The notes beneath the pieces are model-generated. The model did no database searches. It saw only the letters and a program-made list of their open reading frames with translations, and was not told the DNA's origin. A program made the position numbers and the translations under genes. From Microcoleus sp. (GTDB lineage: Bacteria; Cyanobacteriota; Cyanobacteriia; Cyanobacteriales; Microcoleaceae): a stretch of DNA of 64,000 nt. The stretch covers positions 637,507 through 701,506 of the forward strand of contig JAYFMW010000030.1 in the NCBI GenBank assembly GCA_042408215.1, in the 5' to 3' direction. Of the stretch, positions 1-64,000 are shown one piece after another; within the stretch, counting starts at the first letter, position 1; each line of letters opens with the position of its first letter.

Positions 1-48
1 GCGACGCACCTTACTCCACTGTAGTGGTGACGCACCTGACTCCACTGT
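1..48. repeat. Tail of upstream REP array (GCGACGCACCTTACTCCACT units), cut by the window edge
   Basis: Same unit as the array at 667-1050. Confidence 0.8.
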
Positions 49-94
49 TGTCAATGATAAAATGACACTATGGCAATGCACCCTACTAACGATT

Positions 95-655
95 ATGTCA
101 AATTATCGTAGAGCATTTGTACCGGGAGGTACTTACTTTTTCGTTTTAAATACATACAAAAGGATTCCTTGGCTTTCAAGCGATATCGGTCGCGCAGGGC
201 TGCGAAAATCTATAATGAGAGTCCAAAAACTCTATCCTTTTAAAATTGATGCGATCGTGCTTTTGCCGGATCACCTTCACATGATGCTGACTTTGCCGGA
301 TGGCGACAGCAAGTACCCCACTCGTTTGAGGTTAATTAAAGATTTTGTAACCCGATATTACGGGCATAAATTGGGAATAGAAGCAGAAATTAGTCAGTCT
401 CGTAAAAAACGTAAGGAAAGTAACCTTTGGCAGCGTAGATATTGGGAACACGTTATTCGCGATGAAAATGATTACGCTCACCATTGCGATTACATTCATT
501 ATAATCCAGTTAAACATAATTTGTGTCGGTCTCCGAAGGATTGGGAATTTTCTAGTTTTCATCGATTTGTTGCTCAGGGGATTTATCCTGAAGATTGGGG
601 CGCGAATGAAGTACCGTTAATTCCTGAAGATATTGGCGGAGAATTATATTTGTAG
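95..655 (+). CDS. REP-associated tyrosine transposase (RAYT, HUH Y1 family)
   Basis: MSNYRRAFVPGGTYFF start, HUH motif (PDHLHMML), WQRRYWEHVIRDENDY and YIHYNPVKH motifs; flanked on both sides by GTAG REPs. ATG at 95 preferred over ORF start 62. Confidence 0.9.
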   Translation: MSNYRRAFVPGGTYFFVLNTYKRIPWLSSDIGRAGLRKSIMRVQKLYPFKIDAIVLLPDHLHMMLTLPDGDSKYPTRLRLIKDFVTRYYGHKLGIEAEISQSRKKRKESNLWQRRYWEHVIRDENDYAHHCDYIHYNPVKHNLCRSPKDWEFSSFHRFVAQGIYPEDWGANEVPLIPEDIGGELYL

Positions 656-666
656 GCTGGCGCCAA

Positions 667-1050
667 GTAGGGTGCGTCGCTGTGAGATTTTATGTCGTAG
701 TTGAATATTGAAGGGTGGCGACGCACCTTACTCCACTGTAGGGTGCGTCGCTGTGAGATTTTATGTCGTAGTTGAATATTGAAGGGTGGCGACGCACCTT
801 ACTCCACTGTAGGGTGCGTCGCTGTGAGATTTTATGTCGTAGTTGAATATTTAAGGGTGGCGACGCACCTTACTCCACTGTAGGGTGCGTCGCTGTGAGA
901 TTTTATATTGGATTTGCAGATTTAAGGGTGGCGACGCACCTTACTCCACTGTAGGGTGCGTCGCTGTGAGATTTTATATTGGATTTGCAGATTTAAGGGT
1001 GGCGACGCACCCTACTCCACGGTAGGGTGCATCGCTGTGAGATTTGATGT
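667..1050. repeat. Tandem array of 71-bp GTAG-REP doublet (REPIN-like) units, 5 full plus 1 partial
   Basis: Units start at 667, 738, 809, 880, 951 and 1022: GTAGGGTGCGTCGC...GCGACGCACCTTAC-TCCACT; two internal loop variants. Confidence 0.9.
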
Positions 1051-1066
1051 CGAATCTGATTTGCAT

Positions 1067-1951
1067 TTAGAAGGGAAACCCTGGAGAACATAACCGCAAA
1101 TAAATATCCCGTTGAGTATCAGAAAAAGCTCTTCTGCCATGCATGATTCTAGTATTGTCAACCATTAGGATATCCCCTGTTTGCCAGGATATCTCTGTAG
1201 TTATTCTGTCAGCCACTTCATTAAGCTCAGAAACAATATCCTCAGTAATTTCTGCATCATCATCAAAGCGAAGTGCGTTTGGAGCTGCCTGTTTTACTGG
1301 CAATAAACTGTTGATAAACGTCGGATATTTTCCACATCTACTTGGATGTATTGCTGGACAAATATATTGAAGATCGATTGATTCATCGGCGTTTATTTGC
1401 CATATTAAATTATTGCTTCTACAGGTCTGTTCTAGGACTCTTAAATCATCAGTTTTGTAGCGTTTCTGCCAAGCCTCCTTATCCAAATGACCCAAATTAT
1501 ACTTTAATTTTTTATTAGTAAATAACTCTTTGAGTGGACTACTGAGTTCATTAAACAATTGCCTGCCATCACATATTATTGTTTCACCGTCTTGTGATGC
1601 TGGATGAGCACAGAAGAACCAAACCATCAACGGAATATTTTGCTGATAGTACATTTCTCCATGCAATTTAATCTCATCCTGAAAATCATTGACGCTTAAA
1701 ATAGTTGCATTCCCATTAATTACTCGGCGATTAAATAGGCCTCCGGTGTAATCCAGAAAATCTTTACTAAGGGAGTTAGTGAATTGGGTAAAAGTGTCAA
1801 CACTATTTTCAAACCCTCTAAAAAGCAAGACACCATAAGATTGAAACAGGTTAATAATTTCTTCCCTGTCCAGGTCGAAAATATTGATATTATCCCTGTT
1901 GATGATTTGTTGACCAACATTTTCTGATAAAAGCTGTGTATTTACCTTCAT
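1067..1951 (-). CDS. TauD/TfdA-family Fe(II)/2-oxoglutarate dioxygenase
   Basis: LHGE (HxE) and DNTRIMHGR motifs, GVLLFRGF. Confidence 0.85.
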   Translation of the reverse strand: MKVNTQLLSENVGQQIINRDNINIFDLDREEIINLFQSYGVLLFRGFENSVDTFTQFTNSLSKDFLDYTGGLFNRRVINGNATILSVNDFQDEIKLHGEMYYQQNIPLMVWFFCAHPASQDGETIICDGRQLFNELSSPLKELFTNKKLKYNLGHLDKEAWQKRYKTDDLRVLEQTCRSNNLIWQINADESIDLQYICPAIHPSRCGKYPTFINSLLPVKQAAPNALRFDDDAEITEDIVSELNEVADRITTEISWQTGDILMVDNTRIMHGRRAFSDTQRDIYLRLCSPGFPF

Positions 1952-2060
1952 ATCTATCTCCTAGCTATTTTCTATTTTGTACAGAGCGTGGTTGACAATA
2001 TCAGTGCCCATGCCTTGATATTTCTAAATATTCCTCAATTCAAAATTCATCAAACCTACC

Positions 2061-2835
2061 TTACTCTAGCAGTTCAGGTTGTTGATGTACCATTAATTCG
2101 TAAAGCGGTTGAAAGCTAAACCAGCCTAGCTGATGTGAGCCTACCAGGCGCTGCGTCAGACGAGCATTGTCGGAGTCGATGAGGATGGGGGTGCCCGCCA
2201 CCTCTGCCATCAACTGCGCCTGACAAGAACGTTCCATTGCGACAAACCACCAAGCCGCTTCATCAACTGAATGACCCACCGTGAGTAGACCGTGGTTGCG
2301 GAGGATAATGGCTTTCTTCTCCCCTAGTGCTTGGGCTATGCGCTTACCTTCCTCAAGTTCAAGAACTACTCCCGTGTAGTCATCAAACAGGCTGTGGTCT
2401 TCGTAGAAGGAACAGGCATCTTGGGTGAGGGGGTCGAGGAGACGACCTAGGCTAGACCAGCTTTTGCCGTAAATTGAATGAGCGTGTGCTGCTGCTACGA
2501 CATCAGGACGGGCTGCATGAATTTGAGAATGGATTGCATAAGCCGCCGTGTTAATAGGCTTGTTCCCCTCTATAACTTCACCCTGATGGTTCACCAGGAG
2601 CAGGTCGCTGACCCGGATGAGACTGAAGTGTCTACCCAAGGGATTGACCCAGAAGCAATCCAGGTGTTCAGGGTCACGGACGGTAATGTGCCCTGCGATG
2701 CCCTCACTAAACCCAAACTGTCCAAACAAACGTAATGCTGCTGCAAGGCGCTGCTTGCGATGACGGCGTTCTTCCTCGACCTTAGCAAAAGTCGGAGGCT
2801 CAAAAGATGACTTGGAGTTCTTTTAATGTAACCAT
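2061..2835 (-). CDS. Class II aldolase/adducin family protein, apparent frameshift near the 5' end
   Basis: GHITVRDP, IHSQIH, AHAHS and LRNHG motifs. The frame continues upstream (FEPPTFAKVEEERRHRKQRLAAALR); the ATG at ~2835 is one base out of frame at an A run. Confidence 0.8.
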
Positions 2836-3109
2836 AGATTTGGTTTCTCTGTCTGCTTAATTGTCCGGTGAGTTTGTTAGCAGGGCTATGCCCAGGACTA
2901 GCAATGGTAATTGTCCTGCTACATAAGATTGACATAAAGTTGACAAGAATAACATCTCGGACACTTAAAACTTACCTCCTGTGTCTGCCTAGGGAATCGG
3001 CTCCTTCTACTCAACAGGCGTTATGTCGGGAAACGTCGATGAAACTGCCGTTTAGTATCATCTCCTATAGGTATTACCGCTCCCTCCGAACCTCTGCAAA
3101 CCTACTTAC

Positions 3110-4465
3110 CAAGACAATGGGTCTAAAGCCCCGTCCTTCTAGGACGGCTTTAATTTCTAGAAAGTGTAAATAATTCTTAAACCTACGCACTTTTTAAACA
3201 CAGTGATTTGTAAAAATGAGAGAATAATGGCATGATTGTACTAGAGTTTAAGTTAAAGGGCAAAGCGCAGCAATACCGGATTATCGACGAAATGATCCGC
3301 ACAGCTCAATTTGTCCGAAACAAAACTCTTAGACACTGGATCGACAATCAAGGAGTTAAGCTAGTCGATCTATACAAACAATGCGCCATCATGGCCTCAG
3401 AGTTTGAATGGGCAGGAAAACTTAACTCGATGGCACGTCAAGCTTCTGCTGAACGCGCCATTTTTGCTATCCAACGTTTTTTTTCAAATTGTAAAACTAA
3501 GAAGCCAGGAAAAAAGGGCTACCCGCAGTTTAAGAAACACACCCGTTCTGTAGAATATAAGACTTCAGGATGGTCGCTTTCTACAGACAAAAGATGTCTA
3601 ACTTTCACGGATGATTTTGCCGCTGGAACATTTAGGCTACTTGGTAGTCGAGATTTGCACTTCTATGCACCTGGTGAAATCAAACGAATCAGAGTAATCC
3701 GTCGTGCCGATGGCTACTACGCTCAGTTTTGTATCAACGTGGAACGGACAGAGGAAACAATTCCTACTGGCAAAGCCGTAGGGTTGGATGTAGGTTTAAA
3801 CCATTTCTACACCGACAGTGCCGGGGCAACGGTTCCAAATCCTCGACATCTCCGTAAAACTGAAAAAGCTTTAAAGCGATTACAGAAACGAGTTTCTCGG
3901 AAAAAGAAAGGTTCGGGCAATCGTAAGAAAGCTATCAATAAGTTAGGTAGAAAACATTTGAAAGTCAGTAGACAGCGCAAAGACTTCGCCATTAAGACGG
4001 CGTTGTGCGTAGTGAAATCTAGCGATTTCGTAGCCTACGAAAATCTTCAAGTGAGAAATATGGTGAAGAACCATAAACTTGCTAAATCAATTAGCGATGC
4101 AGCATGGTCACAGACTCGATCGTTATTTGCAATACTTTGGAAAAGTGTACGGTAAAACAGTAGTTGCTATTGCTCCTCAGTATACTTCCCAAGATTGTTC
4201 AAGTTGTGGGAATCTAGTTCAGAAATCGCTGTCAGTCAGGACTCATGTTTGTAATTGTGGTACTGTGTTAGACCGCGACCATAATGCAGCTTTGAATATT
4301 TTGGCGAAAGGATTGAGGCAAGTAGGAATCAATTTAAATACGGTGGGGCACACCGAAATTAACGCTTGGGGACAGACCGACCTCTACTCGTTGGTGGTAG
4401 CATCAACGAGCAAGCCGACTGACTGAACCAAGAATCAAGAGTGCCTTCAGGCCGAGGAGTGTCAA
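3110..4465 (+). mobile_element. IS200/IS605-family (IS1341-type, tnpB only) element
   Basis: TTAC target immediately 5', left-end hairpin AAAG-CCCCGTCCTTCTAGGACGG, right end GAAT...GAGTGTCAA. Confidence 0.85.
3232..4426 (+). pseudogene. tnpB: TnpB RNA-guided endonuclease, frameshifted near 4110
   Basis: GLDVG, YENL, and zinc finger/DRDHNAA split across ORFs 3232..4155 and 4079..4426. Confidence 0.85.
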
Positions 4466-4799
4466 GAAGTAAATCCTGACTCTTCAATCTCAAATCTCAA
4501 TTCTCAAATCGATTGACAGCGTAGACCAAATTTGAGAAAGTTCTCAAAACTCAAAACTTCAACTAGCACCGCAGGAGTCCCGCGCTCTACCTGAAAGGTG
4601 TCGGGAGGAATGGGCGGCGATTGAGGGGTTCGATGCCCCGAAAATCGCCAAATGCGGTATCTACACACATATAGCTGAAGGCAGAAGGTAAAAGGTAAAA
4701 GGCAAAAGGCAGAAGGCGGAAGGAAAATGCAATACTAGCAATAGTTTCAGCGATTAAGGATATCCTAACCGCCACTCAGGTTCCTATAACTAGATATTT

Positions 4800-5552
4800 A
4801 TGATGTTTTTCAATAAACTTGTTCAACTTCTGCAACGACGAACTCGGGCTAAAAAATTAGGACTCAAGTTTAATCGAGTTGCTAACTTTAATTTGCCCGA
4901 CAATCTCATGGTACTGGGAAAGCGCCAAAATGTAAACTTGCCTTCAGAAAAAGGCATGGACGGAGAATTTATCGAAGTGCTTTTAGATGACTGCTACGGA
5001 GTAGAGCAATTACCTCCGTCCCTGCTAAAAATTATAGATATTGGTGCAAATGTCGGATTGTTTCCCGTCGCAGCCAGAAATAGATTTCCCCAAGCCGTCA
5101 TTCACGCCTATGAACCCAATCCTAACCTGGAAAGCTACCTCAAACATCAATCTGAAATAGCCAAATTTGAATATTTCATGGAAGCGGTAGGAGTCCAAGA
5201 TGGGAAAGTAACGCTTGACATCCGGGAAGTATCTGGCAAAACGCGATCGACTGTCAGCGAAAGCGGCGACATTCCGATGGTATCGTTGAAAAGGGCGATC
5301 GAGCGAATTGGCGGCCGCGTCGATTTAGCTAAAGTAGACTGCGAAGGTGCAGAATGGCTGCTATTTGAAGATACAGATACTTGGCAACTCGTGCAAAACC
5401 TGGCTTTAGAATATCACTTATGGTCTGGACACAGCCACGCCGAAACTCGACAAGTTATTGAAAACTTAGGATTTCAGATCAAAAAGCAAATACCAATAGA
5501 TAAATGGTACGGCTTGATCTTAGCATCCCGAACTCAGCTAACCAGCATTTAA
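4800..5552 (+). CDS. FkbM-family methyltransferase
   Basis: IIDIGANVG, AYEPNP and KVDCEGAE motifs. Confidence 0.85.
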   Translation: MMFFNKLVQLLQRRTRAKKLGLKFNRVANFNLPDNLMVLGKRQNVNLPSEKGMDGEFIEVLLDDCYGVEQLPPSLLKIIDIGANVGLFPVAARNRFPQAVIHAYEPNPNLESYLKHQSEIAKFEYFMEAVGVQDGKVTLDIREVSGKTRSTVSESGDIPMVSLKRAIERIGGRVDLAKVDCEGAEWLLFEDTDTWQLVQNLALEYHLWSGHSHAETRQVIENLGFQIKKQIPIDKWYGLILASRTQLTSI

Positions 5553-5586
5553 ATTGCACCCATAGGTTCAAACATAGGTTGAAATT

Positions 5587-6438
5587 TCATCGATCAGCGC
5601 TATCATGCGTGGGAACCCAAAAACTTTGCTGCCCCTGAATTGAAAGCTGAATTACTTGATTTTTAGCGACGCTAATCATGGCATATTCTGCTAGATAAGC
5701 GCGAATTTCGGAGGGTTCACAAACCACTCCTCCATCGAAAGGCAATAGGGCTGTTGTGACTGCGAGTGCTAAATCTTTAAACATTTTTGCTGTAGTATAG
5801 GGAATTTTAACTTTCAGAAACATGAGGACAAAAAAGAAATTACCAGATGGTAAAAATCCCCCAAATCCCAAGACAGACTTGACTTCGTAGGGGATAATTA
5901 AAAATTTTTTTTCGAGAATAAACGGGCTGTATTCTGCCTCGGATATGTAAAAAACATCAAATATTTTTATATCTAATTTCCGCAAGATTTCTCGATCGAT
6001 TCCAAGGAATGTAGGGATGTCTAAACCCAACGGCCTGAGCCGTTCTGAAATCATTGGCATTTGAGCAACTAAGTCTTCGCTAATTAAGGAAATAGCTGTA
6101 TTTTCTGCTGTGTTCCAAGAATTCCATTCGGGTTTTGTTCCTGCTGCTGCTAGCAGCCTCCAGCATTTCATTTGCTCTTGAGGGGAAGTGCCCTCGATCA
6201 AGCGGAGGAAAGATTCTGGTAATGACTCTTTTAATTCCCCGTAGGGATGAGTTGTGAACACACGCACCAAGGCACAGGATTTTGCTCCCGTTTGCGCATC
6301 GCAAAAATGTTCGTAAATATACTTAGCAATCTTTTCGCTGGCTTCAGTCATACTAGCAGCATCTCTACCGAACTGGCGGAGCACTAAGCTGCATTTCGCC
6401 AGATCTTTCGAGGTAAATTGGTTCAGATCGTACATCAA
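5587..6438 (-). CDS. Hypothetical protein resembling a GAF-like N-terminal sensor domain of signalling proteins
   Basis: 283-aa ORF; CALVRVF and YEVKSVLGFGG motifs recalled from sensor-kinase N-termini; no output domain. Confidence 0.5.
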   Translation of the reverse strand: MMYDLNQFTSKDLAKCSLVLRQFGRDAASMTEASEKIAKYIYEHFCDAQTGAKSCALVRVFTTHPYGELKESLPESFLRLIEGTSPQEQMKCWRLLAAAGTKPEWNSWNTAENTAISLISEDLVAQMPMISERLRPLGLDIPTFLGIDREILRKLDIKIFDVFYISEAEYSPFILEKKFLIIPYEVKSVLGFGGFLPSGNFFFVLMFLKVKIPYTTAKMFKDLALAVTTALLPFDGGVVCEPSEIRAYLAEYAMISVAKNQVIQLSIQGQQSFWVPTHDSADR

Positions 6439-6584
6439 AAAACGCTCTCCCAGAACTCAAACACTCTTTTCTATTTATCATTACGGCTGTTGTCGCATCC
6501 GGAATCGTACTGAGAGTTCCCGAAAGTATTAGTTAATATACGCACGCATCTTGGGCCGCCACATCCCACGGCTGGGTTGAACAA

Positions 6585-6693
6585 TACAGCGGAAACCGCT
6601 GTTATGAGGTACGCCCACTTATCGTTCAATCCTCGTAGGGACACGGCTCTTGGAGTGTCCCTACCGTGTTTCATAACAGCGGGAACTGCTGTA
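6585..6693. mobile_element. MITE-like element with an internal GTAG REP hairpin
   Basis: Imperfect terminal inverted repeats TACAGCGGAAACCGCTGTTATGA / TCATAACAGCGGGAACTGCTGTA; internal GTAGGGACAC...GTGTCCCTAC. Confidence 0.6.
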
Positions 6694-6817
6694 TATTCAT
6701 AGGAATTACGCACAGACTCTACTTGTAGGGTGTACCCATAAGCGCCTTACTACTGATGCTTCACCCCTAAATCTCGCTCAAACGGCTTGAGATTATTTGT
6801 TGGAGATGTCTAATTGT

Positions 6818-8215
6818 CTACTGAGTAGGTTGAGACTTCGCTTGCAGTGCATCCTTAGCCGACAATCCCTCACCTGGAACACCAAAATACCACAAACTAG
6901 CAGCAGCTTCGGCGCGACCAACAGATTTCTTTGGTTGAAACAAAGTTGTAAAACCAAAAACCCGGCGAATATTTGCCAAATCTCCATTGTTAAAATCAGC
7001 TAAAATTGCCCGCGATGCTTGGGAGTCAATCTTAGACGCATCTTGAAAACCCCACTTTTCTTTCACCCCGTCAATGTTAGCTGTCGGCAAAACTTGACGA
7101 GTATCTAAAGGTACTTTCCAGAGAATCATTGTTTCGCGAGTTAAAGGTGCATCCGGGCGAAATTTAACATCTTTACTTTCTCCTGAAAGCGAACTCGCAA
7201 TTAAACCTGCTTCTGCTAAACCTTGAATTGCTGGAAAATCTGGGTCTGTTTTTGGCACATCAGAAAATGCCGGTTCACTAGACTCTACTGCTAATCTAAT
7301 TTGTTTCGCTTGACGGCTAGCATAAATCTGATTGTTCGCAGCTATCAACCAGCGAGCATATTCGCGACGAGTGACAATTTTGTTGGGTTCGGGTAAAGTG
7401 TTGCCAGTTTCTAAATTTGCACCGGATTTCGATCGCACTTTCAGCACTTCCAACTCAGCCAAATCTGCCACATACTGCCGCAACTGTTGAGGAATTTGGC
7501 CCTCTTGTTCGCTGACTTTTTGAGATTTTGGCGCAGGCGATGGCGTTGAATTAGTTTCACCTGCATTAGGTGCATTCGGTAGCGGTGAAGGAGATGTGCT
7601 AGACTTAGAATTACTAGGTTGAGGGGTAGCAGCAATTTCTCCGCTTCCCTTGCCGTACTCAATCCCAAATTCTGTAACACCTCCTACTTTCTGAGTAGGA
7701 GAAAGCGACACTGTTACCCGTAAATTATCTCGCCTTGCTACTAAAGAACCTTGTCCGTCGGTGGTTGGGCGGCTGATTATTTCCCAGTTGCGACGCTGAA
7801 ACTCATTCTGATAAAAGTTCTGAACGGAATTAACCGGATCGGTGCTCTCGTAGCGCAGCTGCACATTTTTTGGCGACGGGGCGGTTGGCTCTGTAACTTC
7901 GAGCAACTGAGCATTAGGATAGAGAGGAATCTCTGTTGGGAAGTCCCCTGGTAGCTTGGCGGTTGTGCTGGTGTCAACTGCTTTCGCTGGTGGCGGATTC
8001 GTGAAAGCCACGGGATTTTCTTTTAATTTGGGATCGGCGGCTAAAGATTCTTCGAGGGCCTTGCTGTTGGGGCTGTTTGCACAAGCTGTCACAGAAACCA
8101 GCAGACAGATAGCCAGCCAAGTATTTACAGTAGCGAGTATATTGGTTTTACTGGTTTTAGCTGGCGATCGCCCCTCTGAGGAGTCTCGCCCTTGAGTAAA
8201 TATAATATTCAGCAT
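6818..8215 (-). CDS. S-layer homology (SLH) domain lipoprotein
   Basis: Lipobox-like VTAC, FSDVP...IQGLAEAGLI and FRPDAPLTRE SLH motifs. Confidence 0.85.
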   Translation of the reverse strand: MLNIIFTQGRDSSEGRSPAKTSKTNILATVNTWLAICLLVSVTACANSPNSKALEESLAADPKLKENPVAFTNPPPAKAVDTSTTAKLPGDFPTEIPLYPNAQLLEVTEPTAPSPKNVQLRYESTDPVNSVQNFYQNEFQRRNWEIISRPTTDGQGSLVARRDNLRVTVSLSPTQKVGGVTEFGIEYGKGSGEIAATPQPSNSKSSTSPSPLPNAPNAGETNSTPSPAPKSQKVSEQEGQIPQQLRQYVADLAELEVLKVRSKSGANLETGNTLPEPNKIVTRREYARWLIAANNQIYASRQAKQIRLAVESSEPAFSDVPKTDPDFPAIQGLAEAGLIASSLSGESKDVKFRPDAPLTRETMILWKVPLDTRQVLPTANIDGVKEKWGFQDASKIDSQASRAILADFNNGDLANIRRVFGFTTLFQPKKSVGRAEAAASLWYFGVPGEGLSAKDALQAKSQPTQ

Positions 8216-8284
8216 AAATCCCTCGTTTGCGGATATATTTCTAGGCTAGCGCAGATCGATCGGGCAAATATAATTTTTCCAAAA

Positions 8285-8830
8285 ATGAACCTCCTGCATT
8301 TACTCCTAGTTACTGCAACATTACTGGTATCGCCTGTCAAGTTTGCCAGTCCCCTAAGAGCTCAACCAGCCCCCCTACCTGTCGCACTTCCTCAACCAGA
8401 TTGGCAGCCATTCTGCTCGGCTGAGGGTTTTTTTGCGATCGGTATGCCAGGAAATATTAAAATTAATTCCGAAACTTTTTCAACTCAAATTACCGCTTAT
8501 ACATACAGATCGAGCTTAACAAAACAAGAAACTTATTTACTTCAATACTTCGACCTAGATTTTCCCCTCAGCAATACTAATATCAAAATCACTTTAAATA
8601 ATGCCGTAGATTTTTTTGTCGTGGGTGCCAATGCTAGATTGCTGCAAGTGCGCGATATTTCCCTGGGTAGCTATCCGGGAAAAGAGTTTGAGTTTCAGTC
8701 GCTTTCCCCCAACGCACCTGTAGGTATCGGTCAGGTATTTTTAGTCGATCGGCGAATTTACGGGCTAGTCGCCATTACCCCAAAACCAGAAAATGCTCAA
8801 AGATTTCTAGAATCTTTTCGTCTTTATTAA
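8285..8830 (+). CDS. Secreted hypothetical protein (PsbP/DcrB-like fold possible)
   Basis: Signal peptide, WQPFCSAEGFFAIGMPG, YPGKEFEF, C-terminal RFLESFRL. Confidence 0.6.
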   Translation: MNLLHLLLVTATLLVSPVKFASPLRAQPAPLPVALPQPDWQPFCSAEGFFAIGMPGNIKINSETFSTQITAYTYRSSLTKQETYLLQYFDLDFPLSNTNIKITLNNAVDFFVVGANARLLQVRDISLGSYPGKEFEFQSLSPNAPVGIGQVFLVDRRIYGLVAITPKPENAQRFLESFRLY

Positions 8831-8837
8831 GGAAGGA

Positions 8838-9078
8838 ATTAGTCATTAGTCATTAGTCATTAGTCATTAGTCATTAGTCATTAGTCATTAGTCATTAGTC
8901 ATTAGTCATTAGTCATTAGTTATTAGTTATTGGTGATTAGTCATTAGTCATTAGTCATTGGTCATTAGTCATTGGTCATTAGTCATTAGTCATTAGTTAT
9001 TGGTCATTAGTCATTAGTCATTAGTCATTAGTTATTGGTTATTCGTTATTCGTTATTGGTGATTCGTTATTCGTTATT
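8838..9078. repeat. Heptamer tandem repeat (TTAGTCA)n, STRR-type
   Basis: Direct inspection. Confidence 0.95.
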
Positions 9079-9098
9079 AGGAAAAGGAAAGGATTAGT

Positions 9099-9256
9099 AA
9101 TTCCCCATTCCCCATTCCCGATTCCCCATTCCCGATTCCCCATTCCCGATTCCCCATTCCCGATTCCCGATTCCCGATTCCCGATTCCCCATTCCCGATT
9201 CCCAATTCCCAATTCCCCATTCCCGATTCCCCATTCCCCATTCCCCATTCCCAATT
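9099..9256. repeat. Heptamer/hexamer tandem repeat (ATTCCCC/ATTCCCG)n
   Basis: Direct inspection; produces spurious GNGEWGI ORFs. Confidence 0.95.
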
Positions 9257-9425
9257 TGGGATTTTTGTACTCTATCTAACGACATAGATCCCAGTTACAC
9301 CTGTGGAGCGATGTAGCTATTTACCCAATTATTTATATTGAATATCAGGTTTTTTAAATCCCACCAAGCACAAACGAAGAATCAGTCCTATCACCTAAAA
9401 CTTACCTGTAGGGTATTCAAATATT

Positions 9426-9890
9426 ATGAACCAACTAACACCAATTTTTCTCGGAGGTATTTTATTATTTGGAGCCGCTGCTTGCAGCGACGGTGCGAAA
9501 ACCAGCGCTGATGCTCCTAATTCTGCCACACAAACTACCGCTAGTCCTCCCTCAGCCAAGACAGTTAACAAAACTCAGGGCGATGCAACTAGCGATGTTC
9601 GCAGATCACAAGCAAATGCTGATATCAGGGCGCGAGAACAGCGGAACAATTTGACTGGTGGTGATGCCATCAGAGCTGATGGCGACCTCAAAAGTGAAGT
9701 CCGCTCTAAGTTGGAAGTAAATATTACCAAAGGTCAGCTAACAATTGAAGCAAAAGACGGGCTTGTCACCGTAGGAGGCACTGTTCCTTCTCAACAAGAC
9801 CTAGCTAAAATTGAGCCCCTAGCTAAAGAGATTAAAGGTGTCAAAAAGGTGAATGTTACGGCTGTTGTAGCCCCATCTACACCGAAATGA
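9426..9890 (+). CDS. BON-domain lipoprotein
   Basis: Lipobox [15 protein letters not shown] and IKGVKKV BON motifs. Confidence 0.85.
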
Positions 9891-9895
9891 GCTTG

Positions 9896-10097
9896 AATTG
9901 GGAATGGGGAATGGGGAATGGGGAATTGGGAATGGGGAATTGGGAATTGGGAATGGGGAATGGGGAATGGGGAATTGGGAATTGGGAATGGGGAATGGGG
10001 AATTGGGAATGGGGAATTCGTAATTGGTAGTAACTCACCATAACCAAGAACAATTAACCAAGAACAATTAACCAAGAACAATTAACAATTAACCAAT
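9896..10097. repeat. (TGGGGAA/TTGGGAA)n followed by (AACAATTAACCAAG)n tandem repeats
   Basis: Direct inspection. Confidence 0.9.
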
Positions 10098-10255
10098 TCA
10101 TGAAAAGTAGTTGAAGTTCAGCCGGAAGATAGAGACAGCAGTTACCCCCAGCGACTGATGAAAATTCCTTGCAAAAATGACTAACTGTAGCAAGGTCAGT
10201 AAGCAGAAAAAAAGTTCTGTAGTTGTGTAAAAAAACTTGATTAAGGAGAAAACAA

Positions 10256-11452
10256 ATGGCTTTAGGTAGACACAAGCGGGCTGTAGGATCATTTTCTAAT
10301 TATCGAGATACTGAACTCGCTCTCAGGGAACTGCAAAGTGCAGGGTTTCCGATGAATAAAGTTTCGGTAGTCGGGGAAAATCTCGATCGAGGCAAAATTG
10401 CTGGTGCTAACGTCAGCAAGAGTAGCGAGGAACAAGTTGGCGGTGGCGCCTCATCAGGGGCGACAGCGGGAGTTGTGACTGGGGGTTTGATTGGGTTGCT
10501 CGGAGGTATTGGTGCGGTGGCGATTCCGGGAGTGGGCCCGGTGATGGCGGCGGGCGCTCTTGCAACTCTGCTGGCCGACACTGCTTTAGGAGGCGCGATT
10601 GGGGCGGCGGCGGGAGGTTTAGTTGGCGGTTTGGTCGCTTTGGGAGTTCCTGAAGACAAAGCTAAAATTTACAGCGATCGCATCTCGCGCGGAGAATATT
10701 TGGTATTCGTAGAAGGAACAGATGCCGAAATCGCCACAGCCGAAGCAATTTTCAGGGTGCGGGGGATTCAAGATTGGGGTATTTACGACGTACCGGCACA
10801 CACCCATCGCAGAGCTTCGGGCCGCCACAAACGCGCTGTGGGCGTATTTTCCACCCGCCGCGAGACGGAACAAGCGCTCACAGAGCTTAGAACTGCTGGT
10901 TTCGACATGGATCGGGTTTCTGTCATCGCCAAGGATGCTGACTCCCAAGGCGAAATCGCAGGGATTGATGTGGAAGACAGCGCGGATCGCAAGGTTGATG
11001 AAGGTGCCACCAAGGGCGCCCTCACAGGCGGCGCTTTGGGCGGTTTGACTGGTTTGTTGGTGGGTCTAGGTTTGCTGGCAATTCCGGGAATCGGGCCGAT
11101 TATGCTGGCTGGAGCTGAAGCTACGGCGATCGCCACTACACTTGCTGGTACAGCTTTGGGAGCGACTGCGGGTGGCTTGATCGGAGCTCTAGTCGGTTTG
11201 GGAATTCCCGAGGCAGAAGCTAAAGCATACAGCGATCGGGTAGCTCGCGGAGATTACCTGGTACTGCTCAACGGAACTGAGGCAGAGGTCGCCACAGCCG
11301 AAAGAATTTTCGGCCGCTCCGGCATTCAGAATTGGAGTATCTACGACTATCCCAGTGTGGATACCGCTCGCAGCGATTACGGTGTTCCGGGCGCTCCTGG
11401 TGTTGATACCACGGCTGACCAAAAAACTGGGATACAAGCCCCGTCCTTCTAG
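10256..11452 (+). CDS. General stress protein (YflT-like domain plus glycine-zipper helices, internally duplicated); C-terminus altered by a mini-IS
   Basis: Two GRHKRAVG...IPG(V/I)GP...WGIYD repeats. The native C-terminus (IYDPNQGVSSSRRR*) lies at 11603-11647 beyond the insertion. Confidence 0.8.
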   Translation: MALGRHKRAVGSFSNYRDTELALRELQSAGFPMNKVSVVGENLDRGKIAGANVSKSSEEQVGGGASSGATAGVVTGGLIGLLGGIGAVAIPGVGPVMAAGALATLLADTALGGAIGAAAGGLVGGLVALGVPEDKAKIYSDRISRGEYLVFVEGTDAEIATAEAIFRVRGIQDWGIYDVPAHTHRRASGRHKRAVGVFSTRRETEQALTELRTAGFDMDRVSVIAKDADSQGEIAGIDVEDSADRKVDEGATKGALTGGALGGLTGLLVGLGLLAIPGIGPIMLAGAEATAIATTLAGTALGATAGGLIGALVGLGIPEAEAKAYSDRVARGDYLVLLNGTEAEVATAERIFGRSGIQNWSIYDYPSVDTARSDYGVPGAPGVDTTADQKTGIQAPSF

Positions 11453-11602
11453 GACGGCTTTTTGCTAGAATACAGATAGTCGCCGAGCGGGCATTGGGAG
11501 ACTCTAAACGGACGTGGAGCGACGGTAAGACTACCGCTTGCGGAGCGCGTTGCTATGAAGCGTCAAGGAATCCCCGCACCTTTAGGTCGGGGAGTATGTC
11601 AA
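11420..11602 (+). mobile_element. 183-bp non-autonomous IS200/IS605 derivative carrying an omega-RNA-like sequence
   Basis: TGAC target, same left-end hairpin as the elements at 3110 and 39774, body homologous to the tnpB 3' end at 40973-41094, ends in TCAA; excision restores the host reading frame. Confidence 0.85.
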
Positions 11603-11691
11603 ATTTACGACCCAAATCAGGGCGTTAGCAGCAGCCGTCGGCGGTAAGTGACCTCAGCGTTTGCGAATCGAGATTGAAGCGCCAAATAATC

Positions 11692-11730
11692 TCAAAAGTC
11701 GGCAATTTCCGAGAAATTGCCGACTTTTGA
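11692..11730. terminator. Perfect 18-bp stem-loop, probable intrinsic terminator
   Basis: TCAAAAGTCGGCAATTTC-CGA-GAAATTGCCGACTTTTGA, downstream of the native stop at 11647. Confidence 0.75.
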
Positions 11731-12020
11731 TTGGTTATGGAAACTAAAAAAACTGCACGTTCAAAAGTTTTATTTTGATTGGCGTTCTGGGCCCGGCAAA
11801 CCCTGTTCCGTGCAAGCGGCTCGACAGTAAAATTAATTCGTCAAATTAATTTTTACACCCCAAATCCGCAGTGGCTTTTGTATCTGTATCACTCACTACT
11901 GCTCGATTCCCAACTACCCAGTACGATCAAATTTTATGAATTACTTTACAGCAGATCTTGCTCGGTTAGTCCGCCAGCGACTATCTTTAAGTTATGGGGC
12001 AGCTAATTTCAACAACTTAT

Positions 12021-12131
12021 TCTTGCACCTCTGTCAGGAACAGGCAAGATGCCTGTTCCACAAAAAGTGAATTTTCTTGTGGGGCGGGCATCCTGCCCGC
12101 CCGTGAAAGCCTTATTGACAATGGTGCAAGA
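12021..12131. mobile_element. MITE-like element with internal REP hairpins
   Basis: Terminal inverted repeat TCTTGCACC / GGTGCAAGA; internal GGAACAGGC-AAGAT-GCCTGTTCC and GGGCGGGCA-TCC-TGCCCGCCC. Confidence 0.6.
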
Positions 12132-12977
12132 TCTCAGTTGGATTGGGCTGCCGAATTGCCGTTGGCAAGACTTGCTACAGGAATACAGTTTTCTTGGGAA
12201 TGCCTTAGCGAATCATTTGAGAAGCCCAGGAACAGCTTTTATGTCCGGGAGTGCGTCTGGTGTCAGGTGTTCTGTTAATTAGAACCGCAAGCGCTCATGG
12301 ATCGACGAGACATTAACAGCAAGCACAGAAGCGCGGGAGCAGGGGAACGGCTCGCGGCGCATTTTTTCGCGAAATCGCAGCCCAGAGGTAGTGTCTTGCT
12401 TGCTTCGCCTGGGAGTCGCTCAGCACTCAGAGGAAAACAACCTTCCTGTTGGCTTTCACTGGAACACTACACAGTGGGGGGAGGTGACACTAGCTGAGCT
12501 GGCCGGGCGCTGCTGGGTCAGGTCACTCGAAGCTAGAAGGCAGAAGGTAGAAGGCAGAATGGTTTAAGTTCCGATACCTTGTTTCTTTCTGGTACTAATA
12601 AATTCGATCGCCTGTATCGGCTTTTCGGGTCAGAATGCGGCACTGATGTCGTCAGCGATACTACCAATACTCGATCGCTCTTGTCTACGAGCGATCGACA
12701 AATTCTCAGTATTTTGGTAAATGGTTAGTAGTTAATAGTTCGCCGTTAGCAGTTAGTAAAAAATACAGCTAACAGCTAAAAAATAACATCAACCGACAAC
12801 TAAATACTAGCATAATAAGACTCGAATCGCAGGGTGCTGCGGTCAATAAACCACTTTGGTAAATTCTTGCTGTTGCCGTCAGTATTTCTTGAGAAAACTG
12901 ACTGGCAAACTCGAACTAAAAAAGTTTGTAGACAGCAGAAACAATCGAAAAATTAAGGAAACTAACGCAACTTTTTT

Positions 12978-14039
12978 ATGAATTTCACTGAGCTTTTAAG
13001 TGCTGATGAACTTTTAACTAGACATAGAAACGGGGAACGAGATTTTCGAGGGGCTAACCTCATGGCAGCTCATTTAATGGAAGCTAATCTCAGTCGGACA
13101 AATTTGAGCAACGCTAATTTAAAAAAGGCGAACTTAATCAGAAGCAAACTGATTGCAGCCAACTTGAACGGAGCCGACTTGAGCGGAGCGAATTTATCTA
13201 AAGCTAAACTGATTGAAACTAACCTCGGCAGTTCTAGTTTAACTGGAACTATTGCCATCGCAGCGGATTTTAGCGGAGCCAATCTCACGGGAGCGATATT
13301 ATCTCATGCTGACTTGAGCAAAGCTATTTTAATTGGAGCGAGTTTAGTAGGAGCTTGTTTGCTTAATGGCTCGAAACTAACTGAGGCTAATTTGAGTGGG
13401 GCGACAATGAGCCGAGCAATTATGAGCGGGGTTGATTTAACCAAAGCAAATCTGACTAGATCGATTATGAGCGAGGTTGATTTGAGCGGAGCAAATATGA
13501 GTGGAGCGACTCTCATTCGGGCTTATATCAATCGTGGAAATCTCAGCGGTATCAATTTGGTTGAAGCTTATTTGAGCGAAGCAAGTCTGCGGGAGGCTTG
13601 TGTATGTGCTGCTAATTTGAGCGGTGCTGACTTGAGCGGTGCTGACTTACAATCCGCTAATTTAAATGGATCTAACTTGACCGGTGCCTACTTACAAGGC
13701 GCTAATTTGAGTAAAGCTAATCTGAATGGTTTGATTCTGCAAAACGCTGATTTGAGGGCTGCCAATTTAAACAAAGCTTCTTTGCGGGGAGCTAATTTGA
13801 GCGGTGCTAATTTGTCGGGAGCTAGCTTGCTGGAAGCGGATTTGCGGGGGGCAAATTTGAGCGGTGCTAATTTGTCGGGAGCGGGTTTGCTGCTGAGTTC
13901 TTTGGCGGGAGCAAATTTGACAGGGGCTAATTTATCCGAGGCTAATTTGATTGGGGCGAGTTTGAATGTTGCTAATTTAAATGAAGCGGCTTTGGGCGGG
14001 GCAATTTTGCCGAATGGAGCTACTCACAGTCGCGATTGA
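12978..14039 (+). CDS. Pentapeptide repeat protein
   Basis: ELLTRHRNGERDF N-terminus followed by continuous A(N/D)Lxx repeats. Confidence 0.95.
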   Translation: MNFTELLSADELLTRHRNGERDFRGANLMAAHLMEANLSRTNLSNANLKKANLIRSKLIAANLNGADLSGANLSKAKLIETNLGSSSLTGTIAIAADFSGANLTGAILSHADLSKAILIGASLVGACLLNGSKLTEANLSGATMSRAIMSGVDLTKANLTRSIMSEVDLSGANMSGATLIRAYINRGNLSGINLVEAYLSEASLREACVCAANLSGADLSGADLQSANLNGSNLTGAYLQGANLSKANLNGLILQNADLRAANLNKASLRGANLSGANLSGASLLEADLRGANLSGANLSGAGLLLSSLAGANLTGANLSEANLIGASLNVANLNEAALGGAILPNGATHSRD

Positions 14040-14297
14040 TGGGTTGATTAACCGAAAATAGTTTTGGTTACACCTGTTCGATTGCTAGGAAATCCCCGCC
14101 CTAAAAAGGGCGGGGAGGATATCAATTATGTTTGGGGGCGATCGCCATTCAATTAGTATAGTCGGAGCGGGTTTATTTATAGCCTTGGACGCACGAGTGG
14201 TCAGAAACCGGGTTTTTGCTGAGAAGACGCGTTACAGCACGTTTTAATGAAAAAAACCCGGTTTCTTTGGTCGGAGCGCGTAAGTCCTATCAACTAT

Positions 14298-14645
14298 TTA
14301 AGCTGAAATATGGGGTTTCCATTGGTTGCGGATAGCTTGTACCAAAAGCCCTTCGCCGTTCCGCACTATTCCCCGGCGGCGATTTTCCTCAACTACAAAT
14401 ATCGCATCTCGAACTACTTCAACATTGTTACTTAGAATCAAAGTCTTTAGCCAAGGGTTAAGCTGAAATCCAGCCATTTCCACTTGCTCCAAAATTGGAT
14501 TAGACATAACTTTAAAAGTAGATGGTTGAGTTTTCGGAGAATTGGAGACAGTTTCAGCTAATGCTAGCAGGCGATCTAGATGTGCTATGCCATAAGCATC
14601 AGCAAATTCTTTAGCTGTCTGGATGTACTCAATTAGTTGTGTCAT
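14298..14645 (-). CDS. Hypothetical protein
   Basis: 115-aa ORF divergent from the ATPase pair; C-terminal GLLVQAIRNQWKP. Confidence 0.6.
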   Translation of the reverse strand: MTQLIEYIQTAKEFADAYGIAHLDRLLALAETVSNSPKTQPSTFKVMSNPILEQVEMAGFQLNPWLKTLILSNNVEVVRDAIFVVEENRRRGIVRNGEGLLVQAIRNQWKPHISA

Positions 14646-14730
14646 ATTTATCTTCTGGCTTTTTCAAAGTTTGCGGTGGAAGGCTTAGCACTAAATAACA
14701 GCTTATAAGCTACTTTCAAAAAAGTCCAAG

Positions 14731-14772
14731 AAAAATATTTCCGGTATCATAAAAATAACCGGAAATATTTTT
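14731..14772. promoter_or_regulatory. Perfect 15-bp inverted repeat (candidate operator) between divergent genes
   Basis: AAAAATATTTCCGGT-N12-ACCGGAAATATTTTT. Confidence 0.55.
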
Positions 14773-14864
14773 CCGATTGTTCAAAGAAGCGGAAAATTTT
14801 TCAAGTTTCGCGCTAGTTATGATAAAGTCAACAAGAGAGACACCAAGTTCTGAGAGGGGTTGAG

Positions 14865-15965
14865 GTGACTGGGACTGTGAACTTATGGCAAAGCTTTTTA
14901 AGATTAAAAATAGTTACTGATTATGGCTTGAGTCGGACAGAGACAGCTATTCTTCTGGCTAAGTTTCCCGATGAAAACACGGTCAAGAGTAACAGAGAGG
15001 TTGCAGATGGAGGAATCACAGAAGAAAATTCTGACATCCCGATCGACCCTGAGAATGTTCGGCGGCAAATGTGGACGATATACAATGAGCGTTTCTGTCC
15101 AAAAGAAGACCGGGAAGGTTTTTTGGGTTATAACGACAGAAGTAGCCGGGAGAAAGAGCGTGCACTTCTAGATTGGCTGAAACCCCAGTATTCAAACTGG
15201 GTGTCAAGTCAAAGGAGTGCATTCAGTACAGGCGATCGCATCCCTGCTATTTCCTCTAACCCTTTTATTCCTCAGACTGGTAAAATTGACGACCCGCAAC
15301 TGTTTTTCGGCAGAGATCGGGAAATTAGGCGAGTATTCGAGGTTCTTAACAGCAATGACAGTGTAGCTTTAATAGGAGAAGAAGGCATCGGGAAATCTTC
15401 TCTGTTATGGGCTATTTGTCAACAGGCTAAAAATCTCCTATTCTCATCACGGCGACCAATTTACTTAGACCTCAATGGAGTCAGAGATGAAGATGACTTC
15501 TACACAGCTTTGTGTGAAGAAGTTGGCATCTCTAAAAGTAATGGATATATGCTCACTCGTGCTTTGAAAAACCATAAAGTGCTGCTGGCTATAGATAATG
15601 TTGGAAAGATGACTTGGGACGGTTTTACCCGTGGAGTGAGAGATCACTTGCGGGGTTTAGCTGAGGGGCAAAATGCACCTTTGCAACTGATTGTAGCTGC
15701 TAGCGAACCTCTCGATAAACTCTTTAATGACAGTCAGGATGAAGGGAAAACATCTCCGCTTGCGGGTATTTGCCCAGAAGAGAATATTAAGCGTTGGGAT
15801 GAAGCAATTTCTGGTGCATTTATTAAAGCTCGTCTTGCTGTGACTTTGGTGCGTTTTACTGAAGAGGAAATAAGCCAGCTAGTACAAGAAAGTGGCGGTC
15901 ATCCACGACGACTGATGCAGTTGTGCTATCAAAATTATGCGCGATATGTGGAGGATGTAAAATGA
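14865..15965 (+). CDS. P-loop (AAA/STAND-like) ATPase with putative N-terminal HTH
   Basis: NPF...FFGRDREI, Walker A GEEGIGKS, Walker B LLAIDN, GGHPR. Confidence 0.8.
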   Translation: MTGTVNLWQSFLRLKIVTDYGLSRTETAILLAKFPDENTVKSNREVADGGITEENSDIPIDPENVRRQMWTIYNERFCPKEDREGFLGYNDRSSREKERALLDWLKPQYSNWVSSQRSAFSTGDRIPAISSNPFIPQTGKIDDPQLFFGRDREIRRVFEVLNSNDSVALIGEEGIGKSSLLWAICQQAKNLLFSSRRPIYLDLNGVRDEDDFYTALCEEVGISKSNGYMLTRALKNHKVLLAIDNVGKMTWDGFTRGVRDHLRGLAEGQNAPLQLIVAASEPLDKLFNDSQDEGKTSPLAGICPEENIKRWDEAISGAFIKARLAVTLVRFTEEEISQLVQESGGHPRRLMQLCYQNYARYVEDVK

Positions 15966-18736
15966 GCGATCGCAACACCGACGTTCCCCGTTTAGACTTA
16001 GCTCCTAAATTAAAGCGACCTCTTTCATTATCAAAGCCCATTGATTACTTGCGGTTATTATACTGGGTGTTTTTCTTTCCCCAAGCCTTGCGGTGGTATG
16101 TAGATACTTTCGGGGGTGGGTATATTCCTAAAAATAAAATCAATTGGCGAAAATCATGGGAGTTGCTGCGCCAGAATCCGATCCAGCGTCAGTTGTGTTT
16201 ACAAGGATTCGCATTGACAGTGATTACATTTTTGGTTGTGAATATCATTTTTCATAAAATAGGAATTCTACCCTATTCGTCTAGCGTGATGTTGGGCGTA
16301 GCATCGGGGCTATGGGTTTGTTTGACATTTGGAAGCGGGTTGGGCGTAGCATTTGGCGTGGTGTCTGGCGTAGGGTTCACCGTAACGTTTAGTGTAGCAT
16401 CAGGCTTAGCGTATGCTTTGGGATACATCCGCAGATACTTCTTTGCAGGCTGGGATGGTAGATTTTTACTAGGTGTCTTATTAAATATCGGAGTTGAGGT
16501 GATATTACCGGGGGTGGCATTAGGCTTGCCATTTGGCTTGGCGTTGGGCTTGTTGTTAGCGTTAGCCCTCAGCGTGGGAACCCGTGCAGCAGATGAAGAA
16601 ACAGATGATGTGACAGAGAACAAGATACCTGAAGGGGCAATTTTTATAGATATATCTCCATTTTTCAAGGTAATTTTTATTAGTCTTGTATTGATTTGGT
16701 TAGCCGTAAACTTATTGATGGGCAATGTGACAGCTATTGTCGCGCGCTTATTACAGGTGGCAATCTTCTTAGCTGCCGCTGCGACAGGTTTGCTGGCTAT
16801 ACTCCGTCCTGAAAATTGGTGTTTGAGTCTACTGTTTGGTGTGCGATCGCCCGCTCGGAAATACTGGCGGGTTCCCCATGTAACTCCTATTCCTATGCCG
16901 GGACTCTCTTCTCAGTTGACAAATTGGTTGCAGCACGATTGGGAAACAGGTATTTACAATGCCAACCAGTTACTTGCTTATTCTCTCCAATTCATTCCAG
17001 TTATCCAATCAATCAACCGAGTTTTAGCACTGACACCCGAAGAGCAAGTCATCTATCGCGTGAGCCAATTAGCCGAAGATCCTCATGCTTGGCGGCTGCT
17101 GTATTCGGCTTCAGCAACTCTGATGGAAACAATAAATTTGTCTAAAGATACAGAAACTCGTCTGGATACACCTGCTCGCGCTGCTGCTGCTGGTTTTTGG
17201 TACTTGTATCAAAAGAAACCAGCTCAAGCTTGTGAAGCTTTTCAAGAGGTGTTTGGTCTCCCCTATGGAAAGGAAATGTTGGCTCTGGCTGGCAACTTGA
17301 GATTACTTAACGACTCGACATCTATTCCTCTTATCGCTGAAGTCCAATTGTTTGCTGTTCCCAATGAACCTCTTCTGCGTCCATCTACCTGGCAAGCGAT
17401 CGCCTCTCTGAGTCGAGTAGTTGAAGATGTCAAAGTCGTTCAGCGCAGCGTGTCTCGTTCTGTTAGAGCAATCGCCCTCAATCGAGCATTAGGAGAAATT
17501 AAAAACCTTTTAGAAACAGCAGATACCTTGCCAAAACCAGAGAGACAGCTAATTATTAACATTGCTCGGGCTTGGAAAGAAGATTTGTTACAGATAGCTA
17601 GTGAGCAGAGGCAAGATTCCATCGCTGAGCCAGTACGCAATCCCTACGTTGTTGGCGATCCAGTCCAAGGCAAACTATTTGTCGGTCGCAAAGATATCAT
17701 CAGACAGCTAGAGGAATTGTGGGTGGCGACAGGAAATCAACTTCAGTCTGTGGTTATCTACGGTCATCGACGCATGGGCAAAACTTCTATTCTGCTTAAC
17801 GTGGCTAATTCCCTAGGTTCACAGGTAAAAGTAGCCTATGTCAATCTATTGCTAGTGGGAGATAGTCCTCAAGGAGTTGGAGATGTGCTGATGGCAATTA
17901 GCGATAAAATTTCTGATGCTGTCAACATTCCACCTCCTGCCGATGCGGATTTGCTGAATCTTCCCTATCGTACTTTTCGGCGCTATTTGAAACAAGTAGA
18001 GGCAAATCTGAGTGAAACGGGTTTGATTATTGCTTTAGATGAGTTTGAGAAGATTGAAAAACTGATTGAGAAGGGAAAGATTGACAGTGACTTTATGGAG
18101 GTTCTGCGCGGGATGGTACAAATGAGTCCTAAAATAGCTTTTGCTTTGGCTGGTTTGCATACTTTAGACGAGATGACTGGGGATTACTCTCACCCTTTCT
18201 TTGCTAGTTTTATTAATATCAAGGTTAGCTTCATGGAAAGTGCAGCTACCCGTCAGATTCTTGCTAATCCACAGGAAGATTTCCTTCTTGACTACGCGCC
18301 AGAAGCGTTATCTGCAATCTATGCTTGGACTAATGGACAGCCTTATTTAGTTCAGCTAGTGGGATTTCAGCTAGTTCGCCGCTACAATGACCAAGTTTTT
18401 GAGATGGGAAATGCTCGCGATCCGGTCTTTACGGTAGAAGATGTGAGGGCCGTTATTAATGACCATGAATTCTTTCAGCGGGGACGCTACTACTTTGATG
18501 GCGTTTGGGGTCAGGCGGCGCGGGGTGCTCCCGGACAACAAGAGGTATTAAGAGCGATCGCACCTCACCGAGAAGGACTCGATATCAACACGCTAGCTGA
18601 AATTACTGGTATGAACGAGACAAATTTACAGCCAGCACTTGATTCTTTGATACGTCACGATGTAGTTTGGGAAATTGATGGCAAGTGGAGCATTATTGTC
18701 CAACTATTTCGCGTTTGGGTGGATAAATGTATATAG
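15962..18736 (+). CDS. Membrane-anchored P-loop (AAA/STAND-like) ATPase
   Basis: Multiple N-terminal TM helices, NPYVVG...FVGR, Walker A GHRRMGKT, Walker B IIALDE, GQPY; ATGA overlap with the upstream gene. Confidence 0.85.
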   Translation: MSDRNTDVPRLDLAPKLKRPLSLSKPIDYLRLLYWVFFFPQALRWYVDTFGGGYIPKNKINWRKSWELLRQNPIQRQLCLQGFALTVITFLVVNIIFHKIGILPYSSSVMLGVASGLWVCLTFGSGLGVAFGVVSGVGFTVTFSVASGLAYALGYIRRYFFAGWDGRFLLGVLLNIGVEVILPGVALGLPFGLALGLLLALALSVGTRAADEETDDVTENKIPEGAIFIDISPFFKVIFISLVLIWLAVNLLMGNVTAIVARLLQVAIFLAAAATGLLAILRPENWCLSLLFGVRSPARKYWRVPHVTPIPMPGLSSQLTNWLQHDWETGIYNANQLLAYSLQFIPVIQSINRVLALTPEEQVIYRVSQLAEDPHAWRLLYSASATLMETINLSKDTETRLDTPARAAAAGFWYLYQKKPAQACEAFQEVFGLPYGKEMLALAGNLRLLNDSTSIPLIAEVQLFAVPNEPLLRPSTWQAIASLSRVVEDVKVVQRSVSRSVRAIALNRALGEIKNLLETADTLPKPERQLIINIARAWKEDLLQIASEQRQDSIAEPVRNPYVVGDPVQGKLFVGRKDIIRQLEELWVATGNQLQSVVIYGHRRMGKTSILLNVANSLGSQVKVAYVNLLLVGDSPQGVGDVLMAISDKISDAVNIPPPADADLLNLPYRTFRRYLKQVEANLSETGLIIALDEFEKIEKLIEKGKIDSDFMEVLRGMVQMSPKIAFALAGLHTLDEMTGDYSHPFFASFINIKVSFMESAATRQILANPQEDFLLDYAPEALSAIYAWTNGQPYLVQLVGFQLVRRYNDQVFEMGNARDPVFTVEDVRAVINDHEFFQRGRYYFDGVWGQAARGAPGQQEVLRAIAPHREGLDINTLAEITGMNETNLQPALDSLIRHDVVWEIDGKWSIIVQLFRVWVDKCI

Positions 18737-18756
18737 TGTGCTTGCGTAAGTCCTGA

Positions 18757-19113
18757 TTAGGTTCGCCACTGATTAAGCCAGCGGACTTGCCCTTTCCAGT
18801 CAGCAGCTTGTGTTTCTGAAAGCAGGCGATCGAGGGAAGCAATTAGACTAGATAATGTCCAACTGTTTTGAGCAGCCAAAATGATGCCACCATGTTCGGG
18901 ATAACGCTGAGCTAAAACCTGAAAATCGCGGATATTAAACGTAAAAATACACCGCCCTCGCGCTGTTGCTTCTAGCAATTGAGCCTCATCGCTAGCATCT
19001 AAAGCCATCCACTCAGTCGGTGTCCGAGTGACATCGTGACTGCGAGATAAAAGGGCGGCTTGCAAAGCTTTAATAGAGGTATCGGCATCTAGATGCAATA
19101 GTGGTTTAGACAT
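18757..19113 (-). CDS. DUF5615 PIN-like toxin
   Basis: LHLDAD, ASDEAQL, CIFTFNIRDF and HGGII motifs; overlaps the antitoxin stop. Confidence 0.85.
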   Translation of the reverse strand: MSKPLLHLDADTSIKALQAALLSRSHDVTRTPTEWMALDASDEAQLLEATARGRCIFTFNIRDFQVLAQRYPEHGGIILAAQNSWTLSSLIASLDRLLSETQAADWKGQVRWLNQWRT

Positions 19114-19504
19114 TAGCAGCTTCGATAATTTGCTCAGCGGCAATAGATGCGTCTATTTCTTGATGGTGAGCCGCATAAAAAGCGAGAACTTCGTTCACTT
19201 GAGCTTCACTTAAGTCATACTCAGTGGCAATTTGGTTTGGAGAAAAACCCCATTTCTGCGCTGCGATAACTACTGTTTGCACCCGCAACCGAGTGCCGCG
19301 CAAAACGGGCGCGAGTTCGCCGCTAGCGCCGCGCACATAGGTGATTTCAGGAAAAGCGCGATCGTCATTCCGCTGGTTGAGGGTAGCGACTTTTTCGGCT
19401 ACAGCCCAGAGAATAAACTGATCGAAGGAAATGCCTTGGAGTGTCGCCAATTTTTCAGCTTCTTGCTGTAGCTGAACGGGTAAGTTTAAGGTGTGGGATG
19501 TCAT
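19106..19504 (-). CDS. DUF433-containing antitoxin
   Basis: PVLRGTRLRV, IATEYDLSEAQVNEVLAFY; N-terminal ribbon-helix-helix-like segment. Confidence 0.85.
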   Translation of the reverse strand: MTSHTLNLPVQLQQEAEKLATLQGISFDQFILWAVAEKVATLNQRNDDRAFPEITYVRGASGELAPVLRGTRLRVQTVVIAAQKWGFSPNQIATEYDLSEAQVNEVLAFYAAHHQEIDASIAAEQIIEAANV

Positions 19505-19988
19505 TGATGCAACTTCCGTTTGCGAATATAATTGCAGTTTGGTGGTAGTTGAGTTTGAGAGTTTCTCAATTTTTCAAGTCTTGGAAAAACTTTAGTTTTT
19601 ATTTTAGCGCAACATCTCTGGGGGATGTAGGGTGATGATTAAGAATCCATACCTACTGATAAAAAAGCCGTAGCTTGCGGGGATCCCAGCCATCACCCTT
19701 TCCCTAAAAATACCAAAGGACGATCGATCTTTCACCTAAATCAATCTCGATTTATGCACTCCAACCAAGAAACCGGGTTTTTACGCTCATCTGTCGTCTG
19801 TAACGCAGTATTGTGGCAAAAACCCGGTTTCTGAGATCCTCTGGGTCTCTTTGCTCGCACTGCGAGAGTTCGATCGCTCTTTGCTACTTTTTGTAAAATT
19901 TTTCGGAAACCTACTTGCAAAATTTTAAACACCGTGCTATTGTTAAAAGGTTTGAGACTTAACATCAATAAAGGTAAAACCCCGCAGA

Positions 19989-20411
19989 ATGAAACAATTG
20001 GGAACCCATCTGGTCGCTGATGCTTGGCAGTCTCCTGGAGACCTGCTCAACGATCCTGAACGTATCCGCCGCGCTATTCTCGATGCGATCGAAGCCGGAG
20101 GAGCTACTCTCATCGATTTGTGCGTACACCAGTTTAGTCCTCACGGAGTGACGGCTACGGCTACTTTGGCCGAGTCTCATATAGCAATCCATACTTGGCC
20201 TGAACACGGTTATTTTGCCGCAGACTTATTTTTCTGCGGGGCCGGCGACCCTCACAAGGCCATGAAGGTGCTACAGACAGCTCTGGAAGCTAAACAGGTA
20301 AAACTCACCGAGTTCACGCGCGGTTTCGAGCCAGGGGTGGGCATCTTAGGTATTGCTTCCGAAGAGCAGTATGCGCCTCGTTTAGTAGAAACGAGTGCTG
20401 TCCGAGGATGA
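19989..20411 (+). CDS. speD: S-adenosylmethionine decarboxylase proenzyme
   Basis: HQFSPHGVT and LAESHIAIHTWPE pyruvoyl cleavage motif. Confidence 0.9.
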   Translation: MKQLGTHLVADAWQSPGDLLNDPERIRRAILDAIEAGGATLIDLCVHQFSPHGVTATATLAESHIAIHTWPEHGYFAADLFFCGAGDPHKAMKVLQTALEAKQVKLTEFTRGFEPGVGILGIASEEQYAPRLVETSAVRG

Positions 20412-20496
20412 TGAGCCAATGAGCGTAACTTTGACTATTTTATGCTAGGTGTTGGTTAAAATCCCACGGATCGAGTCGTGGGATTGTTTTTGAAAT

Positions 20497-21105
20497 TTAC
20501 TTTTTGATCAATAAAGGGCGGACAACTAAATAACCAGCGCCGAAAGCGGCAATGACAATCAGAAAAATGGCGATCGCTAACCACAATCCGCTTAAGTCTG
20601 AAGATTTTTTTGGTTGAGAACGCAAACGGTAAGGAGTTTCGGGTACTTCTGTAAATAGTTTTTCTGGAAGTTGATCGGGAATCACCGGGTCCGTTGCTTC
20701 CGATGCTGGTGCTGGGAAAGGGAATGCAACCGTTTGAGCTGCGGGGGTTACTTCCGGTATAGCATAGTTCATCTGCTCGGTTGTAGGCGCTGGGCGAGGC
20801 GCTTGGGCGCTGAAATTGTTGAAATTGACTGGGGGCATTTGAGGCATCCCTATCTGGCTGACACTATAAGCGGAGTTGACTGCTTGCTGTAGGTATATGG
20901 ATGCTTGAACTACTGTTTCTACTTCTCGCCGCAGTTGTTGATTTTGTTGGACTAATTGCTGATTGTGGGTTTTGAGAGAGTCAAGCATTGCTTGGGCGGA
21001 TTGCAACTCGGCGGTGACTTCTCGGTAGAGGGAAATGGGTACTGATGGAGAGTAGTTATTTGAGTTGGCGGAGGAGTTATTGTCAGGTAAGGTAGTATTT
21101 TGCAT
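20497..21105 (-). CDS. Coiled-coil protein with C-terminal TM helix (conserved cyanobacterial hypothetical)
   Basis: SVPISLYREVTAELQ coiled coil, C-terminal hydrophobic helix. Confidence 0.7.
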   Translation of the reverse strand: MQNTTLPDNNSSANSNNYSPSVPISLYREVTAELQSAQAMLDSLKTHNQQLVQQNQQLRREVETVVQASIYLQQAVNSAYSVSQIGMPQMPPVNFNNFSAQAPRPAPTTEQMNYAIPEVTPAAQTVAFPFPAPASEATDPVIPDQLPEKLFTEVPETPYRLRSQPKKSSDLSGLWLAIAIFLIVIAAFGAGYLVVRPLLIKK

Positions 21106-21197
21106 AATTTGTAGATAGGGAGGGTGAACTTTTTTAGTTTAGCCTGAGAGTATTTGCAATGCGATCGATCGCCACAGGATTCGTCAAGATATTTGTT

Positions 21198-21362
21198 ATA
21201 CCAATTTAATGGGTCGTTGCACATATCTCGATCCCCCTAAATCCCCCTTAAGAAGGGGGACTTTGATCGGAATCTTGTCCCACACCCCCTACTCCCCTAC
21301 TCCCCTTATTAAGGGGGGTTAGGGGGGATCAGATTCTATGCAGCCTCATAAAAAATTGGTAT
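21198..21362. mobile_element. 165-bp MITE
   Basis: Terminal inverted repeat ATACCAATT/AATTGGTAT, internal CCCCCTAA...TTAGGGGG hairpins; near-identical 165-bp copy at 37892-38056. Confidence 0.8.
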
Positions 21363-21416
21363 TACAGATATTGATAGTCAGTTTAATTAAATCTTAGAAG
21401 TTTTCAGTCGATCGCT

Positions 21417-21836
21417 ATGAACAACCATCCAACCGAACAAAGTATGTCACAAAAGTCAAGTGCGGAGGAAATGAAATACGGCGAACGCCAGATTTTGGAA
21501 GGGGAGTTAATTACCTTCCCGAATCCGCGAGTCGGGCGGCGCTACTCGATTAACATTACTTTACCGGAATTTACTTGCAAGTGTCCGTTTTCGGGCTATC
21601 CCGATTTTGCGGCGATTCATATTACTTATGTGCCCGATGAGCGGGTGGTGGAATTGAAGGCGCTGAAACTGTATATTAACAGTTATCGCGATCGCTACAT
21701 TTCTCACGAAGAATCGATCAATCAAATTTTAGATGATTTTGTCGCAGCTTGCGCGCCGCTGGAAGCGACGATTAAGGGCGATTTTTTGCCGCGAGGGAAT
21801 GTGCACACTGTGGTTGAGGTGCGGCACGAGAAGTAA
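21417..21836 (+). CDS. queF: NADPH-dependent 7-cyano-7-deazaguanine (preQ0) reductase
   Basis: PEFTCKCPFSGYPDFA, VELKALKLY, SHE and PRG motifs. Confidence 0.95.
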   Translation: MNNHPTEQSMSQKSSAEEMKYGERQILEGELITFPNPRVGRRYSINITLPEFTCKCPFSGYPDFAAIHITYVPDERVVELKALKLYINSYRDRYISHEESINQILDDFVAACAPLEATIKGDFLPRGNVHTVVEVRHEK

Positions 21837-21885
21837 TAGGTAGAGCCTTTAGATGTGCGTTCCGGGGCTTGTGCTTGGAAGAAAT

Positions 21886-22305
21886 TCACAAAGCCAAGTG
21901 ATAAGTATTTCTACCGCGATCGGGCAGAACGATTAATCGTTGGTGGATAATATCTGGTTGCAAACCTAAACTTTCTAAAGGAATCAAACCTAGCAAGGAG
22001 TCTTCACATCCTGGCAATTCCATACAATTAAACTCTCCTTTTCGCCCTTCCACAGCCAGACTCAATCTCTTAAACAGACGTGCTTTTTGGACTCCGGCTG
22101 CTGTCTTAACCTCGATTTCTTCATCCAGTGTTAAACCTAATTGAGCGATCGTTGATGCGGGTAAGCAGAGGCGCGTAGCACCCGTATCAACTATCACATT
22201 TTCTAAGGTGACAGAACGAACTTGCTCGGCTGGTATAAAGCCTCTTTCTTGCAAAATTTCATCGACTAGGTTGGTGACTGTTATGGTGGCGGTAACTAAA
22301 CCCGT
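21886..22305 (-). CDS. Clan AA (retropepsin-like) aspartyl protease; start codon uncertain
   Basis: VDTGAT and LLGLIPLESLGL; the frame extends upstream to an ACG-GGT-TTA (xGLVTATITVTN) with no in-frame ATG. Confidence 0.75.
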   Translation of the reverse strand, partial: TGLVTATITVTNLVDEILQERGFIPAEQVRSVTLENVIVDTGATRLCLPASTIAQLGLTLDEEIEVKTAAGVQKARLFKRLSLAVEGRKGEFNCMELPGCEDSLLGLIPLESLGLQPDIIHQRLIVLPDRGRNTYHLAL

Positions 22306-22373
22306 TTTTTGAGCGAGTTTTTGTGACCTAATCTGAGTGAAAATTATACTCTCTTATGCTGGTACTTATTGCG

Positions 22374-22503
22374 GTAGGGTGCGTCAGGTTTGAGATTCTC
22401 AATCAGCAGGAAAAGTCTGGTTCTGACGCACCGTTTTTTGTGTGCGTCAGTTGTGAAATTGTTGGTTTGGATCGAAAATAACGCGCTGCTGACGCACCCT
22501 ACA
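22374..22503. repeat. GTAG-REP doublet cluster related to the RAYT-flanking REPs
   Basis: GTAGGGTGCGTCAG...CTGACGCACC...GTGCGTCAG...CTGACGCACCCTAC. Confidence 0.7.
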
Positions 22504-22504
22504 G

Positions 22505-23917
22505 TTAATTTTGATTGGCTAGAGAAGTCGGCGCTATTTCGCCCTTTCCTTCCTCTTGTTTCGATTCTGCCAACTTGTCCAAAATCTCCACAACTTCTCT
22601 TTCAAAAGTTACCTGAGCGCGATTAGTACGCCCACCAACATAAAGTTTGCCGTCTTTTTCCAACGCCCAAATCTGCGAATGAGACAGATAGCTCATCAGC
22701 ACGCTGAGCATCAGCAACCCAAAGCCAGTATAGACGATCGGGATTCCCGGATCGGCTTTAATTTGCAAGCCCGTGCTACCAACAACTTCGTCTACTGTCA
22801 GCATCACTCCATTCACTTCAACTGCTGTACCGGCGCGAACTGTCGTTAACAATTTGCCATCCATACCGTAAACTAACATCGTTCCTTGCAAGTCTTTTGC
22901 TAGCAGAGAAACTCCCGCACTCAAATCGGGTTTAGTCGGAATCCAAGTACCCCAAATCCGCCCTTTACCTTGAGTGTCTAACTGAGCCATTTCCAGTTGA
23001 AAAACGGGGCTTTTGTTGAGGCGAACTCGCACGGCCGCTATGGCCCAATCTGCTTGATAAAAAGTCACTCCTCTGTATTTTAGTGGCTGGTTGACATGAA
23101 TGGTTTGGCGATCGACCTCTTGGCCTGCTTTATCCAAAACTGACAAATCAGAATAAAATTGGTCGATCGCACCACTAGGAGTATAATCGATCCAGAAGCG
23201 ATTGACTCGCATCGACCAATCCTTCGGGATTTGCGGCGCCGCCCAAGGCCCCGCATCCGTGATATTTTTCACCTGAAATGTTTCGCCACTGGGAACCATT
23301 TCTTGACCGAGAAAACCAGTCATTGCGCCCCACATCGCCCCAGCTAAAATAATTAGCATACTGGCGTGAACAATAATCGGGCCGATTTTGCCAATTATGC
23401 CTTTGCGGGCGTAAACTTTGTCGCCTTCTCGAAAGATCAGATATCTTTTTTGCTGCAAAAGTTCTTCTAAGAAAGTTAAAGAACCTGTTTCTAATTCAGC
23501 ACTGAGAGCTAATTTTTCAAACTGCTTCGGTTCTTCATAAAATTTCCAGCGGCGGGCGGCTTTTAAGGCTGGAAATTGTCTGGTAAATGTACAGGCTGTC
23601 AAGCTGCTTCCGAAGAAAATTAGGATTGACAAAAACCACCAAGTGCGATATACGTGGTCGAGTCCTATAATTAGCAAAACTTTCCAAGTTAGGAAACCGA
23701 AAAGGGCGGGATGTTCGGGATAGTTGGATTGGTAAAAGTCTACGGATTGACCTTGTTCGATGACAGTACCGGAAATGCTAAAAAATGCGATCGCCAGCAA
23801 CAAGATGATAGCCAGCCGCAAATCCGCTAACAGGGGTAAGACTTCACGCTTGAAAAACTTTTGAGGGGCCGTCGCCCAGTCAGATAGTTTAGATAGAAAT
23901 ACTTCTTTTGATGTCAT
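22505..23917 (-). CDS. ccsB: Cytochrome c biogenesis protein Ccs1/CcsB (ResB family)
   Basis: [36 protein letters not shown] and KADPGIP motifs. Confidence 0.92.
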
Positions 23918-24225
23918 TGGTAATTATGAAGGAAGTTCGGCAACGGATTGTGTAACGGATGTAACGGATGTAACGGATGTAACGGAGGTCAGTCAGAAGG
24001 AAGAAGTCAGAAGGAAGAAAGAGGAGGGAAAAACAAAAAACGAAGAAAATATTATTATTTTTATCTAGCAATTCTCAATCAATCTTGAATTATTTCTCTT
24101 TTCTTTCTTTCTTTCTTTCTTTCTTCCTGTTCTTCGCGTCTTCGCGGTTCGTTAAAAAATAAGTTTGCGAAGCCTGCAATGATTCCTAGAACTCTAAATA
24201 AGGACGGTCGTCCTTACTACAAACC

Positions 24226-24957
24226 CTAGGCTGGAAGTATTCGCGAAATTAGCGAGAAAACACCAAATCCTACTAATAAAATACCGCTAACAGGCGTAAT
24301 CCAACTCGACCAGCGGCGCAATTCTAAGAACTTTTTAATACTCGCAGTAAAAGTGCCTGCTATAATCAGCGGAGCCACGTAGCCAGCAGCATAAAACAGT
24401 AAAAATACACCACCTAAAATTGTATCTCCCGTCTTGGAAACCCAAGCTAATAGGGTAGCTAAAACAGGAGTGCTGCACGGAGAAGCTACTAAACCAAAAG
24501 TTAAGCCCAATAAGTACGATCGCACACCAGCAGGCAAATTCTTTGGCACCCATCCCACAGCATCAAAAGAGGGCATTTGCAAAGGCAAAGCTTCGAGCAA
24601 ATTCAGCCCCATTAAAATAGCGATCGTGCTGACAACGATCGGCAAACCTATGCCAATTTTACCATAAACCTGTCCAGCAAAGGATGCTACAATGCCCAAA
24701 CCAGCAAGGGTGGTGGCCAATCCCAGGGAAAACCACGCCGACTGGGTGGCGGCTTGGAGGCGGCTTTTTGCTTCGTATCCGCCGATATAGCCGATCGTAA
24801 TCGGCAACATTGAAAGCATACAGGGAGTTAAGCTAGTTAGCAACCCAGCCAGAAAGATCGCTCCGACGCTAACTAAACTGAGTTGTGTCAGTTGAGTGTT
24901 GACTAAAGTATTAGCAAATTGTGCTAGTTCGTAAAGTTTGGTTTGCAGGGTTTCCAT
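24226..24957 (-). CDS. ccdA: Cytochrome c biogenesis protein CcdA
   Basis: SLTPCMLSMLP and ASPCSTPVL Cys motifs; adjacent to ccsB. Confidence 0.92.
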   Translation of the reverse strand: METLQTKLYELAQFANTLVNTQLTQLSLVSVGAIFLAGLLTSLTPCMLSMLPITIGYIGGYEAKSRLQAATQSAWFSLGLATTLAGLGIVASFAGQVYGKIGIGLPIVVSTIAILMGLNLLEALPLQMPSFDAVGWVPKNLPAGVRSYLLGLTFGLVASPCSTPVLATLLAWVSKTGDTILGGVFLLFYAAGYVAPLIIAGTFTASIKKFLELRRWSSWITPVSGILLVGFGVFSLISRILPA

Positions 24958-25366
24958 CGCGAGTGTTTGGTGCTGTTCTGACTCTATTTAAAATTGTAAC
25001 AGATACGGGGTGAGTCGGTTAAAAATTGGAAATTTTAGTTAAATTGACTGAAAGCATCTAGAGTACAAGCCCCTGGACTCATTCCTTCGCAGACTCAGGA
25101 CGGATCGATAAAAAACGTGGTATCCTATAAACCTGCTAAGTAGAAGAGAAATGGAAGTCGAGAAATGGAAGTCGGAAGAATGCTCAGATAGCAAGCTTTT
25201 TATCCACCTGTATCTTACGTTTAATTAGGTGGATTTACTTAACTGATTTATCCGTTAGGTCGCTTTCTTCCATCTAAAATCTAAAATCTAAAATCTAAAA
25301 TTGATGAACTGGCTAATATTAAAAAAGTAGGCCACACCCCGATTTAATTTGATACCTTCATTGACA

Positions 25367-26116
25367 TTAATCAAAGGAACTTGAATTGAAATTACTGGCC
25401 ATTTCTTCATTGATAGATCCGTCAGGCATAACTGCCCCAGCCAGGACCGCACCTTTGAGATTTGCTCCCGTTAAATCAGCACCTTCTAAATTAGCATTGC
25501 TCAGGTTTGTGACTTGTTTGGAACCTCTAAAAAAGAAGCTTTGTAAGTCCGCACCTGTCAAATTACTGTCCCCCAAATTGGCATATTGCAAATCAGCACC
25601 GTGGAGCGTCGCATCAGTTAAATTAGCTTTGGTGAGATTGCTTCCCCAAAGTCTAGAATATAACACGTTAGCATCTTGTAAATTGGCAAAAGTAAGATTG
25701 GCTAAAGTAAGATTAGCATCCCACAATCTGGTGCGATTTAAATTAGCTGCGGTCAAATTAGCTTTGCTGAGATCTGTTCCAAAAATATCAGAATCTGCTA
25801 AATTTGCACCGCTGAGATCTGCGTCAGAAAGGTCTGCATTTTTCAAGTTAGCACCTGACAAATTAGCCCCGCTTAAATTAGCCCCGCTGAGGTTAGCTTC
25901 TTGGAGATTGGCACCTCGCAAATCGACCCCACTCAAATCGCACTGCTTCCAGAGAAAGCTGACGCACCAATTATCTTTTAATAGCTGACTCAGATCCTTA
26001 GCATTGGCTGCCATAACTGGAGGAGTTAAACAAAGAGTGAACAGGGCGATCGCCAATACAGTCGCCGCTATTTTTTTCAACTTCATAACTATTTTCATGG
26101 GCCGTAATTTGTGCAA
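25367..26116 (-). CDS. Secreted pentapeptide repeat protein
   Basis: Signal peptide and ANL repeats. Confidence 0.9.
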   Translation of the reverse strand: MHKLRPMKIVMKLKKIAATVLAIALFTLCLTPPVMAANAKDLSQLLKDNWCVSFLWKQCDLSGVDLRGANLQEANLSGANLSGANLSGANLKNADLSDADLSGANLADSDIFGTDLSKANLTAANLNRTRLWDANLTLANLTFANLQDANVLYSRLWGSNLTKANLTDATLHGADLQYANLGDSNLTGADLQSFFFRGSKQVTNLSNANLEGADLTGANLKGAVLAGAVMPDGSINEEMASNFNSSSFD

Positions 26117-26153
26117 TAGATTCTTGTATAATTATAGCATAGCAAATAATCTT

Positions 26154-26281
26154 AGTCCTGGACGCAACGGGCATCGGGATCATCGACTTGTCGGGTGCTC
26201 TACTACTTTCATTATGAACGGATTACCAAGGGTTTGAGATAGTAGAGCACCTTACTAATTGTGACACTTGCGTCCAGGACT
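26154..26281. mobile_element. 128-bp MITE-like element
   Basis: Perfect 14-bp terminal inverted repeat AGTCCTGGACGCAA / TTGCGTCCAGGACT; internal GTGCTCTACTA/TAGTAGAGCAC hairpin. Confidence 0.7.
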
Positions 26282-26420
26282 GAGTTAGATAGGGAGTTTT
26301 TAACCGCAGATATCAGCGGATGAACACAGATAAACGCCGAGGGAATTTCATCTGTGTTTATCTGCGTTCATCTGCGGTTAAAAAAACATTCCTATTCGCT
26401 CAACTTCACCTACTTAATAA

Positions 26421-27758
26421 TTAGCCAATTCTCAAGGCGGCATCACCGACTGGCAAGTCATTGGGACGAGAAACAGTAGAAAAGTTAATTGCAAAAGCGG
26501 CGTTTTGAACTGCTGCGGGGGTGGCATTTTGAACTGTTGCCAAAGTTGCCCCTCCCAATTGAATCAGAGTGTTGCTTCCAGATGCAGTGAATGCGACGCT
26601 TGATAAAGTGCCAGTAATCCCAAGGCGATCGCCCTCACCAGGCCTAAAATCAAGAAGTATATCGCTTAGAGTATCCAAAGCCAGATTTTGACCGGCAATC
26701 AGAACAAAACTATCAGCACCTGCACCGCCAGTGAGAGTATTGCTCCCAGCATCTCCAATCAAAATATCATTGCCATCGCCACCAATTAAAACATCGTTTC
26801 CTTTGCCGCCTCGCAAAAAGTCGTTACCAGCATCGCCATTGAGAGTATCGTCGCCGAGATTTCCAGTCAAAATATCGTTGCCAACACCACCGCTAATTAA
26901 GTCGTTACCTTTGCCACCTCTGAGAAAGTCGTCACCAATTTCGCCACTGATGGTATCATTACCTTGGCTGCCATTAATTGCATCATCAGTGGGTGAACCG
27001 ACGATGCGATCGTTGCCGCTACCTCCCAGTACACCGCTGGGATTTTGCTGAGAGTCTTGGGAAGTGACTTGATAGTTATTGGGGGTGTTTGGCAATCTGA
27101 GCGATCGCAAAGGCAGATTTACGAAATTGGTACTGTTAATCAAATCGTTGAGCACATTAACATCGCTAATGATGCTAGAAACCCGACTGGGGACAATGCC
27201 TTGAACGACTTTTGCGCTCGAAATGCGATCGCCCTGCTGCACCGCATTCACCGTATCAAAACCTTGAGTAACGTAGCCAAAAACAGCATAATTGCCATCC
27301 AAAAACTCCAAATCATCCAAAGCAAAATAGAACTGCGAAGAAGCCGAGTTCAAAGCACTAGAACGAGCCATTGCTACAGCCCCGATAGTATGCTGCAACT
27401 GCGGAGTTTGCGTTACTACTTGATTGTAAACAGGTTCCGTCGCTCCTTGCGGCTTAATTTCCAAAGAAATAAAACGCGCCTGATTAGTATCCGGGTCAAC
27501 AAAATTACCCGTTCCCAATTGACTTGCTGGAATTGTAGTATCTTTGCTGCGCGGATCGCCTCCTTGCACCACAAAAGGAGTGGGCTGACGCACAACTCGG
27601 TGAAACATCACCCCATCGTAGATGCCACGCTCAACTAAGTCAACAAAATTGCCGGCAGTAATTGGGGCATTAATGCCATCTACTTCTATAATAACGGGCT
27701 GACCGTTAATTACCTGGACTACTGTAGCTTTGCCGGTTAACGGGAGTGCAGTGCTCAT
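26421..27758 (-). CDS. Cyclophilin-type peptidyl-prolyl isomerase fused to RTX Ca-binding repeats
   Basis: [23 protein letters not shown] and YAVFG motifs, then GGxGND nonapeptides. Confidence 0.9.
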
Positions 27759-27890
27759 GGGTAAATTGCTATTTTAGTGAGTAATATTTGGGTTTTAGGA
27801 ACAATTGGTCAAAACAATCCACGAATTGCCCCTACCCATTTAATCAGAAAACTGTAAACTTGTGTTAAGTACATTTCTAGTTCTCAATTT

Positions 27891-28442
27891 ATGCTCTCCC
27901 GTCGCCACTTTTTTAGCACTTTATTGGCCATTTGTCTAGTTTTTCTAAGCTTCAATTTTGCCGCCCCGGCTTCAGCCCTCGGCGGCAAGCTTCCGCAGGT
28001 GAATCAAGCGGCACCGGAGTTTACTCTGCCGACTAACAGCGGTGACGGACAAGTCTCCCTCTCTGATTATCGCGGTAAGTGGCTGGTAGTCTATTTCTAT
28101 CCGAAAGACTTTACATCTGGTTGTACGATCGAAGCGCGCAGATTTCAGCAAGACTTGCCGAAATACTTGGCAAAGAATACTCGAATTATCGGCATTAGCG
28201 CTGATGATGTCAATTCCCACGCGGAATTTTGCGATTCTGAAGGTTTGAAATTTCCGCTGTTAGCTGATACGGACGGTAAAGTGAGTAAAGCTTACGGTTC
28301 TTGGATGAGTTTTATCTCAGCGCGGCACAGTTTTATTATTGACCCAAAGGGCGTTTTGCGGGCAACTTTTGTCAAGGTGAATCCGGCGATTCACTCTAAA
28401 GAAGTGCTGGCCAGGTTGCAGGAATTGCAGGCTGAGGGGTAA
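27891..28442 (+). CDS. Peroxiredoxin (BCP/PrxQ)
   Basis: YFYPKDFTSGCTIEA motif; N-terminal signal peptide. Confidence 0.9.
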   Translation: MLSRRHFFSTLLAICLVFLSFNFAAPASALGGKLPQVNQAAPEFTLPTNSGDGQVSLSDYRGKWLVVYFYPKDFTSGCTIEARRFQQDLPKYLAKNTRIIGISADDVNSHAEFCDSEGLKFPLLADTDGKVSKAYGSWMSFISARHSFIIDPKGVLRATFVKVNPAIHSKEVLARLQELQAEG

Positions 28443-28470
28443 TCGGATGTTTGAGATTTTCTAACCAAAG

Positions 28471-28628
28471 GAACCGGGTTTTTTGCTAAAAACTTCGGGA
28501 CCACAACTTCGGTAAAAAACCGGGTTTTTTACTAAAAACTTCGGGACCACAACTTCGGTAAGAAACCTGGTTTTTTGCTAAAAAATTCGTGGCAGCCCAC
28601 AAATTCGGTAAAAAACCCGGTTTCTGGG
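28471..28628. repeat. AACCGGGTTT/AAACCCGGTT inverted-repeat (REP-like) cluster
   Basis: Same family at 14203-14265, 19770-19832 and 50543-50700. Confidence 0.75.
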
Positions 28629-28644
28629 CCCCATCCTAGACAGA

Positions 28645-29151
28645 TTAATTGTCTGACAGGCTTCTCTTTCTGCTAGAAATGCGGCGTTCGGGGTCAATTC
28701 CCTCGAAGGTTGGCGGCAACCAAACTCGGATTACCAGCAACATTCCCAAAACTAGCAAAAATCCACCGGTTGATAAGATTTGAACCCAGGGAGTTTCCAG
28801 CACTCCCCGCACGATAACTTCTCGCAAAACTGATACAATACAAACTTCCACAGCTACGCCGATCGAAACGCGCTGCTCTTGCAAGTAAATAATTAGCAAC
28901 CGAAATAACTCAACCAAAACTAAGAGAAATAGAATGTCTGCTGTGACTTGCTTGAAATTCAAAGGAGGAAGCAGCGAGAAAAACATTTCTCGCAGTTCGA
29001 GCACCATGAAGCAGAACAAACCGATACACAAGGAAATTACAATTAAGTCTTGGACTGTTTCCAGAGCGCTAACGATTAGTCTCAGATTCAACCATTGCGG
29101 GGGGGTACTGGACGAGTTGTTTAAAGGCTTTTGCATTGACGGCTCCTGCAA
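28645..29151 (-). CDS. PsiE-family (phosphate-starvation-inducible) membrane protein
   Basis: LFLLVLVELFR and VSVLREVI motifs. Confidence 0.8.
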   Translation of the reverse strand: MQEPSMQKPLNNSSSTPPQWLNLRLIVSALETVQDLIVISLCIGLFCFMVLELREMFFSLLPPLNFKQVTADILFLLVLVELFRLLIIYLQEQRVSIGVAVEVCIVSVLREVIVRGVLETPWVQILSTGGFLLVLGMLLVIRVWLPPTFEGIDPERRISSRKRSLSDN

Positions 29152-29518
29152 CTTGTTTGACTTTTTTACAGCTTAAGTTAAATTGAGCTGAAGTGTGACA
29201 ATATAAGGGTTTAATTTATTTATAACCATGATAAAACTTCCCTCAGTTGAAAATTTTACACAAACTTTTATTTGCCTCGCAGGTGGGTTGACATTTCGCC
29301 AAGGTTTATGGTATTAAAGGCTGGCGATTAGAATTTTTGACAGCTAAAAGCCAAAAGTCAAAATGCTGAAATGCTGTAATTGTTATACAATATGAAAATT
29401 GTAAAGAATCATTTACATAGCTTGAGTTGATCGAGCTAGCGACTCTAGGCTCTAGTCATACAAAAGCCTTACAGTCAACCCAAAAACCACAAGCCACCAA
29501 GAGAGAGGATTGAACACA

Positions 29519-30121
29519 ATGGCATTTGAACTTGCACCGTTACCCTTCGCCGCTGACGCTCTAGAGTCTGGTCATATGTCGGCCAATACGTTTTCGTTCC
29601 ACCACGACAAGCACCATGCTGCTTACGTGACCAACCTCAACAAATTGATTGAAGGTACTGAACTTGCGAGCAAATCTCTCGAAGAAATTGTGCAGGAATC
29701 TTCCAAAGACCCATCCAAAGCTGGCATTTTCAACAATGCAGGCCAAGTCTGGAACCACAATTTTTTCTGGAATTCCCTCAAAGCAGGTGGCGGCGGCACT
29801 CCGACTGGAGATTTAGCTGACAAAATCACCGCAGACTTCGGCAGCTTCGACGAATTCAAAGCAGAATTTAAGACGGCTGCGACAACTCAGTTCGGCAGCG
29901 GCTGGGCTTGGCTGGTTTTAGATAACGGCACTTTGAAAGTTACCAAAACTGCCAACGCTGACACTCCTTTAGCACATGGTCAAATCCCGTTGCTGACTTT
30001 GGATGTGTGGGAACACGCTTATTATTTGGACTTCCAAAACCGCCGTCCTGACTACATTGCTAATTTCTTGGATAACTTGGCTAATTGGGATTTTGCGGCC
30101 GCAAATTTGGCTGCGGCTTAG
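29519..30121 (+). CDS. sodB: Fe superoxide dismutase
   Basis: HHDKHH, NNAGQVWNH, FGSGWAWL and DVWEHAYY motifs; RBS GAGAGG. Confidence 0.95.
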   Translation: MAFELAPLPFAADALESGHMSANTFSFHHDKHHAAYVTNLNKLIEGTELASKSLEEIVQESSKDPSKAGIFNNAGQVWNHNFFWNSLKAGGGGTPTGDLADKITADFGSFDEFKAEFKTAATTQFGSGWAWLVLDNGTLKVTKTANADTPLAHGQIPLLTLDVWEHAYYLDFQNRRPDYIANFLDNLANWDFAAANLAAA

Positions 30122-30176
30122 TAGAAATTTTGTGGCAGTCGATCGCGCTGTTCGCAAAAGTCTAAAATAGTCCTAG

Positions 30177-30209
30177 AGGTAGTCACTCTTTAGAAGTGGC
30201 TGCCTTTTT
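30177..30209 (+). terminator. Probable intrinsic terminator after sodB
   Basis: AGGTAGTCACT...AGTGGCTGCCT stem followed by a T run. Confidence 0.6.
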
Positions 30210-30347
30210 GTCAGCTTCAAAGCCCAGATTGAGCCGTGGGAGTAATTCTCAAATCTCAAATTTAAAATTTAAAATCGGCTGAGATTGTGTTATTATAGTA
30301 TTGGTGACTATTTTATGATTTTTGTAGTTTCAGTGGCTGTTCGCGCG

Positions 30348-30641
30348 ATGACTTCTTCACCGACTATAGCTCCCGTTCGATCGAGTCAAGTTACCCGCAA
30401 GCCTTATCCAAATTATCGGGTAATTGTTCTCAACGACGATTTCAATACGTTTCAGCACGTTGTTGACTGTTTGACTAAGTATATTCCAGGGATGACGGGC
30501 GATCGAGCTTGGAAACTCGCCAACCAAATCCACAACGAAGGACAAGCTACTGTTTGGGTTGGCCCACAAGAGCAAGCAGAACTTTATCATATGCAATTGA
30601 GCCGTGCTGGACTGACAATGGCACCGTTAGAGTCCGCATAA
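30348..30641 (+). CDS. clpS: ATP-dependent Clp protease adaptor ClpS
   Basis: YRVIVLNDDFNTF, IHNEGQA and EQAELY motifs. Confidence 0.92.
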   Translation: MTSSPTIAPVRSSQVTRKPYPNYRVIVLNDDFNTFQHVVDCLTKYIPGMTGDRAWKLANQIHNEGQATVWVGPQEQAELYHMQLSRAGLTMAPLESA

Positions 30642-30777
30642 AAATTTGTAGGGTTGAAGGCTTGTTTAAGTCCCGTTAGCTCAATTTGAAACTTGCCAAA
30701 ATGGCAACATCACTCGATTCTCTTGATTTAGATTATTTATAAACACCGATAATCTTTTACGCAATTAGGGGAATTTT

Positions 30778-31089
30778 ATGCATCATCCTTTTGATCTAGA
30801 TACTGCTGACCTGTTAGCAATGGATTTGGATTTTGAAGAGCCACTAACTGATGAGCAGACCGCTGACATCGGAGGTGGACGAATGGCTATCACTATGATG
30901 GTAGGTGAAGAAGGTGGTGGGATACAGTGTATCTCAGCTCCATGTCCGGGAAGTGAAACAGGAGGAGGATTTCCTCCCAAGCCCATTCCCATTGACCCTC
31001 CGATGACCACTATGACTATAGGTGAAGAGGGTGGAGGACCTTACACGAAAGCTTGGTCTGAATGCGGTGGCGGTCCGATGATTTACTAA
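30778..31089 (+). CDS. Putative multi-core RiPP (graspetide) precursor peptide
   Basis: Acidic leader ending LTDEQTADIGGG; repeats ITMMVGEEGGG, TTMTIGEEGGG and YTKAWSECGGG; RBS GGGGGA; next host gene is an ATP-grasp ligase. Confidence 0.75.
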   Translation: MHHPFDLDTADLLAMDLDFEEPLTDEQTADIGGGRMAITMMVGEEGGGIQCISAPCPGSETGGGFPPKPIPIDPPMTTMTIGEEGGGPYTKAWSECGGGPMIY

Positions 31090-31251
31090 TCTCATTAGTG
31101 CCGAAACTTGTAGAGATTCGGCCTAATTCCTGAACTATTCAGATTGTTTCTGTAATGGGACTTTCAAAGCTTCAGCCTCATTTGAGTGTTTTTTCAATAT
31201 ATAAAAATTTGCAACACTCTCAAAACAAGTGATGCTAATTTTCATATTTAT

Positions 31252-32698
31252 AAAAGAATACCCTGAAAACCCTGCGACTTTAGTCCAGGGATGAAAGGGC
31301 GTTGCAGGATTTATCCTGCCAGTCAAATATTACCAAAATATAGTAAACTTAATCAAGGAGGTGAAACAGATGTATGCAGTGCAAAAAGATGTTTGGCATT
31401 TAACGGGACTTGACAAAACTATTGTCGAGCAACTGTTGAGATGGTCAAACAACCTGTTTAATGTTGGGACTTACGAAAGTCGGCAACGGTACTTTAAGGA
31501 CAAAGGTGCCATTAAATACCCTGACTTGTACAAAATTGCCAAAGCCAACGAGAATTACGGGTTACTCTACTCGCAAGTGGCGCAACAATCCCTCAAATCT
31601 GTCGCTGAATCCTTTAGCTCTTTCCGAGCCTTAGAAAAGTTAGCGAAGCAAGGAGAAGTTAACCAAAAACCGAGACTGCCCAAGTACCGAACTAAGGGGG
31701 CAATGTACCAGGTTTCATATCCTGGGCAAGCTTTAAAAATAGTCGGCAATCGGGTAAGGCTACCTCTGGGAACCAGAGGAAAAGAACACTTTGGGACGGA
31801 TGCTCTTTGGGTGACATTGCCAGAACGGCTGAAAAAATGCCAGATTAAAGAACTCAGACTAATCCCTAGAAATGGCGAGGTCTGGGTTGAGTATGTCCAC
31901 GAAAGTCTAACTGAACAAGCTCCTAGTTGTAGTCTGGAAGTAACGGGAGTTTTGGGAATTGACCACGGCATCAACAACTGGTTAACTTGTGTTTCTAGCA
32001 ATGGTAAGCCATTCATCATTGATGGTCAGAAACTGAAATCTTGGAATCAGTGGTTTAACAAGGAAAAAGCCCTCGTCCAATCGACTCACGCTCAATGCAA
32101 GTTACCCAAAGGTTTCTCTTCAAAAAGGCTGCAACAGTTGTCAGAAACTCGCGCCAGAAGGATGCGGGATGCCATCAATAAAGCAGTCAGAACCATAATC
32201 AAACATTGCGAAGACCACCAAATTAACGTCATAGTTTTTGGCTGGAATAAGGGGCAGAAGCAGGAAGTCAATATGGGGGTCGTGACCCATCAAAACTTTG
32301 TCCAAATACCCACAGCTAAAGTCAAAGATAGATTGCAACAGGAATGTGACTTAAGGGGCTGGCGATTTGTAGAACAAGATGAATCTTACACCTCAAAAGC
32401 CAGCTTCTTAGACCGAGATTTACTGCCAGTGACAGTCGGTGAAAAACCTGACAATTGGCAACCATCAGGTAAAAGAATTAAACGAGGTTTGTACCGTTCG
32501 GCTCAGGGATTAACTCTGAATGCAGATGTTAACGGTGCAGCCAACATCATCCGAAAATCAAAAGTAGCCATAGACTCAATTGTTGAGCGAGTGGGTAGCG
32601 GGTTGCTGACTAACCCTTTAAGAATTAAACTTTGGGCGGATTCATCCCCCAAAGTTTATCCTTAAGAATCCCCGCGTCTTCAGACCGGGGAGTGTCAA
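31252..32698 (+). mobile_element. IS200/IS605-family tnpB-only element
   Basis: TTAT target, left end AAAA-CCCTG...CAGGG hairpin, right end GAAT-CCCCG...CGGGGAGTGTCAA. Confidence 0.8.
31361..32665 (+). CDS. tnpB: TnpB, intact, with atypical RuvC-II
   Basis: GIDHG (RuvC-I D), IVFGWNKG in place of IVxEDL, EQDESYTSK, NADVNGA (RuvC-III D). Confidence 0.9.
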   Translation: MKQMYAVQKDVWHLTGLDKTIVEQLLRWSNNLFNVGTYESRQRYFKDKGAIKYPDLYKIAKANENYGLLYSQVAQQSLKSVAESFSSFRALEKLAKQGEVNQKPRLPKYRTKGAMYQVSYPGQALKIVGNRVRLPLGTRGKEHFGTDALWVTLPERLKKCQIKELRLIPRNGEVWVEYVHESLTEQAPSCSLEVTGVLGIDHGINNWLTCVSSNGKPFIIDGQKLKSWNQWFNKEKALVQSTHAQCKLPKGFSSKRLQQLSETRARRMRDAINKAVRTIIKHCEDHQINVIVFGWNKGQKQEVNMGVVTHQNFVQIPTAKVKDRLQQECDLRGWRFVEQDESYTSKASFLDRDLLPVTVGEKPDNWQPSGKRIKRGLYRSAQGLTLNADVNGAANIIRKSKVAIDSIVERVGSGLLTNPLRIKLWADSSPKVYP

Positions 32699-32739
32699 CT
32701 GTACTTGATTTTACCACATTTTTAATTATCAAATTTCCC

Positions 32740-33645
32740 ATGAACATTTTAATTCTGGGTGATGCTTCAGATGCTCATGCTGCTCATGTAAAGGATGCTC
32801 TCACCCAAGCCGGTGCAGCGGTAGATTATTTGGATACCTACCTATTTCCAAGACGGTTACGTCTGTCTTGGCGACCTGATACTCAGGTAGGATGCTTAAC
32901 TCTACCGTCCGGTCGTCAGTTGCATCTCCAAGATATTCACAGTGTATTTTGGCGGAATTTTTCCGGTGTTTACATTCCACCTTTAAAAGATCCAAATCAA
33001 CAGCAAGTTGCATTGAATGATTCAATGAGTACAGTGCGATCGCTAATGCAAGCTTGTCCGGCTCGCTGGATTAATTCGTGGCCGGCCTACCAATTTCACA
33101 AAGAAAAACCCCTACAACTGAGCAAAGCAAAACAAATAGGAGTGACGATTCCTGAAACTTTAATCAGTAACAATCCAGAGCAAGTTAGGGAATTTGTCGA
33201 AGCTCAGAAACAAGTAATTTTTAAGCCTGTTTATGGTGGTGCTCATACGCAGTTGGTGACAGAGGCGCATTTAGAACCTAATCGGCTGGACTTGGCTTTG
33301 AGAATTTCTCCTGTCACAATACAAGAATATATTCCTGGTACAAACATTCGCAGTTATGTCATGGGTGAATCAGTCTATTCTGCGGAAATTCGCAGTCCAG
33401 CTTTGGACTTTCGGGAAGATTTAGAGTCCGAGCTAATTCCGATAGATTTGCCAGAATTAGTTAAAAAACAATGTTTGGCAATATCAAAGGCATTTATGCT
33501 AGAATGGACTGCTATTGATTGGCGTGTCAAGCCAACGGGTGAGTATGTATTTTTGGAGGCAAATCCTAGTCCCATGTTCAGACATTTTGAGCGTCAGACT
33601 GGTTTTCCGATTACCCAAAAATTAGTCAATCTCTTGATGTATTAA
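32740..33645 (+). CDS. ATP-grasp peptide maturase (RimK/MvdD-like)
   Basis: KEKPLQL, IPETLISN, IFKPVYGG, IQEYIPG, AIDWR and FLEANP motifs; ATG at 32740. Confidence 0.88.
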   Translation: MNILILGDASDAHAAHVKDALTQAGAAVDYLDTYLFPRRLRLSWRPDTQVGCLTLPSGRQLHLQDIHSVFWRNFSGVYIPPLKDPNQQQVALNDSMSTVRSLMQACPARWINSWPAYQFHKEKPLQLSKAKQIGVTIPETLISNNPEQVREFVEAQKQVIFKPVYGGAHTQLVTEAHLEPNRLDLALRISPVTIQEYIPGTNIRSYVMGESVYSAEIRSPALDFREDLESELIPIDLPELVKKQCLAISKAFMLEWTAIDWRVKPTGEYVFLEANPSPMFRHFERQTGFPITQKLVNLLMY

Positions 33646-33652
33646 CTGGGAT

Positions 33653-34147
33653 TTAAGAGGCGATCGCAATTTTGCCAATCATCCCCGCCTCTGTATGTCC
33701 AGCCACGGTACAGCGTAGGTTGTAGGTTCCCGACTTCATCGGGATAAATACCCATTCTGCCATAGCTCCGGGTTTAAGTTCCAGCTCGTGAATAGCTCCT
33801 TTAATTTCCACTTTCCCAGCTTCAACTTTTTGAGTCCAACTCGCATCAGCAAAGTTTTTAGCAGTAAAATAATGTTTCTGCGGACTGGGATTTTTCAGCA
33901 CTAATTTATAGCGCTTTCCTGACTCAAATTGTAGCTGATTGGGAAAAAATTTTAGTTCCCCAGTTTCGCTACCCAAACTAACAGTAATTTCTGTTATGGG
34001 TTGGCGTGACAAATCAGCGGCATTGGCAGCCGCAGGGATTGAGATGGTGCCTAAACAGAGAATTAGCCCTAAAATTAGCTTGAGGGTTTGTTGGCACCGC
34101 TGGCTGTGGTAGAATTTCACTAATTGCGATCGAAGTGATTTGATCAT
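33653..34147 (-). CDS. Plastocyanin/azurin-family cupredoxin
   Basis: KHYF and CTVAGHTEAGM copper-binding motif. Confidence 0.85.
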   Translation of the reverse strand: MIKSLRSQLVKFYHSQRCQQTLKLILGLILCLGTISIPAAANAADLSRQPITEITVSLGSETGELKFFPNQLQFESGKRYKLVLKNPSPQKHYFTAKNFADASWTQKVEAGKVEIKGAIHELELKPGAMAEWVFIPMKSGTYNLRCTVAGHTEAGMIGKIAIAS

Positions 34148-34320
34148 GAGATTAAGGATTAGCTAAATTTTACTAACTCCGGCGATTGAAATCGCTTGTA
34201 CCTATGAACCGGAATGATTTAACCACAGAGGCCGCAGAGGACGCAGAGGAGGAAAAGAGAGAGATGAATAATTCCGATACAACGGGATTTGATATGATTC
34301 TAAAATCTAAAATCTAAAAT

Positions 34321-35472
<1,152 letters not shown>

Positions 35473-35553
35473 TCACGGATAACTGTTTTTTCCTTCTTCC
35501 TTCTTCCTTCTTCCTTCTTCCTTCTTCCTTCCTCATATGATAGAAGATTAATT

Positions 35554-36135
35554 ATGACTTTAGCACTTTGGCGATCGCATCTTGCTGGTACTCTCCATCG
35601 CAATCGGAGTCTTCCTGTTTCCCGCTACTTACAACTGGCCACTGTCCGGGCTGACGGGCGTCCGGCTAACCGCACGGTTGTGTTTCGAGGATTTTTGGAA
35701 GATACCAACCAGTTACAGTTTATTACAGATATTCGCAGTCAAAAGGTAGAGGAAATTAATGTCTATCCTTGGGGGGAGATTTGCTGGTATTTCCCTAAAA
35801 CTCGCGAACAATTTCGGATTGCTGGAAAGCTGGTTTTGGTAGGGGCAGAATATCCAGATGCGGCACTGTGTGCGTCGCGTAGAAGGGCTTGGCAGGAGCT
35901 TTCTGAGGCGGCGCGGGTGCAGTTTGCTTGGCCGCATCCGGGGGCAAATAGGGCTGTTTCCAGCGCTTTTGAACCTGCTGCCCCAGATGCGATCGAGCCT
36001 GGGGCGAATTTTTGTTTGTTGTTGTTGGAACCGGAAACGGTGGATTTGTTGGAGTTGCGAGGGGAACCGCAGAACAGGTGGCTTTATCTGCGGGATGAGG
36101 CTGGAAATTGGTCTGTGCGATCGGTGAATCCGTGA
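35554..36135 (+). CDS. Pyridoxamine 5'-phosphate oxidase-like FMN-binding protein
   Basis: QLATV, PANRTVVFRGF, TDIRSQK and REQFRI motifs. Confidence 0.85.
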   Translation: MTLALWRSHLAGTLHRNRSLPVSRYLQLATVRADGRPANRTVVFRGFLEDTNQLQFITDIRSQKVEEINVYPWGEICWYFPKTREQFRIAGKLVLVGAEYPDAALCASRRRAWQELSEAARVQFAWPHPGANRAVSSAFEPAAPDAIEPGANFCLLLLEPETVDLLELRGEPQNRWLYLRDEAGNWSVRSVNP

Positions 36136-36143
36136 AAGAAGAA

Positions 36144-36412
36144 GTCATTAGTCATTAGTCATTAGTCATTAGTCATTAGTCATTAGTCATTAGTCATTAG
36201 TCATTAGTTATTGGTTATTTGTTCTTTGTTATTGGTTGGTTGTTCTTTGTTATTGGTTGGTTGTTCTTTGTTGGCGTTCGTAACTAATAACTAATAACTA
36301 ATAACTAATCACTAATAACTAATCACTAATAACTAATAACTAATAACCCATCCCTCCGCTTCGCTTCGCCCAATTCCCAATTCCCCATCCCTCCGCTTCG
36401 CTTCGCCCAATT
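36144..36412. repeat. Mixed heptamer tandem repeats (GTCATTA, AACTAAT) plus CCCATCCCTCCGCTTCGCTTCGCCC units
   Basis: Direct inspection. Confidence 0.9.
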
Positions 36413-36423
36413 CAAAACTATTT

Positions 36424-37230
36424 TTAGATGCCGCTGCCATCGAAAAATTCCTGAATTGCTTGATCTTTTAACTGACAGCTAGGGATTGTAATTAGTTGGG
36501 TTTTTTCGGCTATGGCTACATTGCTGGCTTGGTTTAAAGCTTCTGATACTGAGTAGAAATTGTGGGAATTGGAAACAGAAGTTAAGGAGACAGATGGTTG
36601 GTTGACTAAACTTTTGACTTGCTGTTCGAGGGATTCGATTCGATCGAGCAATGAGCGAATCACCACGGCTTCGGAATCTGGTAAACTGCCGTGTTCTAGG
36701 GGATTTACCCGTACTCCCGATCGATAAACTATGCGGCCGGGAATCCCTACCACTGTGCAGTCAGATGGTACGTCCCTGAGCACGACGGAACCTGCGCCGA
36801 TGCGGACGTTATTGCCAATTTGCAGATTGCCGAGTACCTTGGCACCGGCACCGACAACTACGTTTTCGCCGACGGTAGGGTGACGCTTGCCGCCTTCTTT
36901 GCCAGTACCGCCGAGGGTGACCCCTTGGTAAATCAGGGCAAAATCGCCGATAATCGCAGTTTCGCCGATGACAACCCCCATTCCGTGGTCAATGAAGACG
37001 CTTTTGCCGATGGTCGCCCCTGGGTGAATTTCGATTCCAGTGAAGAAGCGAGCCATGTGGGACATCAAGCGGGGGATGAAGGGAAGTCCTAGCAAGTATA
37101 GCCAGTGTGCGATGCGGTGGAATACCAGGGCCTGAAGACCAGGGTAGCAAAACAAAACTTCCAGCCAGTTGCGAGCAGCCGGATCGCGATCGAAAATTAT
37201 ATTGAAGTCAGCTCTAAGGGTTTTTAGCAC
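36424..37230 (-). CDS. cysE: Serine O-acetyltransferase
   Basis: [28 protein letters not shown] and GKRHPT motifs. Confidence 0.95.
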
Positions 37231-37399
37231 TTTCGGATTTACCTATTTTGGTTAAACACGCCACTTTTGATTTTAACGGATAGGGGAAACTAGCTGCCGA
37301 TCGGAGGGGAGGGGAGAATGGGGGAATAGTTTTGAGTTTTGAGTTGAGGAATTGGGCGAAGCGAAGCGGAGGGATGGGGCCTGGGGCCTGCGGCCTGGG

Positions 37400-37535
37400 G
37401 CATCGGGAATTGGGCATTGGTAATTGGGAATTGGGAATTGGGAATTGGTAATTGGTAATTGGGAATTGGGAATTGGGAATTGGGAATTGGGAATTGGGAA
37501 TTGGGAATTGGGAATTGGGAATTGGGAATTGGTAA
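37400..37535. repeat. (TTGGGAA)n heptamer repeat
   Basis: Direct inspection. Confidence 0.95.
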
Positions 37536-37891
37536 CTAATGACAACAGTCGTACCGCCAACAGTCCACAGTGCTATCGCCAACAGACAACAGACTCCTGG
37601 TTCTAGAGAAGGAAACCATCTATTTAGTACCGACAAGGCAGTACCTTGTCCCTACAGCTCAATTTTCCTGCCATACATTTCCGACTTATATTCCAATTGA
37701 CGACGAAATTCAGCTCAGCCACAATCTGAAATAGCTGCTGCTAACTTATGGTTAGCCATACCGCTCACCTTCAAATCTGTGGGCTAATTTTTGTCGTAGT
37801 TTTTTGCAAGAAATCTCGGCGTTGATTGGCAGTTTTTTAGTGAATTTTAGCGATTCTACGATAGTGTTTATGATCGTTGTGAGCTGCTCTT

Positions 37892-38056
37892 ATACCAATT
37901 TAATAGGTCGTTGCATATATTTCGATCCCCCTAAATCCCCCTTAATAAGGGGGACTTTGACCACCCTCTTGTCCCACACCCCCTACTCCCCTACTCCCCT
38001 TATTAAGGGGGGTTAGGGGGGATCAGATTCTATGCAGCCTCATAAAAAATTGGTAT
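37892..38056. mobile_element. 165-bp MITE, abutting the truncated IS607 tnpB
   Basis: Near-identical to 21198-21362. Confidence 0.8.
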
Positions 38057-38758
38057 TACACCTAACTTTTTATTACCTAATTGCTTTTTCCAATTTCTCC
38101 ACTGTTCTTTACTCAGCTTGGTTTTCGCTTTTTTGAGTGGACGGGGAGACTCAGAAAATTTACCATCCGAAAGAGTAGCAAAAGTTGATACTCCTAAGTC
38201 AATCCCTATGGGTTCAGCAACTGGATGGAAAAGCGGTGGCATCTTTTCGGCTTTGATTGCGAAGGAAATATACCATTTATCTGCTGTGCGTGAAATAGTG
38301 AATGTCTGTGCTACGCAGGGGAATGGTATTGATTCTTTTTGCCTAAATTTTCCGAGAGTGGGGATTTTGATCGACTTCTTCGCCGCCAATAAAACTGCAT
38401 GATTCCCATCAGTGGCATCTACAGTAAACGAATCACCATCTTTTTTCCTTTTGAACTTGGGAAACTTACCTAATCCTTTAAAGAAGCGGGATAAGAACTC
38501 GCTAAAATGCCGGAATGTCATTCTGCAAACCCTGGAAGATCGGGTTTTAGTCCATTGATATTCCGGTATCTTTTTGACGTGATTGGTGAAAACTCTTTCG
38601 ATCGCTGCTACTTTTTTGCTGCTACCACCAGGGAAGCTTTTTACTTCTTGGTAAAGACTTAAAGCGTAGTTGTAACAAAATTTTGCCTAGCCAGAATGTC
38701 GCGCCATCAAGGTACGTTCCTTGTTATTTAGTTTGAGTTCTAGGTTGATGGCGTACAT
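38057..38758 (-). pseudogene. tnpB: IS607-associated tnpB with nonsense codon, frameshift and 3' truncation
   Basis: MYAINLELKLNNKER...SG*; FPKFKRKK and GIDLG present; ends at the MITE. Confidence 0.8.
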
Positions 38759-38764
38759 ATCTGA

Positions 38765-39367
38765 TTACAATTTTTGAGCAATTTCTTTGAGTTCTGTAAT
38801 TATTTGCTTGTTTTTGTGACTTCTACTTCCGTAAAGACGGGCGGAAAATACTGCGATAATTTCCAGCACATCTTGAGCTAAGTCTTCTTCAAAAGAAGCA
38901 TCCTCGGTTCTGTTAATAATTACGATTTCCGTCCCAAAATGTTCGCATAAACTAAAAATTAGTTCGGAACCAAATCTTAACAGTCTATCTTGGTGGGTAA
39001 GTACCAACCTCTCTACTTGACGATCGGTAATCATTTTAATTAATCGCTGCAAACCTCGTTTGTTATAATTGAGTCCAGAGCCTAAATCTTCAATTACTTG
39101 GAACTGCCAACCATGAGTTGAACAAAACAACTCCAAAACTTGTTTTTGCTGTTCTAAGTCGCTTTTTTGGTCATAGCTGCTAACTCTGGCATAACATACG
39201 GTCAAAACACCATCAGGTTTTATACCTAAAAGCTGATTCATGCTATACCGTCTATGACCATTCGCTGTACGTTCTGGGACTAACTTACCTTCGGATTCCC
39301 ATCGCCTCAAGGTTGAGGCGCTTACGCCTTTTAGTTTAGCGGCCTCAGAGATGCTTAACTTACTCAT
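38765..39367 (-). CDS. tnpA: IS607-family serine recombinase TnpA (MerR-like HTH)
   Basis: LRRWE...GHRRY HTH; YARVSS, DLGSG and DRLLRFG motifs. Confidence 0.92.
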   Translation of the reverse strand: MSKLSISEAAKLKGVSASTLRRWESEGKLVPERTANGHRRYSMNQLLGIKPDGVLTVCYARVSSYDQKSDLEQQKQVLELFCSTHGWQFQVIEDLGSGLNYNKRGLQRLIKMITDRQVERLVLTHQDRLLRFGSELIFSLCEHFGTEIVIINRTEDASFEEDLAQDVLEIIAVFSARLYGSRSHKNKQIITELKEIAQKL

Positions 39368-39439
39368 GTAGCCATTTTAACGCAGTTAGTAGGTAAGTTT
39401 AGGAATTTTTAGGTAAATTTTTGCAAACATTAGTTACCC

Positions 39440-39740
39440 CCTGCTGTTGACTTGGATTGTGAGGAAAGGAAAAGTTTTGTTGCAAAACTATGATGTGGTC
39501 GGGGGTTGGAGTCGCAAAAGCCAAACATTTGTTGTTGTGGCGATCGACGTTGGCAATGGCGGATAGAGAGTATGATCCGCCTGTGGAGCCTCTCAAAAGT
39601 GCTGTGGGGGACTGAAAGCCTCGCGATCGAGTTAAAGTGCCGAAATTGGCTGTTTCTGCTAAAACTGGTATGGTGGCGATCGTCGCGATCGCAGCTAAGA
39701 TAGTACCGCTGGTGAAATGGGTCGATCGATTAAATAACAT
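39440..39740 (-). pseudogene. Secreted hypothetical protein interrupted by IS607
   Basis: Signal peptide, CLAFATPTPDHIIVL; the sequence breaks at the IS607 end. Confidence 0.6.
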
Positions 39741-39773
39741 GGTAATGCTCCTCGATCAATACTGTGAATTCAC

Positions 39774-41094
39774 CAAAGAATTGGGCGGAGCGAAGCGGAG
39801 GGCTGAAGCCCCGTCCTTTTAGGACGGCTTTAATTATTCCTAATTTTATTGGCAGAACCTAGTATAATAGAACAAGAATACAACCAAAAAGAAATGAAAG
39901 CAAGGTATCGCTACAGAATCTATCCGACCGACCAACAAAAACAGAGCTTGGCTCAGTTATTTGGTTGCGTTCGTGTAGTCTGGAATGATGCTCTTGCACT
40001 TTGTAAACAGTCTGAGAAAAAGCCCAAATCAGCTCTTCTTCAGAAAATAGTAATCACTCAGGCGAAACAGGCTGAGGAAAGAAATTGGCTAGAGAATGTG
40101 TCATGCGTTCCCTTGCAGCAGTCTGTAATCGATTTAGAAACGGCTTTTCAGAATTTATTTGACTCTTGCCAGGGGAAAAAGAAAAGGAAGAAAAGTACGT
40201 TATCCTCGATTCAAAAAAAGAACCAACAGTCAATCGGCTAGGTTTACCCTTCGTGGTTTTTCCATGAAGAAAAACGGTGGAGTCTATTTAGCCAAGATTG
40301 GAATTGTTAACCCAATATTGTCGAGGGAATTACCATCAACACCTAGTTCTGTTACGGTAATCAAAGATTGTGCCAATCGCTATTTCTTGAGTTTTGTTGT
40401 AGAAGTAGAACCAGTTCAAGTTGAAGCCAAGAATCCAAGCATCGGAATCGATCTAGGAATCAAAACTTTTGCAGTAATGAGCAATGGCGAAAAAGCCGAA
40501 AGTCCTAGCTACAAAAAGCTAGACCGAAAAGTTCGCCAACTGCAACGCAAGTTAGCTCGCCAACCAAAAGATTCCAAAAGAAGGAATGCAACTCGCATTA
40601 GAATTGCCAAGTTGCACAATCAAATTGCCGATACCCGCAAAGACTTCCTGCACAAGTTGTCGACCAAAATAGTCAACGAAAACCAAGTGATTGTTTTGGA
40701 AGACCTCAAGGTGTCAGGCCTGGTCAAGAATCGGAAGCTTTCTCGTGCAATTAGCCAGCAGGGGTGGTACGAATTCCGAACACTTTGCGAGGCTAAGTCG
40801 GAGAAGTTTGGCAGAGAATTTAAGGTAATTAGCAGATGGGAACCCACTAGCCAAATCTGCTCAGGCTGTGGTTTCAAGTGGGGCAAAATCGATTTATCTA
40901 TTCGTTCGGTACTTTGCCTAAACTGTGGCACAGAACAAGATAGAGACGAAAATGCTGCTAGAAATATAGAGAAAGTCGGGATAGGGCATTGCCACGACTC
41001 TAAATGGGCGCAGAGGGACTGTAAGACTGGCTTGCTAGCAAGACCCGATGAAGCGTCAAGAATCACCGCACCGACCGGGCGGTGAGTATGTCAA
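39774..41094 (+). mobile_element. IS200/IS605-family tnpB-only element
   Basis: TCAC target, left end GAAG-CCCCGTCCTTTTAGGACGG, right end GAAT-CACCG...CGGTGAGTATGTCAA. Confidence 0.85.
39894..41085 (+). pseudogene. tnpB: TnpB, frameshift in an A run near 40175-40190 (possible sequencing error)
   Basis: MKARYRYRIYPT, GIDLG, VLEDL, CSGCG/CLNCG and DRDENAA across two frames. Confidence 0.85.
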
Positions 41095-41266
41095 CCATTG
41101 CAGCCCCCAAAATCAGAATTTAGGAGGAATATTTTTTTTGATTAACTCAACACCTCCAGGCTTTTGTTCCTTATTTCTGTCTGGGGACTGGCGGGTGCGA
41201 TCGCACCGGACACTCACAGTTGTACCACACGCGATCGGCGCTGCTCCGAGATAGTACGGAGAAAAG

Positions 41267-41428
41267 ATGATGCTTTTGATACTTCTGATCTTGCTGTTGT
41301 CGCTCGGTTCCCTATTCACACAGGTTTTGGTATTGTTACCTATAAGTTGGTTCGGATGGCTCCACCTCCCGGATTGGCTGAGCCTGACCTTAATTTTGCT
41401 AGGTATTTCCTGGTGTTTGGAGGATTAG
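41267..41428 (+). CDS. 53-aa membrane protein not in the ORF track
   Basis: MMLLILLILLLSLGSLFTQVLVLLPISWFGWLHLPDWLSLTLILLGISWCLED*; RBS GGAG upstream; co-oriented with mrdA. Confidence 0.6.
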   Translation: MMLLILLILLLSLGSLFTQVLVLLPISWFGWLHLPDWLSLTLILLGISWCLED

Positions 41429-41565
41429 TCATGAGTCAGTAGTCGGTAGTCAGTAGTCGGTAGTCATTAGTTATTAGTCATTAGTCAGAATCAAAAATTA
41501 TGACGAAGGCCTTCGGTATTAACCATCAGTAATCTAAAATCGGGGATTTGAAATCTACCTATAGA

Positions 41566-43395
41566 ATGATGCAACGAGAATTTTTTGGTAACTCTGGATT
41601 TCGCTCTTTTGACAAAACCCTAGGGGAAACTCCTAAGAAAGAGTCGCGTCCGATACACCGGGCGATCGTGTTGATATTGATATCAACTGGCTTGCTGAGT
41701 CTGCACGTCAGTCGGCTGGTGCAATTGCAATTGGTGGATGGGAAGCAAAACCGCGAACGAGCGGAGAACAATCGGGTTCGCCAAGTGCCAATGCCTGCGA
41801 ATCGCGGACACATTATCGATCGCAAAGGTCAACTGCTAGCTGGGAACAATTTAGCTCGATCGGTATACTTGTGGCCGAAAGAACAAACGCCACAACAGTG
41901 GAAAGTCACAGCAGACAAATTGAGTCCGCTCTTGAAAATCCCTGCTCAGGAAATTTTAGGAAAATTAAAACAGGTCGATCCTCTATCCTATAGACCGGTG
42001 CGGCTCAGACAAGCAATGCCGCCAGAGGTGTTTGTGCCACTAGCAGAACAGGTGGGACAAATGCGGGGAGTGGAAGTGCGGCCCGAAGCGAACCGCTACT
42101 ATCCCGAAGGTAGTTTGGCTGCTCATGTTCTCGGATATATTGGCGAAGCTACCCAAGCAGACCTCAAAGCTCATCCAGAATATCCGATGGGGATGATTGT
42201 GGGTCAAATGGGCATAGAAGCGAGTTCTAACAGCAAGATTGCGGGCATTTGGGGCGATCGACTGATCGAGGTGAATGCCCAAAATCAAGAATTGCGGATG
42301 ATGGGAGAGACACCTCCGAAACCCGGTGAAACCGTGCAGCTAACTATAGACTTGGAGATGCAAAAAGCAGCCGAAAAGGCCCTGGGAAATCGGCGGGGGG
42401 CAGTAGTGGCCTTGGACGTGAAAACCGGCGGGGTATTAGTTTTAGCCAGCCACCCCACTTTTGACCCCAATCTGTTTACGCGAAAAATCACAAAGGAGGA
42501 GTGGGAAACTCTTCAAGACGCCGAAAATCCCTTTTTGAATCGGGCTATGCAAGGCTATCCCCCCGGCAGCACTTTTAAAATTGTGACTTCCGTCGCTGCT
42601 ATGGAATCGGGCAAGTTTTCGCCAGACTCAATTGTAGGTACTTCGTCTTACATTACTGTGGGGGGAATTAATTTTAACGAACACAGTGGCGGTTACGGCG
42701 ACATCGGCTTTCGGGATGCTTTGGCTTTCAGCAGCAATACGTTCTTTTATCAAGTGGGGATGAGTGCTGGGCCGGAGCAAATTTCTAAGTGGGGACACCG
42801 CTTGGGAATTGGCAAGGATACGGATTTGAAGCTTTTGGGACTGGGCGGTGGGGATCACGGTCAAATCCCGACGCCAGAGGAGAAGGAGAAAATCTATAAG
42901 GAACCTTGGTATGTGGGGGATACGGTGACGACGGCCATCGGCCAGGGTTTGGTGTTGGTGACTCCTTTGGAGGCGGCGGTGATGGTGAGTTCGATCGCCA
43001 ATGGTGGTAATCGGGTGAAGCCCCATCTTTTGGCTTCGATGACTGGCAAACCTGAGATGAAACCGGTGCCTACGGGGATGAAACCTGGGACGGTTGAGGT
43101 GATTAAGGAGGGACTCGTAGCGGTGGTTACCGAGGGTACGGGACGGGGACTCAATGACGGTTCGATTCCGCTGACTGGGGGCAAAACTGGGACTTCGGAG
43201 GTCATCGGACAGCGGGATCACTCACTGTATGTGGCGTTCGGGCCTGCGGATCGGCCGGAAATTGCGATCGCCGTGATTGTGGAAAATGGCGGTTTTGGTT
43301 CTATGGCCGCGGCCCCGATCGCCAAAGAGGTGTTTCAAGCCTATTTTGGTAAACCACCTAAAAAGGTGGATGAGTCAGTAGAGATTAGTCCTTAG
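41566..43395 (+). CDS. mrdA: Penicillin-binding protein 2
   Basis: RGHIIDRKG, PPGSTFK (SxxK), SSN and KTGT motifs. Confidence 0.92.
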   Translation: MMQREFFGNSGFRSFDKTLGETPKKESRPIHRAIVLILISTGLLSLHVSRLVQLQLVDGKQNRERAENNRVRQVPMPANRGHIIDRKGQLLAGNNLARSVYLWPKEQTPQQWKVTADKLSPLLKIPAQEILGKLKQVDPLSYRPVRLRQAMPPEVFVPLAEQVGQMRGVEVRPEANRYYPEGSLAAHVLGYIGEATQADLKAHPEYPMGMIVGQMGIEASSNSKIAGIWGDRLIEVNAQNQELRMMGETPPKPGETVQLTIDLEMQKAAEKALGNRRGAVVALDVKTGGVLVLASHPTFDPNLFTRKITKEEWETLQDAENPFLNRAMQGYPPGSTFKIVTSVAAMESGKFSPDSIVGTSSYITVGGINFNEHSGGYGDIGFRDALAFSSNTFFYQVGMSAGPEQISKWGHRLGIGKDTDLKLLGLGGGDHGQIPTPEEKEKIYKEPWYVGDTVTTAIGQGLVLVTPLEAAVMVSSIANGGNRVKPHLLASMTGKPEMKPVPTGMKPGTVEVIKEGLVAVVTEGTGRGLNDGSIPLTGGKTGTSEVIGQRDHSLYVAFGPADRPEIAIAVIVENGGFGSMAAAPIAKEVFQAYFGKPPKKVDESVEISP

Positions 43396-43541
43396 TCAGT
43401 AGTCCTTAGTCCTTAGTCCTTAGTCCTTAGTTATTGGGAATTCGGAATTGGGAATTCGGCATAGTTTCTTGTTTTTCCTTCTTCCTTTTTCCTTCTGAAC
43501 TACTGACTAATGACTACTGACTAATGACTACTGACTAATGA

Positions 43542-45275
43542 CTAATTCAATCGCATAAATATTGTGGCTTTGCGAATTCCTGCTGTTTCTCCGGTAGTGG
43601 TGATGGTTAGCGATCGCAAATGGTCGAACAATGGCCTTGCCGAAAGTTCAATTAACCGCAACAGCGGGATTTTTTTTTCCCAAATGGCTCTGCTGGAGGG
43701 CCAATCTAAATAAAAATAGCCGTCGTTAGATGTCGGTAGCGGTTCGATGCTAGTTTGAAAGTCTTGATTTGCCACCAAAGAGCCTGTTTCGGCCGCTTTG
43801 AGTGCTTCGTCCATTGCTTCTACTGAGGTGGTAAAAATTTCGTATTTACCAACAGTAGCTCGGACTCCTTTTGCTTCGGTTTCGATCGCACTTTTCCTCT
43901 TATTTTCCTTACCATAATTCGGGTGAGTTGTCAACTGCGTCCAAGCGGTAATTTTTTGGTTTCTGAGAGTGAAACTGCCGATGCTGTATTCTTTGCTGCG
44001 GGCAATTTCGTCAAGTTTGTCGATCGCCCTTTGAGAATCAGCAGATGTTTCGGCGGCAAAAATCCAATCGCTACTATTAGACGCACCGGGAAGCACAGCT
44101 AAAGCATATTCTCCTTTTACCCAGTTAAATATATCCTGTGGTAAGTTGATGCCCCAAGCTTGCTGAAGATCTGCGATCGTGCGAGCGACTAATTTTGACA
44201 CTTCTGCATTGGTAGCAATAGCAGATGAAAATTCAGTCCAAAAATTGTTTAAACTGGTGCTGGCGACCGCAAAAGGGCTAGCTGAGGGGATGTATTGCAA
44301 GGCTTGTACAGGTGCGGACAGTGCGGGAATTGTTGTTTTTTCGCGATCGCTCACTAAAGCAGTTTGAGCGACTAATCCCCGTCTATTTACTCCGACAGCA
44401 ACTGCTAGAGAATTCAGGGAAAGTTGCGGATTTTTCTCTGTTTCTGGCTGGGGGAGATTTACAAATGCTAAGGCTATTCTCCCTTGAGTTAGCTGCTGCA
44501 ACGCTTTTTGATATTCGGGAGTATTGTTGAGATTTAGGTTAGCTGCTTCGACGCGATCAATTGCATCTCTGAGCACCTTCGGATTATTGGCAAATAAAAC
44601 AAAACTGCGGTTATTTTCCGAAGTTGAACTGCTGCTGATTAATGCAGTAGCGAAGCTTGATGGTAAACTGGAACTTGGCAGAGCAAGCCGATTGAACGGT
44701 GAGATAAAATCCGACTCTTTCTTGACTGTGGGTAATTCTTTGTAACTTAGTTTGATGCCTTTATATTGTTCAAACTGTACTGTTTTAGTAGCCAGAGATT
44801 GTTTTTTCCAGTAGGATTCGAGAAATTGCTGGCTGCGATCGACATTTTGGGAGGAAACCGCTAGCAGAAACCCGGTTTGCTTACCGTTGTTGCTGTCGCG
44901 ATCGAAATCCGGCGCAGTGATAGCGAAGGTAATTTCGTCATCGATCCAAGGTTCGATATCTCGACTGTAATCCAAGCCAGTATTGGCGAGGAGGCTTTTT
45001 TTGATTTGTTCAAATTCCGCGTGCGATCGACTTCTTTCTGCGGGAGTAGCAAAAACTTGTCGTAGGGATTCGAGGCGATCGGGATTTACCAGCATGGATG
45101 CTAAAAAAGGTGCTTGTTTCGAGACAAACACAGCCGCAGCGGGATTAATTGTGGGCCCGCCGGCGAGTAAGTTGAGGGGAGTTTGAGTTGTCAGCCAGTA
45201 AAAACCGCCTGTACTCATGGCTAAAAGCGCCAATACACCGGCAATTAGGAAATAGAAGAACGATCGCAACTTCAT
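43542..45275 (-). CDS. DUF3352-like protein
   Basis: AAVFVSKQAP and LDYSRDIEPW motifs; N-terminal TM helix. Confidence 0.7.
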   Translation of the reverse strand: MKLRSFFYFLIAGVLALLAMSTGGFYWLTTQTPLNLLAGGPTINPAAAVFVSKQAPFLASMLVNPDRLESLRQVFATPAERSRSHAEFEQIKKSLLANTGLDYSRDIEPWIDDEITFAITAPDFDRDSNNGKQTGFLLAVSSQNVDRSQQFLESYWKKQSLATKTVQFEQYKGIKLSYKELPTVKKESDFISPFNRLALPSSSLPSSFATALISSSSTSENNRSFVLFANNPKVLRDAIDRVEAANLNLNNTPEYQKALQQLTQGRIALAFVNLPQPETEKNPQLSLNSLAVAVGVNRRGLVAQTALVSDREKTTIPALSAPVQALQYIPSASPFAVASTSLNNFWTEFSSAIATNAEVSKLVARTIADLQQAWGINLPQDIFNWVKGEYALAVLPGASNSSDWIFAAETSADSQRAIDKLDEIARSKEYSIGSFTLRNQKITAWTQLTTHPNYGKENKRKSAIETEAKGVRATVGKYEIFTTSVEAMDEALKAAETGSLVANQDFQTSIEPLPTSNDGYFYLDWPSSRAIWEKKIPLLRLIELSARPLFDHLRSLTITTTGETAGIRKATIFMRLN

Positions 45276-45365
45276 CGGCTAAGGACAAATTACCACAGTC
45301 TATGATTATACACCCAGATACCCGACTTCTTAAATAAGTCAGGTATCTAGCCACATTATTAACTT

Positions 45366-46475
45366 TTAAGTCGATCGCTCTGACAATCTCGCCATCAGAT
45401 CTTCCAGCGATAATTGAGGCAATTCTGACAGCAGCAATGATAAGTTTTCTGGAGATAACGCCAGCAAATCTGGAATCAGATTAACCGGGCGTTGTTCAAC
45501 TTGTGCTGATGCACTGAAGCGGTTGCTCAAAACACTTTCAGCCAGCAAAATTTGCACTTGTTGCGGATCGATTTGGGCGATCGGCAACATAGACAATTGC
45601 ACTAACAACATCGTAAACTCTGCCGTAGGTAGAGCAGATATAGGGCGCAAAAAGGTGAGAGTTAGGGGGTCTAACTCCCCAAATCTGACCTGCAAGAAGC
45701 TCTCCAAAATCAACCGCTGTCCCTCTTCCCTTCCTTCTTCCCTTCCTTGTTGTTGTGCTTCTTGTAAATGTTGTTGAAAAAGGGGTACGATCGCCATAAC
45801 TAACTCCTGATCTTCATCATCCCCTGGGGGATTAGTTGGTGTATTCGCCTGCAAATTTGCTTGCAAGTTGTAAAGTAATTGTAGCGCATTAGCCCGGAGC
45901 GAATCATCAAGAGGCAATGCAGTTAATTCCGCGATCGCCCCTTGCTGGACCCTACCCCTACCCAGCATCCGCAACCACATAGTTTCTGGAGTCCTCGGTA
46001 GCTGATGAATGGCGATTAACCCAACTCTCCAAACCTCCGATAAAAAATAAACTCCCCTCCCCCAGCCCTGAGACTCTTCAGGAGTCCGAAAACCAAAACT
46101 ATTTAATAAAGCCTCCGAAGCAGTAGGAGTCAGAATCCACAACCTCGGTAATTGTCTTTCCTCCAAACACTGATCTTCTCGATTAGCCCGCCGCTCCAAT
46201 TCGGCCCTACTATTTAATAATTTAACCACACAACTAAAAATGCCCTCAGCATTGACAGGATTGCGAAACGGTTCAATTATCGCCGCAGTCGCAGCCATTT
46301 TACCTAACAAACCCAAACTTTGTATGTATTCCCCCTCAAAAGAAGTAGGTTGAAACCAGATATCAATTTCTCTAACTTCAGCGGTGACATCTTTACTCGT
46401 TTCTACCTCTCCGAGGGGCGATAATAACTCTTGAAGATATTCTTTAGCAAACCGATCGTGGGGAAACTTAGTCAT
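45366..46475 (-). CDS. Rpn-like/PD-(D/E)XK cyanobacterial hypothetical protein
   Basis: HDRFAKEYL, EIDIWF, EPFRN, and QGREEGREEG repeats. Confidence 0.65.
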   Translation of the reverse strand: MTKFPHDRFAKEYLQELLSPLGEVETSKDVTAEVREIDIWFQPTSFEGEYIQSLGLLGKMAATAAIIEPFRNPVNAEGIFSCVVKLLNSRAELERRANREDQCLEERQLPRLWILTPTASEALLNSFGFRTPEESQGWGRGVYFLSEVWRVGLIAIHQLPRTPETMWLRMLGRGRVQQGAIAELTALPLDDSLRANALQLLYNLQANLQANTPTNPPGDDEDQELVMAIVPLFQQHLQEAQQQGREEGREEGQRLILESFLQVRFGELDPLTLTFLRPISALPTAEFTMLLVQLSMLPIAQIDPQQVQILLAESVLSNRFSASAQVEQRPVNLIPDLLALSPENLSLLLSELPQLSLEDLMARLSERST

Positions 46476-46647
46476 CCGATTTTGGATTTTAGATTTTGGA
46501 TTTTAGATTTTGGATTTTAGATTTTGAATTTTAAAAGTATAGCAATCGCCAAGATGCTTGAAAAATTCTCAACGACCAAAACGATTGATTTTATTCCAAA
46601 CATCCGTTAAATCCGTTACATAATCCGTTGCCGAACTTTCTGCTGCT

Positions 46648-47253
46648 TTACCAATCGCAACCTCGCGCATCCGAAAAATCAGCATTTAGCATAGCAGCCT
46701 CCTCAAATATAGCATCAGTCACATCCGCTTTTCTAAAGGATGTCACCGACAATTTTTCGATCTCTTCAACAGCTATAAAAAAACCGATCGCAGTCAAGCC
46801 AAGCATTACCCCAGAAACCAAAACTAACACAATTCCCCTAATGGTATCTCCCCCCAAAAAAGTCACAATCCCGCTAGCGCCGATCGCAGCAGCAGCCCCA
46901 GCCACAGCCCCAGCCACAATTCCCGCGTCAGCCCTAGTCGTAGCAATCGCAGTAGCAGCCACCGCCGCCACCGCCGCCGCACCCGCATCCGCACCCCGAA
47001 TCAATCCCATCAAAGCCCCAGCCATCGTCACCGCCACCGCAGTCACCCCAGCCCTAGCAATCAAAGTTCTCACCCGTCTCCGGCTTTCTCCCATGCGAGC
47101 ACCCTGAAAATTTGCCCCCGTCAAAATCGCCCCGGCGAAATTGCAGCCTCGAATGTCGGAACCGCTGAAATTCGCCCCTGACAAATCCAGCCCTTTAAAA
47201 GAGCGATTTCGCAAGTCTTGGTTAGAAAAATTGAGATTTCGAGATTCAGTCAT
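46648..47253 (-). CDS. Pentapeptide repeat membrane protein
   Basis: NFSNQDLRNRSF, pentapeptide repeats and Ala/Gly-rich TM segments. Confidence 0.75.
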   Translation of the reverse strand: MTESRNLNFSNQDLRNRSFKGLDLSGANFSGSDIRGCNFAGAILTGANFQGARMGESRRRVRTLIARAGVTAVAVTMAGALMGLIRGADAGAAAVAAVAATAIATTRADAGIVAGAVAGAAAAIGASGIVTFLGGDTIRGIVLVLVSGVMLGLTAIGFFIAVEEIEKLSVTSFRKADVTDAIFEEAAMLNADFSDARGCDW

Positions 47254-47478
47254 AGCGATTTTAGATTTTAGATTTTAGATTTTAGATTAACCCACAAAAT
47301 AATACCATTCCCACCATCCCGTAGGGGCGGGTTCGCCCAAAACTTCAAAGAATACAGACAATTCAAATAAACCCGCCCCCACCCACAAAAAATCTCCCAA
47401 AATTGACAATAGTGCCAGATTTGAGATTATCAAACCAAAGCCATTTAAAATAAAGCCTGTGGTTTATACCGAGTTTCC

Positions 47479-50092
47479 ATGTCTCCCATCTCCGAATCCC
47501 CATTTTCCCCTGAAGAAATCGCCTCCGAAGGCATTAAGCCTCAAGAATACGAAGACATTGTACGGCGTCTCAACCGCCATCCCAACAAAGCAGAATTGGG
47601 AATGTTCGGCGTCATGTGGAGCGAACACTGCTGTTACAAAAATTCGCGGCCGCTATTAAAACAGTTTCCCACAGAGGGCGATCGCATCCTCGTCGGCCCC
47701 GGAGAAAATGCCGGCGTTATAGACTTGGGAAACGGATTGCAATTAGCCTTCAAAATCGAATCCCACAATCACCCGTCAGCAGTCGAACCTTTCCAAGGTG
47801 CCGCAACTGGAGTCGGTGGAATTCTCCGCGATATCTTCACAATGGGAGCACGCCCGATCGCACTTTTGAATTCCCTACGTTTCGGAAACCTAGACGATGC
47901 GAAAACTCAGAGATTATTCAAAGGAGTAGTATCGGGAATTTCCCATTATGGAAATTGCATCGGCGTGCCCACAGTCGGCGGCGAAGTGTACTTCGATCCA
48001 GCCTATGCCGGCAACCCATTAGTTAACGTCATGGCCTTGGGTTTAATGGAAACCCAAGAAATAGTTAAATCCGGCGCTTCCGGCATCGGAAATCCCGTGC
48101 TTTACGTCGGTTCTACCACCGGGCGAGATGGCATGGGCGGCGCAAGTTTTGCCAGTGCAGAATTGACCGACAAATCAATGGACGATCGTCCCGCAGTGCA
48201 AGTAGGAGATCCGTTCTTAGAAAAATCCTTAATTGAAGCTTGTTTAGAAGCATTCAAAACCGGTGCAGTCGTCGCAGCGCAAGATATGGGTGCAGCCGGC
48301 ATCACCTGTTCCACATCAGAAATGGCCGCCAAAGGAGGAGTCGGAATTGAGTTTGATTTAGACAAAGTTCCCGTGCGAGAAAGCGGCATGATTCCCTACG
48401 AATACCTGCTTTCAGAATCCCAGGAACGGATGTTATTTGTGGCAGAGAAAGGACGGGAACAGGAATTAATCGATATTTTTCATCGCTGGGGATTGCAGGC
48501 GGTAGTAGCGGGGACAGTGATTGAAGAGCCGATCGTCCGCATTCTCTTTAAAGGTGAAATTGCAGCCGAAATTACCGCCACGGCTTTAGCAGATAATACG
48601 CCAATTTATCACCGAGAACTGTTGACAGAACCGCCAGAATATGCTATAAAAGCTTGGGAATGGAAGGCGGATTCCTTGCCGGAATGTACAGTTGCAGGCA
48701 TCGAAATTGATGGGAATTTGCAAAGTTGGAATCAGATTTTGCTGCAACTTTTAGATACTCCCACCATCGCTTCTAAACGCTGGGTTTATCGTCAATACGA
48801 CCATCAAGTGCAAAATAATACAGTTGTTTTGCCGGGAGGTGCTGATGCTGCGGTTGTTCGATTGCGGCCGCTGGAACCGTGTCAAGAAGAACCCCCCCAA
48901 CCCAGGGCGGGCACGGGGGCACCGCCCCTACAGGGGGGGCTACAAGAGAAAGAATCCGCCCTTGGTCACAGCCGCGCTTCAAGAGGAAGCAGAGGCTATC
49001 CCCTTATTTAAAAAGGCACAAGGAAGAGAAACTGCCGAATTTTCTCCCCCCCTTGTAGGGGCGGTGCCCCCGTGCCCGCCCTCGCCGGGGGGGGTTATTC
49101 CCGGAGTTGCGGCGACGGTTGATTGCAATTCCCGCTACGTTTATCTCGATCCTTACGAAGGTGCAAAAGCAGTCGTAGCGGAAGCAGCCAGAAACTTAAG
49201 TTGTGTGGGTGCGGAACCGATCGCAGTTACGGACAATCTCAATTTTGGCAGTCCCGAAAAGCCGATCGGATATTGGCAGTTAGCATCAGCTTGTCGCGGG
49301 ATTGCTGATGCTTGTCGGGAGTTGAAAACACCTGTGACTGGCGGGAATGTTTCTCTGTACAATGAAACCATAGATTCTGATGGTAATCCGCAACCGATTT
49401 ATCCAACTCCGGTAATCGGAATGGTGGGATTAATTCCAGATTTAACGAAGATTTGCGGTCAAGGTTGGCAAAAGAAAGGGGATCTAATTTATGTGTTGGG
49501 AATTGGGCGGCACGACACGGATGATGACACGGATACACGGATGGATTTGGGTGAGTCTTCGTTATCTGAAAGCTTGAAATTCAAAAGTTATCCTACTTTG
49601 GGAGGTTCGGAATATTTATCGGCAATTCACGGGATTGTAGCGGGGAAACCGCCAACTATCAATTTTGAATTGGAAAGGAAAGTGCAAGCGGTTTGTCGCG
49701 ATGGAATTCGCAGTGGTTGGGTTTGTTCCGCCCATGATTCTGCGGAGGGAGGAATTGCGATCGCCCTGGCGGAATCCTGTATTTCTGGTAAACTGGGTGC
49801 GGAGATTCATCTCAGTTTCAATTCAGCAAATGTCAGCCGCTGGGATGAAATTCTGTTTGGTGAAATGGGGAATTGCATTGTAGTTTCAATCGCACCGAAA
49901 AATCAAGAGAGTTGGGAATCTTACCTGCAAGAACATTTGGCTAAAATGTGGCAGAAAATCGGTGTGGTTGGGGGTGCTGATTCGCCTTTGCGGGTGGTGA
50001 GTGCGGATAATTTGGGGTTGATTGAGGTGGGGATGGTTGATATGGGCGATCGATTCTATAATGCGATCGAGCGTCGAATTGCATCTGTCTGA
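47479..50092 (+). CDS. purL: Phosphoribosylformylglycinamidine synthase subunit PurL, with REP-derived insertion and apparent +1 frameshift near 48960
   Basis: [17 protein letters not shown] and LSESQERM in 47479..49011; VTDNLNFG and GGNVSLYN in 48824..50092. Confidence 0.92.
48904..49082. repeat. GTAG-REP doublet (perfect 29-bp inverted repeat) inside purL
   Basis: 48904-48932 AGGGCGGGCACGGGGGCACCGCCCCTACA is the exact reverse complement of 49054-49082. Confidence 0.9.
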
Positions 50093-50106
50093 CAACCTGA
50101 AGTTTC

Positions 50107-50457
50107 GATCCCCCTAAATCCCCCTTAAAAAGGGGGACTTTGAGTGTTCTTGTCCCCCTTGGGGGAATTTAAATACTCTTGTCCCCCCTTGGGGAATTTA
50201 AATACTCTTGTCCCCCCCTTGGGGAATTTAAATACTCTTGTCCCCCCCTTCGGGGAATTTAAATACTCTTGTCCCCCCCTTCAGGGAATTTAAATACTCT
50301 TGTCCCCCCTTGGGGAATTTAAATACTCTTGTCCCCCCCTTCGGGGAATTTAAATACTCTTGTCCCCCCCTTCGGGGAATTTGAATACTCTTGTCCCCCC
50401 CTTCGGGGAATTTGAATACTCTTGTCCCCCCCTTCTTAAGGGGGGCTAGGGGGGATC
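50107..50457. repeat. MITE core with about nine 29-31 bp internal tandem units (TCTTGTCCCCCCTT(C)GGGGAATTTAAATAC)
   Basis: Bounded by GATCCCCCTAAATCCCCCTT and AAGGGGGGCTAGGGGGGATC, as in the 165-bp MITE. Confidence 0.85.
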
Positions 50458-50748
50458 TCCGGGTTTAAAACGGGTTTAAAAACACACCCTAGAGCCCCGA
50501 CTTCTTACAAAATTCACGACGCCTGGATGCACCCGACAGATAGAAACCGGGTTTTTTACCAAATCTGCGAGCTACAACAAGTCTTTTCGTAAAAACCCGG
50601 TTTCTGGGCCCATGTAAGTCCTCACCCGACGGATAGAAACCGGGTTTTTTACCAAATCTGCGAGCTACAACAAGTCTTTTCATAAAAAACCCGGTTGCTG
50701 GGCCCCATGTAGTCCTATATAATATAAACAGTATCATTCATAAAACAA

Positions 50749-52471
50749 ATGATTTGCTGCATCAACCCCAACTGCGAAAAGCCTGAAAACCCCGACGGGC
50801 ATACATATTGCATCGATTGTGGCGTCAAACTCGTACCAATTCTGCGAAGCCGTTTCCGCACGATCAAATTTCTTGGTCAAGGTGGCTTCGGCAGAACCTA
50901 TTTAGCAGAAGATATTGATAGACTAAATCTACCCTGTGTCGTTAAACAATTAGCACCAAATGTCCAGGGAACTTGGGCGATTAACAAAGCGGTAGAATTA
51001 TTTAAGCAAGAAGCCATACAACTGCAACAGCTAGGACAACATCCCCAAATTCCATCACTAGATGCCTATTTTGAACAAGACAACTATCTGTATCTCGTAC
51101 AACAGTTTGTCGATGGTGATAATTTATTAAAGCTTTTCCAAAATCGGGGAATTTGGCAAGAAAAGCAAGTTAAGCAACTATTACTCGAACTCTTACCTGT
51201 TCTCAAGTTTATTCACGAACAAAAAATCATTCACCGCGATATCAAGCCTGAGAATATTATGCGCCGTCGCAGCGATAATTTGTTCATGCTCATTGATTTC
51301 GGAGTTTCCAAACAGTTGTCTGGAACAGTGATGTCGAGACTGGGAACACGAATTGGTTCGGATGGTTATGCACCGCTTGAACAAATGCAAGGAGGTGAAG
51401 CTTATCCAGCCAGCGATTTATTTAGCTTGGGGGTGACGGCTTTTCATCTACTGACGGGGGTATATCCTTTTAGTTTGTGGGTGGAACATGGTTATAGTTG
51501 GACTGCAAATTGGCAGCAATATTTGAAGAGTCCTATAGACAGTGAATTGGCATTGATTTTATCTAAGTTGTTGGCAAAAGATATCGAGCAGCGCTATCAG
51601 TCAGCAGAGGAAGTTTTAAAAGATTTTCAACGTCAGTCAACGCCCAAAAATAGCATAAATTTACAAAAAATAGACTTTGAAGTGGTGACAGTTAATGCAC
51701 GGGGTAATATAACTAACCGTCAACGCCATCAAGCACAATTTATTAGTGAAAAATTAGGTAGCGGTGCAATCTTGGACATGGTAGCAATTCCAGGTGGCAG
51801 TTTCGTGATGGGTTCCCCCAGTACGGAAACAGGACGAGTAGCGATGAAGGGCCGCAGCATACTGTGAATATCTCTCCTTTTTTTATGGGTAAATATGAAG
51901 TCACTCAAGCACAATACCAAGCGGTGATGGGAAATAACCCATCTCATTTCAAAGGTGCAAGACAACGTCCAGTAGAACAATGTCAATTGGGATGAGGCTG
52001 TGGAATTCTGCCGCAAACTTACTCAAAAAACAGGCAAGAGTTATCGTTTACCATCGGAAGCCGAATGGGAATATGCTTGTCGCGCCGGAACTACAACGCC
52101 TTTCTATTTTGGCGAGACAATTACGCCGGATTTAGTTAATTATAGCGGCAATAATCCCTACGGTGCTGCACCAAACGGGACTTTACCGCAAACAAACAAC
52201 GGATGTGGGGAGTTTTCCGCCGAATGCGTTTGGTTTATACGATATGCACGGCAATGTTTGGGAATGGTGCAGCGATAAATGGCATGATAACTACAATGGC
52301 GCACCGACTGACGGAAGTTCTTGGGAAACTGGAACAGATAATAACCGAGTGCGGCGTGGTGGTGCCTGGTACAGCGGTGCGGTCTATTGCCGTGGTGCCA
52401 ATCGTAGCTACCTCTCGGCGGACAGCAGGTGGTGGAACTTCGGTTTTCGCGTTGCTCTGGTTTCCGCGTAG
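50749..52471 (+). pseudogene. Ser/Thr protein kinase (N-terminal Zn ribbon) fused to an FGE-sulfatase/CLec domain; several apparent frameshifts at 51835-52180
   Basis: GQGGFG, HRDIKPEN and [31 protein letters not shown] and GFRV in successive frames. Confidence 0.85.
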
Positions 52472-52534
52472 TCTCCGGTTTTTGGTTCTGTGCTGTTGTC
52501 TCCCCGCGAGGACTCTTCTCTGCTCTCTAGCCTC

Positions 52535-53043
52535 ATTAAAGAAACCGGGTTTTTACTTCAATCTAATGTGTGAATTCAATATTTTGATAAAAACCCGGTT
52601 TCTGGTTTTGGCGCGGGATTAAAGAAACCGGGTTTTTACTTCAATCTAAGGTTTGAATTAAATATTTTGGATAAAAACCCGGTTTCTGGTTTTGGCGCGG
52701 GGATTAAAGAAACCGGGTTTTTACTTCAATCTAAGGTTTGAATTAAATATTTTGGGAAAAAACCCGGTTTCTGATTCTCGCACGGGGATTAAAGAAACCG
52801 GGTTTTTACTTCAATCTAAGGTTTGAATTAAATATTTTGGGAAAAACCCGGTTTCTGATTCTCGCACGGGGTTAAAGAAACCGGGTTTTTACCGAGATTA
52901 AAGATGGGAATTAAATATTTTGGCAAAAACCCGGTTTCTGATTCTCGCGCGGGGGTTAAAGAAACCGGGTTTTTTACCGAGATTAAAGATGGGAATTAAA
53001 TATTTTGGCAAAAACCCGGTTTCTGATTCTCGCGCGGGGGTTA
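52535..53043. repeat. About six ~85-bp tandem hairpin units (GAAACCGGGTTT...AAACCCGGTTTC)
   Basis: Direct inspection. Confidence 0.9.
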
Positions 53044-53766
53044 ACTATCTGCTGTGGCTTCACCCCTCGCAACCGAACCAAAAACGCGCACATTTAACGC
53101 ACCATGCTGAGTGGCAATTCTCAGAATATCGTCTCGCTTGGACTTCAGCAATTCCTCAATTCCCATAACCCCACCCCCTAAACATTCCCCGAATTATCGG
53201 CTCTAACTTCGCACATTTTGAATGATTGATAGCTCAGTCTGTTTTTTGCCTGAATCTTTTGTTTAACTGGAATTGACATAACTTGCCGCGCCCAAAATGA
53301 GTTTACATGGCCGCACAGATTCCCATGATAATATAATATGTCAATTCCCAAGAAAAGTCAAGGGTTGATCGGCCTTAAATTCTAATATTTCAAAAAGCCC
53401 ATGAAGCGTAGCTATCCCCTAGGGAATCGCCCTTGATATCCTAATCTTTGAAAAAGACCTATTGACCCCACAAAATCCATCGAGTTGCGAGTCCCGAATT
53501 ACTTCTGCGGGTTTTGGGCCCGTTAGCGAAGCTTGCAGAACAGGATCGCCCGCCCTGAATCAACGCTACTATTAAAAATATGGGCGATCGATACTACAAT
53601 GCCATTAAACGCCCCACAGCAAGAGCCAGAATGCCAAACAACTTGAAATTCATGTTCGATCCGTGGCAAGATTAAGGGATTGTTAAGTTATGCGACGCGA
53701 TCGCCAACAAGATTTCCCGGTGAAACTTTCCCGCTAACCCACCGTCCATTAGGAGCCCACCCATCT

Positions 53767-55233
53767 ATGATCCCCAACAATTCTGTCGAGGCTGACGAGC
53801 ATTCTAGCAAACCCGACAAGCCCGAGGAAGCTTGCGGCGTTTTCGGTATCTACGCTCCCGGCGAAGATGTCGCCAAATTGACCTATTTTGGTCTGTATGC
53901 ATTACAGCACCGGGGTCAGGAATCCGCAGGGATTGCCACCTTTGATGGTGACCAAGTATACCTGCACAAAGACATGGGACTGGTTTCCCAAGTCTTCAAT
54001 GAATCCAGTTTAGGTCACTTACCCGGTAACTTAGCCGTAGGTCACACTCGCTACTCTACTACCGGCTCGTCGCGGGTGATCAACGCTCAACCTGTGGTCG
54101 TCGAAACTCGTTTGGGAAGTCTGGCATTAGCACATAACGGGAATCTTGTCAATACCCAAGAATTGCGGGAAAAATTGTTGTCTCGGAACTGCGAGTTTGT
54201 GAGTACGACGGATTCAGAGGCGATCGCCGTGGCGATCGGCTACGAGGTAGACAAAGGCAAAGACTGGCTCGAAGCAGCCATCAGTGCCTTTGCGATCTGC
54301 CAAGGAGCCTTTAGTTTGACGATCGCCACCCCCAAAGGCGTCATGGGAGTCCGCGACCCCCACGGAGTCCGCCCCCTGGTAATTGGCACTCTCGGCACAA
54401 ATCCGGTACGGTATGTTTTGGCATCGGAAACTTGCGGCTTGGATATTATCGGTGCTGAATTTTTGCGGGATGTGGAACCGGGAGAATTAGTTTGGATTAC
54501 AGAGGCTGGGATGGCTTCCTTCCACTGGAGTCAGCAACAAAAGCGCAAACTTTGCATCTTTGAAATGATCTATTTTGCTCGACCAGATAGCATGATGGAA
54601 GGTGAAAGTTTGTACAGCTACCGACTACGAATCGGGCGTTTATTAGCCGCAGAATCTCCCGCTGATGCTGATATAGTCATTGGCGTTCCCGATTCTGGAA
54701 TCCCGGCGGCGATCGGCTTTTCTCAAGCTTCCGGCATTCCTTACGCCGAAGGATTGATTAAAAATCGCTACGTCGGACGCACTTTTATTCAGCCGACTCA
54801 GACAATGCGGGAGTCAGGAATCCGCATGAAACTCAACCCTCTGCGAGATGTGTTGAAAGGGAAACGGGTAATTATTATTGATGATTCGATCGTCCGTGGC
54901 ACTACCAGCCGCAAAATTGTCAAAGCCTTGCGGGATGCCGGTGCCACCGCAGTACACATGAGAATTTCCTCGCCGCCGGTGACTCATCCGTGTTTCTACG
55001 GAATCGACACCGATAATCAAGATCAATTGATTGCTGCTACCAAGTCTGTCGCAGAAATCGCCGCCCAAATTGAGGTTGATTCCTTGGCTTTCCTGAGTTG
55101 GGAAGGAATGCTGATGGCGACTAATGAAGATCCGAAAAGTTTCTGTTCTGCGTGTTTTACCGGAAATTATCCGATCGAAGTGCCAGAACTCGTGAAACGA
55201 GCCAAGCTAATATTAGAAAAAGCTGCAACTTAG
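53767..55233 (+). CDS. purF: Amidophosphoribosyltransferase
   Basis: EEACGVFG, LQHRGQESAG, GHTRYST and IIDDSIVRGTT motifs. Confidence 0.97.
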   Translation: MIPNNSVEADEHSSKPDKPEEACGVFGIYAPGEDVAKLTYFGLYALQHRGQESAGIATFDGDQVYLHKDMGLVSQVFNESSLGHLPGNLAVGHTRYSTTGSSRVINAQPVVVETRLGSLALAHNGNLVNTQELREKLLSRNCEFVSTTDSEAIAVAIGYEVDKGKDWLEAAISAFAICQGAFSLTIATPKGVMGVRDPHGVRPLVIGTLGTNPVRYVLASETCGLDIIGAEFLRDVEPGELVWITEAGMASFHWSQQQKRKLCIFEMIYFARPDSMMEGESLYSYRLRIGRLLAAESPADADIVIGVPDSGIPAAIGFSQASGIPYAEGLIKNRYVGRTFIQPTQTMRESGIRMKLNPLRDVLKGKRVIIIDDSIVRGTTSRKIVKALRDAGATAVHMRISSPPVTHPCFYGIDTDNQDQLIAATKSVAEIAAQIEVDSLAFLSWEGMLMATNEDPKSFCSACFTGNYPIEVPELVKRAKLILEKAAT

Positions 55234-55689
55234 AAGAAGTCATTAGTCATTAGTCAGTAGTCATTAGTCATTAGTCATTTGTTAATTGCTACCAATGCTC
55301 TTCGGCCCGATGCTCTTCGGCCCGATGCCCGATGCCCGATGCCATAACTCGTTGCCAGACTGTGTGTAGAAATGTTAAATTAAATTAGCTTTGCCATTGG
55401 CAGACTGGAAGCTTTGCTTCCAAAACCTCACTCTCAGATCGAAGTCGCATTTCGCACTTCCAACGGACACAGGAGATTTTTTCAGATAACAGGGTCGATC
55501 GCACAAATTTTCCCCATACCAGCATTCCCCAAGCCACTGGGCCGGAGGATAACCCACGGGCGGGCTATTGATGCGAACTAAATAACTTTAGAAACCCTTA
55601 CTGAGTATAAATTCTGGCTCCCCAGAGCCCCTAGCGACTGATAAGTAACGAAATGCGGTTTCTCAAGTCAGCTTCAAATCGGAAACTTC

Positions 55690-56775
55690 GTGCAATCAAA
55701 TACAGTTCTCAATCAGCCGAGCGATAAAAGCTCATCATCTCGTACAACAGAGTTACCTTTTACTCTTGCTGATATCAAATCAGCCATTCCAGCCCATTGT
55801 TTTGAACCCTCAGTCTGGAAATCCCTTGCTTACTTCTTTTTGGATCTCGGAATCATCGCAGGTTTGTATGCGATCGCCTACACTCTTGATTCCTGGTTCT
55901 TTTATCCCATATTCTGGTTAATGCAGGGAACCATGTTTTGGGCATTGTTTGTAGTCGGTCACGACTGCGGACATGGTTCTTTCTCCAAGAGCAAATGGCT
56001 CAACAACCTGATCGGACACCTTTCCCACGCCCCAATTCTCGTCCCCTTCCACGGTTGGCGGATCAGTCACAGAACCCACCACGCCAATACAGGTAGCTTA
56101 GATACTGACGAAAGCTGGTATCCGGTGTCGGAGAGCAAGTACAATCAAATGCCCTGGTATGAAAAGCTGGGACGCTTCTATTTGATGTTATTTGCCTATC
56201 CAATTTATCTGTTTCGTCGATCGCCCGATCGGGTAGGTTCTCACTTTATGCCCGGTAGCCCGATTTTCCGTCCTTCGGAAAAATGGGATGTATTAACTAG
56301 CACAGCATCCTTAGTAGTGATGGTAGGATTTTTAGGTGCCCTAACCTATCAGTTTGGCTGGCTGTTTTTACTCAAGTTCTACTTAGTTCCCTATGTAATT
56401 TTCGTGATGTGGCTGGATTTGGTAACATTCCTGCACCACACTGAGGCGGATATTCCTTGGTATCGCGGAGATGACTGGTATTTCTTGAAAGGTGCGTTAT
56501 CGACGATCGATCGCGACTACGGCTTCATCAATCCCATCCATCACGACATCGGCACCCACGTAGCCCACCACATTTACTCGACCATCCCCCACTATCACTT
56601 GAAAGAAGCAACAGAAGCCATTAAACCAGTGTTGGGCGATTATTATCGCAAGTCAACCGATCCAATTTGGAAGAGCTTTATTCGCTCTTACTGGGATTGT
56701 CACTTTGTCTCCGATACAGGTTCGGGAGTTTACTACGAATCGCCTCACACTCGGCGATCGACTGAAGTTAAGTAG
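55690..56775 (+). CDS. desB: Omega-3 (delta-15) fatty acid desaturase
   Basis: His boxes HDCGH, HRTHH and HVAHH; GTG start. Confidence 0.9.
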   Translation: MQSNTVLNQPSDKSSSSRTTELPFTLADIKSAIPAHCFEPSVWKSLAYFFLDLGIIAGLYAIAYTLDSWFFYPIFWLMQGTMFWALFVVGHDCGHGSFSKSKWLNNLIGHLSHAPILVPFHGWRISHRTHHANTGSLDTDESWYPVSESKYNQMPWYEKLGRFYLMLFAYPIYLFRRSPDRVGSHFMPGSPIFRPSEKWDVLTSTASLVVMVGFLGALTYQFGWLFLLKFYLVPYVIFVMWLDLVTFLHHTEADIPWYRGDDWYFLKGALSTIDRDYGFINPIHHDIGTHVAHHIYSTIPHYHLKEATEAIKPVLGDYYRKSTDPIWKSFIRSYWDCHFVSDTGSGVYYESPHTRRSTEVK

Positions 56776-56798
56776 CTTCAATAAAACACAGAATACCA

Positions 56799-56831
56799 AA
56801 AATCCGGTTTCTTTAAAGAAACCGGATTTTT
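56799..56831 (+). terminator. Hairpin/terminator after desB
   Basis: AAAATCCGGTTTCTT-TA-AAGAAACCGGATTTT. Confidence 0.65.
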
Positions 56832-57054
56832 CATTTTTGGGCTTGTTTTGAATTCAATTTGTAGGGTCCGCAATGTGCACCAAATGCTTAGATATAGCAA
56901 CCGCCAAGGCAGTTAGAGCATGGACGGTCATTGAACCCGCTCAGCTTCGCGTTGCACGCTCGCCGAAGTGTCCAAGGGTTCAATGACCCTATAGCCAAGG
57001 CGCTTGCTATAATTGCCCGCTGACATTGGATTTTTATGGTGTGCAATCCGTACC

Positions 57055-57645
57055 TTACATATTACCTTTAAGCCCGATCGCAGTTGTAATCGTCCACGCA
57101 TCCACCAACAGCAACAGCAGCGTACATCCCAGCAAAATAAAATACATCCAAGGCTGAGACAAAGGGCGGACATCTCTAGTATCAATACCTGTTTTTGCTT
57201 CTACCAAACCAACTAATTTAGCAAATCCAGCCACCCGCATTGGTAGTAAATAACCAGCTCCCGAATGACTCAAAAAATAATAAACCAGCCCTCCTTGACC
57301 TGTCGAGCGAGGTTTGAGAGCTTTTATTTCTGTCCAAGGTAGCGACCAACCTGAGCGAAATATTCGGGGAAACCAATTAGGATATGTTACTTGAATTCCC
57401 TCTTCGTTCACAATTACCCTTTCGCTGAGGACTCCGTACAAACCCGCAGCGCCGACCACAATTCCCGCCCATATAACATTAGGAGGAACCGGTGCTGAAG
57501 TTACTTCCGACAAAAAAGGTAAGGGAATTGTCAAAGCTGCGTACAAACTCAAAAGTGTGATTCTAATTAGGGGAGAAAGCCGGAATACCGCCGGCTCAAA
57601 TATGGGAGTTGAGGAGAATGGTGATTCCATAGGTTGTAGAGACAT
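57055..57645 (-). CDS. Conserved cyanobacterial membrane hypothetical protein
   Basis: FRLSPLIRITLLSLY, TGQGGLVYYF and LLPMRVAGF. Confidence 0.75.
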   Translation of the reverse strand: MSLQPMESPFSSTPIFEPAVFRLSPLIRITLLSLYAALTIPLPFLSEVTSAPVPPNVIWAGIVVGAAGLYGVLSERVIVNEEGIQVTYPNWFPRIFRSGWSLPWTEIKALKPRSTGQGGLVYYFLSHSGAGYLLPMRVAGFAKLVGLVEAKTGIDTRDVRPLSQPWMYFILLGCTLLLLLVDAWTITTAIGLKGNM

Positions 57646-57878
57646 GGCTGATGTAAGGGCGGGTTTTATATAAATAGTCCTGGACGCATTTCAACGTAAT
57701 TCTGAGATTCTTCGGTTCCCTCAGAATGACAAAATTAAGTTGTTGGTGTATCCACGACTGAAATTGCTAAACTAAATTTGCAATAAATCAGCCCCTACAA
57801 ATTCGGGTAAGGGCTGGTTTTGTACAAGACTTATTGTTAAAAGCAAAATTTATTGGCTTTCATCGGCCACTATCCGCC

Positions 57879-58268
57879 TTAATCAACGGCTGTTAGCGCA
57901 GGTAATGTCAGAGGTTCTGAGATTTCTCTGGATTTGGGGCGGCCTGTAGTTGATGTTCGATCGCCCTTAACTTCCGCTCTGGAGCTGGTAGGATTAATGG
58001 CAGAATAGGGGCCTTCATTAATCTGCAAGCGATCGCAAGGAATATTATCTGACAAAATCGCACTGGCCATCATCCCAGTGTGAATTTCCAAAACCGAGGC
58101 TGTCATAGCTTCAAAGACTAAGCGCTGACCGGGAAACACCACTCGCTCAAAGTACCAGTTAGGAATGTTGGCGATGCGAGCAACCTGAATCTGACTGGTA
58201 GCGTTGACGTAGCAGCAGAGAATCTTGCTGTGGGCGTCCAAGGGGATGGGATCGAGAATCTGAGCCAT
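57879..58268 (-). CDS. DUF1830-domain protein
   Basis: CCYVNATSQIQVARI and YFERVVFPGQRLVFEA. Confidence 0.8.
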   Translation of the reverse strand: MAQILDPIPLDAHSKILCCYVNATSQIQVARIANIPNWYFERVVFPGQRLVFEAMTASVLEIHTGMMASAILSDNIPCDRLQINEGPYSAINPTSSRAEVKGDRTSTTGRPKSREISEPLTLPALTAVD

Positions 58269-58310
58269 AATTGCTAGGGAGCCTTGCCTAAAAGTTTTAG
58301 TTATCTTTTT

Positions 58311-58353
58311 AAGCTAACACCTTGCGATCCCGGCTTGCTGTAAAGCCGACTAC
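58311..58353 (-). promoter_or_regulatory. Candidate NtcA-activated promoter of the DUF1830 gene
   Basis: GTA-N8-TAC at 58340-58353, then 23 nt, then TAGCTT (TAN3T) on the minus strand. Confidence 0.55.
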
Positions 58354-58553
58354 CAACTCCATGACATAAATAAAATAATCATACCTGTTTACGGGATAAA
58401 TCTCTAATTTTTGACTTTGGGCCCCCACTTTTGGCGAATATACGCTGCATTTACTGAAAAAATAGCCCTTTTATGCTACTTTCGCGTCCAGAAGCCAACA
58501 CGCTCAGCTTTTGGCCGATGAGAAAAATTTCAAAATATTTAACGTTAAGATGA

Positions 58554-58722
58554 TTGACATACTCCTCTGGCTAAAGCCTAGAGGATTCTAGGGTCAAACA
58601 GCGATCGCAGGCGCAGCCCGTCTTACATCACCTAACCTAACGGTCGATGCCCCGACAACGTATGATTTATACCATAGCTTCTTATGCCCTAAAGGGCAAG
58701 GCTTTAAACCCATTATTTTTTG
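58554..58722 (-). mobile_element. 169-bp non-autonomous IS200/IS605 derivative carrying an omega-RNA-like sequence
   Basis: On the minus strand: TTAC target, CAAAAAATAATGGGTTT-AAAG-CCTTGCCCTTTAGGGCA left end, GAAT-CCTCT...AGAGGAGTATGTCAA right end. Confidence 0.8.
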
Positions 58723-58801
58723 GTAAATTAGAGAGATTGTAAAGTTATATTAAAAGAATATTAACAATACTGAAAAACTTGCAGTTTAGGATCTGGTAAT
58801 C

Positions 58802-60373
58802 ATGGAAAACCGAGTTCTGTACGTTCGCCTCCCTTGTAATCCCATTTTCCCGATCGGAGTTGTGTACCTTTCGGATCACATCCACAAGCTGTTTCCCGAT
58901 GTCCAACAGCGGATTTTCGATTTAGGTGCGGTGCCACCGCTGGATTACGCTAAGGCTCTAGATGCATCCGTGGACGAATTTCAGCCCACGCTCCTAGTTT
59001 TCTCCTGGCGAGACATTCAAATTTACGCACCTGTGGGCGGTAGAGGCGGCAATCCCCTACAAAATGCCTTCGAGTTTTACTACGCCAACAATCCCCTAAT
59101 TAAAATGCGGGGAGCATTTGGAGGATTGCGTTTAGCAGTGTCTTACTATACGGAGCTCTGGCGCAATTTGGGGCTGGTGAAGCGCGGATTGCATCGGGCC
59201 CGGAAATACCGTCCCGAAGCTCGTGCAGTGGTCGGTGGGGGTGCTGTGAGCGTGTTTTATGAGCAGTTGGGACGCAGTTTACCGAAGGGAACCGTAGTTT
59301 CGGTGGGGGAAGGCGAGGCTTTGCTGGAGAAGTTGATTAAAGGCGAAGATTTGGCTCAGGAAAGGTGTTATGTCGTGGGAGAAACTGTGCCGCGCGATCG
59401 ACTAATTCACGAAAAGCCAGCCAACATCGAGAAAACTGCTTGTAATTATCAGTACATCGAGACCATTTGGCCGGAATTCTCCTATTATCTACAGGATCTC
59501 GATTTTTACATCGGCGTGCAAACCAAGCGCGGCTGTCCTCACAACTGCTGTTACTGCATTTACACGGTGATTGAAGGTAAGCAAGTGCGGATCAATCCAG
59601 CCGATGAGGTGGTGGCGGAGATTAGACAATTGTACGATCGAGGTATCCGCAATTTCTGGTTTACCGATGCTCAATTTATCCCTGCTCGCAAATTCATCGA
59701 TGACGCCGTTGAATTATTGCAAAAAATCCTCGCCGCCGGCATGGACGACATACACTGGGCTGCTTACATCCGTGCGGACAATCTCACACCAGAATTGTGC
59801 GATTTGATGGTAAAAACGGGAATGAATTACTTTGAAATCGGCATCACCAGCGGTTCCCAAGAATTAGTTCGCAAAATGCGAATGGGTTACAACTTGCGAG
59901 TAGTTTTGGAAAATTGCCGCGATTTAAAAGCCGCCGGTTTCAAGGATGTTGTTTCCGTAAACTACTCTTTTAATGTGATGGATGAAACCTTTGAAACCAT
60001 CCGCCAAACTATTGCTTATCACCGGGAATTAGAGCGAATTTTCGGAGCCGATAAAGTAGAACCCGCGATTTTCTTTATCGGGTTGCAGCCGCACACCATT
60101 TTGGAAGAATACGCCTTTAAACAGGAGATTCTGCAACCTGGTTATGACCCCATGAGTTTGATGCCTTGGACAGCGCGGAAATTGCTGTGGAATCCTGAGC
60201 CTTTGGGTTCGTTTTTCGGTCAAATTTGTTTGGAAGCTTGGCAGCGAAATTCCAATGATTTCGGCCGCGAAGTGATGGCAATTTTGGAGGAAAAATTGGG
60301 TTGTGCTGATTTGGAAGATGCTTTGAGTGCGCCGATTGAAATTAAGGAGAAACAGTTAACATCGGTTGGTTAA
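58802..60373 (+). CDS. Photosystem II high-light acclimation radical SAM protein (Slr0320-like, B12-binding)
   Basis: LYVRLPCNPIFPIG N-terminus; KRGCPHNCCYC (CxxxCxxC) motif. Confidence 0.88.
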   Translation: MENRVLYVRLPCNPIFPIGVVYLSDHIHKLFPDVQQRIFDLGAVPPLDYAKALDASVDEFQPTLLVFSWRDIQIYAPVGGRGGNPLQNAFEFYYANNPLIKMRGAFGGLRLAVSYYTELWRNLGLVKRGLHRARKYRPEARAVVGGGAVSVFYEQLGRSLPKGTVVSVGEGEALLEKLIKGEDLAQERCYVVGETVPRDRLIHEKPANIEKTACNYQYIETIWPEFSYYLQDLDFYIGVQTKRGCPHNCCYCIYTVIEGKQVRINPADEVVAEIRQLYDRGIRNFWFTDAQFIPARKFIDDAVELLQKILAAGMDDIHWAAYIRADNLTPELCDLMVKTGMNYFEIGITSGSQELVRKMRMGYNLRVVLENCRDLKAAGFKDVVSVNYSFNVMDETFETIRQTIAYHRELERIFGADKVEPAIFFIGLQPHTILEEYAFKQEILQPGYDPMSLMPWTARKLLWNPEPLGSFFGQICLEAWQRNSNDFGREVMAILEEKLGCADLEDALSAPIEIKEKQLTSVG

Positions 60374-60476
60374 TTACCGGTTCGTAGTCAGGACTTCAGT
60401 CATTTAAAAAATAGCTGGAAAAGACTAAATTCCTGACTACAAACCGTTCACAATCGACCATTAATTCGATCGCATT

Positions 60477-60876
60477 TTACTCACTTTTATTCAAATACCG
60501 TTCAATCAGGACGATCGCCACTATATCATCTACCGGCCGTGGCGGAGTCCGCATTCCCAGCGGAATCAAGCGATTAAGTCCCGTCGCAGGGTACATTTGC
60601 CAGTAACGTTCCTTTGCTTCCAAACTGCTGTATCTCTCGTCAATCTGAATAATTTTGAGTCGAGGGCGACAAACTCTGAGTAAGTCTTTGTTTCCAACTC
60701 TTAGAAGTAGTTTGATCTCCCATCACCAATAAGTCAATAGGAAACTGTTCGCACAGAGATTGAATAGTCGAAATTGCACTCTCGGAGGGTACAACTTGAT
60801 GGTAGGAGATGTTTCTGTCTGTACCCATGACGGCGACACCGCACTTATCTTTACCTGGATCGAAACCTAAAATCAT
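60477..60876 (-). CDS. YqgF/RuvX-family nuclease, apparent frameshift near 60660
   Basis: ILGFDPG and VMGD; DERYSSLEA...PVDDIVA continue in another frame. Confidence 0.8.
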
Positions 60877-61071
60877 AGTTATTAGTTATGGGTTATTAGT
60901 TATGGGTTAGCCAGATCTATTCCGGTTGATTTGTCCTTGTTTTGTTTAGAAAACTTTACAGATTATGACAGCAATTTTACTTGACTTTTTTGTGGGATTG
61001 ACATATCATAGCATCATGGGAATCTGTGGCGTCATATAATGTAGTCCCAGACCAAGTAGCTTCAGCGCCCA

Positions 61072-61620
61072 CTGAAAAACCCGGTTTCTTGAATCCCCGC
61101 GCCCAAACCAGAAACCGGGTTGTTTACCACAATATTTAATTCCCATCTTTAATCTCGCTGAAAAACCCGGTTTCTTGAATCCCCGCGCCCAAACCAGAAA
61201 CCGGGTTTTTTACCACAATATTTAATTCCCATCTTTAATCTCGCTGAAAAACCCGGTTTCTTGAATCCCCGCGCCCAAACCAGAAACCGGGTTTTTTACC
61301 ACAATATTTAATTCCCATCTTTAATCTCGCTGAAAAACCCGGTTTCTTGAATCCCCGCGCCCAAACCAGAAACCGGGTTTTTTACCACAATATTTAATTC
61401 CCATCTTTAATCTCGCTGAAAAACCCGGTTTCTTGAATCCCCGCGCCCAAACCAGAAACCGGGTTTTTTACCACAATATTTAATTCCCACCTTTAATCTC
61501 GCTGAAAAACCCGGTTTCTTGAATCCCCGCGCCCAAACCAGAAACCGGGTTTTTTACCACAATATTTAATTCCCACCTTTAATCTCGCTGAAAAACCCGG
61601 TTTCTTGAATCCCCGCGCGT
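61072..61620. repeat. About six 86-bp tandem hairpin units, same family as 52535-53043
   Basis: Shares the GAGATTAAAGATGGGAATTAAATATT loop (reverse strand). Confidence 0.9.
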
Positions 61621-61777
61621 AAGCCCTATCTGATTCACCCCCATTTTCCCAAAAAAAATTTCGAGCGCGCTGACGCGCGCAAAAGGGTAAAGAGGAAAGA
61701 GGGAAAAGGGAAAAAGGGCAAAAGAGCAGAGAAGAGTCCTCGCGGGGAGACTACAGCACAGAACCAAAAACCAGAGA

Positions 61778-63754
61778 CTACGCGGAAACCAGAGCTACGC
61801 GAAAACCGATGTCCGAGCTACGATCGCCCGCCGAAGCCCAGGTACGACCGGCACTACGGCAATGGACCGCATGGTTAGCCCAGGAGCCGCCACGCAGCAC
61901 TCGGTATTCTGATCCACCAGTTTCCCAAGAACTTCCGTCAGTCGGTGCGCCACTATAATTATCGTGCCATTTATCGCTGCACCATTCCCAAACATTCCCG
62001 TGCATATCGTATAAACCAAACGAATTAGGCGGAAAACTCCCCACATCTGTTGTTTGTTGACGGTAAAGTCCCTTCGGCGCAGCACCGTAGGGATAATTGC
62101 CGTCATAATTAACTAAATCTGGCGTAATCGTGTCACCAAAATAGAAAGGTGTTGTAGTTCCGGCGCGACAAGCATATTCCCATTCGGCTTCCGAAGGTAA
62201 ACGATAACTCTTCCCTGTTTTTTGAGTAAGTTTGCGGCAGAATTCCACAGCCTCATCCCAGGTAGCATTTTCCACAGGACGTTTCGCACCTTTGAAACTA
62301 GAAGGGTTGTTTCCCATCACCGCTTGGTATTGTGCTTGAGTGACTTCATATTTACCCATAAAAAAAGGGGCCACAGTAACAGTACGCTGCGGCCCTTCAT
62401 CGCTACTTCGCCCTGCTTCCGTACTGGGGGAACCCATCACGAAACTGCCACCTGGAATTGCTATCATGTCTATAGTGATGCCATCACCGAGATTATCTGT
62501 AAAAACCCGTGCTTGTCCTTGACTGCGGTTAGCAATCTGCCCCGTTGAGTTGACTGTTACTGTTGCAAAATCAAAAGTTTTTAGGGAATTTGACGATGCT
62601 TTTGGGGCTGGAGTTTCTGGTGATGGTTTTGGAGATGCTTCAGGTGATGGACTTTCTGCTATGGGTTCTGGGGATGATTTTTGAGCCGATGATTCAGGAG
62701 ATGGCGGCTCATTATCTGATGGAGGTGAAGGACTTGGTGAAGATGAAGAAGATTTGTTGTTCAACAAACTTTGACTCAGCACGGCTAATGCAAATCCTCC
62801 CCCAGCAAAACCCGCTAATTGCAATAAACCTCGCCTGGTTGTGTTAGTCGGTAACGGCCAAGTGTGCTGTGGAATCACAGGAATTGTTTTAACTTTGCTC
62901 CCGGAAGGATTCGTCGATAAAGATAAAAGTGCTTGCAAAGCTTCCCCTGCATTCTGATAACGCTGACTGAAATGGTCGCGCACCATTTTATCTAAAACAT
63001 CACCAAATCTAGCGTCAACTCTTGGCACTAAATTTCGCCAAATTACTTCCCCGGTTCTCGGATCTTCCTGCAATTGTTGCGGCCCAATTCCTGTTAATGC
63101 TTGAATCCCAATCATTCCCACAGCATAGACATCGCTGCACAATTTTGGTTTACCTTTAGCTTGTTCGCTGGGCATATAACCGGGAGTGCCTATAGCAATT
63201 GTTGTCGTTACATCTCCATTAACATTCACAATTAATTGATTGATTTGCCTAACTGCACCAAAGTCAATCAAGACTATTTTACCATCTTGACGGCGGCGCA
63301 TTAAGTTAGCTGGTTTAATATCTCGATGAATAACGGCATTTGGTTGGTGTTCGTGAGGAACTGTTAAAACTTCTAAGATGTTTTTTAATAAGGTAATAAC
63401 GTAGGATTCGCTTAACTTTTTGCCGGGAACAATCTCTGTGTTTAAATCATGTCCATCTATGAATTCCTGAACTAGATAAAATTCGCCATTTTCTTCAATG
63501 TGAGCAAACAAAGTCGGAATTTGCGGGCATTGATTACCTAAATTATACAAAACTTGTGCTTCGATATCGAACAACTTTCGGGCTAGCTGTAAAACAACGG
63601 GACGATTGTCTTTCGGTTTCAGGTGTTTGACGACACAGTGGGGTTTTCCGGGTAAGTCTAAATCTTTGGCTAGGTAGGTGTCGCCAAAGCCACCACCCGC
63701 CAAGAATTTGATTATTTGGTAGCGGTTGCGGAGGATTGTACCTGGGGGAATCAT
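61778..63754 (-). CDS. Ser/Thr protein kinase - TM helix - FGE-sulfatase/CLec domain protein
   Basis: GGGFG, HRDIKPAN, DFG, Ser/Pro-rich linker, [20 protein letters not shown] and GFRV motifs. Confidence 0.92.
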   Translation of the reverse strand: MIPPGTILRNRYQIIKFLAGGGFGDTYLAKDLDLPGKPHCVVKHLKPKDNRPVVLQLARKLFDIEAQVLYNLGNQCPQIPTLFAHIEENGEFYLVQEFIDGHDLNTEIVPGKKLSESYVITLLKNILEVLTVPHEHQPNAVIHRDIKPANLMRRRQDGKIVLIDFGAVRQINQLIVNVNGDVTTTIAIGTPGYMPSEQAKGKPKLCSDVYAVGMIGIQALTGIGPQQLQEDPRTGEVIWRNLVPRVDARFGDVLDKMVRDHFSQRYQNAGEALQALLSLSTNPSGSKVKTIPVIPQHTWPLPTNTTRRGLLQLAGFAGGGFALAVLSQSLLNNKSSSSSPSPSPPSDNEPPSPESSAQKSSPEPIAESPSPEASPKPSPETPAPKASSNSLKTFDFATVTVNSTGQIANRSQGQARVFTDNLGDGITIDMIAIPGGSFVMGSPSTEAGRSSDEGPQRTVTVAPFFMGKYEVTQAQYQAVMGNNPSSFKGAKRPVENATWDEAVEFCRKLTQKTGKSYRLPSEAEWEYACRAGTTTPFYFGDTITPDLVNYDGNYPYGAAPKGLYRQQTTDVGSFPPNSFGLYDMHGNVWEWCSDKWHDNYSGAPTDGSSWETGGSEYRVLRGGSWANHAVHCRSAGRTWASAGDRSSDIGFRVALVSA

Positions 63755-63829
63755 CGGTTTTAGGTGGATGGGTGGAGATTAAGATTAATTTTGGCACAAT
63801 GTCTGTTTTTTGTGCTATTTTGTCGAGTA

Positions 63830-64000
63830 ATACCAATTTTTTATGAAGCTGCATAGAATTCGATCCCCCCTAACCCCCCTTAAGAAGGGGGGGACAAGAG
63901 TCCAATCTTTCGTCCCCCTTCTTAAGGGGGGGACAAGTTTGTGGAGTAATACCAATTTTTTATGAAGCTGCATAGAATTCGATCCCCCCTAACCCCCCTT
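63830..64000. repeat. Tandem partial copies of the 165-bp MITE end (about 119-bp period)
   Basis: ATACCAATTTTTTATGAAGCTGCATAGAAT starts at 63830 and 63949. Confidence 0.75.

Follow-up and report, generated by a model that had tools for sequence, protein, structure and literature searches.

We identified a 183-bp protein-free element in a 64,000-nucleotide stretch of Microcoleus sp. DNA (hereafter the window) that runs from an IS605-type left end through a -10 box and the scaffold of a TnpB omega-RNA to a right end (Table 1). Elements of this kind (PATEs or stand-alone omega-RNAs) have already been described (Meers et al., 2023; Altae-Tran et al., 2023). On balance, we consider it fairly likely that this non-autonomous PATE is also a stand-alone TnpB guide-RNA gene, whose product would be loaded in trans and home to the empty allele. 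The gene-less element retains both ends, a putative promoter and an intact guide-RNA scaffold, and probably borrows the TnpB of other elements to recopy itself into sites that it has left.

Table 1. Features of the element, its surroundings and the elements compared with it. Positions are those of the window unless a contig (C) or locus (L) is named.
Feature	Position	Strand	Remarks
Host gene, YflT-domain stress protein	10256..11452	+	
Insertion motif TGAC (host DNA)	11416..11419	+	Directly 5' of the element; at 13/13 genome copies and at the G012 empty site; predicted TnpA left cleavage site and predicted TnpB TAM
PATE, protein-free IS605-type mini-element	11420..11602	+	183 bp, no target duplication
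Left-end DNA guide CAAG	11435..11438	+	Covaries with insertion motif
Left-end hairpin, then T run	11441..11457	+	Terminator-like; loop region contains new stop codon of host gene
Extended -10 box TGCTAGAAT	11463..11471	+	Predicted RNA start at or just before 11478
Omega-RNA stem 1	11478..11503	+	AGUC 11478-81 with GACU 11500-03; CC with GG
Pseudoknot, 5' strand GGCAU	11490..11494	+	Enclosed by stem 1
Omega-RNA stems 2, 3a, 3b	11511..11564	+	GACGU/GCGUC; GCGACG/CGUUGC; CU-CCGC/GCGG-AG
Right end	11568..11602	+	GAAT guide; hairpin 11571-11593 = RNA stem 4; pseudoknot 3' strand AUGUC 11596-11600; terminal TCAA 11599-11602
Predicted 16-nt guide ATTTACGACCCAAATC	11603..11618	+	From 3' flank (host gene tail); position by ISDra2 analogy
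Bidirectional terminator-like hairpin of host gene	11692..11730	.	
Related TCAC-type tnpB element, for comparison	39785..41094	+	tnpB frameshifted; left boundary approximate
Second gene-less IS605 mini-element, another family	58554..58722	-	TTAC motif
Longer gene-less elements, own genome (G000)	C30:248491-248779, C14:9651-9939, C5:595257-595595, C6:457016-457355		
Longer gene-less elements, further loci	L043, L044, L046, L063, L028, L033, L047		
Small hairpin repeats	C17:184942, C17:666634, C5:404619, C5:6613, C7:215904, C6:457016; window ~39797-39812		

The features that the original prediction assigned to 11420-11602 were each found where it had placed them. The 183 bp contain no open reading frame of at least 50 amino acids, and host frames merely extend into the element. 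The host protein has 398 amino acids with the insertion and 402 without it, its final 14 residues being exchanged for 10 and the new stop codon (11450-11452) lying inside the left-end hairpin. This hairpin and its T run scored as a terminator. Excision of the element in silico joins DTTAD directly to IYDPNQGVSSSRRR and the stop codon (402 amino acids), confirming the proposed in-frame rejoining of the host gene. The host gene's own hairpin further downstream would cap a guide-RNA precursor. The host protein is internally duplicated, with two YflT stretches that each end in a W.IYD.P motif. The GAAT/TCAA naming of the element's right end is of the IS608 type.

BLASTN of the element's own genome gave 164 matches, 13 of which are full-length copies (182-204 nt, 82-98% identity). 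All 13 directly follow TGAC, a motif with a genome frequency of 0.004; the five-base motif is TTGAC for 10 copies, ATGAC for two and CTGAC for the copy at 11420-11602. Since these copies have different 3' flanks and all lie at TGAC, the observation of the element is not due to chance. The further copies with different flanks that had been anticipated thus exist, and the element is not a single-copy sequence.

At 18 orthologous loci within the genus, the junction is empty in 15, carries the start of the element in two and is ambiguous in one. In the two filled relatives, the element starts at the same junction and then reaches an N gap or the contig end. We rejected G008 as the carrier of a mostly deleted element, because a gap of Ns lies there. 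A single ortholog (G012) has both an intact TGAC and a perfect match to the 16-nt guide at the empty site. Target duplication is absent from empty sites, and one contig from RNA run X2 omits exactly 11420-11602. The comparison of copies and junctions shows that 11420-11602 moved between sites. A search of a plasmid collection gave seven partial matches and no full-length copy, and hence no tie to a published transcription-start map.

The near-terminal hairpins are IS605-like. A classical MITE was rejected, given the absence of terminal inverted repeats (ends CAAAAAAC.../...GTCAA) and of duplication at empty sites. The left end is common to the tnpA/tnpB element at C20:496072, and the right end is common to tnpB elements. 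Across elements, the left-end guide and the insertion motif vary together (CAAG-TGAC, AAAG-TTAC, GAAG-TCAC and AAAA-TTAT), a DNA guide-motif pairing described for IS200/IS605 elements (Meers et al., 10.1101/2023.03.14.532601).

Most copies (10 of 13) overlap no rejoined frame of at least 100 amino acids. The copy at C17:50458-50641 lies near the end of a 298-aa frame, two codons short of its stop, and that at C30:202823-203004 breaks a 542-aa frame at residue 82, on the opposite strand. Two metagenome loci (L209 and L281) occupy the same sites as the copies at 11420-11602 and C30:202823, and differ from them in right-end loop or guide bases, i.e. by change after insertion.

The guide of 11420-11602 is complementary to the host gene's own tail, and the element supplies that gene with a stop codon and a terminator-like hairpin. 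Both points are consistent with a guide RNA that the host has domesticated to regulate the stress gene, or other targets, by means of a TnpB devoid of nuclease activity. We regard such a role as highly improbable, because the insertion is missing from 15 of the 18 relatives, the copy in the 542-aa frame interrupts it, the candidate partner described below retains its D-E-D residues and the guides of the 13 copies are unrelated. None of these guides has a second site in the genome with three or fewer mismatches, and self-targeting or regulatory targets were rejected on this ground.

The scaffold is homologous to the 3' end of tnpB and ends at the right-end TCAA. Its sequence from 11478 onward aligns colinearly with 40974-41094, the 3' end of the neighbouring tnpB, and contains every shared word listed in the original prediction. 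In the ISDra2 TnpB omega-RNA, a scaffold of ~120 nt forms stems 1-4 and a pseudoknot that ends at -3C, and the guide comes from the 3' flank (PMC10097598). All 28 proposed pairs of an ISDra2-like fold, including the pseudoknot, are intact in 11420-11602, where disrupted pairing had been named as a possible refutation. The ISDra2 RNA overlaps its own tnpB and serves a TAM of TTGAT, whereas the mini-element RNA has no gene and has its own -10 box.

Folded alone, 11478-11602 is no better than shuffles (z 0.20), and the case for structure therefore rests on covariation. Across stem 1, the pseudoknot, stem 2 and stems 3a/3b of 25 gene-less elements, 93.3% of cells are paired and 15 of 27 pairs have double-sided changes; these measures, like those that follow, are inflated by kinship of the sequences. 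None of 500 shuffles was as high, and slid controls gave 29-44%. For the pseudoknot, 99.2% of cells are paired, with double changes in two of five pairs. RNAalifold, unprompted, recovered stems 1, 2 and part of 3a and missed 3b. We also scored stems 2-3b by themselves in 33 minimal elements, as the search pattern had left these stems mostly free: 92.9% of cells are paired and 9 of 15 pairs changed on both sides, with 5 of 500 shuffles reaching the double-change measure and none reaching the other four.

The scaffold of the C20 element scores 126.6 bits against a model built from gene-less elements alone. Rfam gave nothing at the gathering threshold for 11420-11602 (HgcC came closest among relevant families, with 19.6 bits and E 0.037, where the threshold is 50 bits) and 0 matches at this threshold in 20 loci. 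Most insertions and variants that distinguish the 13 copies lie in loops or exchange one hairpin for another. A fold of the RNA of 11420-11602 like that of the ISDra2 omega-RNA is thus supported by comparison among elements.

A metagenome scan with the scaffold alone gave at least 120 loci. Among the matches listed, 72 have a left end at no more than 40 nt and 18 at 41-400 nt, 12 were sorted as tnpB, 13 lack a detected left end and five are truncated. The sequence TAnnnT lies within 5-9 nt 5' of the scaffold in all 35 distinct spacers of the 72 minimal elements listed; the same box precedes 2 of 34 tnpB-borne scaffolds. For the 12 lineage-like spacers (13-28 nt long), the box always ends 6-9 nt before the scaffold (shuffled spacers: mean 2.6 of 12, maximum 8 in 5000), and nine carry the TG extension (shuffled mean 0.23). 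In the genome that carries the element, TGnTAnnnT comes immediately after the left hairpin in 21 of the 34 short elements without genes, 1 of the 74 with tnpB and 2 of the 51 unclassified ones. In named cyanobacterial genomes, a long sense tnpB match follows 2 of 112 left-end-plus-box matches (full flanks for 80 of 111 loci).

This constant spacing to the scaffold start points to an RNA gene that starts near 11478, and we predict that the -10 box is its promoter. Contigs from RNA libraries (4 of 24 runs) contain the element, including the left end; they give no strand, start or end. The box was also considered as a remnant of the tnpB codons for A-R-N-I; we rejected this as a general account, since the 12 lineage-like spacers have little in common besides the box, but it may hold for this lineage.

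The 13 copies differ mainly by block variants. Multi-base right-end hairpin variants occur with left-end-loop and loop-1 variants in all four combinations, which implies that exchange between copies happens. Intact structure could thus partly be resupplied by conversion. Such exchange, together with derivatives that lack nearly all of the scaffold (L054 and L268), agrees with a passive PATE moved by TnpA alone, whose scaffold and -10 box would be remnants that persist by chance or are renewed through recombination with full-length elements. Passive movement seems quite unlikely to us, since it does not explain a -10 box held at a fixed distance in divergent spacers (every one from the matches listed) and wanting in the tnpB parents, nor compensated stems 2-3b in a branch without a genuine tnpB-borne member among those sampled, nor the confinement of most variants to loops and hairpin swaps. 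A functional guide-RNA gene remains our preferred reading.

IS200/IS605 elements are very abundant in the genome (134 TnpB-like loci, and 159 left-end hairpins of the single type seen in this element), which has 20 matches to Y1 transposases. We identified a complete IS605 element at C20:496072-497746 with the same CAAG/TGAC left end and unbroken frames, which encode a 132-aa TnpA and a 395-aa TnpB (C20:496550-497734) with D185, E268 and D350. The C20 TnpB matches ISDra2 TnpB with an E value of 1.8e-59. The original prediction had expected a cognate TnpB elsewhere in the genome, and this locus is a TGAC-type TnpA/TnpB candidate for that role. It had also set aside the neighbouring tnpB element, which does have TCAC as its insertion motif; with this other motif and a tnpB split by a frameshift, we likewise rejected the neighbour as parent or partner. 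Just upstream of the frameshifted tnpB, the window contains a 200-aa open reading frame and then a 163-aa tnpB-like fragment (38030-39367, minus strand); by eye, the product of the 200-aa frame resembles an IS607-type serine recombinase.

Residue 120 of TnpB is associated with the insertion motif. Among 44 TnpBs of the clade with a called motif (uncalled rows left out; rows related, L289-L382), Gly occupies this position in 22 of 23 TGAC elements and in none of 21 others, which have Arg (4 of 4 TCAC) or Asn, Ala, Gln, Ser or Thr (17 TTAC/TTAT). No other scored position shares as much mutual information with the motif as residue 120. Gly120 also accompanies TGAC in a clade that is just 62-64% alike (L340 and L343). 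The residue lies in a WED loop aligned with ISDra2 T123/N124 (PDB 8bf8/8h1j), in a register uncertain by two residues, and T123/N124 contact the TAM (PMC10097598). The Gly120-TGAC association and the position in the TAM loop suggest that the C20 TnpB probably reads TGAC. Residue 120 is a candidate TAM switch (G: TGAC, R: TCAC, N/A: TTAC/TTAT).

Stem 1 of the C20 RNA has the form GG/CC, and that of the mini-element has the form CC/GG. Since the TGAC-type TnpBs of this genome carry the GG/CC subtype, cross-loading of the mini-element RNA is assumed. Resident tnpB elements with CC/GG stem 1 follow TTAC, TTAT or CGAT and have Asn or Gln at residue 120, and one long gene-less body is found joined to TTAT-type as well as TGAC-type left ends (C30:248779 and C14:9651). 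The RNA might accordingly be a decoy or mismatched guide that loads TTAC/TTAT-type TnpBs of the CC/GG subtype, which are unable to cut behind TGAC, and titrates the nuclease. We consider this unlikely: 66 of the 72 minimal elements among the metagenome matches listed lie at TGAC (one at TTAT, five uncalled), as expected if the motif must match the nuclease, and L340 and L343 combine TGAC with both the CC/GG subtype and Gly120. Moreover, TnpB reads its RNA mainly via the backbone (PMC10097598), and the stem swap may not matter.

We examined 10 genomes picked for such elements and found a Gly120 TnpB in eight (unbroken in five) and no TnpB of this clade in G024 and G150. Because 36 of 41 genus genomes have the clade in any case, this survey is no enrichment test.

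In the mechanism that we favor, the TnpA of an autonomous element would move the PATE from one TGAC site to another through scarless excision and insertion of a single strand. The element's own -10 promoter would, judging from its conservation, produce an RNA of ~125 nt plus flank that starts near 11478. A TGAC-reading TnpB such as G000:C20:496550-497734 would load this RNA, and the complex would cut the empty allele (TGAC followed by ATTTACGACCCAAATC), left by excision or present on the sister chromosome. Repair from the filled copy would then restore the element, as in the mechanism of Meers et al., which was shown for full elements (10.1101/2023.03.14.532601). Given that 10 of 13 copies lie at TTGAC, a five-base TAM could make the CTGAC site in the window a poor target.

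The element apparently combines a gene-less scaffold of old descent with ends gained by exchange, and did not arise from its neighbour through a recent deletion. Deletion of the protein, as originally proposed, holds as an old event and fails as the origin of this copy: none of the 39 tnpB-borne cores sampled is more than 81% alike to the core of this scaffold, which belongs to a gene-less branch. In a tree of 87 cores, which serves as a hint (86 columns, bootstrap unsettled, pattern-led sampling), 42 of 48 minimal cores from many cyanobacteria fall on this branch (98/98). The sole row sorted there as tnpB proved to be a gene-less element of the longer sort, located behind a tnpB element (L176/L180). 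The remaining six minimal cores are placed among tnpB cores, which suggests that gene-less elements arose more than once.

In G146, a full TGAC tnpB element has the left end of the minimal elements of related genomes and the other stem-1 subtype. A scaffold model, which matches tnpB-borne scaffolds too, matched 21 of 101 genomes of the phylum; the 20 besides the element's own all belong to its order. With rather less than even confidence, we suggest that minimal elements may form a long-lived gene-less lineage of filamentous and bloom-forming cyanobacteria, specialised for TGAC and with a promoter at the guide-RNA start, that swaps ends with resident full-length elements and homes via any resident Gly120 TnpB.

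The second gene-less mini-element in the window has a different left hairpin, a TGGTATAAAT box and a shorter scaffold related to the tnpB ends at C6:1057766 and C20:683877; it has three identical genome copies (C30, C28 and C3). Longer gene-less elements (~290-430 nt) have an extra conserved domain of 100-250 nt between the -10 box and the omega-RNA. This domain occurs as several sequence types, some with GGGCAATG..ATCC..GAAG in common, had no match in Rfam and is possibly the more novel lead. Among the metagenome matches listed, TTAT/AAAA left ends were counted in 15 elements but in one minimal element, which suggests that longer elements prefer TTAT. Small hairpin repeats of ~15-28 nt are inserted in element loops and left ends, usually with the hairpin retained, and exact micro-inversions account for some of the loop variants.

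PATEs were defined in Haloquadratum walsbyi (PMC3119063). Like the element described here, they have near-terminal palindromes, no terminal inverted repeats or target duplication, are too short for a transposase, show strain-specific insertions and are often hit by smaller repeats. They differ in being archaeal and in predating omega-RNAs, and no RNA function is proposed for them in the portions of that paper available to us. In Geobacillus, PATEs have been described as frequent carriers of omega-RNAs that depend on TnpB supplied in trans (Meers et al., 10.1101/2023.03.14.532601). Those of Geobacillus stearothermophilus likewise combine the lack of an open reading frame with IS605 ends, motif-guided insertion and an omega-RNA proposed for TnpB in trans. 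The elements described here differ in being cyanobacterial, in their promoter-like box fixed to the scaffold start and in covariation within a gene-less branch. In the accessible text of that preprint (10.1101/2023.03.14.532601), the service of TnpB in trans is asserted and not put to test, PATE RNAs are untried and no promoter is named.

A PATE with IStron ends is also shown elsewhere (10.1101/2023.11.20.567912), and stand-alone omega-RNAs that act in trans with OMEGA effectors are known, their role being called unknown (PMC10691335, citing its reference 1). Like our element, these are RNA loci that are mobilised, lack both effector and transposase, and share their genome with effector loci. 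The in-trans test of a stand-alone omega-RNA by Altae-Tran and colleagues in 2021 reportedly used IscB, not TnpB. A literature search, with subscription papers and preprint supplements largely beyond its reach, found nothing on cyanobacterial omega-RNA PATEs or their promoters, and the accessible parts of a Nodularia paper and of a review (PMC13565253) do not mention such elements.

What is known about this kind of system is unchanged by our finding. The locus provides a complete natural test set in one genome, with a mini-element, its exact empty allele and an autonomous TnpA/TnpB element of the same motif. The family offers a scaffold that is minimal (~120 nt) and would have its own promoter, as well as a residue that is a candidate for switching the TAM; both may be useful for compact editors. 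If the reading as a long-lived gene-less lineage is correct, the single position 120 would act as the TAM switch (G: TGAC, R: TCAC, N: TTAC/TTAT). The element would then be a natural parasite of an RNA-guided transposon, and its homing in trans could be tested with one defined pair.

Follow-up and report, generated by a model that had tools for sequence, protein, structure and literature searches.

The window analysed here, a stretch of 64,000 nucleotides from Microcoleus sp. (contig JAYFMW010000030.1 of assembly GCA_042408215.1), contains a short precursor gene, an insertion element with tnpB and a gene for an ATP-grasp ligase, all read from the forward strand (Table 1). Taken together, these very probably represent a gene pair of the group 2 (plesiocin-type) graspetides that has been split by an IS200/IS605 element, and all three parts of the RiPP locus split by an IS that the initial annotation had described were confirmed in the window.

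Table 1. Features of the graspetide locus (positions in the window)
Feature	Position	Strand	Remarks
Precursor gene	30778..31089	+	103 aa (P0001); group 2 graspetide precursor; multi-core
Leader, residues 1-34	30778..30879	+	HPFDL (3-7); double-glycine-type end; predicted cut after G34
Core 1 ITMMVGEE, residues 38-45	30889..30912	+	Degenerate (T38 to I); predicted single ester T39-E44
CISAPCPGSE module	30928..30957	+	Invariant; predicted C51-C56 disulfide, possible S53-E60 ester; segment CISAPCPGSET, residues 51-61
Pro-rich spacer FPPKPIPIDPPM	30970..31005	+	Variable
Core 3 TTMTIGEE, residues 77-84	31006..31029	+	Full plesiocin motif; predicted T78-E83 (inner) and T77-E84 (outer)
Core 4 YTKAWSEC, residues 89-96	31042..31065	+	Predicted single ester T90-E95; Lys91 likely specificity residue
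Inverted repeat and T-rich tail	31205..31241	+	Conserved; upstream of ligase
IS target TTTAT	31247..31251	+	Not duplicated; empty site ...ATTTAT/CTGTAC... in L023
IS200/IS605-family element	31252..32698	+	1447 bp; tnpB only
tnpB	31361..32665	+	434 aa, open; NF040570 above cut-off; D201, E341 and D389 present
PsnB-like ATP-grasp graspetide ligase	32740..33645	+	301 aa (P0002)

Both the locus and its family are already in print, and as a locus it is ordinary, a two-gene kit that has been catalogued. A RODEO table of 2026 (PMC13097080, supplement file 2) has the identical precursor with its synthetase in row 2739, at matching coordinates, and places them in group 2. The orthologue Osc7112_5391 of Oscillatoria nigro-viridis PCC 7112, which has the same leader and Cys module and a YTKAWFE end as here, was assigned to cluster434 / Branch_Plesiocin (gr_02) by Makarova 2022. 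Thus, the novelty first claimed for the pair does not stand. It should be noted that these entries are catalogue listings, and the available parts of the two sources contain no experimental product or comment on the Cys module. Nor did the IS conceal the locus from mining, as had been supposed, because the identical precursor appears as group 2 in the RODEO table and the pair was picked up regardless; the ligase does escape a narrow 1.5-kb window around the precursor (L075). The main value of the locus is that it corrects what had been claimed on novelty and predicted chemistry; what interest remains lies in the Cys module.

The composition of the precursor agreed with its first description: residues 3-7 are HPFDL, residues 23-34 are LTDEQTADIGGG, and GGG closes each of four segments. 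However, the full TTxxxxEE core was present in only one of these four segments (77-84). Since 144 homologues could be identified at E<=0.001, the precursor is not a chance open reading frame, and 118 of 120 homologues contained a [TS][TS]xxxxEE core. No family for the precursor was present in Pfam or NCBIfam, no relative was found in the PDB, and an ESM Atlas search with the whole precursor and with the core gave only matches under 0.9. In one homologue (L052), seven cores are followed by a long C-terminal domain in the same protein.

Double-glycine leaders have Leu at -12, a hydrophobic residue at -4 and GG or GA at the leader end, and the leader of the precursor shows this pattern. Among 32 aligned rows, L23 (-12) was found in 29, I or V31 (-4) in 32, G33 in 32 and G34 in 30; H3, P4, F5 and L7 were also invariant. 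By analogy, HPFDL would be the motif that binds the ligase. An unlinked peptidase-ABC exporter had been expected from this leader type, and just 1 of 38 loci indeed had a full peptidase-ABC gene at 5 kb or less from the ligase. Elsewhere in the genome, two Cys-bearing C39 transporters were identified, at G000:C20:233348 and C22:29293; both contain a Q-x5-C motif and have a HlyD-like gene nearby. A candidate C39 peptidase-ABC/HlyD exporter of this unlinked kind would cut after G34 and secrete the 69-residue core. Neither the GG leader nor the heterogeneous cores can be considered unusual, as both are on record for RcpA of group 2 in the available part of PMC11626197.

The ligase had Pfam RimK and MvdD pre-ATP-grasp matches above cut-off, whereas its best NCBIfam matches (TIGR04187, TIGR04184 and TIGR04185) were all below cut-off. 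A PDB search could not separate 7drm (PsnB, 100.5 bits) from 5ig9 (a microviridin-type ligase, 101.4 bits), and our ligase tree held no named reference enzymes; placement in group 2 / Branch_Plesiocin follows the published assignment, looked up and not recomputed. Arg72, Lys172, Arg213, DFR and Leu196, which are essential or conserved in PsnB, correspond here to R72, K162, R204, DFR223-225 and L187, all of which were invariant in 44 ligases, as were D260, E273 and N275. Arg181 of PsnB aligns with Q171, and Arg101 with S97, the latter in a weak stretch. The pN/pS of the ligase was 0.18 relative to the nearest IS-free relative. A longer start for this gene at TTG 32632 (337 aa) was rejected, because this position falls within the IS and the homologue alignments begin at ATG 32740. 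Synteny bears out a non-microviridin cyanobacterial graspetide precursor with its ligase: 34 of 38 related loci had a precursor adjacent to the ligase, in 32 of them upstream and co-oriented (nearest gap 113-473 bp), and across 401 genomes 18 of 20 precursor matches had a ligase match within 1.5 kb.

By analogy with PsnB, we consider it likely that the ligase links residues of the precursor into successive small ester rings, and probable that the product inhibits serine proteases after its predicted export. On this model, the ligase would bind the HPFDL leader, phosphorylate Glu with ATP and join Glu to Thr. TTMTIGEE would receive two esters (T78-E83, then T77-E84), and ITMMVGEE (T39-E44) and YTKAWSEC (T90-E95) one each, with a total loss of four waters. 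The calculated monoisotopic mass of the core R35-Y103 falls from 6999.19 without modification to 6927.15 for four esters, 6925.13 if one disulfide is added, and 6907.12 for five esters and one disulfide. C51 and C56 would oxidise to a six-residue disulfide loop with the span of an inner ester ring, and loop position 3 (Met, Met and Lys, with Ile in the Cys loop) would select the protease blocked by each bead. PsnB makes the inner ester first and requires a native core for efficient reaction (PsnB preprint). Its reaction is more than 4-fold slower when a Thr or Glu is missing from the core, so modification of cores 1 and 4 may be poor; Gra-5, another group 2 peptide, loses only one water. RcpB (group 2) closes a VTxxxxED core with one T-E ester, a C39 domain cleaves its precursor at GG, and the product inhibits elastase (PMC11626197). 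Trypsin is not inhibited by plesiocin, which blocks elastase and chymotrypsin, but the variant Psn-LLLR gains trypsin inhibition (PMC10125368).

The insertion itself appeared to be nothing unusual. Elements of the IS200/IS605 family with tnpB only, presumably the IS1341 type, insert after TTAT without duplication, end in TCAA and lack tnpA. The element here has tnpB, an AT-rich target without duplication and the fixed TCAA right end, and its D201, E341 and D389 are what we take to be the RuvC residues. TTAT precedes nearly all left-end copies, the right end reads ...GTGTCAA, and GTCAA terminates 64 of 65 right-end matches. There were 32 alignments of more than 1200 bp in its own genome, including the element itself and one 99.0% copy. 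The empty site was also observed in DNA run X3, in which 31251 is joined to 32699. When positions 30000-34300 were scanned against Rfam, both matches were sub-threshold, and no intron or IStron was found. RNA run X14 yielded contigs over parts of the precursor and ligase, possibly of DNA origin, and X16 yielded none; X1 covers mainly the IS (four of the 23 listed runs examined, whose contigs may hold DNA).

The inverted repeat preceding the IS was compared in 16 hand-picked loci, in which 87.9% of cells were paired, two pairs had changed on both sides and G-U pairs were kept. These sequences suggest that the repeat probably folds as an RNA hairpin, acting as attenuator or stabiliser, or else serves as an operator. 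A genome-wide search for the pattern found just this site and one site with two mismatches, with no sign of a regulon. The IS starts 10 bp past this conserved hairpin and ends 41 bp before the ATG of the ligase, so one could propose that the same chemistry is encoded but that the locus is silenced or decaying in this strain, the IS parting the ligase from an upstream control element and leaving little or no modified peptide. Ile at position 1, as in core 1, was found in only 1 of 247 xTxxxxEE cores, the nearest relative (L023) keeps Thr there, and a 99%-identical variant (P0004) carries E45A as well. The pN/pS of the precursor was 0.59, compared with 0.06 for the neighbouring sodB, although the counts are small. 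Considering the proximity of the IS to the ligase start, the loss of T38 and this ratio, the present copy may be decaying. On the other hand, both frames are intact, all checked catalytic residues are kept, tnpB is co-oriented, and relatives L024, L034 and L035 tolerate other insertions at the same spot. The promoter/terminator scan remained at chance level (6 found vs 5.7 expected), with no terminator-like site on the + strand. We regard silencing or decay in this strain as rather unlikely, and retain the reading of a group 2 pair that probably makes ester-stapled inhibitors.

The precursor contains Cys residues at 51, 56 and 96, and a possible disulfide among three Cys had been proposed. The C51-C56 pair is plausible, but the third Cys is not conserved, as Cys96 occurred in only 16 of 120 homologues. 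CISAPCPGSE was exact in 111 of 120 homologues, and its coding region showed 14 synonymous and no amino-acid variants among 35 distinct genes; all 26 ISAPCP rows of the published table (PMC13097080) contained it. The exact module occurred in Microcoleus, Planktothrix, Scytonema, Brasilonema, Tolypothrix, Calothrix, Heteroscytonema, Floridaenema and Chroococcidiopsis, with varying cores around it. All 23 module-bearing rows lay within one supported 30-row clade of the ligase tree (44 rows, midpoint-rooted, long branches), with four changes for module presence. In L041 and other rows scored as lacking the module, the precursor may be missing because of a contig edge; for this reason, and given the rooting and the long branches, we draw no order of gain and loss. 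The C-x-x-APC motif was found in no other real protein of the genome, and a search for the module among proteins longer than 181 aa (one candidate, no hits) gave weak evidence. A DsbA-like gene is present in the genome, unlinked to the pair. A predicted complex between residues 46-76 and Streptomyces griseus protease B scored 0.02, which speaks neither for nor against binding. In the graspetide literature searched, no discussion of the module and no description of a hybrid disulfide/ester topology could be found.

A C51-C56 disulfide is likely in the module, and an S53-E60 ester may be interlocked with it. It might instead be a non-standard substrate of the ligase, with either a Cys-Glu thioester or an S53-E60 ester (outer-ring spacing) across the disulfide. 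A normal core has T1..G6..E8-GG in the same register as S53..G58..E60-xGG here, G58 and E60 were invariant in 32 rows, and some synthetases can form non-native thioesters (available part of PMC13097080). However, the ring order and core preference of PsnB argue against such a substrate. The distant variants P0189 (CITDPCPGSG) and P0151 (CVTHPCLP) keep the Cys pair and have lost the Glu, which favours a disulfide alone, while P0124, P0127 and P0129 lack one Cys and keep the Glu. We consider ligase-made rings in the module rather unlikely. A broader proposal built on the disulfide, which we advance tentatively and which is more probably wrong than right, is that CISAPCPGSE represents a second, mobile bead type, a disulfide loop perhaps interlocked by S53-E60 that replaces an ester core in a cyanobacterial group 2 subfamily. 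The four loop tips (Met, Ile, Met and Lys) would then make a natural multi-specific inhibitor of hybrid disulfide/ester topology. If the module is a disulfide or mixed ring that hits a different protease class, it would be a natural counterpart of the engineered multi-specific Psn-LLLR beads-on-a-string; mat-forming cyanobacteria would then be broadly defended against proteases, and a new type of ring would be available for engineering.

Among the positions of full cores, position 3, at which the Leu swapped in Psn-LLLR reportedly lies, varied most (L, M, D, Q, H, K and R). In core 4, T90 and E95 were invariant in 32 aligned rows and K91 was not. Position 3 of 102 terminal segments was Lys in 74, Gln in 23, Glu in 2, Arg in 2 and Thr in 1, the Lys share being an upper bound, as the pattern admitted only these five residues. 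Thus, Lys91 is likely a protease-specificity residue rather than an amide donor. The same variability, as expected of a specificity site, weighs against the proposal that the product is a peptide that binds metal or belongs to the surface or matrix, in which Cys51, Cys56 and Glu serve as ligands and Pro-rich stretches as spacers, as does the fact that the two group 2 peptides with assay data in the available parts of PMC11626197 and PMC10125368 both inhibit proteases. The invariant Cys pair, the Pro/Tyr-rich linkers of relatives, the C-terminal domain of L052 and a convergent cupredoxin-like gene adjoining the pair are consistent with such a role, which we nevertheless find improbable. Least probable is the initially proposed Lys91 amide (lactam) crosslink with an unusual three-Cys disulfide pattern: Lys is a known graspetide donor and predominates at this position, and three or four Cys are present in 52 of 120 homologues, but Lys is exchanged in 28 of the 102 segments while T2 and E7 stay fixed, core 4 has no second free acid and Cys96 is rare.

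Compared with known systems, the ester-ring product proposed here differs from the microviridins (group 1; MdnB/MdnC, MvdC/MvdD), which are also cyanobacterial and use the same ligase superfamily with a similar PDB score. The present pair has no PFFARFL leader, no TxKYPSD-type core and one ligase instead of two, and MvdC and MvdD HMM scores were far below cut-off, which places it outside group 1. The Cys module shows some resemblance to Bowman-Birk and SFTI-1 loops (CTP1SXPPXC, accessible portion of PMC7760496), with Ser at P1' and Pro at P3' in a Cys-closed loop if Ile52 is P1; its loop has six residues rather than nine, and the likeness is one of sequence, for which homology is not claimed. 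The RcpA/RcpB/RcpC system of Rheinheimera (group 2) shares heterogeneous cores (TTxxxxEE, VTxxxxED and TTxxxED), a C39-cut GG leader and a single ligase; its exporter lies within the cluster, whereas that proposed here is unlinked, and a Cys module is not mentioned in the available part of PMC11626197. With plesiocin PsnA2/PsnB of Plesiocystis pacifica (group 2a; PDB 7DRM), the pair shares the TTxxxxEE core, a single ligase, the R72, R213 and DFR equivalents and a short KPV-GG loop without a gap relative to PsnB. In contrast, the leader here has HPFDL and GG where PsnA2 has LFIEDL, and Arg101 and Arg181 of PsnB have no equivalents (the Arg101 position lying in the weakly aligned stretch), so the pair falls outside subgroup 2a. 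PsnA2 contains four near-identical cores, whereas the Microcoleus precursor combines one full core and two half cores with its own features, the Cys module and the Pro-rich spacer.

We found that the locus is real and that its initial annotation as a non-microviridin graspetide locus was correct; it is an already catalogued group 2 locus. An identical precursor is assigned to graspetide group 2 in row 2739 of supplement file 2 of PMC13097080, with coordinates that agree with the window's place in its genome. The PCC 7112 orthologue, which has the same four-segment layout, is cluster434 (gr_02, Branch_Plesiocin, known from Lee 2020) in Makarova 2022 (PMC8939145), where roughly one precursor in two is reported to have a GG leader and the gene for the C39 peptidase usually lies outside the graspetide locus. 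Both the locus and its family have thus been published before, as have the GG leader and the unlinked exporter. The available part of PMC9576775 concerns other loci, as does that of PMC13039773, in which cyanobacterial graspetide leaders are also removable by a non-C39 protease.

Features of the graspetide locus, with positions in the window
Feature	Position	Strand	Basis or remark
Precursor ORF, 103 aa	30778-31089	+	ORF reading of window
Inverted repeat, 37 bp	31205-31241		Conserved from Microcoleus to Brasilonema
tnpB, 434 aa	31361-32665	+	ORF reading of window
ATP-grasp gene, 301 aa	32740-33645	+	ORF reading of window

Both flanks are housekeeping in character by Pfam: Fe/Mn superoxide dismutase and clpS lie upstream, and a cupredoxin-like gene and tocopherol cyclase lie downstream on the opposite strand. 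The precursor matched no Pfam or NCBIfam family; it had 144 homologues at E<=0.001, and those with an organism name were mostly from Microcoleus. Ligase matches were detected in 20 of 61 relative genomes, 17 of them among the 36 congeneric ones, and the locus is therefore a patchy accessory one. The proposed pairing of precursor and ATP-grasp ligase was borne out in both directions. The precursor profile matched in the flanks of 34 of 38 ligase loci in the genome collection. In 32 of these the precursor lies upstream in the same orientation, the nearest gap being 113-473 bp; in one it is convergent and in another downstream. The loci without a match were L041 (contig edge), L058 (ligase fragment), L050 and L057. 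In the reverse search, the precursor profile found matches in 20 of the phylum's 401 genomes and 18 of these 20 loci had a ligase match within 1.5 kb, the exceptions being one contig end and the window itself, where the ligase is displaced beyond this distance by an IS.

Several other loci showed different architectures. Tandem precursors were present in L024 (3408-4675; three copies, one with the core TTKMSSEE) and L047 (two). Downstream of the ligase in L052 (from 3254, + strand), a group 2 precursor has an HPFEL leader, seven cores and a C-terminal fusion of about 300 aa, whose repeats we take to resemble those of surface or secreted proteins in cyanobacteria; ring cores may thus be presented on a larger protein. 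In family f46, whose genomes of approximately 2 Mb are small for the phylum, ATP-grasp ligase genes face very long multi-core TTxxxGEE proteins in convergent orientation, with open frames of 316-561 aa (L083-L086 in G248, G139, G236 and G226). A second ligase type, 55% identical, accompanies a 45-aa peptide with an HPFDL leader and a Ser-rich end core, lacking both TTxxxxEE and GG (L020 and L021 in G033 and G008), and this core possibly has a different ring pattern. The Microcoleus genome itself carries a second, distant graspetide-type ATP-grasp gene (contig C6, 772432-773436; 334 aa, 21% identical); none of the small ORFs nearby was recognizable as a precursor, and a short IS-derived element lies just downstream.

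Compared with the 97%-identical, IS-free locus L023, the extra DNA in the window is exactly 31252-32698, inserted after TTTAT with no duplication, and DNA sequencing run X3 contains the identical empty joint (31251 to 32699, 1447 bp skipped). Nearly all IS left ends in the genome have TTAT directly 5', and 64 of 65 right-end matches end in GTCAA. Alignments longer than 1200 bp numbered 32, a count that takes in the element and a copy of 99.0% identity; a crude motif scan gave six tnpA-like ORFs. On the basis of these empty sites, shared ends, genomic copies and tnpA-like ORFs, the element is an ordinary recent, non-autonomous IS200/IS605 insertion. It lies 41 bp ahead of the ligase ATG and 10 bp past the inverted repeat, in a gap of 203 bp when the IS is removed, and may or may not impair expression of the locus. 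The family is expanded over many contigs, with about 30 long copies and many short non-coding derivatives (span of about 300 bp) sharing both ends with them. Within 31361-32720, TnpB keeps D201, E341 and D389 and lacks a Cys zinc finger. By general TnpB biology, its guide would correspond to the flank just 5' of the ligase start, and IS-free alleles would be expected to be cut and the insertion fixed. Further mobile elements occupy 38030-39367 and 39849-41085, the first presumably a gene for a resolvase-like transposase together with part of a tnpB, the second presumably a tnpB broken into two frames. Judged from its sequence, the inverted repeat is likely an RNA hairpin between the precursor and enzyme genes: 87.9% of cells were paired in 16 loci, with G-U pairs present and both partners substituted in two of the pairs, although these loci were picked for carrying the repeat and the structure was derived from the same sequences, which biases the controls in its favor. 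It could also be an operator.

The Cys module CISAPCPGSE (from C51) was exact in 111 of the 120 homologues listed of 144, a set biased by collection through words shared with the precursor, and was present in 22 of the 34 ligase-anchored loci with a precursor; by eye, no degenerate form was seen in the other 12. Across 35 distinct genes it had 14 synonymous and 0 amino-acid variants (4 and 0 in the last four residues alone, the first six being fixed by the search pattern), compared with 14 and 13 for the leader motif and 18 and 9 for core 1. At least 26 ISAPCP rows in the published table (PMC13097080) all read CISAPCPGSE and are all cyanobacterial. Among 255 distant family representatives, only 8 of the best 150 had the module, which is therefore a subfamily marker. 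Its placement is that of a unit: first after the leader in variants P0128, P0137 and P0170, doubled in P0124 and dropped in P0039. The C51-C56 span of six residues, like T2-E7, suggests that a disulfide loop is rather probable. S53, G58 and E60 are in register with T1, G6 and E8, which makes an outer ester possible, and an added S53-E60 ester appears unlikely. The variants are divided on this: the Glu is missing and the Cys pair retained in P0189 and P0151, while one Cys is missing in P0124, P0127 and P0129. A bolder and less likely reading is that a disulfide-closed bead, perhaps interlocked with an S53-E60 ester, has replaced an ester core in a cyanobacterial group 2 subfamily. No discussion of the module was found in the literature searched, which did not extend to Lee 2017, both Lee 2020 reports and Ramesh 2021, which may treat it; the word 'disulfide' is absent from the main text of PMC13097080. 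Distant precursors (L039, L078, L079, L081; P0133-P0247) have Pro/Tyr-rich spacers and Cys-flanked cores in place of the module, and 43 of 129 short distant representatives have two or more Cys. The three Cys once counted as a feature did not hold up as such, Cys96 being present in 16 of the 120 listed homologues.

The suggestion of an unlinked exporter was upheld: the locus has no exporter gene, and of the 38 loci L054 alone has a full peptidase-ABC gene no more than 5 kb from the ligase. At the edge of L039 there is a C-terminal piece of such a gene. Among six C39 matches in the genome, two strong ones (contigs C20, 746 aa, and C22, 1041 aa) keep the Q-x5-C motif and adjoin HlyD-like genes, and these transporters are candidate exporters of the peptide.

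In plesiocin cores, the inner T2-E7 ring forms first, followed by the outer T1-E8 ring (10.1101/2021.03.09.434688). Both Thr-Glu pairs occur only in TTMTIGEE (77-84), and the inner pair alone in ITMMVGEE (38-45) and YTKAWSEC (89-96), where T90 and E95 were invariant in a 32-row alignment. These half cores would carry one ester ring each, which is supported by the single ester that RcpB makes on a VTxxxxED core (PMC11626197). PsnB is more than fourfold slower on single-pair core variants (10.1101/2021.03.09.434688), which argues for incomplete modification of half cores. In P0004, a 99%-identical precursor variant, E45A besides T38I removes both outer-ring residues of core 1. Lys91, previously proposed as an amide crosslink donor, occupies core position 3. 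This is presumably also the position of the Leu changed in the trypsin-gaining plesiocin core. Position 3 was L 129, M 61, D 21, Q 11, H 10, K 9, R 3, E 2 and A 1 in 247 full cores, and K 74, Q 23, E 2, R 2 and T 1 in 102 terminal segments, for which the pattern admitted these letters only. Given this variation and the trypsin inhibition that plesiocin gains when Leu is replaced by Arg in one of its cores (PMC10125368), Lys91 is read as a specificity residue and the amide was dropped.

The best PDB matches of the ligase were tied (5ig9, 101.4 bits; PsnB 7drm, 100.5 bits). By alignment, the functional sites named for PsnB (Arg72, Lys172, Arg213, the DFR loop and the leader pocket; 10.1101/2021.03.09.434688) map to R72, K162, R204, DFR223-225, R182, L187 and I194, all invariant in 44 ligases except I194. 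Neither Arg101 nor Arg181, the residues of group 2a, is conserved in the ligase.
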